Below are positions 1 to 64,000 of a stretch of 64,000 nt of DNA, piece by piece. The notes under the pieces were generated by a model that was given only the letters and a program-made list of their open reading frames with translations, made no database searches and had not been told where the DNA came from. The position numbers were made by a program, and so were the translations under genes. Numbering within the stretch: position 1 is the stretch's first letter; each line of letters begins with the position of its first letter. Origin of the DNA: Rhizodiscina lignyota (taxonomy: Eukaryota); contig ML978122.1 in assembly GCA_010015805.1 (NCBI GenBank), positions 248,001-312,000 of the forward strand, read 5' to 3'.

Positions 1-1364
1 AGCTCTGTCGTATTAAGGTCGTGACATTGAAGTTCAACGATATCAGGCCAATCGCGGCTTTTTGGGGTAGGCGGAGGGGAGTCCAGGGCGGTGCTAGAAT
101 TAGTATAGCGGACAACTGCACGGATTTCAGGAGAAAGTTCCTTGTTGCCTTGTTTAAAACACCCTGTTACCATCCGTGCCCTGAGCCAGTAAGATTCTTG
201 ATCCGTGTGGTTGGTGGAGATGACAATGCTGTAGCGCTGCGCAGGCAGGATGAGCAGACGGTGATAGAATTTTGGGATAAGATCTGTGCCATCCGCTTCC
301 GTCACAGCAAACTCGTGCTCGTCTAGTTGGACTTGAAACTCTGCAAAAGCACCAGTGTTGATGAATCGTAACCGATGACTCTGACCAGCTTCGAGGTCTA
401 GACGTGGCATCTCTACTCCAGCGGTGGAATTGTCACATTTTCGGTTCGGCAGATCATCGCAATTCCTTATGCCTTGACCGTTAATCAGAGCCGACCCTGG
501 GATAGGCTCTTTATTCTCACGATCGGGCTGGAGATATTGGTACAAGAGATCACCGGATAGATCGTAGTAATGATCGCTGACCATTACGATACGGTCGGTG
601 GCATATTGGATCTTCTGTAATTTCCGCTCGTCTTTCGAATGGACGACGAGAGGGCCATAAACGCCGTCGGATGACTGTGCAGCATGATGTGCGTGATACC
701 AATATGTCCCGGATTGGCCGTCAACTTTGAACTTGTACGTAAACTGGGTCCCGGGTGCGATGGGACACTGTGTAACACCGACGGTGCCATCCATGAAGTT
801 GCTGCCATTCTGGTACATTCCATGCCAATGAATTGAAGTTGAATTGACTGCTTGATTGTCGATATGCACGACAATGGTGTCGCCTTCGTTTACTTCGACC
901 AACGGACCTGGAAACTGCTCGTTGATGATGATCATGGGCCGATAGACACCATCCGGGTTCCTCTCTTGGTCCCTAATTGTCCAAGAATATTCTCTCGTCT
1001 GCGATGGGGCATCGAAGTCCCAGTTCATATCGAGAAGGTAGCCATCGTTTGACGTGTCGCTCTCAGATGCAGTCGGAGTTGCCAGCTTTGTAGCATGACG
1101 AGAAAATGCGGAATATGCTGCGGCGAAGGACAGTACTGAGAATATGACCAGCAGAGCCAAAGATACGACAAACTTAAGGGAGAACCAGGAATCTTTGTAT
1201 CGCGAGAACGAATCGTCGAGGAGAAGCTGCTTTGGTGTGGACTTCAGCGGACTGGCATCGCGGGAAGCCGCCACGACGGTCTCCTCGTCGCCATCATCGC
1301 TGCTGTTCAACAGATGCTGTGCAGCTTCCACGTCTTCGGCCTCGTTCCTCGCATTTTCGTGCAT
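1..1364 (-). CDS. Multicopper oxidase (laccase/ferroxidase-like, AA1), 5' part; runs off the window's left edge
   Basis: Manual minus-strand translation from ATG 1364 is open to the edge, so it is absent from the ORF track: MHENARNE...FVVSLALLVIFSVLSFAAAY (TM)...INEQFPGPLVEVNEGD...SIHWHG...DGTVGVTQCPI...GTYWYHAH...HRLRFINTG. These include the L1/L2 copper-binding motifs. Confidence 0.93.
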   Translation of the reverse strand, partial: MHENARNEAEDVEAAQHLLNSSDDGDEETVVAASRDASPLKSTPKQLLLDDSFSRYKDSWFSLKFVVSLALLVIFSVLSFAAAYSAFSRHATKLATPTASESDTSNDGYLLDMNWDFDAPSQTREYSWTIRDQERNPDGVYRPMIIINEQFPGPLVEVNEGDTIVVHIDNQAVNSTSIHWHGMYQNGSNFMDGTVGVTQCPIAPGTQFTYKFKVDGQSGTYWYHAHHAAQSSDGVYGPLVVHSKDERKLQKIQYATDRIVMVSDHYYDLSGDLLYQYLQPDRENKEPIPGSALINGQGIRNCDDLPNRKCDNSTAGVEMPRLDLEAGQSHRLRFINTGAFAEFQVQLDEHEFAVTEADGTDLIPKFYHRLLILPAQRYSIVISTNHTDQESYWLRARMVTGCFKQGNKELSPEIRAVVRYTNSSTALDSPPPTPKSRDWPDIVELQCHDLNTTE

Positions 1365-2474
1365 TTCGCAGCGAACGAAGCGGGTGTCAAGTCATCCGAA
1401 GGGAGGAGACGTTGTCAGTGTAAAGTTTGGACGAGTTTTAGCTCTCAGCCGTATCCGATCTAGATCTGGTATGCAGAGGCCCCAGCTCAGACGGAAACTA
1501 CTGCGTAATGTGTCCCCCGCGGGTACAGGCCACCGTTCGACAAATGGCCGTTTATCTAATTCACATTACACACGACATTTCCTGAGCAGGGTTTGGTCCG
1601 CGTTTTCCGGCACGTCATGGCGTTGGTGCACCTTTGCAGTGCGAGGCAGGCCAGTGGGTGGGTCTGAGGCTGAAAGGGCAAAACCTCTCTACCAAGCGTT
1701 CGCCTGATTAGAGTTCCGCTTGTCAGACCTTAACGAGACGTACACTTCCTCCTTTAGGTTTAAGCTCGACTCGAGAACAGGCGGAAATGACAAATATACT
1801 ACAACGTCATACTGTAAAGGCGGACTGTGTATTGATTCCAATGCACAGCAGGGGCCGGCGAGCGTGGGATTGGCGGCGATGCGCGTAAAGTACAGCGCTC
1901 GGGCGCCGTGTACCTGCGCCGCTCTCCTACAGCACGCGCCAATTAAATAGGCCCTCGTCGCCCATGTGCTCTCCAGCCTCCTCAACTTCTGCTCGCCGAC
2001 CGGAATACCACCAGACTGACCTTCCACAACGGTAAGTAGCGTTCGCGCTGGACTGCAGCAATAGGCATGTCTCTCGTGTGCGGCCAACACTTTTTCGCCG
2101 CATCACAGCACCCACGAGTCGTATACAATCGGTCGCGCCGGTAAGATAGAGCACATCAGGACATTGCCCGCCAATGCTCGCAGCCTCTCGCCGTCGACTG
2201 TTGGTCCAACGTGGACAGAGTAGTAAGGCATCGAAGCTCGCTAGCTTCTCGAAGCTTTCGTCCAGGCTATGAGCGGCGTGCAGATTCGCGCGGGACTAGA
2301 GAGAGCTTGTGTGGATTTCCGGGTGCTTGTCAGGCCTCGCTTCCCTCCCACGTCTGCGGCGCTCCAAGCTCTTTGAAGCTTTAAAGAAGCTGTTACCCGG
2401 CTCTTGGTAAGACTTCTCTGCAACCGCTCGTTTCTCGGAGTCCAAGTCAATTTGTTCAAGAGGCTCCGCTCAAG

Positions 2475-4025
2475 ATGGTGTCCTTCAAGTTCACGCTCGC
2501 TGCTGCGGCCCTTTCTTTGGCTGTTAATGCTCAGAACACTGCCACCAGCACCGCTGATGTTGCTGCTGCTGCCGCTACCGCCAAGACCGACCACTCCACC
2601 AGCCGTGTTTGCGGAAAGGCCTTCGACCGCATTGCTATCATCTGGCTTGAGAATACTGACTATGACAAGGCAATTGGCGATCGTGAGTTCCTCCTCATTC
2701 ACTCTGAAGATGTTGCGTTAGATTCCTGCACATCAATTTCACAATGGTTGAGAATCAGTCACTAACCTCATCATAGCCAACCTTGCATGGCTTGCAAAGA
2801 AGGGCATTACTTTGACCCAGTACCATGCCACCACCCATCCTTCTGAGCCGAACTATGCTGCATCCATTTCTGGGGTACGTTGTGGTGCAATTTGGTCCCG
2901 GGGATTTTACTGACTTGATATGACCAGGACTATCTTGGCATGGACAACGATGATTTCAACTTCATTGACAAGAATGTCTCGACTGTCATCGATCTCCTTG
3001 AGTCCAAGGGTATCTCGTGGGGCGAGTACCAGGAGGACATGCCATACTCTGGTTTCGAGGGTTTCGCCTGGGTTAACCAGAAGACTGGTGCCAACGACTA
3101 CGTCCGCAAGCACAACCCTGCTAGTAAGCATCAGCAACCGATATGATTTACAAGTGCTAACAGCGTACCAAGTCCTCTACAACGCCAATGTCAACCCCCA
3201 CCGCCTGCCCAAGATCAAGAATCTGACGATGTTCTACGAAGATCTCAAGCATGAACGTCTTCCTCAGTGGATGTTCATTACCCCCAACATGACTTCCGAC
3301 GGCCACGACACATCAGTTACCGTGGCTGGAAAGTGGACTCGTGACTTCGTCGAGCCTCTGCTCAACGACCGCCGCTTCATGCAGAACACCCTTGTCCTCA
3401 TCACCTTTGATGAGAACGAGACCTACACCATCCGCAACAACGTCCTCGCCATCTTGCTCGGTGACGCTGTCCCCAAGCACCTTGTTGGTACGACTGACGA
3501 CACCTACTATTCCCACTACAGCGAGATTGCCACCGTCGAGGCTAACTGGGGCCTCCCGACCCTCGGCCGATGGGACGTCGGTGCCAACGTCTTCAAGGTC
3601 GTTGCTGAAAAGACTGGCGACAAGCTCAGGAAGTGGACTGGCTTCCCAAGCTTCAGCAAGGTGTTCTTCAACCAGAGCTATGCTGGCCCGTTCAACGATG
3701 AGAGGAGAGTCGGCTACCCCGTGCCAAACATCCACGCCAAGCACGCTGGGAGGTTCGTCGCACCTTGGATCCAGCGTACCTACAGGGGAATCAAGGGAAC
3801 TTACTATACTACGGGTGTGGAGACCCGTGACGGCTTGAAGTATTCACTCCCTTTCCTTTCTAAAATCATTCTTCCCTTCCGCGACTGAATTTCCTTCCCC
3901 GGGGGCCGTTCAGCCTCCCCGAGACTCCGTCCACCATTCACCTACCCTCTTCTTAATAACGAATAACATGCTGACAATTTCTTTCTAGCCCCCCTAAGGG
4001 ATGGTCCGCTCCTCCCTCTCCGTAA
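2475..4025 (+). CDS. Secreted phosphoesterase-family acid phosphatase, 5 exons
   Basis: Signal peptide MVSFKFTLAAAALSLAVNA; motifs IWLENTDY, THPSEPNY, YVRKHNP, NMTSDGHDT, ITFDENE, YSHYS. Introns about 2683-2776, 2875-2927, 3124-3172 and 3840-3988. The last exon NPPKGWSAPPSP ends at TAA 4025. Confidence 0.9.
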
Positions 4026-5085
4026 ACGACTGGTTGTGTGAGAGGGTCCTCTGGGGTAATGTGTAGTGTGTATCTGTAGTTAGACGAGACAAATGCAACG
4101 CTGTACCCAGCATTCATCAATCACAAATTGTGCTCTGTAATATTATGAAGTGCTACAAATAAAGATATCTTGACACTGTGCGCAGTAAGTTAGATGCGGA
4201 TAAGATTTATGGATTCCGCATATGGGCGGAAAGTAGTCCTGCACCTCCATGGGAGGAGGAACAAAGCTTGCTTTATACCTCTCAAATTCTACGAACCACA
4301 GACGTCTATTTAAGCTCCTTGGAAGCCCTTATGATCCACACTGCAGGAATTTTTAAAGAACCTAGCTGACGTGCCTACGTTGTTGATACCGAATCTAGAT
4401 ACCGAATCTGGAAAATGCTCTTTGGGACGATGTTGTCAATGTTGCCAATGAACAGCAGGGATACGAGAATCGGTTCGCGCAAAGAGCAAGTCTGCTTACA
4501 GGCACCGGAATGCTGTCCTGAAGCGCATGTAGTAGCTTTCACTCATAAATATCCTTCACTTCGCATTCTCGATACAAGCCGAAACTGTCAATGCACATAG
4601 TACAGTACTCTCCACAGCGTTGCTCCGCTTCGGCAAAGCTAAATTAAACTGCATAAATGTGTATTGTGGCAAATTGGGGTAAGTAGGTCTCTATTATACC
4701 CTCGTCGCACTGCGATTAAGTGCGTGTGGGAGACGATCAAACTCCTGCTGCCATCGACTTGATAGATCCGGGCAGGTTTAAATCTGAGCGGAGTTCACGC
4801 AACGGAGCCGCACCTGACTCTTTACATCTCTGCTGGACAGTACAAGTACATGTCAGTGAACACTGAGCGCGATAACACGACAATATAGAGCATATATTGA
4901 TGACTTGCTCAATCTGGAGTAGACAAGAGCGTAAAGCTTGATGCCATACATCGAGTCGAATCGTGAGCCTTTTGCGACAGCATAGTGACGGAAACCACGA
5001 AAGCCAAAATTCCACCATGATTTTCTTTAACGCGCTCAACCATCTTGCCAACCGCCTTCGCTAAAAAACAAAAAAAAAGTGTGTA

Positions 5086-6467
5086 TTATTTTCTGAGCTT
5101 CAGAAACGGTCGCTGTAAAGGCGTATCCTTGGAGTTAGATAAAATCATTAAGAAAAGTATGATGCTTCCGCCAACAAGTAGAGTCCGGTGTGACTGCCAC
5201 CAGCTCGACCTTTCTTCTTGGCTCGATTCTGGCTGCTTTCCACGCATTCGGCTCTCATGACGAACCCTGCGAACGTTCCGTGATGTTCGTATGTTTGCCC
5301 GGTCCGCATAGATGTTCACTTGTCGTGCTACCAAGACTCGCGCTTGATCTGTGGAAAGCCCAACACCACTCGCTGGGGCATTCCTTGCTGGTGGTATCGA
5401 CTGTTCGCCTCGAGTTGTCGTTTGGCCCTGTTCATGAGGCCAGACGTCTGCTTCCGCACCGAGTTCGCCACCAAACAGAATAGAAGAGGGAGCATGTCCA
5501 CCAGAAGGTTCATCCGCAGCCCGTCCACCTATTGCCGCAGCAGTATTTGGAGGACTGAGTACTGACTCTGATCCTTGCGGTTGCCGTGAGTGCTTTGGCT
5601 CCTCTACAATCCCAGCAGATCTTTCTCTTCTTTCCCGGCCTTGTCGCTTGCTTTCACGGAATTGATGCCTGTCCGTGTAGTAGAGATAGTAATCTCGAAC
5701 CAACTTATCCTCCGCCGATTTCAAGCTCTCGAATGCGGCATGACTGTCGGATTCGGCACCCTGGTCCAAAGGGAGTTCCACGTTCAGGCCGTTCAGGTCT
5801 AATCTGGGAACGTGCGCTGGTAACCAATCGTCGAGCTTCGACTTTGGAACGAGGCTTTGCAGAAGTAGAGCTGCCCACATTTCCAGGACATTCAGCACTA
5901 GCTCAGGATATTCCACCTTCTTCTCCAGTTTGCCGAGCACAACAAAGGAATCGGCTGTGCTGCTGTTCACGGCCCAGTAGTGGAGTGAAGGATTGTCGCG
6001 CCGGTATCGAAAGTCGAGATGCTGGCGAATACGCCATGAAAGGTTGTAAGCTTGGCCAATGTAGTACCTAGCAATACTGTCCTTAGAATTTACGATGTGA
6101 AGATAGATAGCACGGCCACGGTAGGAGGTATCACTGGGGATAGACTTTGAACTAGACTCGTCAGACTTAGAATGATGATGGTGCATTGAAAGTCAATGAA
6201 AGCTGGTATAGTAGTAAAGCTGATCATTCCGATTTGATGGGTACTGAAATATAGTGCTCACTCGACAAAAGAGTCCAGCCTCCCCTCATCGACGAGAGCA
6301 AGAAACTGCGGATGCATACAGCTGACCAAGACCTCCTCCACCTCATTTGAAGCCGTCGAAGTAACGAGGTCTTTGTATCGGCCGTGATGTCGATTAGTCG
6401 GATCGCGAAGTTGGTCCAGGAGATGCTGGAGGACCAGTTTGGAGGTGGCGATGTCGGTTTGCATCAT
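5086..6467 (-). CDS. GIY-YIG nuclease-like protein with C-terminal hydrophobic segment, 2 exons
   Basis: Exon 1 (MMQTDIATSK...) joins in frame through intron 6261-6152 (GTGAGC...CTGAC...TAG) to the 366-aa ORF. It contains AIY-x12-YIGQA-x-NLSWRIRQH, later LNVLE and GLNV, and the C-terminal LLVGGSIILFLMIL. Confidence 0.6.
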
Positions 6468-7427
6468 TGCCACCAACACACTGATGAAAAATGAATATGA
6501 AGCTGATCATAAAAGTAGTGACATGAAGAAGCTATAAAGGAATCGCCTCCGCTAGGCACGAAACCTACTCAGAACCATTGCTGTGTAACATTGAGACTCT
6601 GACTGGCCAGGCAGCACTTCAGGGGTACCAGTCTTCAGCAAATCATCTACGTTGCCTGAACGTGTATTGCTAACAGTGTTCCATTTTGGAAGAGAGCCTC
6701 TCAGCTAGGCGACCTTATGGAAGAAAAGTCGTAGAGTCCTTGGAATGTCGAGACCGCGCATTGCATACCGTGGGTTGTTCACTCAGGCTGCCAGATTCGC
6801 CACCGTGTCTCCTGTCATGTTCAACCGCGTAGCTGCAAGGCAGTTCAATCACGAAAGGACGCTTTGCAAAACCTCTGATGCAGAGACTGGAAAATCGTGG
6901 ATTCGCACATAATATGGTCTGTATCGAGATTCCGACCGAGTTCTCGTCGCGAGACTTGTACACGCTGCCTCAACGCTGTCGTCACGTGTCGTGGCCACTG
7001 ATTCTAAGCGCAAAGACTGCAGGTATAGCAGCAACGCGTGGTCGATTAAGCTTGATATTGAAACAAGTTCCTTTAACTTGATCCTGACATCGTGAAATTG
7101 GCTATGACGAAATCTTTGAAATGAGGGTTGATCAAGAAACTGATCCACGCCAGGCATTCCAGGCCTACGACCCGGCTGGCTTGATTGGCCCGCGTATTTA
7201 CCCACGATTTCATGCATGTGATGCAACTCGACTTCATCTAGGAAAAGGGAAGAAAATCCTTCCAGAACCTTGCTCTACTTCCTTCACGCGTGCGAAGAAG
7301 GACACGCGATCGTTGCTGCGTTGTCTGAGCCATCCCATACACGGCCTACAAGCCATGCGACCTGCTCAGAGGCGCCTGGAGCACACCACGTCCATGACCT
7401 AACCATTCGGCGGCCCAACATCCCGAG

Positions 7428-10400
7428 ATGTCACCATCGCCGGGAGATGGGCGTAATTCGGTATCTTCACGTCCGTCAGAGACCTCTTCGAATACTGTCA
7501 GGTCATCATTAGAGTCAGGGGAAGGGAGCTCTCGCGGCGCGCAGACACGTAGCCACCTCCGTACACCTTCGGGCGACGAGCCATCGATACAACCGAGCGA
7601 GCGACAGCGGTCTGGTCAGCATCTTGGAGATGACTTAGTGCACGAGCAGGACTTTGGGAGCCGGCGACGACGGCCGCGTAGGTCTGGCGGGTTTCTACTC
7701 GAATCGGCCTTCCCTGCGGACGACGAGCGACAGCACAGTAGTCCGGCGCACTCGACACCACAGCAGAGCAGCAGGGGAAAGGGAAAGGCAAAACATAGTG
7801 GAACTTCTAATGGCTCATTGAGACGGCCGCGAGGAGCAGCTGGAAGGCCTAGTTCACGGGACGCTTTTCTTTCCGAAGGAGAAGATGGCATCACAACTGC
7901 GCATAATGGATACACTGGCGGAGAGCCTAGAATATCCGTGGAGAGCTCAGGAAGCTCTACTGGACGCAATGGGAACATCGACGGAAGTCCTGCTACTGCT
8001 GGCAGTGACCAATGGCACCAGCCGACAGTGTCGAATTCTGCGGTAGACCCCACACAAATTGTTCAGATGGCTCTGAGTCTCAGTGAAGGTCGGCGCAGAC
8101 ATGCCAGCGGTGGAATGCTCGCACCGCCTTCCACAGCAGCTGGTAGACGTGTCACTTCTGCTGGGGTACCTGCTTCTGCTCCGATGCTGCAAGGAAATTA
8201 TACTCCAGGCGCGGGCGGGAGCTTGAAGAAATACCTGAACGAACAGCGGAGAATATCTCGAAATATATCTCCCAGCCAAGGAAGGAGCACGCCGCCATCA
8301 AGACATGTTTCCAGTGTGTATGGAACGCTTGGTTCGTTTGACGCTGGCCTGGGTGCAGCAAGAATCCCCGTCTCAGACGCCACGCTGGCAAGAGCCGAGA
8401 AGGCACGCTCGTACATTGAAAACCGATCTCAATACATGCGGCTTCTAGACCACCTGCCACCGCTCAAGCCTGATTCTACTGCTCCAGGAAACACTCTTTA
8501 TCAGACAGTGAGCGGCGCAGGAGGAGCTGTTGATTTTAAGCGAAGTCCATCATATGCTGGTAAGAAGCATGCACTTGGGAGGCAGTTCAATCCACTACAG
8601 GTCATTCGAAACCGCAAGTTACGGGCTCGTATCCGCAAACCATGTGATCCGGACGTTGATTGTTGGGACGATATAGATTCAATTTCGGACTGGGTAGACA
8701 CCGTTGAAGAGAGCGCTCAGCACCCTGGATATCGCGAGCATGATCGTGTACATCTTCCGAGATATGGGGACGATCAATTAGACATCCATGGCGAGAAGCG
8801 AATTCTGAGTGGTCACACCCGAACGGATAGCACCAATGTTAAGTCAAAACGTCACCGATCAGACTGGTATACTCCTCCTGCAGAGCTTCTGGCAGATGCC
8901 TATTGGGTGGAGCAAGAGGAAAATAAGGGTCTTATTGAGGACGGACATGGCAACATCGTTTTCCCTGCGATGCACTCTGCCGATACGCAGCCAAGAAGTA
9001 GTAAAGAGCATCGTAGGAGCACAGAACAACCACGAAAATGGCCTACAGTGTCGACTGAGACCGTATCATCTCCGCAGAGCATCAAGGCGATGGAACTCGA
9101 AAGCCCGGTCGGAAGTCATAGGGGACGACGGCACAGGGACGACAGTCCAAACCGGCTGAAGCAGTTGTGGCACAAACGACGGCAACGATCCCCAAGCTCT
9201 TCTGGCCTGGAGCAGACCGACGATGAGATAACTGAGCGAAAATCGAAATTCAAGAGAAGGGTCCTCTCCGGCGAAGAGAACACTGGACCACTAGAAAGGC
9301 ACATGAACAGTATGATGGAAAAGCACGGCCGAGCAACTGGGCCTTCGCCTGATTTGGTCTCCCCGGGGACTCCAGAGAAGTGGGGCAAAGGACAAATACC
9401 TACTCAGCTAGATAAGAAAGCGTCACCTTTGAACCACACCGATGTGAATGAGGAGCCAGTTATTCCAGCGGTATCAGCTACGGACAGTCGACTCCCAAGA
9501 CTAATGCAGCGGAAGCTGTACCCAAGCTTGGACACGAGTTACGAACCGCGCTCGTCGATGGAAGATGTTGACTCCAGTACTCCAAACTCCCCAGTTGCAC
9601 CATCACGACTTGCTCCAAGTCTTGCGATCAATGGCTCGCCTTCCCACAGCCGTGCCTCTTCGATCAATCGGATTTCGAAGAAAGCGAAGCTCCCTTTCTT
9701 TCATTCGAATGCAAGTAAAGATAGCCGCAAGCTCGCTGCCCGAGACCCCCATGCAGATGACAGCGATAACAAGAGCTCACGACAGCCAAGCGCAGAGACA
9801 GATGTCCAAACACGCTCAAGCTTGGAGGTGAAGCACGCTCCTAATGCGAAGCATTTGTTCTCCCACAAGACAAGTGATAGCCTTGGAAGTCTAGCTGACC
9901 GACCTCCAAGTCGTGACAACAGAGATGAGAAAGATGCAGGCTCTGCGATGACACGCTTCTTCAAAGGTGGACGCATTGGCGACCTGGTACGAAGCGAAAG
10001 AGGCCGGCAGGCTGAAATTGTTATCAAGAAACATCCTCCGCCAGAAGAGCAGCCAGACTCATCGAGGTCGTCAACAATCGCGTCAGAACCCGAGAGTGCT
10101 GGGGAGGATCCTCTTGCCCGTGAAAGAAGCAAGCAGTCTAGCAACCTTAGCAAGTCTATTAGCAACCAATCTTGGGCTAGCCGCGCACTGGACCGAGCAA
10201 GATCGGAGAAGCCGAAATATAACTTTGACAATCTCCCAACCTTCAAGCCTACTCATCATTCTCAGCAATCATTCCATTCATCATCCGACAAATCCAAGAA
10301 CTCTCGCTTCAACCTTTTGCATCCACTCAGGACAGACATGAGCGATCTTTCACGCCAAACTACCCGAAATACCAGCACTGCTCCCGAGACCTATGACTCC

Positions 10401-11336
10401 GACCGTCGCAGCTCCTACGGCTTCCCGTATGCCACCACAAACGACTCGTCTTCCCTCTCCCGCCAAACAACAAACCGTCTCACTGCAATCCTCGACGTCC
10501 CTGGCTCAGTAGGCCGCGGTGGCCTCCCTGTGTCCTCACTCAGGGGCGCACCCGCAAATTACGGGCTTGACGTTCGTCACTCCAGCTTGAGTCCTGCGCG
10601 CCGCCCAACCCTCGATGGCAAACGACACTGGAGCATAAGCGATCCAAATATCGCGCGTGCTCGCAGTCGCTCAAAACCCCGCTCTTCGTCTGCCACCGCT
10701 GCTGCAAAGAAGCCCATGTCCTCAACAGTCGTCAGTAAAGTTGACATAGAGCGCATCAGAGCGCTGCTCGTCTGCACGGGTATCAAAGCCGAGACCATCA
10801 CCCGCCGTTCACAAGAGTGTCGCCCGCCTGAAGATGTGTATCCATTCCTTAAAGCTGCGGCAGAGAGCACAGGCAAGCAGCTCATCCCCGTCCCACGGAA
10901 AGAGGAGCACGTCCTTGCGGCTCGAATGCTCGCAGAGGACTTTGAGCGATCGGTCGACAACATCAAGCATGCTACTGAGGAGTTTACGTCCACTCAGGCA
11001 TCCAAATTGGCATCAAGGATTGATGAATTGAGACGTATTGCGAGCGATGAGATGATGGAGCGGAGTCGCAAACTCGCCGATGAGGCGGAGGGGATTGCGA
11101 TAGATGTCACGACGAAGGGGACACGAGAGGTTCAAGCCGTTAATGAGGCTGTGCAAGCCCTCGTCAGGGCGAGGAGGAGGCGTATGAGATTGGTGAGGAG
11201 AGTGGGCTGGGGGGTCGTGGAATGGATGCTACTTGCGGTGATGTGGTGGGTCTGGCTAATCGTTGTTATCGTAAGGACGGTGCTTAGGGTGATTGGATGG
11301 GGAGTGAGTGCCGTGCGGTGGTTGTTCTTCTTGTGA
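7428..11336 (+). CDS. Mtc4-like (maintenance of telomere capping 4) protein, 1302 aa, intronless
   Basis: Long S/R-rich ORF with FNPLQVIRNRKLR, WYTPPAELLADAYW and a C-terminal RRRRMRLVRRVGWGVVEWMLLAVMWWVWLIVV membrane segment. Family recognised from memory. Confidence 0.6.
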   Translation: MSPSPGDGRNSVSSRPSETSSNTVRSSLESGEGSSRGAQTRSHLRTPSGDEPSIQPSERQRSGQHLGDDLVHEQDFGSRRRRPRRSGGFLLESAFPADDERQHSSPAHSTPQQSSRGKGKAKHSGTSNGSLRRPRGAAGRPSSRDAFLSEGEDGITTAHNGYTGGEPRISVESSGSSTGRNGNIDGSPATAGSDQWHQPTVSNSAVDPTQIVQMALSLSEGRRRHASGGMLAPPSTAAGRRVTSAGVPASAPMLQGNYTPGAGGSLKKYLNEQRRISRNISPSQGRSTPPSRHVSSVYGTLGSFDAGLGAARIPVSDATLARAEKARSYIENRSQYMRLLDHLPPLKPDSTAPGNTLYQTVSGAGGAVDFKRSPSYAGKKHALGRQFNPLQVIRNRKLRARIRKPCDPDVDCWDDIDSISDWVDTVEESAQHPGYREHDRVHLPRYGDDQLDIHGEKRILSGHTRTDSTNVKSKRHRSDWYTPPAELLADAYWVEQEENKGLIEDGHGNIVFPAMHSADTQPRSSKEHRRSTEQPRKWPTVSTETVSSPQSIKAMELESPVGSHRGRRHRDDSPNRLKQLWHKRRQRSPSSSGLEQTDDEITERKSKFKRRVLSGEENTGPLERHMNSMMEKHGRATGPSPDLVSPGTPEKWGKGQIPTQLDKKASPLNHTDVNEEPVIPAVSATDSRLPRLMQRKLYPSLDTSYEPRSSMEDVDSSTPNSPVAPSRLAPSLAINGSPSHSRASSINRISKKAKLPFFHSNASKDSRKLAARDPHADDSDNKSSRQPSAETDVQTRSSLEVKHAPNAKHLFSHKTSDSLGSLADRPPSRDNRDEKDAGSAMTRFFKGGRIGDLVRSERGRQAEIVIKKHPPPEEQPDSSRSSTIASEPESAGEDPLARERSKQSSNLSKSISNQSWASRALDRARSEKPKYNFDNLPTFKPTHHSQQSFHSSSDKSKNSRFNLLHPLRTDMSDLSRQTTRNTSTAPETYDSDRRSSYGFPYATTNDSSSLSRQTTNRLTAILDVPGSVGRGGLPVSSLRGAPANYGLDVRHSSLSPARRPTLDGKRHWSISDPNIARARSRSKPRSSSATAAAKKPMSSTVVSKVDIERIRALLVCTGIKAETITRRSQECRPPEDVYPFLKAAAESTGKQLIPVPRKEEHVLAARMLAEDFERSVDNIKHATEEFTSTQASKLASRIDELRRIASDEMMERSRKLADEAEGIAIDVTTKGTREVQAVNEAVQALVRARRRRMRLVRRVGWGVVEWMLLAVMWWVWLIVVIVRTVLRVIGWGVSAVRWLFFL

Positions 11337-11536
11337 TGCTACTTCAATTTGGACTCTCATGCATTTCGAGCGCGGCGTTGGATGGATCTAAAAGACTGAC
11401 CACAAGCATACATGAGAGCGATCTCTCGGCACTGGCATTAAGCATCTTCTCCTTTGTATGAAATATCCGTTTCCATTTTTGCCCCTAGTGGCCCTCACGA
11501 CGCCTTTTTCTTCTTAATGTAAATTGAGAATACCAG

Positions 11537-14296
11537 CTACTTAATGAACACTTCAAGTGCGATCTCATTGCTCCATCCTGGCTTTTGATCTGTCTCCTTC
11601 CACGCTCTGGCGACGTCAACTTCGAATACGTTCGTCTCTTTGCCCATCTTCACACAATGCATAGGAATTGGCGTGCCACCAATGAGCACCATGAAGTCAT
11701 CTTCGATGGAGCGCTTGTCGAGGTCCGTGATGTAGACACCTGCCAGGGAACAAAAGTCAGCGGAAGACCACTGCAAATAGAAGAATCAGACTTACCAAGA
11801 GTTCCGAGTGCCTTCAGGCTTGTCCAGAACCGGACAGTCCAATTCTGATCGGACGAGATCGACGTGTTGACTATGGCGGCCGCACCGGTCATCTTGCCAA
11901 TCAGTCCAAGGTTTGCAACATAGACCTCCTCCTTCTTGTCCTCCTTAGAATAGGGTCCATAGACTGAGTAAGCGGACAGAATCTCATATCCCTTTACGGG
12001 CAGGTCAAGGACGACGAAATTGAAACCAGGTTTCTTGAGAGACATTGGCTTCGAAATTTGTCCTGTTGTGTGGGCGCGAACAACGTACGTGCCCTCTTCA
12101 GTACCATAGAGATCACTGAGAGTAACGATCTCGCTCAGCTGTGTCTGGGATACGTTGAAGACGCCGAGAATACTTGTCCCGGTACGAGCGAAGCCATTGT
12201 ACGTGCCGACCTTCAGCAGCTTTAACTCATCATAGGCAGCATAAGGATGCGTTGCTCTTCCGAGGACACTTGGGCGTAAGATCACCGTGTCGCCGCGAGT
12301 GGTTTGTGCCGTCATTTGATGAATTAGATCAACGTCATGTTTTCCAGGAATGTCAGTGAAATAGATCGGACCACCAGATACACATCGGGCGGCGGCGTGA
12401 AATGCCGCCCAGGGGTGCGATGTTTGGAACATGTCCCAGTCCGGAAGCGCATTTAGATGCTGGGTGAGAAGCATATTGTATGCGTTGCAGAACACGTGCC
12501 ATGGGTGGGAGTCCTCAACGTCGGGGAAGAAATCGTCAGAATTGCGAACGAGGATGCGCGGTCTGTTGTTTGGGATCTGAGAGTGGTAGATTATTTGAGG
12601 TGCCTGCGACATGCAAGAAATAGCTCTGGCGGAAAAATGACGAAGCATTGCTACAACCCAGGCGTCTTGATATGGCTTAGTCAACGCACGTCGTGCTGGT
12701 GCCGAAGTGATCTCGTCCAATTGGAATTGCGCGTCAGTCTTCACCGAATCGATGCCGGCAGAGCTTAGGAAGCCGTAGAAGTCTTCATAGAAGCGCTTGA
12801 CATCGTCCGCTGACACAACTGTCCAGGAGTCTCCTGTAGCACCAGGTACCTTTTTCACTTGAGTGGTCTCGTATTCTTTAGCAATCTTGCCATCAGGCGA
12901 GACAGCTCCCCAGTAGCCGAGCAGTGCATGCCACACCGCAATATGCTTGAGGTTAGGATTCTGCTGTCGAAGCGTGCTCGTAGTGTGAGCAAGGCCTTTC
13001 GGAAACCCTTCTTTGTTTGCCTCGAATTCCATCCACCGTCGGGCATTCTGGCCCTCTCCAGGATGATCCAGAGACTGCCAATTGTCATCAATGATCAGGT
13101 TTGTGATATTGATGTCATGTTTCCTCAGCGATGCCAGGGCGTCAAAGATCTTTTGTTCTGTCAAATTCTGACCCAGGCCGTTCCATGTGCAGTACGCGAA
13201 ACCATCATACCACTCCTCCAGCCATTGGGGCTTGATATCCTTTTCAAGCGCAGCGATCTCCTCATTGGCAGAATTGCCCCAGTCATCATTTCCTCCAAAG
13301 TGTGCGACCACAACTTTTCGCGCCTCGAACATGGCAGCAGCACAGGCCTCTTCAAACGTGGTCCCAATGGCGACAACGACTCTCCCAGTACCATCCTTCT
13401 CAGAATCATTTCGGCCGTGGATGATAATATTGCCCTCGTCATCACTCCTGAAGAAGCATATCGTATCCCCAATACCGCTCAAGGCCAGTAAGACGATGTG
13501 GGTTCCATCGTTGAGTAAGAAAGCACACATCATTGTATCCTTGTCGACTTGAAATTTCACTCTCCCATGGCGGGGAGCAAGCCACGGTGCCCAGAGTCGG
13601 ACCAAGCAGAAATATCTACTGAAACCAGCTGGGATCCCAAGTCTGTAACTGGTGTAACCAGACTCTTCGCCTTCGGCCGCGTCGATCCGCGTCAATAGGG
13701 AATAGACTCCAGCCTTATTTTGCGGTTTTTCTTTCTGTACTGTAATTTCAGTATTGAAATTCTTGAAATAATCAGCAAGCTCTCGCTCTGGCCCTTGCGA
13801 GTTCAGTTTCTGGTAGCACAACTGCCCGTCGGTTACAGAGCTTTGATCACGGATCCATTTCCACGGCTCGTTCGGGCCGCTCCTGAATCTGATTGTGAAT
13901 GAAACGAGATCTTTGTCCTGGGGCTTCCCCTCCAGCTCCAGACGAAAGCATTGCCTCCGCACCCCTGCTTTCGGTTCTGCCTCGATAAATACCTACTCTA
14001 GCTGTTAACGAAATTGAAAGTAAGTTCTAAGGCCAGACTTACCAGGTCAGAGGGGTCCTCCAATTCCGCAAATGAGGTGCCTTCCCAGTCCTGTGAAGTG
14101 CCTATATTGTGCCATAGCTGAACCTCCAGCTCCCGGGTCGGTGAAGCATTCGTCTCAACAAATACGGTGAAAGTCACCTTCAGGTATTAGCGGAAATTTT
14201 GTGGAAGGCTTTGAAGAAAATACATACAGAAGGCGATCCAGCTGGAACAGCAGTTGCTTGCCCAAGTGGTGGGTGGCAGAGAACCTTTGCATACAT
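11537..14296 (-). CDS. GH36 raffinose synthase/seed imbibition protein (Sip1)-type alpha-galactosidase, 4 exons
   Basis: Motifs YCTWNGLG, LIIDDNWQ, VWHALLGYWG, VKTDAQ, RNSDDF, PDWDMFQT, HAAARCVSGGPIYFTD. Start MYAKVLCHPPLG at 14296; introns near 14227-14179, 14042-13995 and about 11794-11741. Confidence 0.9.
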
Positions 14297-15109
14297 GTTG
14301 CTGGTGTCTTTGTTTTCTGGTTCTGGCCAATGAACGAGTCGCTCTGGTAGCTTATAGCTCATGCCAAAGGGCCATTTGAAGGATGGCCCCAACCTTTGCA
14401 TGAGATTTATAGAGAGCGAGAATCGAAAAGACGGCGGAAATTGCAAGCAACAACTCGACCGAGACAATTGTAACTTTGGACAGGCAGACGTCTTCGATGT
14501 GGAGGTTCAGGATGAGTAGAGCATCGGCTCTTCAAAACTCCGACCCGCAAAGAAGCTGTGCGGATGCCCGACTCGAGGGCGACAAAATAGCTGGCTGCAG
14601 GGCAAGAGCGAGCACCTCCGAGCGAGCAATTCTTGCACTGCAAGGCCAGGGGGCTTATATCTGAAAGCTTACTTCTACGTTCTTTGGAGTGTGTATAACA
14701 GTAATACACCGTTGGAAAACTTACACACTTTATTAGTCGTAGAGACTTCACATCACAAGTGTTTAGTGACTTGAAAGCTAGCTGGGCCCAACTTTTTTGT
14801 CACCCACGATCTCCCTCCCGCCTGCCAGGGCCAGGGCTGCTCTATTTCCAGAGTACGCGTTTTCGGATTCATTGGCGCGTTACGGAACTTCACATCACTT
14901 TCTTTGACCCAGTGGCCGAATTATCATGTCCATAACCGAGCGACAGCCGCTTGTTAGCATCTCTGGCTAATTTCTAGGTGTTCCGATGTTGCAACTAACG
15001 CGATGAAGCTTTTGGAGACCAGCACCTGAATCCGATCATATCATTCTACCATCCTGACCTTGCCGAAGCGATTGTCAGCAAGTTGTCGAAACAGCCATTG
15101 AAGCCGAGT

Positions 15110-16945
15110 ATGAGGCTCCTGGCGTCTAGAGTTAGCAGCGTACAGCAAAAGGCTTTCGTCTGTTGGCGATGCTCACTGCGACGAAACGCCAATCTCGCTC
15201 GAAGACGTACTCTCACACACTCAGTCGATCAGAGCAGGCGAAAGTACTGGGAGAATGAGAAGAATAGAAAATATGCCGAGCAACATACAGTGCTGGATGT
15301 GTTAGAAGAGCGTGGACTCATCAATCAATTGACTGGGTAATACGCGCCAGGGTACGTTGGCTTTGGAAGGAAGGCTGATGATATGCTGTAGGGATCGAAC
15401 ACATTTTGCGAGCATTTTGGCGAAAGGGAAATCCACCGAGAACACTGAGAGGAGGCCTGGGGTATATTGTGGAGTTGATCCCACTGCGGTCAGCATGCAT
15501 GTTGGGCATCTGGTACCGTACATGGCGCTTTTCTGGATGTATCTATATGGATACCCTTCATATGCCATAGTACGTCAATATAAATACCTTTGTGCTGTAT
15601 ATCTTGCTCATTCTGTCAAGGTTGGCGATGCCACGTCTCAAATTGGCGACCCCACTGGCAGAACGACTTCACGTGAAACCTTAAAGTCCGACGCACGCGA
15701 GAGCAACGCGTCTAATATCCTACAGCAACTGGAACGCATGTTTGGGAATGTGGATAAGATTGCTGCAAAGCACAACATTAGGGTCGCATCCTCGGGGATG
15801 ACTTGGATGATACGAAGGAATCTAGAGTGGACTGAGAAAGTATCATGGCTCACAGTCCTTAAGACCTTGGGGACTGGATTCAGACTCGGTCCGATGCTCA
15901 GTCGAGATACGTCCGTCATGTCTCATTGCCTTCTCGCCCTGTAAATGCTGACCCTTTCCAGTGTGAAACTCAAGATGGAAAAGGGGGATGGGATGTCCTT
16001 CGCCGAATTCTCATACCCCCTTCTTCAAGCCTATGATTGGTGGCATCTGTATCACCTCGAATACGTCCAGATACAGATTGGCGGCTCGGACCAGTTCGGC
16101 AATATTGTTACTGGTATCGATGCCATTCAACACATGATGAAGATGTACAGCAATGACGGCACAGTGCATAATCAATCGATAAACCTTCGCGCCGGCAATG
16201 AAGCGCCAATGTATGAGCCATTGGGCCTCACAGTGCCACTGCTCACTACTGCTTCTGGTGCGAAGTTTGGCAAGAGTGCTGGCAATGCAATTTGGCTCGA
16301 CAAAGACATGACGAGCGTATTTGATCTCTATGGAGTGGGTGGCTGTCCCTAATCTTCTTGGGCGTATTGGCTGACCAACTACAGTACTTTGTCAGCACGC
16401 CAGATGCAGACGTCGAACGGTTGTTGAAATTCTTCACTTTCCTGCCTCTGGACACGATTGCTGCCGTCATCCGAGAACATAATGGAGATCCCAGTAAACG
16501 GGTGGCTCAACATCTCCTGGCCCAGAACTTTGTGGAGCTCGTTCATGGTAAAGAGGAAGCGGCGGCTGCGGAAGCACAACACAGAGCTGCTTTCGCAAAG
16601 CTCCTGGATGGTTCACACTTCTCAATTCAAACTTTCAGAGACCGGGAAGACATAGTGTCACTCCCAAGGTCCGACGTGGTCGGACAGCCGCTTGCAAAGG
16701 TCCTACATGTCGCAGGGTTCATTGAATCTAGGTCCAAAGCGCAAAATCTACTGGAACAGAGTGGTATCAGACTATTTGGAAGAACTGATGGCTCGGCAGA
16801 CTCGACCGGTTTCAAGAAACTCGGATCAAAAGACAAGTTCATCAGTATCCAGCACGACTGGATATTGGATGGCAATTTGCTTGTCTTCAAAATTGGCAAG
16901 AACAAAATTGTAGCGATTCAGGTGACTGAGGAGATGGATAACTAG
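15110..16945 (+). CDS. MSY1: Mitochondrial tyrosyl-tRNA synthetase (CYT-18/Msy1 orthologue), 5 exons
   Basis: Arg-rich presequence; GVDPTAVSMHVGH (HIGH-like), IGDPTGR, FAEFSYPLLQAYD, QIGGSDQFGNI, KFGKSAGNAIWLD (KMSKS-like); S4-like C-terminus. Introns 15337-15391, about 15570-15620, 15911-15961 and 16335-16384. Confidence 0.95.
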
Positions 16946-17038
16946 AAGATGTCTTTGCGAGCGCACAGAGCGTAGTTGCGTTGGTACATTTGTATACATA
17001 TATGTACAAGTAGAGCCGTCATCATAAAAGGGCTAAGG

Positions 17039-18040
17039 TCATTGGGCTTTGTCCTGAGAATTTCTATCACCTCCACTCGCAGGGGGATTATCCCAGCCTC
17101 CCAATGACTTAAGTCTATCGCCCATTGTTGACTGCCCTGCGGCTTTGCGTTTTGCTCGCCATTTCTTCTCCTCTTCGAAATAATCTCCGACATCCATAGC
17201 GTGTTGGATGTGCTCGCGTACTTCGCCTTCTATCAGCCTCTCTTCTAGCGCTTTCTCCTCAGGCGACTTATTCTCCAATCGCTTCAAGTATGGTTCCCGC
17301 TCCTTCGGTGGCAGTTTTGACAGAACGTATTCGACGCTCCGATGGTTCGGCCCGTCCATGAAGTCTTTAACGTTTTCTTTTGCCATCACCGGCAAGGTCT
17401 CCTCTACTGCTCTCCCTTCCGCCTCAGCCTGCTTTCGCGCATCCTCCCTCGCAATCATCTCCCGAAATAATTTATCCCCATGCATCTGTATCCTTTCCAT
17501 CCGATCCTCGTCCCCAATCGCACTCATGTAACCCAGCGCCTTCAGAAACTTCCCCTGCATCTCATAGCACCGGAAAAAGGCCGAGCTCTTCTCGCTGCAC
17601 ATTGTCATGCGGTCGAACCAGCTACCGTTGGCAAGGCAGTCGCGGTACGCGAGTCGCTCGAAGATGCAATTCTCAGATGCCGCGTCTTTGACCCTGGCTT
17701 GTCGGTCTTTATACGCATCGACGAGGTCGCTCAGCATTTCAGTGTCTGTTTTCGCTGCTGCTTCGACTTGGGCGAGGGGTCTATAAGTCTTCCAGAGGTG
17801 GGCGTAGCGGCCATCCTGAAACACTGACTCTTTTGGAACGGCCCTTTCGCCTGAAGCTTCTGTCTGTGTCGGAGGAGGAGCGGCGGAAGCGAGTAGGTCG
17901 AAGTTCGATTTCGGCGGCGGCTCTGAAACATGTGGTCTTTCTGGAGGTTTTTCTTTCTCGAGGAAGTCGCGGAGGTCAGGATCGAGTTTGTCGACGGCAC
18001 CACCAGACTTGTTTGATGAATTACCCCAGAACCACCCCAT
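17039..18040 (-). CDS. Conserved-looking hypothetical protein with twin CX9C motif
   Basis: 333-aa intronless ORF starting MGWFWG; contains CIFERLAYRDC and CSEKSSAFFRC. Confidence 0.75.
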   Translation of the reverse strand: MGWFWGNSSNKSGGAVDKLDPDLRDFLEKEKPPERPHVSEPPPKSNFDLLASAAPPPTQTEASGERAVPKESVFQDGRYAHLWKTYRPLAQVEAAAKTDTEMLSDLVDAYKDRQARVKDAASENCIFERLAYRDCLANGSWFDRMTMCSEKSSAFFRCYEMQGKFLKALGYMSAIGDEDRMERIQMHGDKLFREMIAREDARKQAEAEGRAVEETLPVMAKENVKDFMDGPNHRSVEYVLSKLPPKEREPYLKRLENKSPEEKALEERLIEGEVREHIQHAMDVGDYFEEEKKWRAKRKAAGQSTMGDRLKSLGGWDNPPASGGDRNSQDKAQ

Positions 18041-18889
18041 TTTGCCAATTAGATGCTATATGCGATCCATGGAGTGTGGCGTCCTCTGATTGAAAGAGTC
18101 GCTCTGAATTATGCAGAATCGTTCGCGTCTCTCATCTTGAAGCTCCAGCTTGATATGCGCTAGTCTATTTAAGCACTCTATGATATTTCATAACTTGGCG
18201 CCAAGCCTTTTTGATCTCCGGTCAGAATAACCTCTTTTCGAGAGCAACAAGACACCGTCTTGTGAAGCTTCCTCATATCAGTGAAGTTGCATTTGAGATT
18301 GTCAGGGAGTAGCTTAACCAGCCTGTCTTAGAAGATTTGCTTCTTATTGTCAAGGAAAAAAGACGTTGTTGCAGGTCTCGTTCGCTCGCCAGAAATTTGC
18401 TCTTTCGTAGGCGTTTTCTGCAGCTCTCGCTGCTTGACAGCCCACAGATCGTGGACCTTCTCCAGCTCGATACTCCGCTGCAGGAATCCCTTTGCTCCGG
18501 CAATCATCGACTTCCAAGCTGGCCCAAACTGTGTCATGCCCATTTGCTTGGGGTGTACTGCTCCAGACATGACCGCAGCCAACAATGCCATCTTGGAATA
18601 CAACAAATTGATTTTCGCATCACCGACGGGATCAAAAACTGACGACGACTTCTGGCTGAAGGTTGCCATATATAAGGGCTTTCAGAAGCTGTTGCGATCT
18701 AGAAATTGGTAGCAGATATACTCACAACTGATCTTACGATACTGAGATGTAATTTAAAGCGCATTGCAAAATTGATATGTAATTTTTTTTCTTTCTGTTG
18801 TTAATGGCCTTGTTTGCTAAGCTTTCCTCCTTGAGCAGTTCCAGGTCATTCGACGGCATTCGACATATCATCATTCCAAAGTAACAAAT

Positions 18890-20246
18890 TTATTTGGCAA
18901 TACCATATAGTCCCATGTCCGCTTCTTCGACTTGGACCCAATCCGATTTCCCTCTATCAGGACCTGTTGGCGGTGGGCTTGAGATTACCATTCCATTTCT
19001 CATTCTTGACTCGTCGGAACTACCCTTGATAGCTAACAACAGCTTACGATTCAGTCGGAGTCGAGTATAATCGCGTGGGAAGTAGTCACCAGGGTGTAGC
19101 ACGATGAAAATGGAGTAGATTGCTGAGTCCATGTTAGCTTCAAGGCGAGATAGTGTTATGGCGATGCAGCTTACCGAGGAGAGGCAGCTGGTCGAAGAAC
19201 CAGAATACCCATTCTTGTGTGATAGTGTAGCTCGAAGGCACAACCATCTGATCGAATACTACCACTTGGTCGATTTGACGAGCCTGGATACATATCAGCG
19301 TCTTCACAAGTTTTCTTTAGTCCGTCCACGTACAGTGATAAGAGCGGAGCATGCTATTACGGCATAGCTCAGCTGCTTCCAGTGCACTGGCCGCCCCACC
19401 ATGTCTCCTTGTGCTTCCCATGTTGTTGCCAAGCAGTGAAAGCGCGCTGTCATGATCGTAAAGCCTCCGAACACGAATATTTGGAGCACATTGCCCGCGC
19501 CTTCGACATGCGGGCCTGTCGGTTTCCCGAGAAAGATGTTTGAAGCCGTCTGTGGAAGGGTCAGCCATCTAATGCAGCGGAGAAGGCTGGGTCAAGACGA
19601 CGGACCTTGACGATATCGCAACTAATACTCATGCTCGCCCATCTAAAGGAGACAAAACCTGGCGGTGCCCAGACGGCGCTCCATGTCCGCTTCTCGTTAG
19701 GAGTAATCCACCAGAAGATGCGGGTGAATGTGAAAATGATGCTAATCGCTGTGATTGACCCGAGTGCTCTGGACTGTCATCAGCCTCATCATTGACTTGC
19801 TAAAGTTCGGTTCAATGCGACGTACTTCTGGGTAAACTTAAACACAAGGAAGAAATTGACGAGTCCTGGATTGAGTGTGATAACAACTCTCGCGGTGGAA
19901 GATACCGCCGCCACTGCACAAGAGTTAGCAATTCCCAGGCAGCCCTCAATAAATTGCTCACTGAGGGTATCGTACAGAGCGTGGATTGTGGTATGATTAG
20001 AAAATACCACGTTTTCGTCCTGAATACATGGATCGTGTGTAGCAGTGTCGCTATGGCAAAGAATATCGCCCCTATGAGTGCGATGAGAAATGAGGGCTGA
20101 TAGGCGAAGAATCCCATCATTGTCATTCCGGTGACTGATGTACCTGCAGCCACTGGGGCGCCGGCGACCGTTGTTCCTCCTGCGGCTGGCATTCCTGGTG
20201 GTGTTCCAGACATGCCTCCGCCAGACGCGGGAATTAGGGACGCCAT
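18890..20246 (-). CDS. RTA1-like (lipid-translocating exporter family) membrane protein, multi-exon
   Basis: YQPSFLIALIGAIFFAIATLLH...RTKTWYF, TVRGVYR-like TM region and final IVLHPGDYFP. Canonical introns link ORF fragments 19812-20246, 19304-19489 and 18890-19243. Confidence 0.75.
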
Positions 20247-21594
20247 AGATTGCGATGTGCTTTCGCTTAAGCCGAACGGATTTGATCATGCGCCAGTAGA
20301 GAATGGATTGGGAGCTATTACTGTTGCCATGTAAGCTGCACTTGTTTATTTATTTATGAGGCGAGGCCAACCTCGAAAGATTGTTGCTTTTTTGATGTGA
20401 CCATGGAGCGCGATCTTCGAAACGTTGTGGAGAGAGCGGATCTAAGAGACAAGGGATAAGGTGGAGAACTTATCGAAATGGGTTTAGAATTTTGGACGAC
20501 GAAGGAAATAAAGTGGATCACAAGTCTATATGCAAAAGAGGTGCTTGGAGGGCATTGCAGTTTGTGGATACAATTTCATGCAGTGCATGTTTGCGGCCGA
20601 TCCGAGGTGGGTATGCGACGAGTTTGAGATTTCGAAACACAACAACGTATGCGGCGAAATGGCTTTTAGGCAGTCAGTTTCATTGAAGTAAGAAAACCCA
20701 AAATTCTACTTAGAAGCAAGGATATGAAGATACTTTCAGAGCGATTGCAAACTTGATACAGACGTTTCTCAGATTAAATTGACCCACAGGAAAGGTTGAA
20801 GGCTCCAATCTCACCTTTATAGTCGGCAAGAAGCGCCCCGCAACACTGTTTTGCATTGTGAAATGTTGAAGAGAGATGTTAGAGTTCGCCGGGTGCAAGA
20901 CACCCAGACGAGGCTCGTGGACTGCATGACAATACTTCATACCGCTGAAGTGCGGAACCCTGAAGCAGCGTCGGTGTCACTGGCGTCCGAGAGAGAGTAT
21001 TGATAATGCCAATCCGGCAGAGTTACCCAACAAATAGTGCCTTTCATGGAGTGAAACCGAAGAGAATCCAAAGTTAGCTGAGTCTTTAAGGTCGTAGAGT
21101 TCGAGCATGGTCGGCCCCTCTTTGAACTTTTCTTGAGGAATGCATAGACTCAGGAGTCGGGGCCATCTTGATCAGAAGCTCAGCATGCATAATTTGCCTG
21201 TATCTTATGTTCTTGGCTATTGTGGTTTGTCTTGACATTACAAATGTTGCCCCTCAAAGCGTGTTTGTAATGCACATACGACAAAGTCTTCGCATGTGAA
21301 CCAGAGCTGCTGTGGAGATTTGGCCATGGACAGGTGTTAGCCATTGGCTTTTATTTCGGGGCCACGGTCTTCGAGATTGTTAAAGCATGCTGTCATATTC
21401 CAGAAGTCCTTCAAAAATGATCAGCTCTCGATTACCCAGCGATCGTGGCAGTACTCACCCATCATATGCTCTGATACTCAAGAGCATTGCAGTGCACTGG
21501 ATATTATGCTTCTGTGCGCTGATCCGTAGTCTCCAAATGAAAGGCGAGTTCTTGCAGTAAGAATGGTCTGCACGTGAACCCATTTGCAATGGCT

Positions 21595-22776
21595 TCAACA
21601 CGCACCATCACTATTACGTTGAAGGACACGAGAGTGTACCCACTGCCTGACGGCAGCTTTCAATTTCCCTTCCACCCCGTCCTCAACCCAAAAATGGCCA
21701 GCACCCGTCACTGCAGCAACCTGGAAATTCGAGTTTGCGGCCTCACTAAGTCTCTGGCTCCACTGAGTCAACTTCTTAAATGACGTAAAGAAGTCGTTGT
21801 CTCCAAATATTGAAAATGTGGGGTGTTTCGTCCAGACAGCGTCCGCTCTATTCTGCCCTAGAGGAAACATGACCAGGCTCGAAATAGGCGGGAGTAGAGG
21901 CGATATCAAAAGATAGTAAGGCTCTACTAAGTGGGCACTGGCTGCCTGGTTGATGCTGGTCTCGTCGCTCTCTCCAGCTGCTCGCTCGCTACTCTTCCGG
22001 CGAATTGATTTTATCGTCCTTGGAATGTCAAGGCTACGTTGCAAAAGCTCAGCACTCCGCCGGTTCTCGCGACTGCTACGTGGCATCTCCGAAGAAGCTT
22101 TTCCTCCTATCCTTAAGGAATGGTTCTGAGGACGAGAAAGACGCTCATTTGCTATGCGGTTATTTGTTTCGGTGGCTAGTGCATGTGCTTGAGTTGTAAT
22201 CACCGCAGCGGCGCTGTGTTCTTCGGGGTTCGAGAATTTTGCCAATGTTTCTGAGATCGGAGGAAGTCGTGTGACAACGAGAGAGCCATAAGAATATCCA
22301 CCAAGAACAATATGAAGGTTCTTAGTCTGACTCCTCAGTGAAGATTTCCCGAGAGAGTTGGCATCTTTAGGGGATGGCGAACTACCCGACTCTACTCCTT
22401 TCGTCAATGGCTTTAGTTCTAGTGCATCCAGATACAAGGTCACAAAGGCAAAGAAAGACTCGTAGTCCGCAAGTTCGCCTTTCCCAGTCCATGTCGTCCT
22501 ACCCTTGGAGCCTCCAGCACCTCGGAAGTTGAACGTCCCAACTGTCACGCCTTCTTTCAACAGGACTGAGCATAGACAAGTGAGGACAGGTACATCATAG
22601 CAACCTCCAAGTGGGGCGTAAGGATGTGCTATAATCACCGCAGTGTTTGTCCAATTTCTCGCAGGCTCCTGGTCTCCGTTTGGAGGAGAAGATGGATGAT
22701 AGATTCTGCAGTCAAGGCTGATTTCGTCGAAGATCGATGGAATTGAAAAGCTTAATGCCGGCTCTGGAGGCCCCAT
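21595..22776 (-). CDS. Alpha/beta-hydrolase fold protein
   Basis: AHPYAPLGG, FNFRGAG, nucleophile elbow GGYSYG, GDNDFF (acid) and GAGHFW (His). Confidence 0.85.
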   Translation of the reverse strand: MGPPEPALSFSIPSIFDEISLDCRIYHPSSPPNGDQEPARNWTNTAVIIAHPYAPLGGCYDVPVLTCLCSVLLKEGVTVGTFNFRGAGGSKGRTTWTGKGELADYESFFAFVTLYLDALELKPLTKGVESGSSPSPKDANSLGKSSLRSQTKNLHIVLGGYSYGSLVVTRLPPISETLAKFSNPEEHSAAAVITTQAHALATETNNRIANERLSRPQNHSLRIGGKASSEMPRSSRENRRSAELLQRSLDIPRTIKSIRRKSSERAAGESDETSINQAASAHLVEPYYLLISPLLPPISSLVMFPLGQNRADAVWTKHPTFSIFGDNDFFTSFKKLTQWSQRLSEAANSNFQVAAVTGAGHFWVEDGVEGKLKAAVRQWVHSRVLQRNSDGAC

Positions 22777-23090
22777 TGTAGTAATTCGCTGAGCATCTTA
22801 GCTCACTGGGCAATATCAGAGAAGCTCTAACAAGTCTTTGATGTGAATCGTGTTATTGATGGTTCGGAGCCTTGAGGTAGGGAGTTTGAAGATAAGATAC
22901 AAGGCTAGCGCGCTTTCGGAGCTAAAATTACATCACGCACTGACATCATTGGCCGACCTTCCAGCAGTGCCTCAGACAAAGCTCACATGCTTCAGTCACG
23001 CTTCGCAAGGCACGCGTGCCTTTGAAGCTGCTTGTCACTGTCCCATTATATATCTTTTCACTCTCCATTTCTCCCTCGGATGCCGCAAAA

Positions 23091-24581
23091 ATGTCGCTCT
23101 TTCGCTCGTTCTTACAGAACCAATCGACACCACCTCCGAAACGACGCGACTCGAACTCCTATTCCCGAGGCTCGATCCACGAACTCCCTCTCTATCACTC
23201 TCAAGCCCAGAGCCCTATGATTCCTCAGAATCTTGCCGAGTCCATGTTCCCCCCAGTTCCAGTAGCTTCAGGTGTTCGAGCTTCCACCTTACGACTCGAG
23301 CAAGCGAGCTCGACGGACGATGAATTACTAGCTCTAAGGAGAAGGGAAGAGTACTTACAGGGAAAGCTACAAGCATTGCTGGATGCACAGGCAGATGCAC
23401 TGGTCGCAGGTCTAACAGGCGGTGAGAATGGGGGTGTATTAGAGGACGATGAACTGAGGAGCGGGAGCAGCACCCCAACGGTGCAGAGCGTACAGCGTGG
23501 GAGCAGATCTAAAAGCCCTAATATCAACAACAATCGGGAACAAGGGCGGAATGTGGGTCTCAGAACTGCCAGGAGAGGAATATGGCAAACAATACGACAG
23601 CTCTCTGTTGTAAAGAATGAGCAGGATGGATACCTCGGGGCCGATCAGCAGGAGGATGAGCGCATTCTGGAACAAATTGATATGTGGGAGCGAAAGCGTA
23701 CGGGCCTACAGAGGAAGATGAGCGAAATTGAAGAACAGGAGGGCAGCGAAGATGTGACGACACTTCAGCGCGACGCGGATACGCTGGGTGGAGAGATAGA
23801 GGAACTCGAAATAAGACTAGCGCAGATGAAGACAAGGCACAGGCAGATGCTGGAAGAAATTGCAGACATCGAGAATGCGGTTCAGAGCAAGCTCAGCTCG
23901 TATAGTAACTCGCTCAGCATGCTAGAGAGAGACATTCAATCCTTTTTGAAGACTGCGCCGGAGAGGGAAGACCAGAACGCCTCGAGGACGAGTCCATTTC
24001 TTATGCTCCCCCCGAAGAGAAGGACCCTGAGCATGGCGAAAGAGTATTGGCAGGATAAACTTACTGATGTGGAGAGGGCTCGAAATGATGCGCAAGTTGA
24101 GAAAGATGCGCTGGACGAGGGCGCTATTGTGTGGAAAGAAGTCGTGAATACAGTGACGGACTTCGAAGCATCACTAAAGGAGGAGATGGTTGGACTTGTG
24201 AAGGAGAACGATAAGGAGAAACTTGAGCAACGAACGGCCGACCTTGGGCGCCGTCTAGACGAGACATTACAAGGCATCGAAGAGCGCTTCAGAATGGCAG
24301 AGGAAAAAGATTGGAAACTATTGATATGTTGCATTGGAGCAGAGCTGGAAGCATTCAAGCAGGGGAAGGAAATACTCGAATCACTCCTCGCGCCACAAGG
24401 ACAGGAGGGCAATGGCCATACAGTGGTGCCAGGGCCGAGTTCGCCAGGGCCGCTAAAAACATCTGCACGAGGCAGTCCACGTATAAAGAGCAAGATCTCG
24501 TCACCTCCAGCAAAGATCGCTTTGCCAGCCAACGATTCTGACGATGATCCGGACCCGGAGCTTTTAATCTCGCATCAATAA
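23091..24581 (+). CDS. Atg28-like coiled-coil protein
   Basis: Coiled-coil ORF with LQALLDAQADALVAGL, FLMLPPKRRTL and WKLLICCIGAELEAF. First ATG at 23091. Family recognised from memory. Confidence 0.6.
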   Translation: MSLFRSFLQNQSTPPPKRRDSNSYSRGSIHELPLYHSQAQSPMIPQNLAESMFPPVPVASGVRASTLRLEQASSTDDELLALRRREEYLQGKLQALLDAQADALVAGLTGGENGGVLEDDELRSGSSTPTVQSVQRGSRSKSPNINNNREQGRNVGLRTARRGIWQTIRQLSVVKNEQDGYLGADQQEDERILEQIDMWERKRTGLQRKMSEIEEQEGSEDVTTLQRDADTLGGEIEELEIRLAQMKTRHRQMLEEIADIENAVQSKLSSYSNSLSMLERDIQSFLKTAPEREDQNASRTSPFLMLPPKRRTLSMAKEYWQDKLTDVERARNDAQVEKDALDEGAIVWKEVVNTVTDFEASLKEEMVGLVKENDKEKLEQRTADLGRRLDETLQGIEERFRMAEEKDWKLLICCIGAELEAFKQGKEILESLLAPQGQEGNGHTVVPGPSSPGPLKTSARGSPRIKSKISSPPAKIALPANDSDDDPDPELLISHQ

Positions 24582-25240
24582 AGCCAGCATGAGCAGCGAG
24601 CGAATTTCCTGGCATGAGCCGAAGTTGTATGCTTACCACAATACGATTACTTCAAGCAAGACCAGACGCCCTTGTCGCAGATTGCCAGAAATTAGATATT
24701 GAGAAGCGACATATATAAATTGCCATGCGCATATGCATCTGATTGGTTGCTGCACACACTTGTTGATCTTGCAGAATAACATTCTGATTTCTACCGCCAT
24801 TAATTTAAATGTATACCCATCGCAATCGACAAGCATTCATCGGGGCTGTGGCTCAATCGAGTTGTTTAAGATGGTGCGCCACAGCACGCGAACTTGACGC
24901 GTAGGTGCATCTGAGAGATAAAAAGCCCAGTATGAGAAGTTGCGTTTCTCATGACTTAATCTTGCCAAGTTCAAGGAGAATTCTATGCTAATTAAACCGT
25001 TCTATAGCATTGCACGCGATAGCGGGGGATGCCAGCTCAACGCCACACCTCTCCTATGCTGTTAGGTAGTTTCATTAGCGGTTAGATCCATTTCGACACT
25101 ATAACTGCTGCCACCAGATGAAAAGACTCGTCGCGTACCTCTCGAACTCACCAGATCAACGCGCACCAATTTCCCAAACTTGCGTTTGCAACGTTGTTAC
25201 TTTCAATAGTTGTTGCAGGATAAAAAGTCAATTGCAGCCC

Positions 25241-26783
25241 ATGGCTTCAACAACGCCTCCCAATCACTTGCCCACGCTTCCAAACGAGATAATCTTGGAG
25301 ATAGTAAAATTCCGAATCTGTCAATATCCTAATATCTGGGGACCATGGCTCGAACTTCGTGGAATCTCTCGGCTTTTCATGGATGCCGTGGAAGACCATT
25401 ATATTCGAAGATATCTCTTTCGAGCCCAGATATTCTTCGACGCAGGCGCTTACAGGCGGGGAGGAGAGATCATTGACCCAGGCGGCGTATTTAGATTTTG
25501 TTCCTTCATGAGCGAAGAAGATGTTTCAGAGCGCAAAGGGTCTGCATACCAGGCACTGTCCCCGAGTATTGCTGTTTTCACCCAGCGAAGAGATGAAGAG
25601 GAAAAACCGTTAACTCATATGGTCGAGGTTTGTGCCAGATTGAGGTTGTGTCCCTTTTGGAATTCTATGGCTAACATAATTAATTAAGGCCGCTGCACGG
25701 AGCGTTATTGAAGACATTCCACAAGGCTTAGGAAGCCATCGTCGCCTCCTTTTCAAGTTGCGCCATACTTGGACCGACCTACTGCCAAGTAATTTAGAGT
25801 TTCGCTCGGAAAGACGCATCACAGCTGGTCCGTCTAGCTCCAAGAAAATGACAACATTTCATTTCCAATTCGACTGGCGTAAGTACTTTACAGCATGGCT
25901 GAGTGAAGAGAAGGCTCGTATTAGGGAACGGGGGAAGCTGGTAAGCCACTCAAACGACTCCCCAGAATGGAGCGGGAATGCACTCGGTCCGCCTCATATT
26001 GACAGTCTGGCACAGGACGGCGCCCGGCGTGCATATACGCACATTGTGGACGGGAAGATGTTCCGCGGGGATATCACTGAAGATGAAACCAGGGAGAGCG
26101 ACTGGTGGCTGATGGACGGGACCTTAGACGAAGTGAGCTGGCGCATTATTCGTGCCTTTCGGGAGAAGCGAATAGCGCGACAGAAAGGCTGGTCTAAGGC
26201 AGAAGAGTCAGCTCACGATCAGTTTTGTTCGGACTTTGCCATAGAGAGACTTGCACGTATCTATGGGGAGGGGGATGTTCGATTTGGCGATGACTTGCCT
26301 GGTGAATACATGCACGGCGACTCCGGAGAAGAGGAAGGTGGGATCCGTGACTTAACCTTTTTTCCGTCCGAGGAGGTATACAACACGCTCATGGATCGCT
26401 GTCGCGCTATTGACGAGGATAGCAAGCCTGATCTCAAGGCTTTGCATGCACGGGTGGACGACGAAGACCGCATCATGCAACATATGAAGGACTATCACGA
26501 TACGATGGATGCGGCTACCAGATCTTGGCAAAAGGGTACCCGTACACCTAGTACAGCCGATGACGACGACTCCGAGGACAATGACGACTCCGAGGACAAT
26601 GACGACTCCGAGGACAATGACGCTGAGGACGATGACGATGATGAGGACGAGGACGACGCCGGAACAGATGATGGACTAAGTCAGAGCGAGGAGGAGGACG
26701 GATGGGTAATACCACATGACGGAGATCTTCTTCCTAAAACTTATGTAGACCTGTTTTGGGTATGGCGTATGTATTATATGTAA
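25241..26783 (+). CDS. Hypothetical protein with F-box-like N-terminus and acidic tail; 3' end uncertain
   Basis: LPTLPNEIILEIV near the N-terminus. Intron 25628-25688 joins ORF 25118-25687 in frame to ORF 25758-26783; probable further intron at about 25941-26014. Confidence 0.55.
26565..26618 (+). repeat. 18-bp tandem repeat x3 (GACGACTCCGAGGACAAT) encoding DDSEDN, followed by degenerate copies
   Basis: Three exact copies read directly from the sequence. Confidence 0.95.
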
Positions 26784-28214
26784 CTGGCGCCGTGTTCATA
26801 GGTCTTGATGCCTTGTTGAAGGATGAAACTCGGCGTCACAGCTCAGTAGGCAGGCCAAATATGTGCAACGTTGCCAGCGCAACGGGAAGTAATGGCAATG
26901 ATGACAATTTGCAAGCCTTGCGGCAACCTAATCCGTACAAATGGATTGATGTAACAAGACTCCTCTTCCCGAATATTACACTTGAAAGAGATAATGGTCT
27001 CATTGAACTGGCTAAGAAAGTGGAGTAGTGATAATGTCAAGCCTGATCGCTAAGACTCCACGCGTTTAAATACAGTACGAGCCACCTCAAACCTACCCCT
27101 AAGTTTTCGCAATGATATTTTTAAAAGTGTAATTGACTCTGCGGAATTCTGGCCAAGGATGCTAAACATATGCAGAGGTCTCGACGGCGTATTCGAGGAT
27201 GAGAGTCCACAGCTCGATTGGCAAGCTGGGGGTATGCGGCGTAGGGGAGGTAATGACAATGATGTTGATGCGAAAGCTTCGCAGCGCCATGGTCTGAAAC
27301 AAGCCATTGCCGTTTGCACTTATGGAGCTCTTCTTTCAGAGTCTTAAAAGGGTTACTTGCAGGGTATGTCAAAGCCGGCGAGCTAAGAGCGCTGAAGTCG
27401 CTCCCACTCCGCCGCCGCACTCGGAAACTGCCGTTCGAGCGCGCTACATCCTCATATTTCAGATGTCCAGGAGACTCTTGAAATCATGTCGGTGTCATCT
27501 TCATCGCCTTGGATCTTCTCCGTATCCAAATGAAAGGCTCTCCCCCCTTGAAACTACCTAAATATGCCGTTCCCCTCCCTCGCAGGTGTTCGGCATGTTC
27601 ATTCCGCATCATGAGACCCGTCGACACCTTATCTAGCCGTCTGTAGTACTGTGCGTTCAAGCCAAGCACTCTTCAAGGGTAACAGAGGTAAGAGAAGAAA
27701 AAGACTAGACACGTAACTCATACTAACTTGGATTTCTTTAGTCGCTCTACTACCCCTGTTCCCCCGGAGCGGATGCCTTTCTCCGCATATATACCCCAGA
27801 TTTCGAGACATGAGGTTGGGTTTTGCGGGATTAGCATACCGCGGATAATTAGCACGTCAAGTCTTCATATGCCCTGCCATTTCCATTTCATATGTCGGGG
27901 TGTCGTAATGTCCAAAAGCGTGCCTTGTCCTGGGAAGGACCGCTCTGGATCCTAAGTGAACAGAGCAACATCCCCATACAGATACTCGAGGCATGCAAAT
28001 CATAGAATCGGCGATTTCTCTGTTCTCACTACTCTCCGTGTCTGATGATTTCGTTAAGCTTTTCTTAGTCCCTTGCTTGGATTAACATTTCCGCAAGCGT
28101 AAAGGAGAGGTAGATATACTCTTCTTCACCCATCCGCTTCCCCAGTTTTCTTTACGTGTCCATCAAAGTTACAGCACGCACCTATAGATTCTGTGTCGAA
28201 CGATATTTTTTAAC

Positions 28215-30296
28215 ATGGCGGAGCAGAAACACGATATCCAAATGGCCGAAATGGCACCACATACAGACGAAGACCTTCGCCAAGTCCGCTCATTGGATGC
28301 GGAAGATGTCAAAGGCCGTGACTTTACAATTGACCGGAATGATATGCCTAAAGGTTATTTCTTCAGTCCTAAATTTATTGGATCTATGTTTGCTATCGGC
28401 GCAAATCTTGGATCTGGAACAGGCGCATTCGCACTGATCGCGCCGATTCTCTCTTTCGTAAACGAAGATATTGGTCCTGACGCGAACCTGACCTGGGTTG
28501 CAATTGCCTATCTCCTCGCTTCGTCTATTGGCTTCCCTTTTGTTGGGCGGCTGACAGACATCTTTGGTCGTCGATGGTTCTTCATCTTCGGCGGTATGCT
28601 AGCGACTGTTGGGAGTATTGTATGCGCTACTGCTCCGAATATCAACGCTATGATTGCTGGTGAAGTGATCTTAGGTCTTGCGGCCTCGGGACAGATTTTG
28701 TATGGAGCTCCAATCAGCGAACTGGTTCCAATGAAACACCGGTTCTGGGCACAAGGCTACGTGTGAGTCGTCAATTGCACTGAACGGTTTTACGCTTGTC
28801 GCTGACGTATCTGTCAGGGTTTGTTGGACTATTCCCACGAGCAGTCTGTAAGTATATCAACTATGATACGCAATTGACGACCTTAAGCTGATATATTCTT
28901 AGTGCCGCTGTCGTTGCGTATGCCTTCGTTTTCCAGACAAAGGTGGGCTGGAGAGGCGTATTTTATTTCTTGATCGCACTCAATGTGGCGATTACAATCG
29001 CCTTATTCCTCTTTTACAGACCTCCGAGCTTTCATATGAAGTAAGTTCTTCAGCATCAAGATGAGCAGCTGCTCCCTTGCTAATCATCATCCCCCAATAG
29101 ACACGGAGATAACCGAAAGACGCAATATTTGAAGCATTTCGACTTTGTCGGCGCTTTCCTCTTCGTGGCCGGCCTACTTCTCTTCATTATGGGCATATCC
29201 TGGGGTGGCGTACTGCATCCTTGGAAATCTGCTGCAGTTATTGCTCCCATTATTATCGGATTTTTCCTTCTTGTTGCATTTGCACTATGGGAGGGTTTGG
29301 CTCCGTTACAAGAACCGCTGGTACCACTGCACCTGTTCAAAGTTCGAGGTTTTGTTATCTCGGTCCTGATGTGGTCCTTGGGTGCGTCAGTGTACTATGC
29401 CAACGCTATTCTCTGGCCAAGCATGGTTAACACGTTGTATGCTTCCGGTCATGGTGTCATGTGGGGTGGCTGGGCATCGTGTCTTGCGAATTCCGGAATT
29501 ACTTTAGGGGAGCTGCTGGTACCGGTAGGCACATTGTTCAAAAACAAACATTGGCAGATCAGATCGGTGTTCTTTATTGGCAGCGCTTTCGTCGTCTGTA
29601 AGTTTCTACCAAAATAGTTATTGCTTGGCATATTACTCAATGCTTACTTTCATTAGCAATGGCCAGCTGCACTCCACATACTCCAACGCAGGCAATGGCT
29701 CTCATCTTCTTCGGCTCGTTCTTCATCGGATACAATGAGATTGCAAACTCGACCGTGATTACCCTTACGGTTGACGATCAGAGAGAAATTGGCACGGCGA
29801 ACGGAATCGCAAGCTCTGTGAGAAACTGTGTCTCAACCATCTGCTCGACGTAGGCAATTTTATGCACTCTGCTCGACGAGAATTTACTGACCGCTTCCCA
29901 AACAGCGTCTTTACTACAGTCCTCGCAAACCGCCTCGCCGAATCTATACCTGCAAAGGTTCCGCCTGCTCTTACTGCTGCCGGCCTTCCAGCTTCCTCCG
30001 TCGCTCCATTCATCACGGCTTTATCGTCGGGTAGCGCAACAGCGTTCAACACTGTCCAAGGACTAACTCCTACCATTCAAGCGATTGGAGTTCGTGCCTA
30101 TCAAGAAGCGAACTCAGATGCCTTCCGCACAGTATACTTGACCACTCTTGCATTCAGTGGGATTGGAATGCTACTCTCCATCTTCTACCCTAATATCGAT
30201 CACCTTCTCACGAACGCTGTGAGCGTGCAGCTTCATAACAAAGGGGCAGATGATCATGCGGATGTTTACGACGAGGAGAAGAAGATTGAGAATTGA
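28215..30296 (+). CDS. MFS transporter, TRI12-like (fungal trichothecene efflux pump family), multi-exon
   Basis: GRLTDIFGRRWF (MFS motif A), SELVPMKHR, DFVGAFLFVAGLLLFIMGISWGG, and many TM segments. Several introns, with a micro-exon of about 30 nt at 28818-28847. Confidence 0.88.
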
Positions 30297-30428
30297 AAAG
30301 AATGGATTTTTACGGCTTTCAGGACCACGAACGATAATTCACTTCATCGAAGCTATTTAACTTCAATAATCGAATGTAGGCCCACCTTGAAACAATGCGT
30401 TTCCTCTTCCAAGTCCTCCAGCTACAGT

Positions 30429-31670
30429 CTACAATACCCGGATTCTTCTGTTCCATTTCTCATCTTCCCGGATCACGACTTTCCATTCAGGAACGAAGTG
30501 CGTGTAGAAATCTTCCGATGAGTGACCCGGTACCCAGCCGAGCGACCGTGCGACGTCAGCTTTCGTCCTTGAGCTGGACTTGCTGTCAGCTGATGCCATG
30601 GTGATTTCAGTTACGCACTAACCTTGATACAAATCCACTCTCTACCCAAATCTTATCATACCAGTCCAACCGTTCATTCGCTTCCTCAAGTGTTATGCTC
30701 TTGACTTCATCCGTCTTCAGGATACCGAGCTCGACACCAGCTTTGGCAATCCCCTCGCCAACCTCTTTCCAGCTATGCTCCCCATTCTCCGCAAAGAATA
30801 TCCCTTTCTCTCCGTATGGTACGTCTTTTCCTTCCAGAATCGCGGCCAGGAAAGTCTCGTAGAGCTGTGCCAAATCGACGATGTGGATATGATTCTTTCT
30901 TCCCTCGCCCTTTCCAACGATCCATGCGTAGCCGTCTTTCGCTGCTCGGCGCATCATGTCTGGAATCTGATGCGTGAGCTTGTGGTAATCTCCGAGCCCT
31001 TCTCCGTAAAGCATGGGACAGATGAAAATGTGAGTCTTGATCCCAGTCTCCTGGCTCGTCCGGACAACCAGAAGGTCAGTATTGCGTTGCGGATATGGAA
31101 AGATCTCGTTCATGTATTTCATATTTTCAAGCGTATGTAGCGGGTCCGAGTCGTGCCAAACGCCATGCGAGTATTTTGGATAGAGACCGTTAATTGGACT
31201 ATCCGAAACATTGGATGTGCCAGATACATGCATGTAATATACATCTTTCCCGGTTTTGGCCTTTCTTTCTGCTAGACCTTCGAGGAGAGACTTTGCAATT
31301 CCGGTATGAAACCCCGAGGCAGTATGTAGGACCACTGTGCAAGTTAGATGTCATTGAGAAAAAGTATCAGCTGAACAGGCTTACAATCGTGTTCGCTTGC
31401 AGCTTTCTTGATAGTCTCGTGGTCATCGAAGCCTTCGAATAGGATTGGCTTTACACCTTTGGCCTCCATGGCTTTGGCTTTGTCTTCCCCTCGGACAAGG
31501 ACTGAGAGGTCGACATTTTTGATGCTGTCGAACTTTGTAGATTGTAACACGACGAGAGTAGTCCCTCCACTACAGGCATCGTATTAGAGAGACTACATGA
31601 GTTATGCTTAAAATTATGAAACTTACACATAGCCTGTCGCTCCTGTCAGGAGAACTGATGTCCTTGCCAT
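30429..31670 (-). CDS. NAD(P)-binding epimerase/dehydratase-like (extended SDR) protein, 4 exons
   Basis: Spliced N-terminus MARTSVLLTGATGYVGGT (Rossmann motif), HVSGTS, HIHIVDLAQLY, GEHSWKE. Last exon SRTKADVARSLGW...RIRVL-stop. Confidence 0.85.
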
Positions 31671-32627
31671 AATTGAGGCTAGCTGAAACTAGGGAGAGTT
31701 ATTACAGAATGTGCACCAGAATGGACGACGAGTGATCAATTCCACGACAGACAGAATAGCATCAATAATGCTGGCTTCTATCTACATGTGTACTTTATAG
31801 CCCCAGCAGCTGTGGATAATGGTGATGAGATGCGGGGACGAAGATCTAGATGGCATCTAAGCACATCATCGGGGATCTCGCCGGCTAAGTGAAGGCAAGT
31901 TTCCTTCCGGCGATGTTCTTTGAGAACTGCTGTAAGCGAGCTGTATCATTGTATATCATCATTTATCAAGTGAAAAGCGACGAATCCGGTATGATATCTC
32001 TCTGGAAATTTTTGGAGGGGTTGCAGATGCTCGATGCTCCGCAATTCACGCTACCATGAAAAGTTACTCTAGTCCTGGGTAGGGTTTACCTAATTCGGAA
32101 GGACTTCTGGGTCTTCTGTACAATCGCTCTACCTATAATAGCCCTATCATGTAGACTTTACTCGTGTGATTCTTCTTGTTTGATCCACACTGAGCATTTC
32201 CGGTTTAGTTTACATCCACTCCGTCGGGCACCTCCAATATTTGAATCTCCGTGCATGAGCACATGAGATAACTCCTGGAGCAATAGACTACGTCTTAGAC
32301 AGAGGCGCTCAAGAGATTTGAAGACAATAATTGCGAATTAACATTTTTCGGGTGAGTGGAAATTTCCAAGTCACTCGTGCTATAAAGGAGCTTCTGGTTG
32401 GGTTTGAGCGCTATGCTCGAATGAGGTACGAGTTCCGCTATCTGCTCCGCATCCCTCTCGACATGCTCAAACTACACCTAAGATATTCTAATTAGGCATA
32501 TCCTCAGATATTGCCATAGATTCTCTCGGCCCTTCGCTTACAGTTCAAGGACCTAAAAACAACAGTCGTCCCGAGCATTCTGCAGATTTATTGCATCTTC
32601 ACATTGCAAGAGAAGATAGACCAAGAG

Positions 32628-34423
32628 ATGGTGCAGATAAAGCAAATGCCAACATGGCAAGAGACATGCCAGCTCATGCGCGACTACCGAGATGAAACAA
32701 TCAGCAAAATACGACCGCAAATACCCGACTTGCCATCCAATGTCCCCCTGAACGCATCCTCGGTTCCGGGAACTGTTCTCAAAGAAAACGAGATCCGTAT
32801 TACCGAGTCCAGCACTGAAGACCTACTCTCCCAGTTATCCACGGGACATCTCACGGCGGTTGAGGTCACAAATGCCTTCCTCCGCCGCGCTGGTATCGCT
32901 CACAAGCTCGTCAACTGCATCACAGAGGTACTCCCAGATCGCGCCCTTGAACGAGCGGAGTATTTGGATGAGTATCTTGCAGCCCACAAGAAACCTATCG
33001 GTCCCCTACACGGCCTTCCAATTAGCGTTAAAGAGCATATCGCTATGAAAGGCCTTGACTTGAATGCCGCGTTTGTTAGTTGGGTCGGCCGCGTAGCGAA
33101 GAAAGACGCGTTGATTCTTACGATTCTCTGGGAAGCTGGAGCTGTCTTCTATGCAAGGACGACAGAGCCGCAACTTCTGATGCATTTAGAGACATCGAGT
33201 AACTTGTACGGCGAGACCGTTTGCGGCTTCAATCGTAATCTGACATCTGGCGGCAGCAGCGGGGGAGAAGGAGCGCTAATTGGAATGCGTGGAAGCTGCT
33301 TGGGCATTGGCACGGATATTGGAGGGAGCATCCGAAATCCTGCAGCTAACAATGGGCTCTGGGGATTCAAGCCGACATCGCACAGGCTTCCCTTAGTCGG
33401 GTGCAGTGCTCCAGCACTGGGACAAGAACATATCGCTCCAGCTATTGGTCCAATCTCGACGACTCTCGGAGGAATCAAAATATTCATGAAAACCCTGATA
33501 GATGCGAAGCCGTGGTTAAGCGACCCGAGTCTTCTACCTTTCGCATGGAGAGACAGATTCGATTGGCTTGCGAATGGTGGTGAGAGGAAGGTGAAGATTG
33601 CCGTACTTTGGGATGATGATATCGTGCGACCACATCCTCCTGTGCTTCGTGCTCTGAAGGAAGTCACGGAACGCCTGCGTCACGTTGACGGCGTTGAGCT
33701 TGTCGATTGGAAGCCGTATAAGCATGATGTTGCTTGGGATATCATCGTAAGCTCTTCAAATAATATTGGATGATACGAACTGCACACTGAAAAGGAGGAC
33801 AGTCAGCGCTTTATTACTGCGATGGGGGAAAAGAAGATGAGGAGGTGCTGGCGGAATCCGGAGAGCCATGGCGACCACTTTCGACATGGGTGATCAAAGA
33901 CAACCCAAATGTCAAGGAACGGCATATTAGAGAGACGTGGGATCTCCAGATTAAGCGCGACGTTTACAGGGAAGAGTACAACTCACTTTGGGGCGACGTG
34001 GATGTCATACTTTCACCCGTTGGTCCCGGTGCAGCACCACCACTCAACTGTGCGCGATATTGGCAGTACACAGCACAGTGGAATCTCCTTGACATCCCCT
34101 CATTAGTCTTTCCTGTAAGCTCTCGGATCCCAAATAAATATATCACATCTGACGGTGCGCAGGTAACGAGTGTTGACCCAGCAGTGGATGTGAAGGAGTC
34201 TGATTATGTGCCACGAAATGAGAAAGACAAATATAACTACGATCTTTGTAAGTCTCGAAGGATCCTGGACGGGTCAGAGATCTAAACTTTTCTAGATGAA
34301 CCAGAACTCTACCGGGATGCGCCCATTTGCCTACAGCTTTCCGGATGCCGATATGAAGATGAAAAGGTTGTACAGATCGCGGAATTCATGCAACAGCAGT
34401 TTGATCTGCCACTAAAGAAGTAG
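32628..34423 (+). CDS. Amidase signature family enzyme (acetamidase/FAAH-like), 4 exons
   Basis: GPLHGLPISVKE, GGSSGGEGA, GTDIGGSIRNPA. Final exon DAPICLQLSGCRYEDEKV...LPLKK-TAG. Confidence 0.92.
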
Positions 34424-34500
34424 TGGTAGCTAAAAGACACAGAAGATTGGGATCTTCTTGAAACCGGACGCATTTCCAACGATGGAATGTCTTTTGGTGG

Positions 34501-36062
34501 TTACAGAGACTCGTTTCGATAGTGACCAGCAACTAGGAATGCAAGTTCTAGCGCTTGCTTCTCATTGAGCCGCGGGTCGCAGTAAGTGGTATAATTCAAG
34601 TTCAGATCTTCTTCAACGAGCCCCTCACTTCCGCCGGTGCATTCGGTAACCTATACATGGAGAATATTAGCGTATTGTGGCCTTAGTGTGTGCAACACCG
34701 GATGACGTACTGCTTCACCAGTGAGCTCCAAATGGACACCTCCAAGGAATGACCCATGCTGCTGATGGATTCGAAGAGCCGACGAGACTTCTGATAAGAT
34801 ACTGGTGAAGTGGCGTGTTTTTATGCCGTCTGGTGTTGTTACAGTATTTCTATGTCACAGTTAGCACTCTTCAGCTCATATGACAACGACGGGGCGTGCT
34901 TACCCATGCATCGGATCACATTGCCAGACGACGACATGCCCACTCTGCTTAACAGCTTCGATATGCGATCCGAGCATTGACTCGATCTTTTTCTCGCCGT
35001 AGCGAGTAATGAGTGTGACTTTGCCAATCTCTTTGCTCGGGTTCACAACATCCAGAAGCTCCACGAGTTCATCGGCTTTCATTGATGGTCCGACTTTTAT
35101 TCCAATTGGGTTCTCGAGGCCTCTGAAGAATTCGACGTGCCCGCCTTCTATTTGCCTCGTCCGGTCACCGATCCAGAGGAAATGAGCGGAGGTGTTGTAC
35201 CAGCCATGGTCATTGTCGTCAGCGATGTGACCATTCATCGTCGCTTCAGAAGGAAGGCGGTTGGACGGATGCCGCATGCGACGCGTAAGACGTTCTTCAT
35301 ATTCCAGGACAAGTCCTTCATGGCTTGTAAAGAGATCGACGGTGTGAATTTGACCGGCTGTATCTGCTCCAACAGTTCTCATGAACCTCAGCGATTCCGT
35401 AATGCTTGTGACAATGCTTTGATACTTCGCCTGGATGCCCTTGTCTTTGACATGTCCCAAGCCCCAATCCAGTGGATTGTGCAGATCTGCAAAGCCTGAG
35501 GCCAGCTGCGAGCGGACGTAGTTGATCGTACTCGCGGAGTGGAAATAAGCCTCCACAAGGCGCCCAGGATCAATGTCTCGTTCCTCTTGGGGATAGCCAT
35601 TCAAAATATCGCCTCGGAACGATGGGATCTCTTGTCCATTTACCTTTTCCGTTGGACTCGATCTCGGCTTCGCATACTGCCCTGCCATCCTCGCAATGCG
35701 AACGACGGGCTTGTTAGCGCCCCAAATGAGCACCAAACTCATCTGAAGGAGAAGCTTCATCTTGGCATCGATTGCATCACTTTCACAATAAGAGAAGAGT
35801 TCTGCACAGTCTCCGCCCTGCAGGAGAAAGGCATTGCCGAGTGCGACATCGCGAAGACTTTTCTTGAGCTTCTGAATTTCGGCAGGTGTCACAAGTGGTG
35901 GCAAAGTTTGGAGTTTTACCAATGCTTTGTCGACGGCTTTTCGATCGGAATATTTGACTTCTTGTTTGATTGGTTTGTCACGCCACGCTTGAGGCTTCTG
36001 TTAGTAGTGCCAAAGGATCGAGAAAGCCGCAGCTTACAAGAGGGTGTCCAGGAACGAGACAT
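34501..36062 (-). CDS. Class II DAHP synthase (3-deoxy-D-arabino-heptulosonate 7-phosphate synthase), 4 exons
   Basis: [76 protein letters not shown]. Start MSRSWTPS followed by an intron. Confidence 0.95.
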
Positions 36063-36217
36063 CGCTCTGCTCGAAACAAGAGCTTCCACTTTTGCCTATG
36101 GCAACTTCCTACAGCCAGGCGGAACCACGACGTCAATTATTTTGTCTGCCAAATGCGAATTTGTGAAGAAAAGAGGTGAGAAGGTCCCGAGTTGTCGCTC
36201 TCTGGGTACCAAGTAGA

Positions 36218-36224
36218 TGAGTCA
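36218..36224 (-). promoter_or_regulatory. Gcn4/CpcA (cross-pathway control) site TGACTCA upstream of DAHP synthase
   Basis: ATGAGTCA on the + strand about 156 bp upstream of the DAHP synthase ATG, as expected for an amino-acid biosynthesis gene. Confidence 0.6.
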
Positions 36225-36883
36225 AAATTCTGAAAGGAAAATAACGCGAGCCGCTGTGAGTTTGCGGCACAGTCTAACGGAGCGAAGAGCGAGACCGGTG
36301 ATCAATATCAATGATCTTATTCTTCAAATAAGCCCGGAACTTGTGAGACGTATTGGCGAATTTGTGTAGTATTTGCACAACTTGTCGCAAGTCATCCCCT
36401 TGCCTTTGATATTTCTTCCAGCGAGCGCTTGCTCAACTGATGACAAAATATCATTATGTCCTTAGCTTACAATGCGCCAGCCTCTTTCGGATTTAAAACT
36501 GAATGCTCCCCTGGCGAAACATGTTTTTTGGTAACCTAATTGAAAGTACAGGCTGTCTACTTTGCTCTTTTGAGACTGCTCTTGCCATTAAAATGATGCT
36601 GACAAGTTTACGCCACAGCCGCTTGCCCACTTCCGACTCTCTTATCAAATGAGAAACCCGAGGTCCCGATGTCGGGATTGAGCGCTCCTACTACGGAGTG
36701 CAACAACTTCATTTTATGGGAATTCCTGAGATAGTTAATATGCACGGTTGACCCATTCTGTCAATTAGGTCAAGCAAAACATCGTTCAGCTTCTTATATA
36801 CTTAGGCATTTCATGCTCCATTCGTTGTCTAAGTGACACACATTGCTCGGCTTAATCTAACTCTGCTCAATTCTTTATCTATC

Positions 36884-37549
36884 ATGTCACAACGACTCCT
36901 CTCGGCCTGGACACGGAGCTATCATGACCTGAGACCTCGCATAGTCCCCAGGCTTCGATGCTCCCCATGGCAAGGAAGAATTCTCTACGGTCGAACTTTC
37001 TCCTCGCTAAACGCGCATCGAAGCCAAGTAAATGCCATCCTTCCGACAGAGCTTTCTCCAAACGAGAAGAGACCGCATCTGGAATACCTCGTGCAGCGTT
37101 TCTTTGGGTCGATCTGGAACGACTTTGATCTCTCCGCGGTGCCAGAGATAGTCTCACCAGACTTGGTATTCCGAGGAAGTCTGAGGCCAATACCGGGAAA
37201 CATCAACGATTTTGCGGGTTATCACAAAGAGGTTGAGGCCGCATTTCCCGATTTCTATCAGCGAATCGACGCGATATATACGGATGGCGACGTATTGATA
37301 TCCAAGATGAGCTGGTCCGCCACTCACACAGGGACATTCCGAGGGATAGAGCCAAGTGGAAGAAGATTTATGTACCCTGGCATTTTCATTGCAAGAGAAA
37401 AAGATGGTAAAATTGTGGAATTGTTCTCAATGGGCGACAGCTGGAACATGTACAAAGTGATCCAGGAAGGAGGCAGTGAGGTGATTGAGGAGTCAGTGTG
37501 GGCCGGGAGGAAGACCGGAGGACGTGAAAATGAGTGGAAGAAGAAATAG
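36884..37549 (+). CDS. SnoaL-like (ester/polyketide cyclase, NTF2 fold) protein with probable mitochondrial presequence
   Basis: AAFPDFY, SATHTGTFRGIEPSGR and DGKIVE are SnoaL-type motifs. N-terminal ~45 aa are Arg/Ser-rich and acid-poor. Intronless. Confidence 0.8.
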   Translation: MSQRLLSAWTRSYHDLRPRIVPRLRCSPWQGRILYGRTFSSLNAHRSQVNAILPTELSPNEKRPHLEYLVQRFFGSIWNDFDLSAVPEIVSPDLVFRGSLRPIPGNINDFAGYHKEVEAAFPDFYQRIDAIYTDGDVLISKMSWSATHTGTFRGIEPSGRRFMYPGIFIAREKDGKIVELFSMGDSWNMYKVIQEGGSEVIEESVWAGRKTGGRENEWKKK

Positions 37550-38560
37550 GTAGCAGATGGGTGGACCGGCATATCATTTCCATTTCTCGCTGCTCGAGGG
37601 TGATGTGGTGACACGAGCTTCATGTGAAACAATTTCGCTTCGGGCATGTCGGGGCTTTGTATACGGACCGACTTCGGACTGATAATAAGCCATCCTGTTA
37701 TCCATGATTCAATCAAAGATGTGAAAGTCCAATGGCAAAGTCAAGAAGCCAGTGAAGCTAAAGCACCATGCAAATTGCAGAGACGTACCGGCCCAGCAGA
37801 GTGTCTGGCGTCTGCAGCCCTTGTGGTGGAGATATTGCCCCCTATCCCGTGACGGACGTGCTTTTTCTTACACCCAAATCGGATGCCGCCACCACGATCC
37901 ACAAGCACCATTCTTCTTCCAACCACGGCGCCACGCACGCATGACACGGTCGCTCATTTCTCATTCCGCCCAATTCCGCTCCCGTGGGAGTGGTTGAATA
38001 GATCTCACATAAAAGACTTCCGCAGCCAGCGACCTGGTAGGCGGCTAAATGGCGACAAAGTCCACGAATCCTCCGCCGTCATCTGCTCCACCCACAGGAA
38101 ACGGCCCGCTATCCGCAGCTGCGAGTGCAAGAGCCCAGACGCAGCCGCAAGGCCAGAAGATAAAGAGTGGAGTGCTGGCGACCTTTGACGGTGCGTTCAA
38201 GACAGCGTTCTCGCTTTTCTGAGTAATCTTCCAGAAGTACGAAGCTGTAAGGCTCGTGCCCTGGTCGAGTGTCTACCACTTGTCTTGATTGGCCCTCAGC
38301 CTCAAGTCTCTCAGGCCCGTTGTTGGCGCCTACCTCCTTCCGGAGCGCCAGAGTACACAGTTCAGCTATTTAGCCATCGTCTAGCATCTTCCTTAGTTAT
38401 ATCGTTCGGGAATGCTTTCGGCAAGAGAAGCCCTGCCTCGTTCTTTCGCTCCACATTCGTTGCGTGCACGTCCTGCATACCCTCGGCATCTTTCTCTAAA
38501 TTTATATCGTAACATAGCCTAATCACCATCCACCATATAGATCCGTCAGATTCCTCAGGA

Positions 38561-39812
38561 ATGGCTGGCGGCTACACAAGCAAAAAACGCGTCTACGATC
38601 GTTATAGAATCATCGGCTTCATCTCCAGCGGCACATATGGCCGAGTCTACAAGGCTGTCGGCCGAAACGGCCAAGTCGGCGAGTTTGCCATCAAAAAGTA
38701 CGTCGCCTCATCCAGACTGACGTTGACATTTACTGATCGCTTTCAGATTCAAACCTGACAAGGAGGGTGAAGTCCAATACACTGGTATCTCACAGTCGGC
38801 AATCCGTGAGATGGCACTCTGCTCCGAGCTGTCACATCCCAACATCGTCCACACCGTCGAGATAATTCTAGAGGACAAATGCATCTTCATCGTATTCGAA
38901 TACGCCGAACATGACCTCTTGCAGATAATACATCACCACACGCAGTCGAATCGCTTTGCCATTCCCGCGCCGAGTATCAAGTCCATCTTGTACCAACTCC
39001 TCCAAGGCCTCCTCTATCTGCATCGTAACTGGGTTATGCACCGCGACCTGAAACCTGCGAATATCATGGTCACCAGTGCAGGTGAAGTCAAGATTGGTGA
39101 CCTTGGTCTTGCACGTCTTGTCTACAAACCCATCAGCAGCCTCTTCTCCGGCGACAAGGTCGTCGTCACGATCTGGTACCGTGCGCCAGAGCTGTTGCTT
39201 GGCAGCAAACATTACACGCCTGCAGTCGATCTCTGGGCTGTTGGCTGCATCTTCGCAGAGCTGCTGTCGCTGCGGCCAATCTTCAAAGGCGAGGAGGCGA
39301 AAATGGATAGCAAGAAGCTGCCGCCGTTCCAGCGCAATCAGATGCAAAAGATCATTGAGATCATGGGCATCCCAAATAAGGAAAAGTGGCCACTGTTGAG
39401 TAGCATGCCCGAGTATGCGCAACTCGGTGCGCTAGCGGCGAATAACCCACGACTCAACAAACCGTTTGGACTTGCCAACTGGTACAATCAGACCATCGCG
39501 AACAACAAGTATCCCCCCAATCAGCCAGGTGCTGCACCAGGATCGGAGGGACTCAACCTGTTACAAGGCCTGTTAGAATACGATCCAGAGAAGCGGTTGA
39601 ATGCAGAGCAAGCTCTTAAGCATCCTTATTTCACTCAAGGCGACAAGCCGACGGAGAACTGTTTCGAAGGGGTTCAGACAGAGTATCCTCACCGCAGGGT
39701 CAGCAATGAGGACAACGACATCCGAACGAGTAGCTTGCCAGGTACGAAGAGAAGTGGACTACCTGACGACTCGCTGATAGGTCGTCCCGCGAAGAGATTG
39801 AAGGAGGGCTGA
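38561..39812 (+). CDS. SSN3: Mediator kinase CDK8/Ssn3
   Basis: GFISSGTYGRVYKA, FAIKKFKPDKEG (across intron 38698-38747), SQSAIREMALC, HRDLKPAN, GDLGLAR, GDKVVVTIWYRAPELLLG. Confidence 0.96.
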
Positions 39813-41405
39813 TTTGACTGGACATCTATGGAGCATAGAATTTAAAGTCAACGATATTACGATACCCAGGACATACAACACGACTTAGCTGCGATTTTAC
39901 TACCGTACCTTAACATAGTCCCACTGCACTTGGGCGGTTCAACAGGCTGCTTATCCAATTGGGCGGAGTTAACCAAAAGTACCTTTCTCTATCCAATCGC
40001 CGAACTCCCGAACGAGATGGTGTCATGTATTCGCCGATTGCAACCGTTCCGCCAAGACCATGGTAAATTCAAGTCATGGATTTGCGAGGCGTTTCCGCTA
40101 AATGCGACTGGGTACGGCGAAAGAAACTATTCGAGCATGACATCGTTGTGGCCGGGGAGAACCAACGAGGCTGTTACAGTCTTAGAGTTAGTTGCCTAGG
40201 TGCTTTCCCATGTATATACATGTTCGGGAGACAAAGGGGTAACTCTCTTCGAGTTTACTACGTGAAGTGGGAAGGGGTGTACATTAGCAGCTTACGGAGT
40301 ACAATGCAGGGCCTCAACTAATAGCTAGATGTCCATCTGATGCCCGTATCCCATTTAGCAGATCCGGATTCAGTCACTCAAGCGGGTTTGCAAATTCCTT
40401 TCAATATCCAGTTGCGTAAACTCACTCCGCATTTTGAAACCGTGCTTGAAACTATTTACAAGTGGAGATTTTGGGCAACGCCGCCTCTTCTGAGATTTCA
40501 AGCAGCATAATACCTCGTTACGCTGCATTTATAGGTGAAGAAGGTAAGCCGTAGACCTATAGTATACCGCAGGTTAGCGTGAGGTCTACGTAGAGTCTCT
40601 ATAAAGAATCAACTAGACCCTGGGTACGTAGGGAAAGCTGTGCCTCTAACATAGTAGGTTTAATAGAAGTAGGCCTCGATCCACAGGACGCGCCAACGTG
40701 AGTAACCTTAGGCATGCAGTCTATATTTGTATTATAGATAGTATGCTCCCGCTAGAAGACGGTCATACGTGTAAATTCTCACATTTTTCACGAGTCTGCG
40801 CAGGCTGCATGTCGGGATCCCACGCACGATCAAATGCAACCTCCGTACACCACAGCATAAACATTGCAGAATCGTCCGAATATCATGTTCCATGTTTGAA
40901 TTACAAGTCTTACGAGTAACTTCAACTTCGAATGCGGAAGTTATACAATGAAGAAGGAATGTGAGGCGGTTATGGATCGTATCCAGTCATCTGAAGCCCG
41001 AAAATCTTAGGGTGAAAAAGATGAGATGGAGCTGCGTTTGACCAGCAATGAGCCCAAGCTGTATATGGTGATGCTACAAGCGACTCCCTCGGGTGAAGAG
41101 GAAGATACCGACGGAGGTGGTAAGAAGAGAATGCACACTTAATCCACGGATCGAATTGGTCTTACTCAGGTCGAATGAGACAGAGGTAAGCGTGGGGGAA
41201 TACTGATGACATTGGCATTCCATATTTCCAACAGAGCTTTTTGAACAATTGTATCATCCGAAGAGAGATGTGAGACTTTGTATCATTCCATACCGCCGGC
41301 TCCTTGCAAGAAGATGTTCGCTCCATATCCCAACCCGAGACGCCGCCCAATGTGTCCTGTAATGAGGTACACGGAATGAAGTACAAGCGGTGTTAGATCG
41401 AGAGT

Positions 41406-42584
41406 CTATTCATTATAATGAAACACCTGTATAGCTAGTTAGCGACCGTCTGTTGCACTGTTGTGCATGCAATGGCCAAGACTTACGAAATAATTCGGCA
41501 AACCCCAACTCTTCCAACCCAACCTACTCGCCATCTTGGCAAATCCTTCCGTCTCTATGAGGTGGTAGAAAGCAAACGGCGGAAACATTGCACCGTCCCT
41601 GTGCACGTCTGCCTTTACCAATAGGGCTGTCCCGCCCACTCCATCCAACTGCACCTCCTTAGTTGTATCACCGTCCGGCTCCACCATGTATGCCATCAAT
41701 GTTCTATAAGTTGCCATTTCGGGATATCCTTCAAGGAGGATGTCATCTTTGCCCATCTTCTCGCCCATTGCTTGAGCGGTTGGGCTGTCGACCCAGGAGT
41801 TGAAGTCGTACGGTCGAACGTCCATTCTCCCCAGCTCCTTGTTGTAAAACCGCTGGAAGCAATTTGGCACGATGACCGGCTTGTCGTGCGCGGCCAAATC
41901 TTGGATTAGTGTTGGTGGTGTCTCGATGATATCGGAATCCAGCCACAGCACCCAGCTCGTTCTCGGGCCAAGGGTGGTGAAGAGCAACGAGTTGCGTGCT
42001 TTGCTCATCGCTGCGCGCCGTGCCTTCTGGTTCTCAAGCTTGTGTCGTTCGTGTTCTGATTGGGTCTGCAAAGGTGACTCCGTGTCTTGTCGGAGGATGG
42101 TGATACTGGCGAAGCGTTTTGACTTCGAGCCAGATTGAGTCTTGGCTACTTGTTCTTGTAGTAATTGGGTCGCGGTATTCCCATCTTTCCCCTTTGGAAG
42201 GATGAAACCCAGCGAGATCAACTCGTGTGGATATGATAATGAGAGTAGGTTATCCCAGTATTCTTGATAGAATCTGGCCAGTGGCGTCAGGATCAAGACT
42301 GTCTCCTGCTTTGCTTCTGCTTCTGCAGAATTTGTCAAATTGCTCATCATATAGTGCACCACTGGTGTAGCGACCAGCTCTTCGTCGTCTTTCGGTTTTC
42401 GGAAGGGTAGTGAGGGAGGTGATAGCGCGTTCGCTGCTGACTTGGTGGCATCGCGAATCTGATTGCTTGCCGCGCCATCTGAGGGTTCTGAGAAGATGAA
42501 GTATATGAAACCGACAGCGAGGAGGAGAGCGAGGACGACAGAGATGGGATTCGTTCGTCTGAGGGATCGAGGAGAGGGAGACAT
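41406..42584 (-). CDS. MNN9: Mannan polymerase subunit Mnn9 (Anp1 family, GT62)
   Basis: Type II TM, VLILTPLARF, LSYPHELISLGF, ARNSLLFTTL, WVLWLDSDI, YDFNSW, LDGVGG, IETEGFAKMA, GLPNYF, then a terminal intron and last exon VFHYNE-stop. Confidence 0.92.
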
Positions 42585-43135
42585 CTTTTCGGAGGGAGGA
42601 CGGCGGTGCGCCGCCTCGTAGGGGCTGTGAGGAGAAAACTTTAGCATCTTCTCCAAGGCGTCATAGTCTTGCTTGAAGACGCGCAGCTGGCAACCGCGCA
42701 AGAAGCGAGGAGTTGCGGGAAGGAAGGATGTGCGTAAGGGGCCAGCTAGCTCATTAAGGGACCAGAGGGATCGTCGAGAACGAAGATTGAGGTGGCAGAT
42801 CGCACTCACTTGTGAGAGGCGTCGAGTATCAGCGCCGGCAAGACATGGGCGCGCTAATGCTGTTCGCCAGCGCCAGAGCAGTTTCGTTGATTCAGAGTCG
42901 CGAATTGTCGTTGGAGTTTCGGTCGTCAAGTACAGTCTGTCCTCAGCCAAGCTGAAATTTGAGGCTCTCCGCCCGCGGCTGGCCACTAGGCCTATTGCGA
43001 TTTAGCGTATATAAATCTCCCGCTCTCCCGCCGATCACCACCAACAGTTCCACCGAGCTCGTGACATGTCGATGAGATCCAACAATTTACGAGTTGAAGT
43101 GGACGTCCTGCGATGACAATACATTGCTGTACTGG

Positions 43136-45817
43136 ATGTATTTTACGGCTGAGTCGTCATGGCGCCTCGTCTCCAAAGTCTCGCACAACCTTGCTCTGAG
43201 GCATGCGCATCCAATTCGACCATGTGCATGCCCACCAACACTTTTCAGATACTATACGAAGCCTGGCCACACTGGTCTCGCTGGCCCTCGTCCAAAAACT
43301 CAACAGACTCAAGGAAAAGGCCAGTTCCGTCAAAACTCTGATCTGCGGAATGACCACATGCCGATGAGGGATCGAATGCGTATGATGGGCACCACCATCA
43401 CAACAACTAATCCTGAACTGACGGTGAGTATGCAGTCTGCCTATCTTTGTTTAATGAATGGCATATTGAGCTTGAACTCGACTGACTAGCTCAAGCAATC
43501 CACTGAAATTGAGAGATTCATCGACCCACTCCCGGCTTCTTATAACCTTCCCAGGAAACCCGTATTTACTTTGTTGTTAACTCCCAGCTTTGCGCACTGG
43601 CTTACTGGCGACAATGTATTTGTCCGAAATGTTATCAGAAAATTGCTCGCAGAGCGTCTCGAGCGTGAAAATTTCCCTCCCCACCTGGACGTTGTCGCCG
43701 CCGTAGTAGATCGCCTTCCACTGCCGCCAAACGAAAAGGACTCTGCAGAGGGAAGAGAAGGAATTGCGTATTCTATCTCAGATGCTAAGAGAATGCAATT
43801 TCTTATTGCTGAAGACCAATCTCCAGTGGGTGAGGCTGAGACGGCATTATCAACTCTCACCGTGAGGGTTACTGGCCTGGGCCATGCTATTGCGGAGCAA
43901 CGTGTTGAGGGCAGCCACAAATCACCAAAAAATGTTGTAATTGGGATTGATATTCCCCTTGCGAACACTATCTTCCATACGGGCCAGAAACACACGTTCT
44001 TCCTGCTCAACTTCGCGTCTAATCCTGACTTCCCGGATATTGATCGGTTTGAAGACAATTTGAAGCTTACCAGGAAGATACCACTTCAAGCAGCTTCGGT
44101 TCCGTACAATTTCTCAGGGTTGGACCGGGGGATGCCCGGTTCTTTATCACTGAACGCTTGTTTGATGTCCCTGACATCGCCCCAGCGGGTTCATGCTGCC
44201 TACGGAAACATTGTTCGGCAATTGTCGGATCCTGAGGATGAAGCCAATATCACGCCAGCCTCGCAACAGCTTGAACATGCTGTTTCGGAACATTTCCAAA
44301 GGAGTACCATAGATCCGCATCCGGTATCGGTGTGGGCGCTCCTAATACCTGCGAAATTATCCAAAGAATGGGAACATGGAAAGAAGAAACTGCAACAGCA
44401 GCAAACAGAGCCAAACGACTCCAGACGAGAGATTCTGTACGCCATAGCTAATGGTGGTCAACTTCTTAAAGTTCTCAGCGGTGGTGGCGGTTGGGGAAAG
44501 AAAGCAGGCCTGCTGTCTCTGGATCCGGAAACATCATTTTCAAAACCAGATCATGTGGGTTCCGAGGGTGATTACGAGTCGAAACACGAGTTCAGTTTTC
44601 CCATTCTTTCCTCGCATGCGGCTGCACATGTCGGGGACCTTTTGCAGTTCTTCATTTTTCAAGAAGATCACGGGCACGTAAGTAATGAACAGCGAACCGG
44701 CATAATGACATTTGGTACTACTGGCGAATCCATTGAACAGCACTCGGAGAGCAGCGAGGCATCTGATGTGGGACGAGAGAGAGCACACATCCGAAGATAC
44801 TCGGGATTCTTCGGTGCACTATCAGAGAGAGGAGTGGAACTGGTTGTACACATTTGCTCCGAGGAGATTGCACGCACCAAAGTCGATGTCCCTGGGTCGA
44901 GGCTGACTGCTAGCTTCCTGTCCGGAACGCAAGGGGGCGTGACTCGCAATCAAGCTGGCTCTGGTGCTTGTATATCAAGCGCGGTGCCCGAGAAGTCCGA
45001 TAATTCAGCGCTTGATCCTATCGGGGGTGCAATCTCACCAGCGAGCCCCCAGGGGAAACAGTTCGAAGAGATGAGGACCAGAGTGATGGAAGGGATGTTC
45101 CAGAGGATGCGTCATTTCAGAGTAAAAAAACATGGAGTCTCTGAAGTGCCAACTCCCGAGCGACGGAGTGCTAAACAGATAATGATTGGCGGCGCGCCTA
45201 CTCACCACCGTTCGACCAAAATCAAGTATTTCACTGTCCAATCCCCCTATATCAGGCGGGTATACCGCGACCGAGCTATTCTTCAACAGGCACGCAAAAT
45301 TTTCGACAGGGATTCTGAGAACGGCGACGCTGCATATGTTCCATTTCCACCGATCGAGGCTGCAGACTCTGATGGCGATCCAAAGATTGCCTTCCGTATC
45401 AGGCGCACATCGCAATCAGTGCATAAGATATCACCCGACCCGTCCACTCCTCTAACAAATAAAGGCCTGATTCCCTCGCAACCTAGTGGGGCTGCTAGAC
45501 CTCTGATTAAAAGAGTATACAGCGTTCGTCCTCGGATGATGCAGCGAGCCAAGTCTAAAAGACCAGCGAAAGCCAACATCAGATATTATATCCCAACTTA
45601 CCGCCGCATAAAGTCAGACGATGGTTATCTCGCTCGACTCCGCAGAGCGCGGGGGGGACGGATACGTCAAGTGCAAAGTCCTCCAGCACGACTACATCGC
45701 CCTTTCGAAACGTGCGCGAGGTCAAGATTGGTAAGGGAGGTGAAGTACACTCCCAACAGAGATCCGCAATTATGGGATTTGGCAAATTCTGTTTCGGCGC
45801 TGTTGAGAGGTTTCTGA
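43136..45817 (+). CDS. Uncharacterised fungal protein, possible mitochondrial presequence, 2 exons
   Basis: Exon 1 from ATG 43136 splices (GTGAGT 43423...CTGACTAG 43489) in frame to the 748-aa ORF. Conserved-looking blocks AAVVDRLP, PLANTIF, GNIVRQL, VLSGGGGWGKKAGLLSLDP; Arg-rich tail. Confidence 0.7.
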
Positions 45818-46947
45818 AGGGCGATTGAGGTCCCATCTTGACGTTTGATACCTTCAGTTTACGTTATATGTTGTGGCGCTGCGTTTTGGCGGATCCTTGC
45901 CTCGGATAAGGCGATTGATCGTGTAAAGTGTATAATTTTCTACAGTAGAGAGCATAGCGCACTTGTGGTCACCTTTTTGTACTCATAGGGTCAGGATCGT
46001 GTAAGTAGTTGCAATACACCACGAAAGTTCCCAAGAACTTCCTCCCTCACGTCAGAAACATGTCTCCCCGCTTTGGAAGAACTTCGTCTCCAATCCTGGC
46101 AGTAACTCTAATGTCAAGACGACGCCGAGTAAATGAAGCTGACTGTCAGCAACAGCACATGTCGTTCACTCTTAGAGGTTGCCGTGAGGTGGCTTCTGAG
46201 GTATTTCAACGCGTAAATACACTTCAGTTTAAGCGGAAGAAAGTGTTTCTCAACTTGGCGGGATTGAAATAGCAATCTCAGATCAGTCCCATGTGAGTCA
46301 ATATTTCTGAAGAGCTCAAATAACTACAACCATTCAGCTTCCTTTCCAATATGCTCGCACACAATGCTTCCTAGAAATCCTATTTATGAAAAATGTCCAT
46401 GAATTTTCCTACGAAGATATGTATGAATGTCAATCTGATTCTCACAATATCCAATTCTCCGACATATTTAGATTTTCTGCAGGGCCCATGCTACGTTGTC
46501 CGTGATGCCGCTCCTTGTCGCAGCTTGGCTCCTTCAAACAACATCCCGGTCTATCATCTCCTGTGTTTCACTCAGCTTCGACCACTTAACGATGCACTCG
46601 GCCAGCGTCGAAACTCTTCATGAAGCAGATGAAGGCGATGCGCACAGTCCAGACACCGATTCGTCGAAAGCGCCAGATCCGAGCGGCGGCCTGGCGCGTA
46701 AGCTCCTAGCCGTCACAGATGGGGTCTGATGCAATCGGCGTCAATTCACTCAAAAAGGCCTTGCTCTCACACCTGGGAACCATTTGAGTTTCCTGATTTG
46801 CCCCCCGCATTCCTAGCCTTGTGTGTAGGATGTCGATTACTGATTGACGAATTGGATATTTGAAAGTGCTCAGCTCCTTTAACTACTTTCTTTTCTCTCC
46901 CCTCCCTTTCCATTTCAATTCAAAGCTTCTTCTCCACTGCTCCCATC

Positions 46948-48157
46948 ATGGCGAAGAGCACTGACGAACAGCCGCTCACAAACTCTACTGCGGAGAAGAC
47001 AGCCATGACTTCGCAGCCAGACGATACACACCAGGACGGGGATAGTAATAATGTAAACGGCGCAAAAATAAATACTACGGCTCCACCCCCTGAGGATTGC
47101 GGCTGTGGCACCAACGAGGGAGATCTGGACGTGTCGAATACGCTTCCTACCGCAGACGTACTGAAGAAGTGTGCCGAGCTGCCTGTATACGATGCGGACG
47201 GGAAACAGCATTCGTTTAAGAGCTTGGTAGAGGGCGATGGCAGTGGGAGTAAGCACATGGTGATATTCATTCGACACTTCTTCTGCGGCGTGAGTATTTA
47301 CCCTCTTCTCGTCTTCGGCCTGTTTGTGGTTTCAAGCTCTTCATATTCAATGCATGCTCATATTGCTACTACAACAGATCTGCCAGGAGTACGTCCGCAC
47401 ACTTGCTTCTTCCTTCTCATCGTCTACCCTACCTCCTTCTACTGCCCTTACAATTATTGGCTGCGGATCTCCCGACCTCATATCCAACTACACCGCCGCG
47501 ACATCCTCCGCATACAAGATCTACTGCGATCCAAAAGCAAAACTCTACTCCACACTAGGTATGCAGCGGAGGTTACAGATGGGCCCGAAGAAGCCGGACT
47601 ACATTCAGAACAGCATGTGGATCGCGAGCCTTAAGAGCGTAGTGCAGGGCCTAACATGGAGAGGTGGGCGAGGTGCGCTGAAAGGCGGAGATTTCAGTCA
47701 GAATGGAGGAGAGTTCTGGTTTGTGAGGGGCGAAGAAGGACCGTTGGACGGATGGAACGTGGAATGGTGTCATAGGATGAGGAATACGCGTGATCATGTC
47801 GAAGTGGCGGAGTTGAAGAAGGTCATGGGCGTCGCTGCTGGGCCTACAGAGACTCCTCCTGCTACCTCTAACGAGATCAATGGAGCTAAGAAGGACGCTG
47901 AAGAGGAGAAGGGGGATGAAGCACCCGCCGTGACAGTCTTGAATGGCGATGGCGAAGTGCAGAAGACGGAGAAGGCCGAGGAGCCCGCAGAGCCCAAGAG
48001 GAGGGCAAGCAATCTGATGAGGGGCTTCAGCTGGCGAAAGGGAAGCCAGGCCAATGGAGGTGCAGCGGGTGGAGAATCCAAGGGGAAGGAGAAGGCAGGA
48101 TATACCAAGTTGGATGGAGGCGGAGCGGAGAGCGGGAAGCCCATCGAGGTAGCATGA
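46948..48157 (+). CDS. AhpC/TSA-like redoxin (AAED1/PRXL2C-type thioredoxin fold)
   Basis: IFIRHFFCG joined through intron 47290-47378 to ICQEY gives a CxxC; IIGCG, QNGGEF, WCHRMRNTRDH. Confidence 0.85.
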
Positions 48158-48758
48158 GCGGGAGGATCGGCGGTAATTGCATGGATGGTGCTATATATTC
48201 TTGCATGGGCCTGCTTTGTACACTGATTGAGTCAGGAGGCCCTCTTGGCCTTTGCTGCAGCCAGATACCAAATTGTTTGCGGATATTCAATCAATTGCTG
48301 TTGCTTCACTGCGCACCGCCGGGTCCTTTCACCATTCTGGGAAGGGCAGCCTCTTCCGACAGCACGGAAGCTGATTTTTCAATGCTGCACTCCCGCTTTC
48401 TCGCCACGAATTCGGAGAGACCTTCCTCATGAGCTTTACATGATGGAAGCAGCTGGAGCCAAAGTAGGACACCGGCTTTTCAATGGAATGATACGGACAT
48501 AGTTCCGATTCCCGCCGCTGCGCTCAGCCCGCCGGCGGATGAAGTACTCACGCTTGCTGCGGGGCTCTGAAAGCTGGCGATGGACTTAAGGATTCCCCAC
48601 ATGCGCCCTGGGATTGCTAGTCGAGGCTCTTCCGACGCAAATTCTGTCATCATTAGTCCATATTCTCGATCGAGACGGTTTCCTTAAGTCACGCCGCTTA
48701 ACTCACCAGCTCCTTCAATTCCATTGCACCCAAAGCATACCTCGATACCATTGTCACC

Positions 48759-50228
<1,470 letters not shown>

Positions 50229-50364
50229 CTAGACGATCGGCCAAGATTGTAATGAACGGGACGAGAACCCCGAAAATCTGCACTGCGAAATCCGAAACAT
50301 CGTCTGGTACTTCGAAGGATGTAAAATGTAAATCAACGAAAGAGCTGAATACCAATAGAATTCA

Positions 50365-51804
50365 CTAAGCTACCCCTTCCTTTACGGCTTTCTCCTTGAC
50401 ATCTCGAACATTTGCAAGCAAACCAACGCTCCTTGTGAACGAGGCAAATGACCAAAATGCCCCTGAAAACTCCATATCATACCAGTAATTCACTGCGCAG
50501 CAAACCCCTTCTTCCGAGCAACTCTGGGATACCTTGTGGTACCACAATGCGGGCAGATAAAGCATGTCCCCTTCATTGAGAGTCACTCTCATCGGCCGCG
50601 AGTACTGTGAGAAGTCCGTCTGGCCCTTAGAAGGGTCATCTGGATCCCACGTTGCGAACGGCACAGCAGTTGAAGGGGAGTCGATTCGCACGATAAGATC
50701 GTTGTAGTGATCTTCATCCGAGTCAGTTGCGTAGGTAGATGCTGGGAGCTCTCGTTCATTGATACAAGCCGCTTCGGTTGGCGGAAGGAGCACAAAGTGC
50801 TTCTGCCCAAGCACTTGGACGTAGATGTTTTCATAATTATCCTTATGAAGCGCGGTCGTGGAATGTGAGTTTCCTGTATGCATTAGCGTGTGTAAACCAA
50901 GCGCGTCTCGTACGAGAGATAAGCTAAAACGGAGATATGAGAAGTATGATGGTGGGTGGTGGAGTGGTGAACTAATTAAGTGGCGGAGTTAACAGTTGAC
51001 AGTACCTAGCCAGAAATTGATGGCATCAGGATTGCGCTCGAGCGCGACACGGGCGAATGGAATGTCCTTTGGGACGTCGGAGAATAAGGTTTCATATTCG
51101 TTGCGGAGATTGTCGTTTTGAGTTTGGGCATAGCGGACAGGACCTGCTTATGCGTTCAGCACTCTTTCAAGCCCACAATATGTGATTTAATGACTTTTAG
51201 ATCAGAAAGCCGAGCAGGAATACCTTTGTAGTCTGTTCGAAGCTCCTTCTCTTGGATGTGTCTTACAACCGTTGCGAAATCCTCATCAACCTCGTACGGC
51301 TTTACAAATACAACACGGCCATCATCGAGCTCTAAAGGCGAATCTGCGTTGCTTTGCTATAATCAGAATACGAGGAAGAGAACGAACGCACACGTTGATG
51401 AAGACTCTGTACCTACCCAAACGGCGTGATTGCAACGTTCACCAATTGGCCCTCCATGACATGATGAAGATACTCTACGTTCCATTTACGACATGCAGGC
51501 CAATCCTTTGCACCTTTGCGTACGACGAATGGCCTGTTGCAGGAGACAAAGCGCATGAATTCCAGTGGACTCGGTTCTTCGTCCAGCTCTTCGATCGTTG
51601 GAGAGTTCAGCTCGTGGTATGTGGTTATGAGATCTTGGAGGATATTAGACTAGTAGTAGAGAGGAATGATGCAGATAAAACTAAAGTATGAGGTTCAAGG
51701 AGGAATAAAGGTGATAATTGACGATGATGAAGTTTATTTAGTCTACCTTTGATGGAGTTGTGGAGTGAGCACGGCACCTCAGCGCTGCTGTTGTTGTCCT
51801 TCAT
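50365..51804 (-). CDS. JmjC/cupin-8 2OG-Fe(II) oxygenase, JMJD7-like, 5 exons
   Basis: Spliced translation includes EPSPLEFMRFVSCNRPFVVR, VAITPFGNAD, YAQTQNDNL, PDAINFWLG, TTALHKDNYEN (HxD), YLPALWYH and AVNYWYDM. Confidence 0.88.
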
Positions 51805-52071
51805 TGCTGCAATTTACGAGAGTTATTACTTTGAACATTATAATAAGCAATCAACAGCTGACAGACACCTGCCAAAAACTTCGCGGGATGATCCAGAGAC
51901 AAGAATGACAGGTTGGCAAAGTCTTGGAAGAAGGGACGGTGGGTCCCTTTGAGAAAATTCAAACATCCATTCGCGAAATCTTCTCAACACAAAACCCAAC
52001 CTCCTCTTTTATTGTTTCTTTCAAGTGAACTTCCGTGTTTCAAGTCAAAGATCTTCTCTAAATTCATCAAA

Positions 52072-53064
52072 ATGATCAATTTCGCAATAATCGGGACAGG
52101 CTGGATCACGGAGTCGTTCGTGGAGTCCGCGCATGCGAGCGGGTCGTGGAAGTTGGTTGCTGTTTACTCGCGCAAAGCAGAAACAGCAGCTCAATTCGGA
52201 GAAAAATTTGGCGTGCACTATGTCTTCACGTCTGTTGAAGATCTTGCTCAAGATGAAGGGATCCAAGCAGTGTATATCGCCTCTCCGAATTCTTTGCACT
52301 TCGAACAAGCCAAATTCCTCCTCTCTCACAAGCGGCATGTCATTGTGGAGAAGCCTGCAACATCAAGATCCAAGGAGCTGAATGAGCTATTTAATCTTGC
52401 GCATGAGAATGGTGTCTTCTTAATCGAAGCAAACCGACACATCCAGGAGGTCAATTTCAAAATTCTACAGAAGAATCTATCCCGGCTCGGGCCTATATAT
52501 GGCGCTTCACTCAACTACGCATCGTACTCATCACGCTATAACGCTGTGCTGGACGGCCAAACTCCCAACATCTTCTCCTTAGCTTTCTCTGGCGGATCTC
52601 TCGTCGATCTCGGTGTTTATCCTATTGCGGCAGCCGTCGCGCTGTTTGGCAAACCAGTCAGCCAGACGTACAAGCCCGTCATCATTCCGTCCGGGGGTGA
52701 CGCAGGCGGCATCGTCGTACTGTTCTATGAGAAGTTCGCCGTTAGCTGTTTAGCGAGCAAATGCTTCACCAGCAAGGCCCCAAGTGAGGTGTTTGGGGAG
52801 AAGGGAACGCTGGCAATCAATGCCGTGACGGACATTGAGCACGTCACGTTTCTGGATGCCAGGACTAAGAAGAGCGAGGAGCTTGGGGAGAAGAAGGCGG
52901 AATTGAATCTGATGGAAGAGGCTGCAGAGTTTGCGAGGATCATTGAGAACGGGGATAAGGAGGCGGCTGGAAAATTAGAAGAGATGAGCAAGATCGTGAT
53001 CAGCATCACTGAGGACCTGAGGCATCAGAACGGGTTGATCTTTGATGTTGAGAAGGCGGCATGA
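52072..53064 (+). CDS. Gfo/Idh/MocA oxidoreductase, YgjR/IolU-like, intronless
   Basis: MINFAIIGTGWIT, AVYIASPNSLH, VEKP, YSSRY, PNIFSLAFSGGSLVDLGVY. Confidence 0.9.
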   Translation: MINFAIIGTGWITESFVESAHASGSWKLVAVYSRKAETAAQFGEKFGVHYVFTSVEDLAQDEGIQAVYIASPNSLHFEQAKFLLSHKRHVIVEKPATSRSKELNELFNLAHENGVFLIEANRHIQEVNFKILQKNLSRLGPIYGASLNYASYSSRYNAVLDGQTPNIFSLAFSGGSLVDLGVYPIAAAVALFGKPVSQTYKPVIIPSGGDAGGIVVLFYEKFAVSCLASKCFTSKAPSEVFGEKGTLAINAVTDIEHVTFLDARTKKSEELGEKKAELNLMEEAAEFARIIENGDKEAAGKLEEMSKIVISITEDLRHQNGLIFDVEKAA

Positions 53065-53311
53065 GAAGTCTATGAGCAACTGTATTTTAGGGACACAACT
53101 TTGGAGACCATAGCATTTATGGCCATTCCGCGCATAGGCAGAGTTTAGCATTCAGTGAGCCGGAAGTCTAACGCAGGAGAGACAGGAAAGGCGCCATTGA
53201 ATATCAACGTCCTACTTTTAGAAGACCGGACGTATCTCTAGTCTCTTGTATCAGCCTTTGTATACAGACGCGAACTGCATGATGCAGCTCGTGCAGCTCC
53301 ATCTGGATCGC

Positions 53312-53731
53312 TCACGACGTGGGGGTATTCCTATCTGCAACCCCAGAAATTCTCCACCCTTTCTCTCCCATCTTATGCAAGCAAAATATGTTCGAGCCCT
53401 TCGCAGTCTGCTGCCCATCGACGAGGATCCTGAAATTTGTCCAGACCATAGCTAGATCGTCGTCAATCCTGACGTCGGGGTTCTCAAACGTCTCTTCCAT
53501 CGTCTTGTCGGCGTAGTTTGCGTTGGTAATTTCTTCCAGGCGCTTGACCAAGTCGCCTAGAGAGGTGTGAATGATAATTGCGCTGCCGTCTGGGCCGTAT
53601 CGTCGCAGTGCACCGTGGCCTTCTGGATTGATGTAGTTATTCATGCCGGCGAAATCTTTGGTGTTCATGCTGTTGAGGAAGTCGGCGCATGTCGCGAGGA
53701 TTGCGGATTCTTCTGAATTGTTCGACGCCAT
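53312..53731 (-). CDS. Small NTF2/SnoaL-like fold protein
   Basis: 139-aa intronless ORF ending VRIDDDLAMVWTNF...GSNIFCLHK...WRISGVAD, typical of NTF2-like domains. Confidence 0.7.
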   Translation of the reverse strand: MASNNSEESAILATCADFLNSMNTKDFAGMNNYINPEGHGALRRYGPDGSAIIIHTSLGDLVKRLEEITNANYADKTMEETFENPDVRIDDDLAMVWTNFRILVDGQQTAKGSNIFCLHKMGEKGWRISGVADRNTPTS

Positions 53732-54124
53732 ATTGTCACCGTAACTGTCTAAAATTTCAATGGCTGGATTTTGGCGTCTATGGAGCTCAATTTATATGGG
53801 ATAATTTGAAAGCAAGTGCTCTCGAGACTTTTCCTTGACTAAGAATAGGAATCATCCCTTAAGTAAGTAAGCACTTGTTTAAGCATATTTCCTAAGTTGG
53901 AGTTTCCGAGGATTCCGATACGAGGTTAATGCATATATGAATACTCTTTATACGGATATGGTTAATGATATACCTATGTAGTTAATGCAGGCTAATTGCT
54001 CTTTTGAGAGCGCCGAGGGTATCTCCAATTACGTCTCGCTGTACAGGTATTAACAACTCAAAATCTACTGATCATACCTAGATCTCCCTTCAGAACGCGT
54101 ATCTCTGTGCTGATTATCCTCCTC

Positions 54125-55948
54125 TCACTGGAAGTTTTTCTTTTTCAGCTTTACTCCCGCTAATCTTACACTTGCCCACACGCTCTCCATTACAGATCTA
54201 GGTACCTTCCTGCCTTTCAGGCTTTGATCGACTAACCACATGCCTACAACAAACTGCTCTCGATTGAGTCTGCCCTCTCCTCTGCGGTCGACAAGATCCC
54301 ATATCTCAGCCAGCACGGCAGCAGGGAGGCGACTCCGACTCCAAATCTCGCGGACCACTAAGTCTAAAACGTCATCTGCCTGATCGTCTAAGCTTGCCGT
54401 ACTCTGTGAAGGCTGTATGTATAGCCCCTTGTTTGCGGCCCAAACACCCTCGTATCGTTTCCGTTCCCGCTCTGTAATAGAGTCGCGCCAGCGCTTGCGG
54501 TCGCCTTCGTGATGCTTGTTCGGATGCTTACGCCAAATATGCTTCCTGCCTCTACCATGTTTTCCTCGCCCTTCCTCGGAGGAGGACGTAGCATCCTTCC
54601 GCAGGGTAGTGCGAAGTTGTACGGGCTTCCTCTCCGGGGACTTCGTAGGGCTAGGCGACCGACTGCGAAGGCGGTTCAGTGGATTATACTCATGGTGGTG
54701 GTGATTTCGAGGATCGCGGCGGGGGAGAGGAGGGAGAGGCGTTGCGGTTGAAGAGCGAGTCGGAGAGTGGTTTCGAGACGAGGCGAGATGCGCACCCACA
54801 ATGGCATTTGCAAGGGAATCGCCGGTAATGTGAGGACTTATTTGGGGGAGCGACTGTTTTTGGTATTGAGTCGGTGGACTAAGTCCGAGAGTCGTTCGAT
54901 TGCCAGTCTCAGGAAGTGAGATGTTGCTAGCGGATTTGCGGACCTGCCGCTGTGGAGGAATTGGGCGTGGAGACGACTTCATAGGCTCATCGTCTTGTGT
55001 TGACTTCCGCGCAGCTCGCCGTGGAGCAGGTAAGTCCGGCTTGGCTTTCAGCTCGGGTGCTTCTTTTGATGCCTGCGTAACTGGATGCTTTGTGGCAGTC
55101 GATGGACGAGGTTGATGGTCTCCATCTCGGCTGAGCGGTCTTCCACGGCTTGGAGGCGCATCTGGACGAGAAATCTTTGCACCCAACTGAGGCTCCGCAG
55201 TCCGCTGGACATGATCCACTGAAGGTTGTTTGGCAGCGCTGGAAGGCTCCGGCACAGTGGGCTTAGGCGCGACAGGTGGAGGCCTCCGAGCCTTTGGCGG
55301 CTGAGAGCGTCCGCTAATCTGACCCTGATTGTTCTGCTCGAATAATTTGACAAGAGTATTAGTGGGCGGGATCGGTGTGTCGTCCGTCGTCTTATGCTCC
55401 AGATGTGGTCTCCTGGTCCTTGCGTCTTCCATCGGAGTGTATACCTTTCGCAAATTCTTTATCGGTCGATCTGCCTCCACCGTATTTGACCTTGCAGGAG
55501 AGGCGGTCCTCGACGATGACGTCTGATTCAGGTGTCTTGCCGCGGCAAGAGTGGCAGCGATATTGGACGGCGATTTCGATCGTATGAGGGGCAGCTGTTT
55601 CGTGTCGGGGACCTCGAGCCAGCCCGGACTACTTGTAAGTGCGGAGGAAGGCGGAGATGGCAAAGCAGTGCCAGAGCTGCCGGTGGTCTGGGTTTGGAGG
55701 AGGCTCAACTCTGACGAGTTTGAGGATGCCGACTGGGTCCGCGATGTTGATGCGGGCCTCTTCCCAGCCAACGTTGCTGCAGCCAATGCGCCATTGCTTT
55801 TGACTTCGTCTTTGGCCGATGGATCGGGAGCACGTGGCTTTCTCCCAAATGCACTAGACGCTCCTAGCAGCGCTGCATTCTGGACGTTGTACTCGACGCT
55901 GCCCTGTGGTCTCGCGGCACTCCGTCCGGAGGGCTGCGGGTAGGACAT
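54125..55948 (-). CDS. IRS4: Irs4/Tax4-like EH-domain protein
   Basis: Low-complexity N-terminus; KHHEGDRKRWRD, ERKRYEGVWAAN, EH domain VVREIWSRSRLP..LAEIWDLVD..FVVGMWLVDQSLKGRKVP. Confidence 0.85.
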   Translation of the reverse strand: MSYPQPSGRSAARPQGSVEYNVQNAALLGASSAFGRKPRAPDPSAKDEVKSNGALAAATLAGKRPASTSRTQSASSNSSELSLLQTQTTGSSGTALPSPPSSALTSSPGWLEVPDTKQLPLIRSKSPSNIAATLAAARHLNQTSSSRTASPARSNTVEADRPIKNLRKVYTPMEDARTRRPHLEHKTTDDTPIPPTNTLVKLFEQNNQGQISGRSQPPKARRPPPVAPKPTVPEPSSAAKQPSVDHVQRTAEPQLGAKISRPDAPPSRGRPLSRDGDHQPRPSTATKHPVTQASKEAPELKAKPDLPAPRRAARKSTQDDEPMKSSPRPIPPQRQVRKSASNISLPETGNRTTLGLSPPTQYQKQSLPQISPHITGDSLANAIVGAHLASSRNHSPTRSSTATPLPPLPRRDPRNHHHHEYNPLNRLRSRSPSPTKSPERKPVQLRTTLRKDATSSSEEGRGKHGRGRKHIWRKHPNKHHEGDRKRWRDSITERERKRYEGVWAANKGLYIQPSQSTASLDDQADDVLDLVVREIWSRSRLPAAVLAEIWDLVDRRGEGRLNREQFVVGMWLVDQSLKGRKVPRSVMESVWASVRLAGVKLKKKNFQ

Positions 55949-56132
55949 TTAAGCCATGTGTATAGCGCCTACGACGGCGACAGCGGGAACGAGAACGCGA
56001 CGAAGAGAACGCTCAAATAGATCATGAAAAGTAACAGCGAAGATGTACACGCAATCCAAAGGCCCATGAGTAAGCATCAGGGCAGCTTGGCAGGCTGTAC
56101 TTCAGCCTAAACGAGATTAGTTACGAACGGCT

Positions 56133-56150
56133 ATCACGTGACTCACGCGC
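56133..56150. promoter_or_regulatory. Overlapping bHLH (ATCACGTGAC) and AP-1/Gcn4 (TGACTCA) motifs in the IRS4-LIG4 divergent promoter
   Basis: ATCACGTGACTCACGCGC read directly, near the middle of the 360-bp intergenic gap. Confidence 0.45.
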
Positions 56151-56308
56151 AAGTTTCGTGTCGTCACTCCTCGCGCTTCGCAAGTTGCTCTTCTGCCTGG
56201 AGCTGGACTTCAGAAGCATGAATGCCAACCGAGAGGAGCACTCAGTTCTGGCTTTCAGCTCAACCTCAAACACCACCAACATCGCCAGTCGACTGAGGCG
56301 TTGTGGAA

Positions 56309-59300
56309 ATGGCTGACTTAGAAATGCAAGATGCAGACGCTGCCGCGGAAGAGCAGCTGATGTATCGACACCTCCATCAAACCCAAGAAGAGCTCGATGA
56401 GAAGTAAATCGAATTCTTCATTAGCAGAGAATGTAAAAAAGAGTTGCTGATTGAATCAGGTTTCCAAATCGGCCTCACAACCACTCAAAGACTCTCCCAT
56501 TTCATGACCTCCCTCTGAAGCTCTTCAACCCGTTGCGCAACCACAAGAAAAAGCCGATTGGGCCTGCCGTCCGGCGGACACATGGTCCGCTTGGAGCAGG
56601 AAATCTCTCGAAGGATGAATTTCGCGACAAGGTCATTTCAGACTTCATTCAAAAATGGCGAACGCAAGTCGGAAATGACTTCTACCCAGCCATGCGACTC
56701 ATAATACCCGACAAGGACCGCGATCGTGCTATGTACGGACTCAAGGAGAAGTATATCGCCAAGCTTTTGGTTCGGGTCCTCCGAATCGACAAGGACTCTG
56801 AAGATGGCTCGAACCTTCTCAACTGGAAGCTTCCTGGCCAGACCTTCAAAAGTGCAACGGCCGGCGACTTTGCCGCTAGATGTTTTGAAGTTATTTCAAA
56901 ACGGCCGATCAGAACTACGCCTGGGAACATGACAATTGCAGAAGTGAATGACCAGCTTGACACACTATCGCATCTCTCTAAGGAGGAAGATCAGCTCCCT
57001 ATCTTTGAGAACTTCTATCGCAACATGAATGCCGAGGAACTAATGTGGCTTATCCGCATCATCCTTCGCCAGATGCACATCGGCGCGACTGAGAAAACGG
57101 TTCTCAATGTTTGGCACCCAGATGGAGATAACCTCTTCAACGTCTCCTCCAGTCTTCAGCGTGTTTGCTGGGAACTCTCCGATCCGGACACTCGTCTGGA
57201 TGATGAGAGCAGCAACATCAACTTGATGGAATGCTTCCAGCCACAGCTTGCCGCTTTCCAACTGTCTTCGTTTGAAAAGATTGTCGCCCGATTGTTATCC
57301 ACCGAAGAACACAAAGTGTTCTGGATCGAAGACAAACTCGACGGTGAGCGAATGCAACTTCACATGGCAGAAGATGCTAGTGCACCAGGAGGTTACCGTT
57401 TCAAGTATTGGTCCCGAAAGGCGAAAGATTACTCTCATCTCTACGGCAAATCTTTCGAAGATATCAACGGCGCATTGACGAAATATCTCAAGTCGGCTTT
57501 TAACGAAAGCGTGCGAAATATCATCCTGGATGGGGAGATGATCTACTGGGATATGGAAAGTGGGAAAGCTGGTGCCTTTGGTCATCTCAAAACAGCAGTT
57601 CATGAAGAATTGAAGAAAGCTTCGACTGAGAATCAAGGTCGCCGCCCTGTTTTTAAAGTGTTTGACTGTCTCTACCTCAACGACATGGTGATCACGAATT
57701 ATACACTGGAAGTTCGTCGCGAAGCTCTTGCAAAGAGCATTAAGAGCATCCCCTTCCGCATGGAGATTCTCGATTACCAAGAGGCCCGTACTACGGAAGA
57801 GATTCAGGAGAGGCTTCGCGAAGTCGTAGAGGAGTCCTGGGAAGGATTGGTTTTGAAGAAGCCTCTCTCGAGGTACCGCCCGAACGATCGCAACGAGGAC
57901 TGGATTAAAGTGAAGCCTGAATACATGACAGAGTTCGGTGAAGCCCTCGACTGCGTCGTCATCGGTGGCTATTACGGCTCTGGGAGACGTGGAGGCAATC
58001 TGTCTAGCTTTCTTTGCGGTCTTCGGGTGAACCCAGAACAGATCAAACAGGGTGTCAATCCTCAAAAGTGCTATTCATTCTTCAAAGTTGGAGGTGGATT
58101 CACAGCAAATGACTATGCCGACATCCGTCACCGTACCGATGGCAAGTGGATGCAATGGGATCCAAAGAAACCACCGATCGATTTTATCGAGCTGGGCGGA
58201 CCTCTGCTCAAGAAGTACGATGCAGAACATGTGCATAGTGTCAAATTTTCAGATGCTGAGGCCAGACTTTTGAAAACAGAACAGCCGGATGTGTGGATCA
58301 AGCCTGAAGACTCGGTGGTTCTTGAGGTAAAGGCTGCCTCAGTAAATGAAACTCCGACGTTTCGCGTCGGGTATACCTTGCGCTTCCCACGGTTCAAACG
58401 GCTCAGAACAGACAAGGATTGGACGCAAGCCTTGAATATTCGGGATTTTGAGAGTCTCCAACGGTCTGCAAAAGAAAAGAGGAATGAGAAGCAATTCCAG
58501 ATCGATCAAGGCCGACGACAGAAGAGAGTGCGGACGAGCAAGAAGAAGCCGCTTACTGTTGCTGGCAGTGAGAAAGTCAATACACCGTATGCCGGTCCGG
58601 ATACGAAAGTCTTTCAAGGTTTGACATTCTTCGTCATAAGCGAGTCTCTGGAGCCTCTCAAGAAGAGCAAAGCAGAACTAGAGCAACTCATCAAGGCAAA
58701 TGGTGGCAACATTGTTCAAAAGCAGAATCCAGACCTCGGAGTCGTTTGCATAGCCGATAGGAATCTCCCAAAAGCCGCGTCGATAAAGAAGTATGGCAGA
58801 GAGAATGTCGTGCGCCCGTCCTGGCTATTTGATTGCGTCAAGCAGGTTGAGACAGATGTCGGCAGGCCGAATTACCTGCTTCCGATGGAACCAAGGCACA
58901 TGTTCTTTACCACTGAAGACGATGGACCGCAGATCAAGAGCAACACTGACGAGTTTGGAGACAGCTATGCACGGGATGTCACAGTGGACGAGCTCAGGGA
59001 AATTTTCAAGGACATGCCATCCAAGATTGAAAAACCTGTCGACCGAGCACGCCTTCTTGAAGATCTTCAGGACGTGAGTGGTGGATTCGATGATCTACGA
59101 GAATGGATGTTTCAAGGTTTGGTTGTATACTTCGAAGGCTCAACAAGCGCCTCGATGAATGGCGTCGTAAACGGAGCAACGAGTAACAGTATCGACCTCG
59201 ACCTCGCGGCTCAGAAAGTGCGCTTTGCGAGCGGAAAGGTGGCGCAGAATATTCTTGATCACGACATCACGCATGTCGTTGTGAATGTGGAAGCCGTGAT

Positions 59301-59427
59301 GCTGAAGGATATCAGGTCAGAGGTCGCAAAGAAGCATCCAGTGCCTCGCATTGTCACAGTTGATTGGGTGAATCGAAGCTGGCAAGAACGGACTCTTCTG
59401 GATGAGGAACGCTTTGCCGCATCTTGA
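56309..59427 (+). CDS. DNL4: DNA ligase IV (NHEJ)
   Basis: Adenylation motif EDKLDGERMQLH, ILDGEM, EGLVLK, WIKVKPEY, TLRFPRF and two C-terminal BRCT domains. Exon 1 from ATG 56309, intron about 56404-56459. Confidence 0.96.
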
Positions 59428-59556
59428 TAACGTGCTACGAATTTTACGGACAGCCGAGCATGATCATATTCTGAGGGTGATGCGAGATCCGGCTCTCTAA
59501 GCCCGCCAACTGGAGGGATTTCAGCAGAAAAGAAAAGAATAATCTCATGTTCGCTG

Positions 59557-61164
59557 CTAGGGCAGTCTGACATCCTCTGTCAACTTCTCCTTCGCTGCAC
59601 GTGCTCGCCTCCACTTTGGTCCGCAATACAATTCCACCGCAATCAGGCTGCTCCCAATGGCCGCGGTCAAACCTAATAAGATAAACAGCACCCGTGTACC
59701 CAAAGCATTCAGCAATGGTTGAATCATCGCCACGCCTACGGATGCCACCAAACAGCGCGCGATATTACCAGCCGCAAGAGCACTGGCGCCCGCCGTAGGG
59801 AAAAGATCGATCATAAATGTGCTATTGATGTTGAACAGCATTGCCTGTGTTGCCGAGACGATGAACTGCAGTACGAGAGTTGGATAGATGCTGATCTCCA
59901 GCGAGAAGCCCACCAGTCCGAAGCATAGAGTAAACAGAAATATTGTTGGGCCTGTAAAGCCGTAACGGGCTATTTCGAGTGGAAAATCGTCTCGCTCCTG
60001 GATAGGTTCTGTGTGGCTAGCGGGGATATTATGTGCTATTCGATATGAGTCGCTAGCAAGCCGCATCTCGCGGTCCATCCAGATTCCAGCGAGCACTGAA
60101 CCAGTCACTGCACCCAGTCCGCTAGGTATGAAAGCCAAGCCTGTCTGCCGAATACTGAGGCCATAATACGACATGAAGAGGTTGCTGCTGCAAGCCATCA
60201 TCATAGACCAGGTGGTGAAGAATATTGAGCCGCAGAGCATCACACAGAAGACGTCCTTTTGGAACAGCATACTCAACGGTGTAAACGGTGTATACCAAGT
60301 CAATCCTTTCCTCGGCCGTAGTGGAAGAGGTTGCGAAGAAAGGTACGGCTGACCTGTCCAGTAATAGATCGATGGGCGGTGACTATCTCCAAGTCTTGCA
60401 GATCCATTGCCAGCAATCGAACGTACTGTTTCTGGGACGAAGAAGACCACGACTGCCAGTACGATACCACTCACGAAGAATAGGAACCGGAAGATCGAAT
60501 GAAATCCGAACGCATCTGTAATAAAGCCGCCGATCACAGGCCCAAAGGCTTGACCGAAAATCCGAATTCCCGTAGAAATGCTAACGTATCCACCCCTCTC
60601 AGTGCGGGATGTGATATCGGCAATTGTCCCGCTTGCCAGAGCGACTATTGCAGAGCTATCAAAAGCTTGTAGCGCACGAAGAACCAGAAGACTTGTGAAG
60701 TCATTAACGAATACCAGAGCGAAGTTTGTAACCATAACGGTTGTTAAGGCCCCAATATACGCGATTCGACGTCCCCTCGCGTCGGAAATGGGGCCCCAGA
60801 AGGAAGGCGCAATTGCTTGAAATACTAGATAAATGGTGATGCTCCACATCGCTGATTGAATGCTGATATGCAGGTCTTTGGCGATTGCATCTATTGCCGG
60901 GAAGCATATGTTAAGGGAGAGCGGTGAAACGAGTCCCGCCAGCGATACCACCCATACAAGACAGTATTTCCGTCGCTTGCTGAAGACGTGACGGCTATCT
61001 TCATGCAGTTCCTTCTTGCTGAGTCCCTCCTCTCCATATTCATTATCCCCCGCTTCTGAGAAGGTATGTTGTTTCCGCTGCAGTCCGTCAAGACTGTTGC
61101 TCCGTCCGTCGCGGCTAGATCGAAAGATTGTGATAGAAGAGTCGGAGGACCTTCGAGAACGCAT
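59557..61164 (-). CDS. MFS transporter, DHA1 (Qdr/Aqr-like) family, intronless
   Basis: SPLSLNICFPAI, WGPISDARGRR, GTIADITSRTERG, GPVIGG, PETVRSIAGNGS, FPLEIAR. Confidence 0.88.
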   Translation of the reverse strand: MRSRRSSDSSITIFRSSRDGRSNSLDGLQRKQHTFSEAGDNEYGEEGLSKKELHEDSRHVFSKRRKYCLVWVVSLAGLVSPLSLNICFPAIDAIAKDLHISIQSAMWSITIYLVFQAIAPSFWGPISDARGRRIAYIGALTTVMVTNFALVFVNDFTSLLVLRALQAFDSSAIVALASGTIADITSRTERGGYVSISTGIRIFGQAFGPVIGGFITDAFGFHSIFRFLFFVSGIVLAVVVFFVPETVRSIAGNGSARLGDSHRPSIYYWTGQPYLSSQPLPLRPRKGLTWYTPFTPLSMLFQKDVFCVMLCGSIFFTTWSMMMACSSNLFMSYYGLSIRQTGLAFIPSGLGAVTGSVLAGIWMDREMRLASDSYRIAHNIPASHTEPIQERDDFPLEIARYGFTGPTIFLFTLCFGLVGFSLEISIYPTLVLQFIVSATQAMLFNINSTFMIDLFPTAGASALAAGNIARCLVASVGVAMIQPLLNALGTRVLFILLGLTAAIGSSLIAVELYCGPKWRRARAAKEKLTEDVRLP

Positions 61165-61688
61165 GATGAAAGCGACGCTTATTCGATGAAAGTGTAGGGA
61201 AGAAGAGGAAGAAATGGAAAGTGCACAGAAGATGACCACAATTTTTCTAGTGGGTCGCATGTTGGTGTCAACTTGTCCTTCAAAGGGGACGAATAGTCGT
61301 TAAGCGGATGCAAAGCGCGGGGAAGTGAACCACAATATGGCCTTTACTAGATGGCAAAATTACTGACGCAGATATAGGAATGGCAGAGACAATAAATTTT
61401 GTCTAGCCGTGTACGGCATTAAAACGGTTGTCGGCTAGCGCGAGAATCGATGTGCACGCATAGATATGTCAAAATTCTCGCGCTCCACTTGAGGCTTGTC
61501 ACCAGATGCATCGTTGATTATCGATTTCGTCCAATTATTTGCTGACAGTGTTTTGTTGCTTTCGGCGTGATTTGCATACAGTCTCTTTCTACGCTCTCCC
61601 TCTCATCAGCATCGCAGCTTTGCTCCCACAACTGGCTGGATCAGGTTGACTCGCTGCCAGGTCGATGTTTTTTGAATCTTAATGACTA

Positions 61689-63288
61689 CTACAGCTTGTA
61701 CGTGAAACCTTTGTTCTCCAGGTCCGTCCGATCTGTGAATCCTTGCTCGTCGGCGACTTCCTCCGCTAATTCCAATCCACTCCGCCTTCGGTTTTCCATA
61801 ACCATGAGCACGCCGATGATGGCAGTGAAAAAGATTGCTGCACCATATATCCCGCATAGCGTTTTGATCGCAGTTATGTATCGAGGTGCTTCCTGGGGTA
61901 AGAAAAGGAAGGGTCCGATGATGGCGCCAGCGGCATAAAAGCAGAATTCAACTCCATTTACAGTAGTCCGCTTCGTATGTCCGGCGATATTCGCACCAAC
62001 AAGATCCCATGTGAGAATGATGGAGACACCAAAGATACCTTGAAGCCAGCTGCAGGCTGTCAGGGACAATTGATGCTTCAAATCGATTGTTGCAATTCCA
62101 ATCATGCCACATATTCCGGGTATGAAACCCAAAATGATGGTAAGCACCAGCGTATTCGGCACTTTGCTGACAAAGATTCCGGCGGAAATGTTGCAGACAA
62201 ACTGTATCGCACCGCTGGGCATCTGATATTGTACGCTTTTGAGGCTGTCGTATCCGAAGCCTTTCAGAAGTATCGACATGAAATTTGTCACAGATCCGTT
62301 CAGAATGCCCAGACACAGAGCTTGGAGGGCTATGCAATAGACTTTTGGATCCCCCAGACATTCCCATATCTGGTACCAGAGGATCTTTGAGTGTTTGACT
62401 CCGGTACGATTGGATGCTATGCGCCAAACAGATACCACCTTCTCCTCGTGTGAGAAGAATCGGACATCGTTGGGAGTTGACGGAAGAATGAAGAATAGTC
62501 CAGCACCGGAGACGAAACTCATGGCGCCAATTACTAGGAAAACCAGTTTCCACGTGGCAATAGCAGGGTGGTCGATGGTCCCAATTCCCCAAGAGATGCC
62601 GGCACCAGCGAGGGAAGACAAGCCATTCATTCCAAGCCAGCAAGACATTCGTAGCGGAGCCTCCTCGCGCGTCCAGAACATGGTCGTCAATGAGATCCAG
62701 GCAGGTCCGATACATGCTTCGGTGCCTCCAAGAATAAATCGAATAGCGGCTATACCAGCGAAATTGTGCACGGCGCATGTGAGCATTAGTACAGCTCCCC
62801 AAACCATCACCATGACTGTCACGAACTTTCCAATTGGAAGCTTTTGGAGAGCAATTGTAGATGGGTAAGCGCAGGCGAGATAGCCAATGTTCGTGAGCGC
62901 TGCTACCCAAGAATAATCTCGTCCGACCAAATTCAGATCCTGCTGAAGACCGTATGCGCTCGAGTAGTTGAGGGTCTGTTTGTCGAGAAACTGCATGAAG
63001 TATACCCAACACATCTTCGATACGTTAGTCAACGTCAATTGCAACGGATTGAAGGTTACTTTCCATTGGTAGTAATATAAAATCAAGTTTCCTTCTGACT
63101 TTGGCTGCAACGAGTTCTCTCCGGTCAAAGTCCAGAGTAAAAGACTCCTTGTAGAGTCCCAAAGCAACGTCCGTATGGATTGGTGATGCAGTTATAATAT
63201 CGGGGTCGACAACATCCAACGAGTGTAAATTTGTGTTCTTCTCATCGCCACCTTTTTCCGGCGCAACTGGGCCGATAGGAGAAGACAT
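61689..63288 (-). CDS. MFS anion:cation symporter, allantoate permease (Dal5)-like; single intron with unusual donor
   Basis: Exon 1 MSSPIGP...VRRKLDFILLPM; exon 2 MCWVYFMQFLDKQTLNYS, LQKLPIGK, RFILGGTEA, WTREEAPLR, NIAGHTKR, FTDRTDLENKGFTYKL. Confidence 0.88.
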
Positions 63289-63407
63289 GATGTTACGAGG
63301 GCTCTCGACAAAGCAGCGCACTTTCCAAAGTTTTCCACAATGATTCCATGGAAGGCCTACCTTGGCTAGAAATAGGCCACCATATGGATCTCTGTGATGC
63401 AGATGAA

Positions 63408-63838
63408 AGATAAGAACTGTTTTGATATTTGAGAAGGAGCTGGTTTGCCGTCGCGCAAGCATGCTTGCGACGAAGCAACAACGACGCTATCAAACCCCCA
63501 CCGCAGCGGCGATCATTTTCGGACTACGTTCGCCGACCTACCTGGCTAAACCAGTCAAATGGCTCCGGCGACTCGTTCTGCCTGAACTTGACTTGGTGGT
63601 TGATGCTTCTTAAGACTCCGTCGTGAGTCGTGGACAGGCGCGTTATCCCGACGAGGGTTCCATGATTGGAATTGAAAAGAGGGCATTAAGACCACTGGCT
63701 TATTTATGGTGTTCAATGAGATATCGGAGCGACTTCGCAACTCCGGTATCAAGATCCTGTCGTACATGCATAGATTTATCAAGCAGAGGTGAGAAGGATA
63801 AAGTAAACGTGGACGAAGGACGAGAACCGCGCTGATAA
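63408..63838. promoter_or_regulatory. Cluster of HGATAR (AreA/NIT2-type) sites upstream of the Dal5-like permease
   Basis: AGATAA 63408, CTATCA 63487, TTATCA 63776 and TGATAA 63833; consistent with nitrogen-regulated permeases, but the motif is short. Confidence 0.35.
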
Positions 63839-64000
63839 CAATTAGACGACTGCGATTGCGGAAACAAATGACGTCTTACCTGGTTAGGGAGGTCCATGCG
63901 AGGCTTGCGGCATCCACGGTATTTGATTGCATGAGTTTGGGATGCTTTACTCCAGCAAAAGAGGGAATTGAAAAGCCGTAATCCGTCCTGATACATTTCA

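Follow-up and report, generated by a model that had tools for sequence, protein, structure and literature searches.

Peroxisomal oxidases release formaldehyde, and the enzyme that disposes of it is held to be cytosolic. Does a stretch of the Rhizodiscina lignyota genome nevertheless encode, behind a leaky stop codon, a second form of this enzyme bearing a peroxisomal targeting signal of type 1 (PTS1)? The question arose in a window of 64,000 nucleotides (contig ML978122.1), to which all coordinates without a locus name refer.

The dehydrogenase gene and its neighbours

The gene occupies the following positions.

48759..50225, + strand: coding sequence of a glutathione (GSH)-dependent formaldehyde dehydrogenase / class III alcohol dehydrogenase (ADH; GSNO reductase), six exons, product 386 aa
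48759-48782, 48842-48856, 48935-49049, 49109-49244, 49300-49949 and 50008-50225, + strand: the six exons (the TGA adds 50226-50228)

Exon borders were read from the sequence. All introns are of the GT..AG type with CTAAC-type branch sites, and the spliced translation is a single open frame of 386 aa. Exons were submitted singly to the model TIGR02818, which describes S-(hydroxymethyl)glutathione dehydrogenase / class III ADH; exon 5 matched at 324.1 bits (model positions 88-298) and the last exon at 101.3 bits (model positions 300-368), scores that are per exon, while the equivalog cut-off of 543.95 bits is set for a full-length match. Exon 5 also matched human ADH5 structures in the PDB at 2e-87, and the spliced protein shares 92% identity across 385 aa with P0008, which its source calls S-(hydroxymethyl)glutathione dehydrogenase. 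Among source-named proteins the closest belong to Pezizomycotina: Epicoccum and Aureobasidium reach 91-92%, followed by lichen-forming fungi and black yeasts. The window's enzyme lies nearest to Dothideomycetes proteins. Judged by these matches, the gene encodes glutathione-dependent formaldehyde dehydrogenase, the class III ADH that is also GSNO reductase. Several NCBI records call orthologues of this class "formate dehydrogenase (NAD+)" or "chaperonin 10-like protein"; these names are apparently mistaken annotations of S-(hydroxymethyl)glutathione dehydrogenase.

An AhpC/TSA_2 (peroxiredoxin-like) gene lies upstream on the same strand (47294-48157, +). Downstream, a Cupin_8/JmjC gene (50365-51649, -) is convergent with the dehydrogenase gene, and since the two stops are only ~136 nt apart, the 3' UTRs of the two genes probably overlap.

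The stop codon and the reading frame behind it

The 3' end of the dehydrogenase gene reads ATG CGG CAG GCA TGA CTA GAC GAT CGG CCA AGA TTG TAA TGA and contains these features.

50226..50228, + strand: annotated stop TGA, the proposed leaky stop (sequence)
50229..50232, + strand: CTAG directly after the stop, forming with TGA the high-readthrough heptamer UGA CUA G (sequence; PMC4207609, PMC12233894)
50229..50249, + strand: putative in-frame readthrough extension of seven codons, L-D-D-R-P-R-L (translation of the last exon through the stop)
50241..50249, + strand: CCA AGA TTG, encoding -PRL, the candidate PTS1 tripeptide (translation)
50250..50255, + strand: tandem in-frame stops closing the extension (TAA at 50250-50252, TGA at 50253-50255)

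The original prediction had quoted this end from GCA to the first TAA and translated it, through the stop, as X-L-D-D-R-P-R-L; the window matches it exactly. No stop falls within the extension, and the extended protein would end ...DMRQA-X-LDDRPRL. As in the published criterion for readthrough, UGA is followed directly by CU, here in the full form CUA G, and a short stop-free in-frame extension ends in a tripeptide, -PRL, that fits the PTS1 consensus quoted as [A/S/C/P]-[K/R/H]-L (PMC13343957).

In Ustilago, UGA followed by CU suffices for efficient readthrough, UAA and UAG give lower readthrough, and the first two bases after the stop weigh most, with G frequent at +4 (PMC4207609). UGA CUA G has been termed a high-readthrough motif in human cells (PMC12233894). 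The premise that UGA-CUA(G) is an established readthrough context is thus borne out in both fungi and mammals. Folding of the 120 nt after the window's stop gave no significant structure (z = -1.24); with no structured RNA element after the stop, the short motif alone would act.

The proposed mechanism follows from this arrangement. Most ribosomes would terminate at UGA and yield the ordinary cytosolic enzyme. Because the stop stands in the UGA-CUA-G context, a small share would be expected to decode UGA with a near-cognate tRNA, adding eight residues; Pex5 would then read -PRL, and a minor pool of enzyme would be imported into peroxisomes. There it could oxidise S-hydroxymethylglutathione, the formaldehyde coming from peroxisomal oxidases, or reduce GSNO. 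We infer all three elements of this scheme, namely readthrough in this organism, import via -PRL and a role inside the organelle.

The -PRL tripeptide as a candidate targeting signal

The same tripeptide ends the catalase CatP of Histoplasma capsulatum, a filamentous ascomycete, where it brings GFP and mNeonGreen into puncta by a route that depends on Pex5; import is partial, with some of the label staying in the cytosol, and the authors describe the tripeptide as an inefficient signal (PMC10470777, PMC13343957). CatP differs in that -PRL is part of its normal reading frame and follows other upstream residues. No other Pex5 client found in the Histoplasma study uses -PRL.

In the window, -PRL is preceded by Arg (-4) and by Asp at both -5 and -6. 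Two Asp at these positions are expected to weaken a PTS1, and among the tripeptides found in genes that share the TGA-CT context (see below) -PRL is the weakest. By analogy with CatP, -PRL preceded by Arg at -4 may tentatively be taken as a weak PTS1. The description of -PRL as a PTS1 variant after a basic residue agrees with the Arg at -4 and with the partial activity reported from Histoplasma.

Survey of orthologous gene ends

To compare gene ends, metagenome contigs were scanned with the 72 last-exon residues up to the last sense codon; since the query ended there, nothing 3' of the stop could bias the matches. The best 80 of 560 relatives were taken. Twenty-five loci (L001-L025, 67-90% identity) were judged eukaryotic, most of them having introns and some lying on intron-free, cDNA-like contigs, and 55 (L026-L080) were bacteria-like. 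Each frame was followed to its stop, with five loci adjusted for an intron just before the end. Including the window there are 26 eukaryotic ends, 25 of them distinct (L023 duplicates L022), which leaves 24 distinct ends besides the window.

The 26 eukaryotic ends use TGA 9 times, TAA 12 times and TAG 5 times. TGA-CT is present in 5 of the 25 distinct ends (4/24 without the window), and [SAP][KR]L closes the in-frame extension of 4 of the 25: PRL in the window, SRL in L003, and AKL in both L018 and L019. The five TGA-CT carriers are as follows.

Window: TGA CTA G, extension LDDRPRL
L003: TGA CTG C, extension LQGRWSRL
L006: TGA CTG G, extension ...GGLCSRLLRM
L018: TGA CTA G, extension LERAKL
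L019: TGA CTC G, extension LEQAKL

The extensions of L003, L018 and L019 are 6-8 codons long, in frame, and end in a canonical PTS1. The extension of L006 (L006:814-876, on a cDNA-like contig) runs ...CSRL and then TTA AGG ATG TAA, and so ends in -LRM, which is not a PTS1. The TTA after SRL is one base away from TAA, which would have left a protein ending in -SRL; the locus gives the impression of a hidden PTS1 that has lately decayed, or of a sequencing error.

TGA-CT is absent from 20 of the 25 distinct ends, and the window's nearest relatives are among these: L001, an Aureobasidium-like cDNA, stops with TAA (its protein is 99% identical to an Aureobasidium-named protein), L002 with TAG, and L004 and L005 with TAA. 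Other non-carriers include Penicillium- and Aspergillus-like loci, one Sordariomycete-like and one Helotiales-like locus. L007, the sister of the carrier L003, stops with TAA, as does MoSFA1 of Magnaporthe (PMC4368689). A patchy spread is typical of PTS1-coupled readthrough sites, according to a 2022 review (PMC9549241). TGA-CT with a hidden PTS1 behind this enzyme is recurrent and patchy, and it is not conserved. The original prediction had named conservation in relatives as its check, and the comparison did not refute it: the context recurs together with an in-frame PTS1 in at least three other lineages (L003, L018, L019). The support is for a recurrent trait, as the nearest relatives lack the arrangement.

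On the protein tree the five carriers are scattered, and well-supported branches force at least three changes. The L018 protein is 100% identical to an NCBI protein named Metschnikowia pulcherrima, a budding yeast; the altered CTG reading of that species is irrelevant to the L018 extension, which has no CTG codon. L003 and L019 are closest to proteins of lichen-forming fungi. Between L018 and L019, nucleotide identity is 71% across stop, extension and second stop and 28% across the following 60 nt, and the Leu and Lys codons of the two extensions differ only synonymously. The two extensions may share ancestry, and such a pattern of identity would be expected if purifying selection acted on a coding extension.

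AlphaFold, applied to the readthrough form of L018 (mean pLDDT 74), places the last strand at residues 369-373 and gives residues 377-381 a pLDDT below 50, as would fit a tail that is exposed and flexible. At two related loci (L010:1708-1752 and L012:1708-1746) the protein carries a native tail of ~13-15 residues after ...CVVSM, rich in Lys and Glu and with no PTS1; given these longer native tails, the C-terminus of the enzyme tolerates extensions.

A disordered tail, as modelled in L018, would also suit a different reading, in which readthrough occurs and the extension serves a purpose other than import, such as adjusting the amount of enzyme by destabilising it; instability or a tendency to aggregate is frequent among readthrough products (PMC7144920). 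A degron, however, needs no [SAP][KR]L end, yet 4 of the 5 TGA-CT extensions have one, and native tails of the same enzyme in Pezizales end in -AKL and -SKL (see below). We consider a function of this kind very unlikely, and return to readthrough coupled to peroxisomal import.

Chance expectation and controls

A neutral coincidence would explain the window differently. The context and the tripeptide would be chance features of a short 3' UTR in this genome, and the product a rare error with no selected function; such a reading allows a functional version in some other lineages. It sits well with the nearest relatives being without the arrangement, and with a tripeptide that is the weakest seen and is preceded by two acidic residues. 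PTS1-like ends arise by chance at ~0.4-1.4%, and the window was drawn from very many windows, so that a single case is expected by chance. It has also been argued that most readthrough is non-adaptive (PMC6550407).

The window, as the discovery case, was left out of the statistics. Among the other eukaryotic loci, CT comes after 4 of 7 TGA stops (P = 1.7e-4 against a null rate of 4.8%) and 3 of 24 extensions end in the strict pattern [SAP][KR]L (P = 3.3e-4 at the empirical null of 2/354); the joint P for a TGA-CT context and a PTS1 end is ~2e-9 to 3e-8, all of these values taking lineages as independent.

Null rates came from the same flanks. When the 150 nt after each stop were shuffled (24 loci, 2000 shuffles each; L008 was omitted, its flank being too short), a broad PTS1-like end appeared in 0.42%, a strict one in 0.15%, and CT after the stop in 4.8%. 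Real ORF ends farther down these flanks gave 5/354 for the broad and 2/354 for the strict pattern. In the out-of-frame control, the +1 and +2 frames of the same flanks, 0 of 52 ends were PTS1-like. The bacteria-like loci L026-L080 (55 loci, one of which ran off the contig end) have 24 TGA stops, with no TGA-CT and no PTS1-like extension, and 80 loci from named bacterial genomes (L081-L160) have 38 TGA stops, with no TGA-CT and one PTS1-like extension (1/80). Pooled over all bacterial ends, CT follows 0 of 62 TGA stops, and PTS1-like extensions number 1 in 134.

Several of these results are hard to reconcile with a neutral coincidence. The two-part arrangement occurs again in 3 of 24 other ends, with the joint probability given above, and CT follows more than half of the other eukaryotic TGA stops (4/7) against none in bacteria (0/62). 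The extensions are all short, at 6-8 codons, as in published cases, and native and predicted splice-derived PTS1 forms of the same enzyme exist. We judge a neutral coincidence in this genome to be unlikely, though a serious contender. A functional readthrough-derived peroxisomal isoform of formaldehyde dehydrogenase in this organism seems to us probable, with considerable room for doubt.

Splicing and native tails as possible other routes to a PTS1

Splicing across the stop is another route by which a hidden PTS1 could be reached. Gene ends were scanned for a consensus donor from 15 nt upstream of the stop to 2 nt into it, combined with a YAG acceptor 40-160 nt downstream. The 25 distinct eukaryotic ends gave 11 donor/acceptor combinations and one PTS1 match, at L013, where a perfect GTAAGT donor overlaps the stop (TCG TAA) and the predicted intron is 51 nt long (L013:1719-1769). 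With this intron removed the protein would read ...EGSLPSRGPSPSKL, its 10-residue tail closing with -SKL, a canonical PTS1 (codons L013:1794-1802). The chance of one strict match among 11 combinations is 0.02-0.06, and splicing across the stop of L013 to yield -SKL is suggestive only. The same route was rejected for the window, where no donor at the stop gives a PTS1.

Recoding of the RNA could in principle replace ribosomal readthrough in the window itself, either by A-to-I editing of UGA to UGG or by splicing out the stop. Loss of stops through A-to-I editing occurs in Fusarium (PMC13123824), and stop-spanning splicing looks possible in L013. The window has no donor yielding a PTS1 between 15 nt upstream of the stop and 2 nt into it, and the only donor-like sequence, GTGCGT at 50201, lies so close to the first YAG that the intron, at 32 nt, would be too short. 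The A to be edited in the window's UGA would follow G, and an A after G is disfavoured in fungal A-to-I editing. For editing or splicing, the CTA G context would be superfluous. RNA-level recoding appears to us improbable in the extreme, and ribosomal readthrough remains the route that we favour for the window.

The main reading frame itself may also hold a PTS1. No canonical PTS1 ends any of the 120 proteins nearest to the window's dehydrogenase. Native ends of other kinds are found in the family: -RKL in 10 of these 120 orthologues, -TKL in L022-L024, and -VKL, -IKL and -IKM in several yeast proteins. A search based on L018 added 113 new proteins, of which the broad PTS1 pattern flags two, P0212 and P0227. 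P0212 ends ...DMENL-RTVGTSKL, and P0211, identical to it at 380/381 residues, stops 8 residues earlier at ...DMENL. P0227 ends in -PKI, judged to be a weak PTS1. A search with the P0212 tail found P0235, named Pyronema omphalodes, which ends ...DMINF-RVGCAKL; P0236, named P. domesticum and 98% identical to it, stops 7 residues earlier at ...DMINL. Other Pezizales orthologues end ...DM[IV]NL. The L-to-F change at the junction in P0235 would fit a splice donor overlapping the stop or, equally, loss of the stop. In the tails of both P0235 and P0212 an Arg stands where the shorter partner stops, so that in both pairs either a lost stop or stop-spanning splicing is indicated. P0294, a further pattern match in the search with the P0212 tail, was rejected, as its tail is unrelated to the class III ADH C-terminus.

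Taken together, these ends raise a broader possibility, on which we are evenly divided: that across Ascomycota the enzyme has repeatedly gained dual targeting to peroxisomes, through three routes that can replace one another. These would be UGA-CU readthrough (the window, two lichen-type fungi and Metschnikowia pulcherrima), stop-spanning splicing (L013), and a PTS1 in the main frame (the Pyronema-type proteins).

Comparison with known readthrough systems

Readthrough-derived PTS1 isoforms among fungal metabolic enzymes were reportedly described by Freitag in 2012. Known clients of the mechanism listed in PMC4207609, PMC3798809 and PMC9549241 are PGK, TPI, GAPDH, Rpe1, Art1, LDHB, MDH1 and pyrophosphatases. 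The window resembles the Ustilago maydis cases Pgk1, Tpi1, Rpe1 and Art1 in that a cytosolic NAD-linked metabolic enzyme ends in UGA followed by CU(A), with a short in-frame extension that ends in a PTS1 (Stiebler 2014, PMC4207609). Cases of the Ustilago type are likewise patchy in fungi, and some species carry the PTS1 in the main ORF or reach it via splicing. The enzymes differ, however, and the window's candidate signal is the weak -PRL.

Mammalian LDHB and MDH1 share with the window the identical UGA CUA G heptamer behind an NAD-dependent dehydrogenase (PMC4359377, PMC4207609, PMC5133446), and they supply a minor peroxisomal pool through a hidden PTS1. In those genes conservation extends across mammals and rates of readthrough are on record, whereas the predicted trait described here is scattered. 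L013, and possibly the Pyronema-type proteins, appear to resemble the splice-derived PTS1 forms of fungal GAPDH and PGK (Freitag 2012, as summarised in PMC3798809); the window's gene differs in having no usable donor at its stop, and the L013 intron is a predicted one.

Location of the enzyme in the literature

Reviews place the formaldehyde dehydrogenase pathway in the cytosol (PMC3132611), and peroxisome preparations of Pichia pastoris lacked FLD and FGH1 (PMC4580311). Both statements count against the proposed isoform, as does the absence of the words formaldehyde and alcohol dehydrogenase from the Histoplasma peroxisome proteome paper's main text. On the other side, the S-formylglutathione hydrolase Fgh1, which acts next in the pathway, is reportedly both peroxisomal and cytosolic in Ogataea (Candida) boidinii (Yurimoto 2003), and methylamine oxidase of yeast is peroxisomal (both as cited in PMC5816127). 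Fgh1 is a different protein, with its own targeting signal instead of readthrough; peroxisomal Fgh1 and peroxisomal methylamine oxidase together offer a physiological reason for a peroxisomal pool of the dehydrogenase.

In the literature on this enzyme in connection with readthrough, PTS1 or peroxisomes, no such isoform was found described; the supplementary lists of Freitag 2012 might bear on the claim. The text of the four supplementary files of Stiebler 2014 contains no formaldehyde, glutathione, alcohol dehydrogenase, ADH5 or class III, and formaldehyde is absent from the main texts of two reviews (PMC3798809, PMC9549241). The claim that the isoform had not been described for this enzyme is consistent with the literature covered, in which no report was found. 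Formaldehyde dehydrogenase is probably a new client of the known readthrough-PTS1 mechanism, no printed description having been found.

Implications

Readthrough isoforms are invisible to standard annotation, and this case would add an enzyme and a detoxification pathway to the short list of functional stop-codon readthrough events in fungi. Peroxisomes are where amine, sarcosine and alcohol oxidases release formaldehyde. A peroxisomal pool of the dehydrogenase would bring the GSH-dependent oxidation of formaldehyde into the organelle, together with NADH production and possibly the reduction of GSNO, and it would give S-formylglutathione hydrolase a local source of substrate. If dual targeting of the dehydrogenase is as wide as the three routes suggest, it would explain why that hydrolase is partly peroxisomal in Ogataea boidinii. 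If the reading is true, glutathione-linked detoxification of formaldehyde or nitrosothiols, which textbooks place in the cytosol, would also take place inside the peroxisomes of many fungi.
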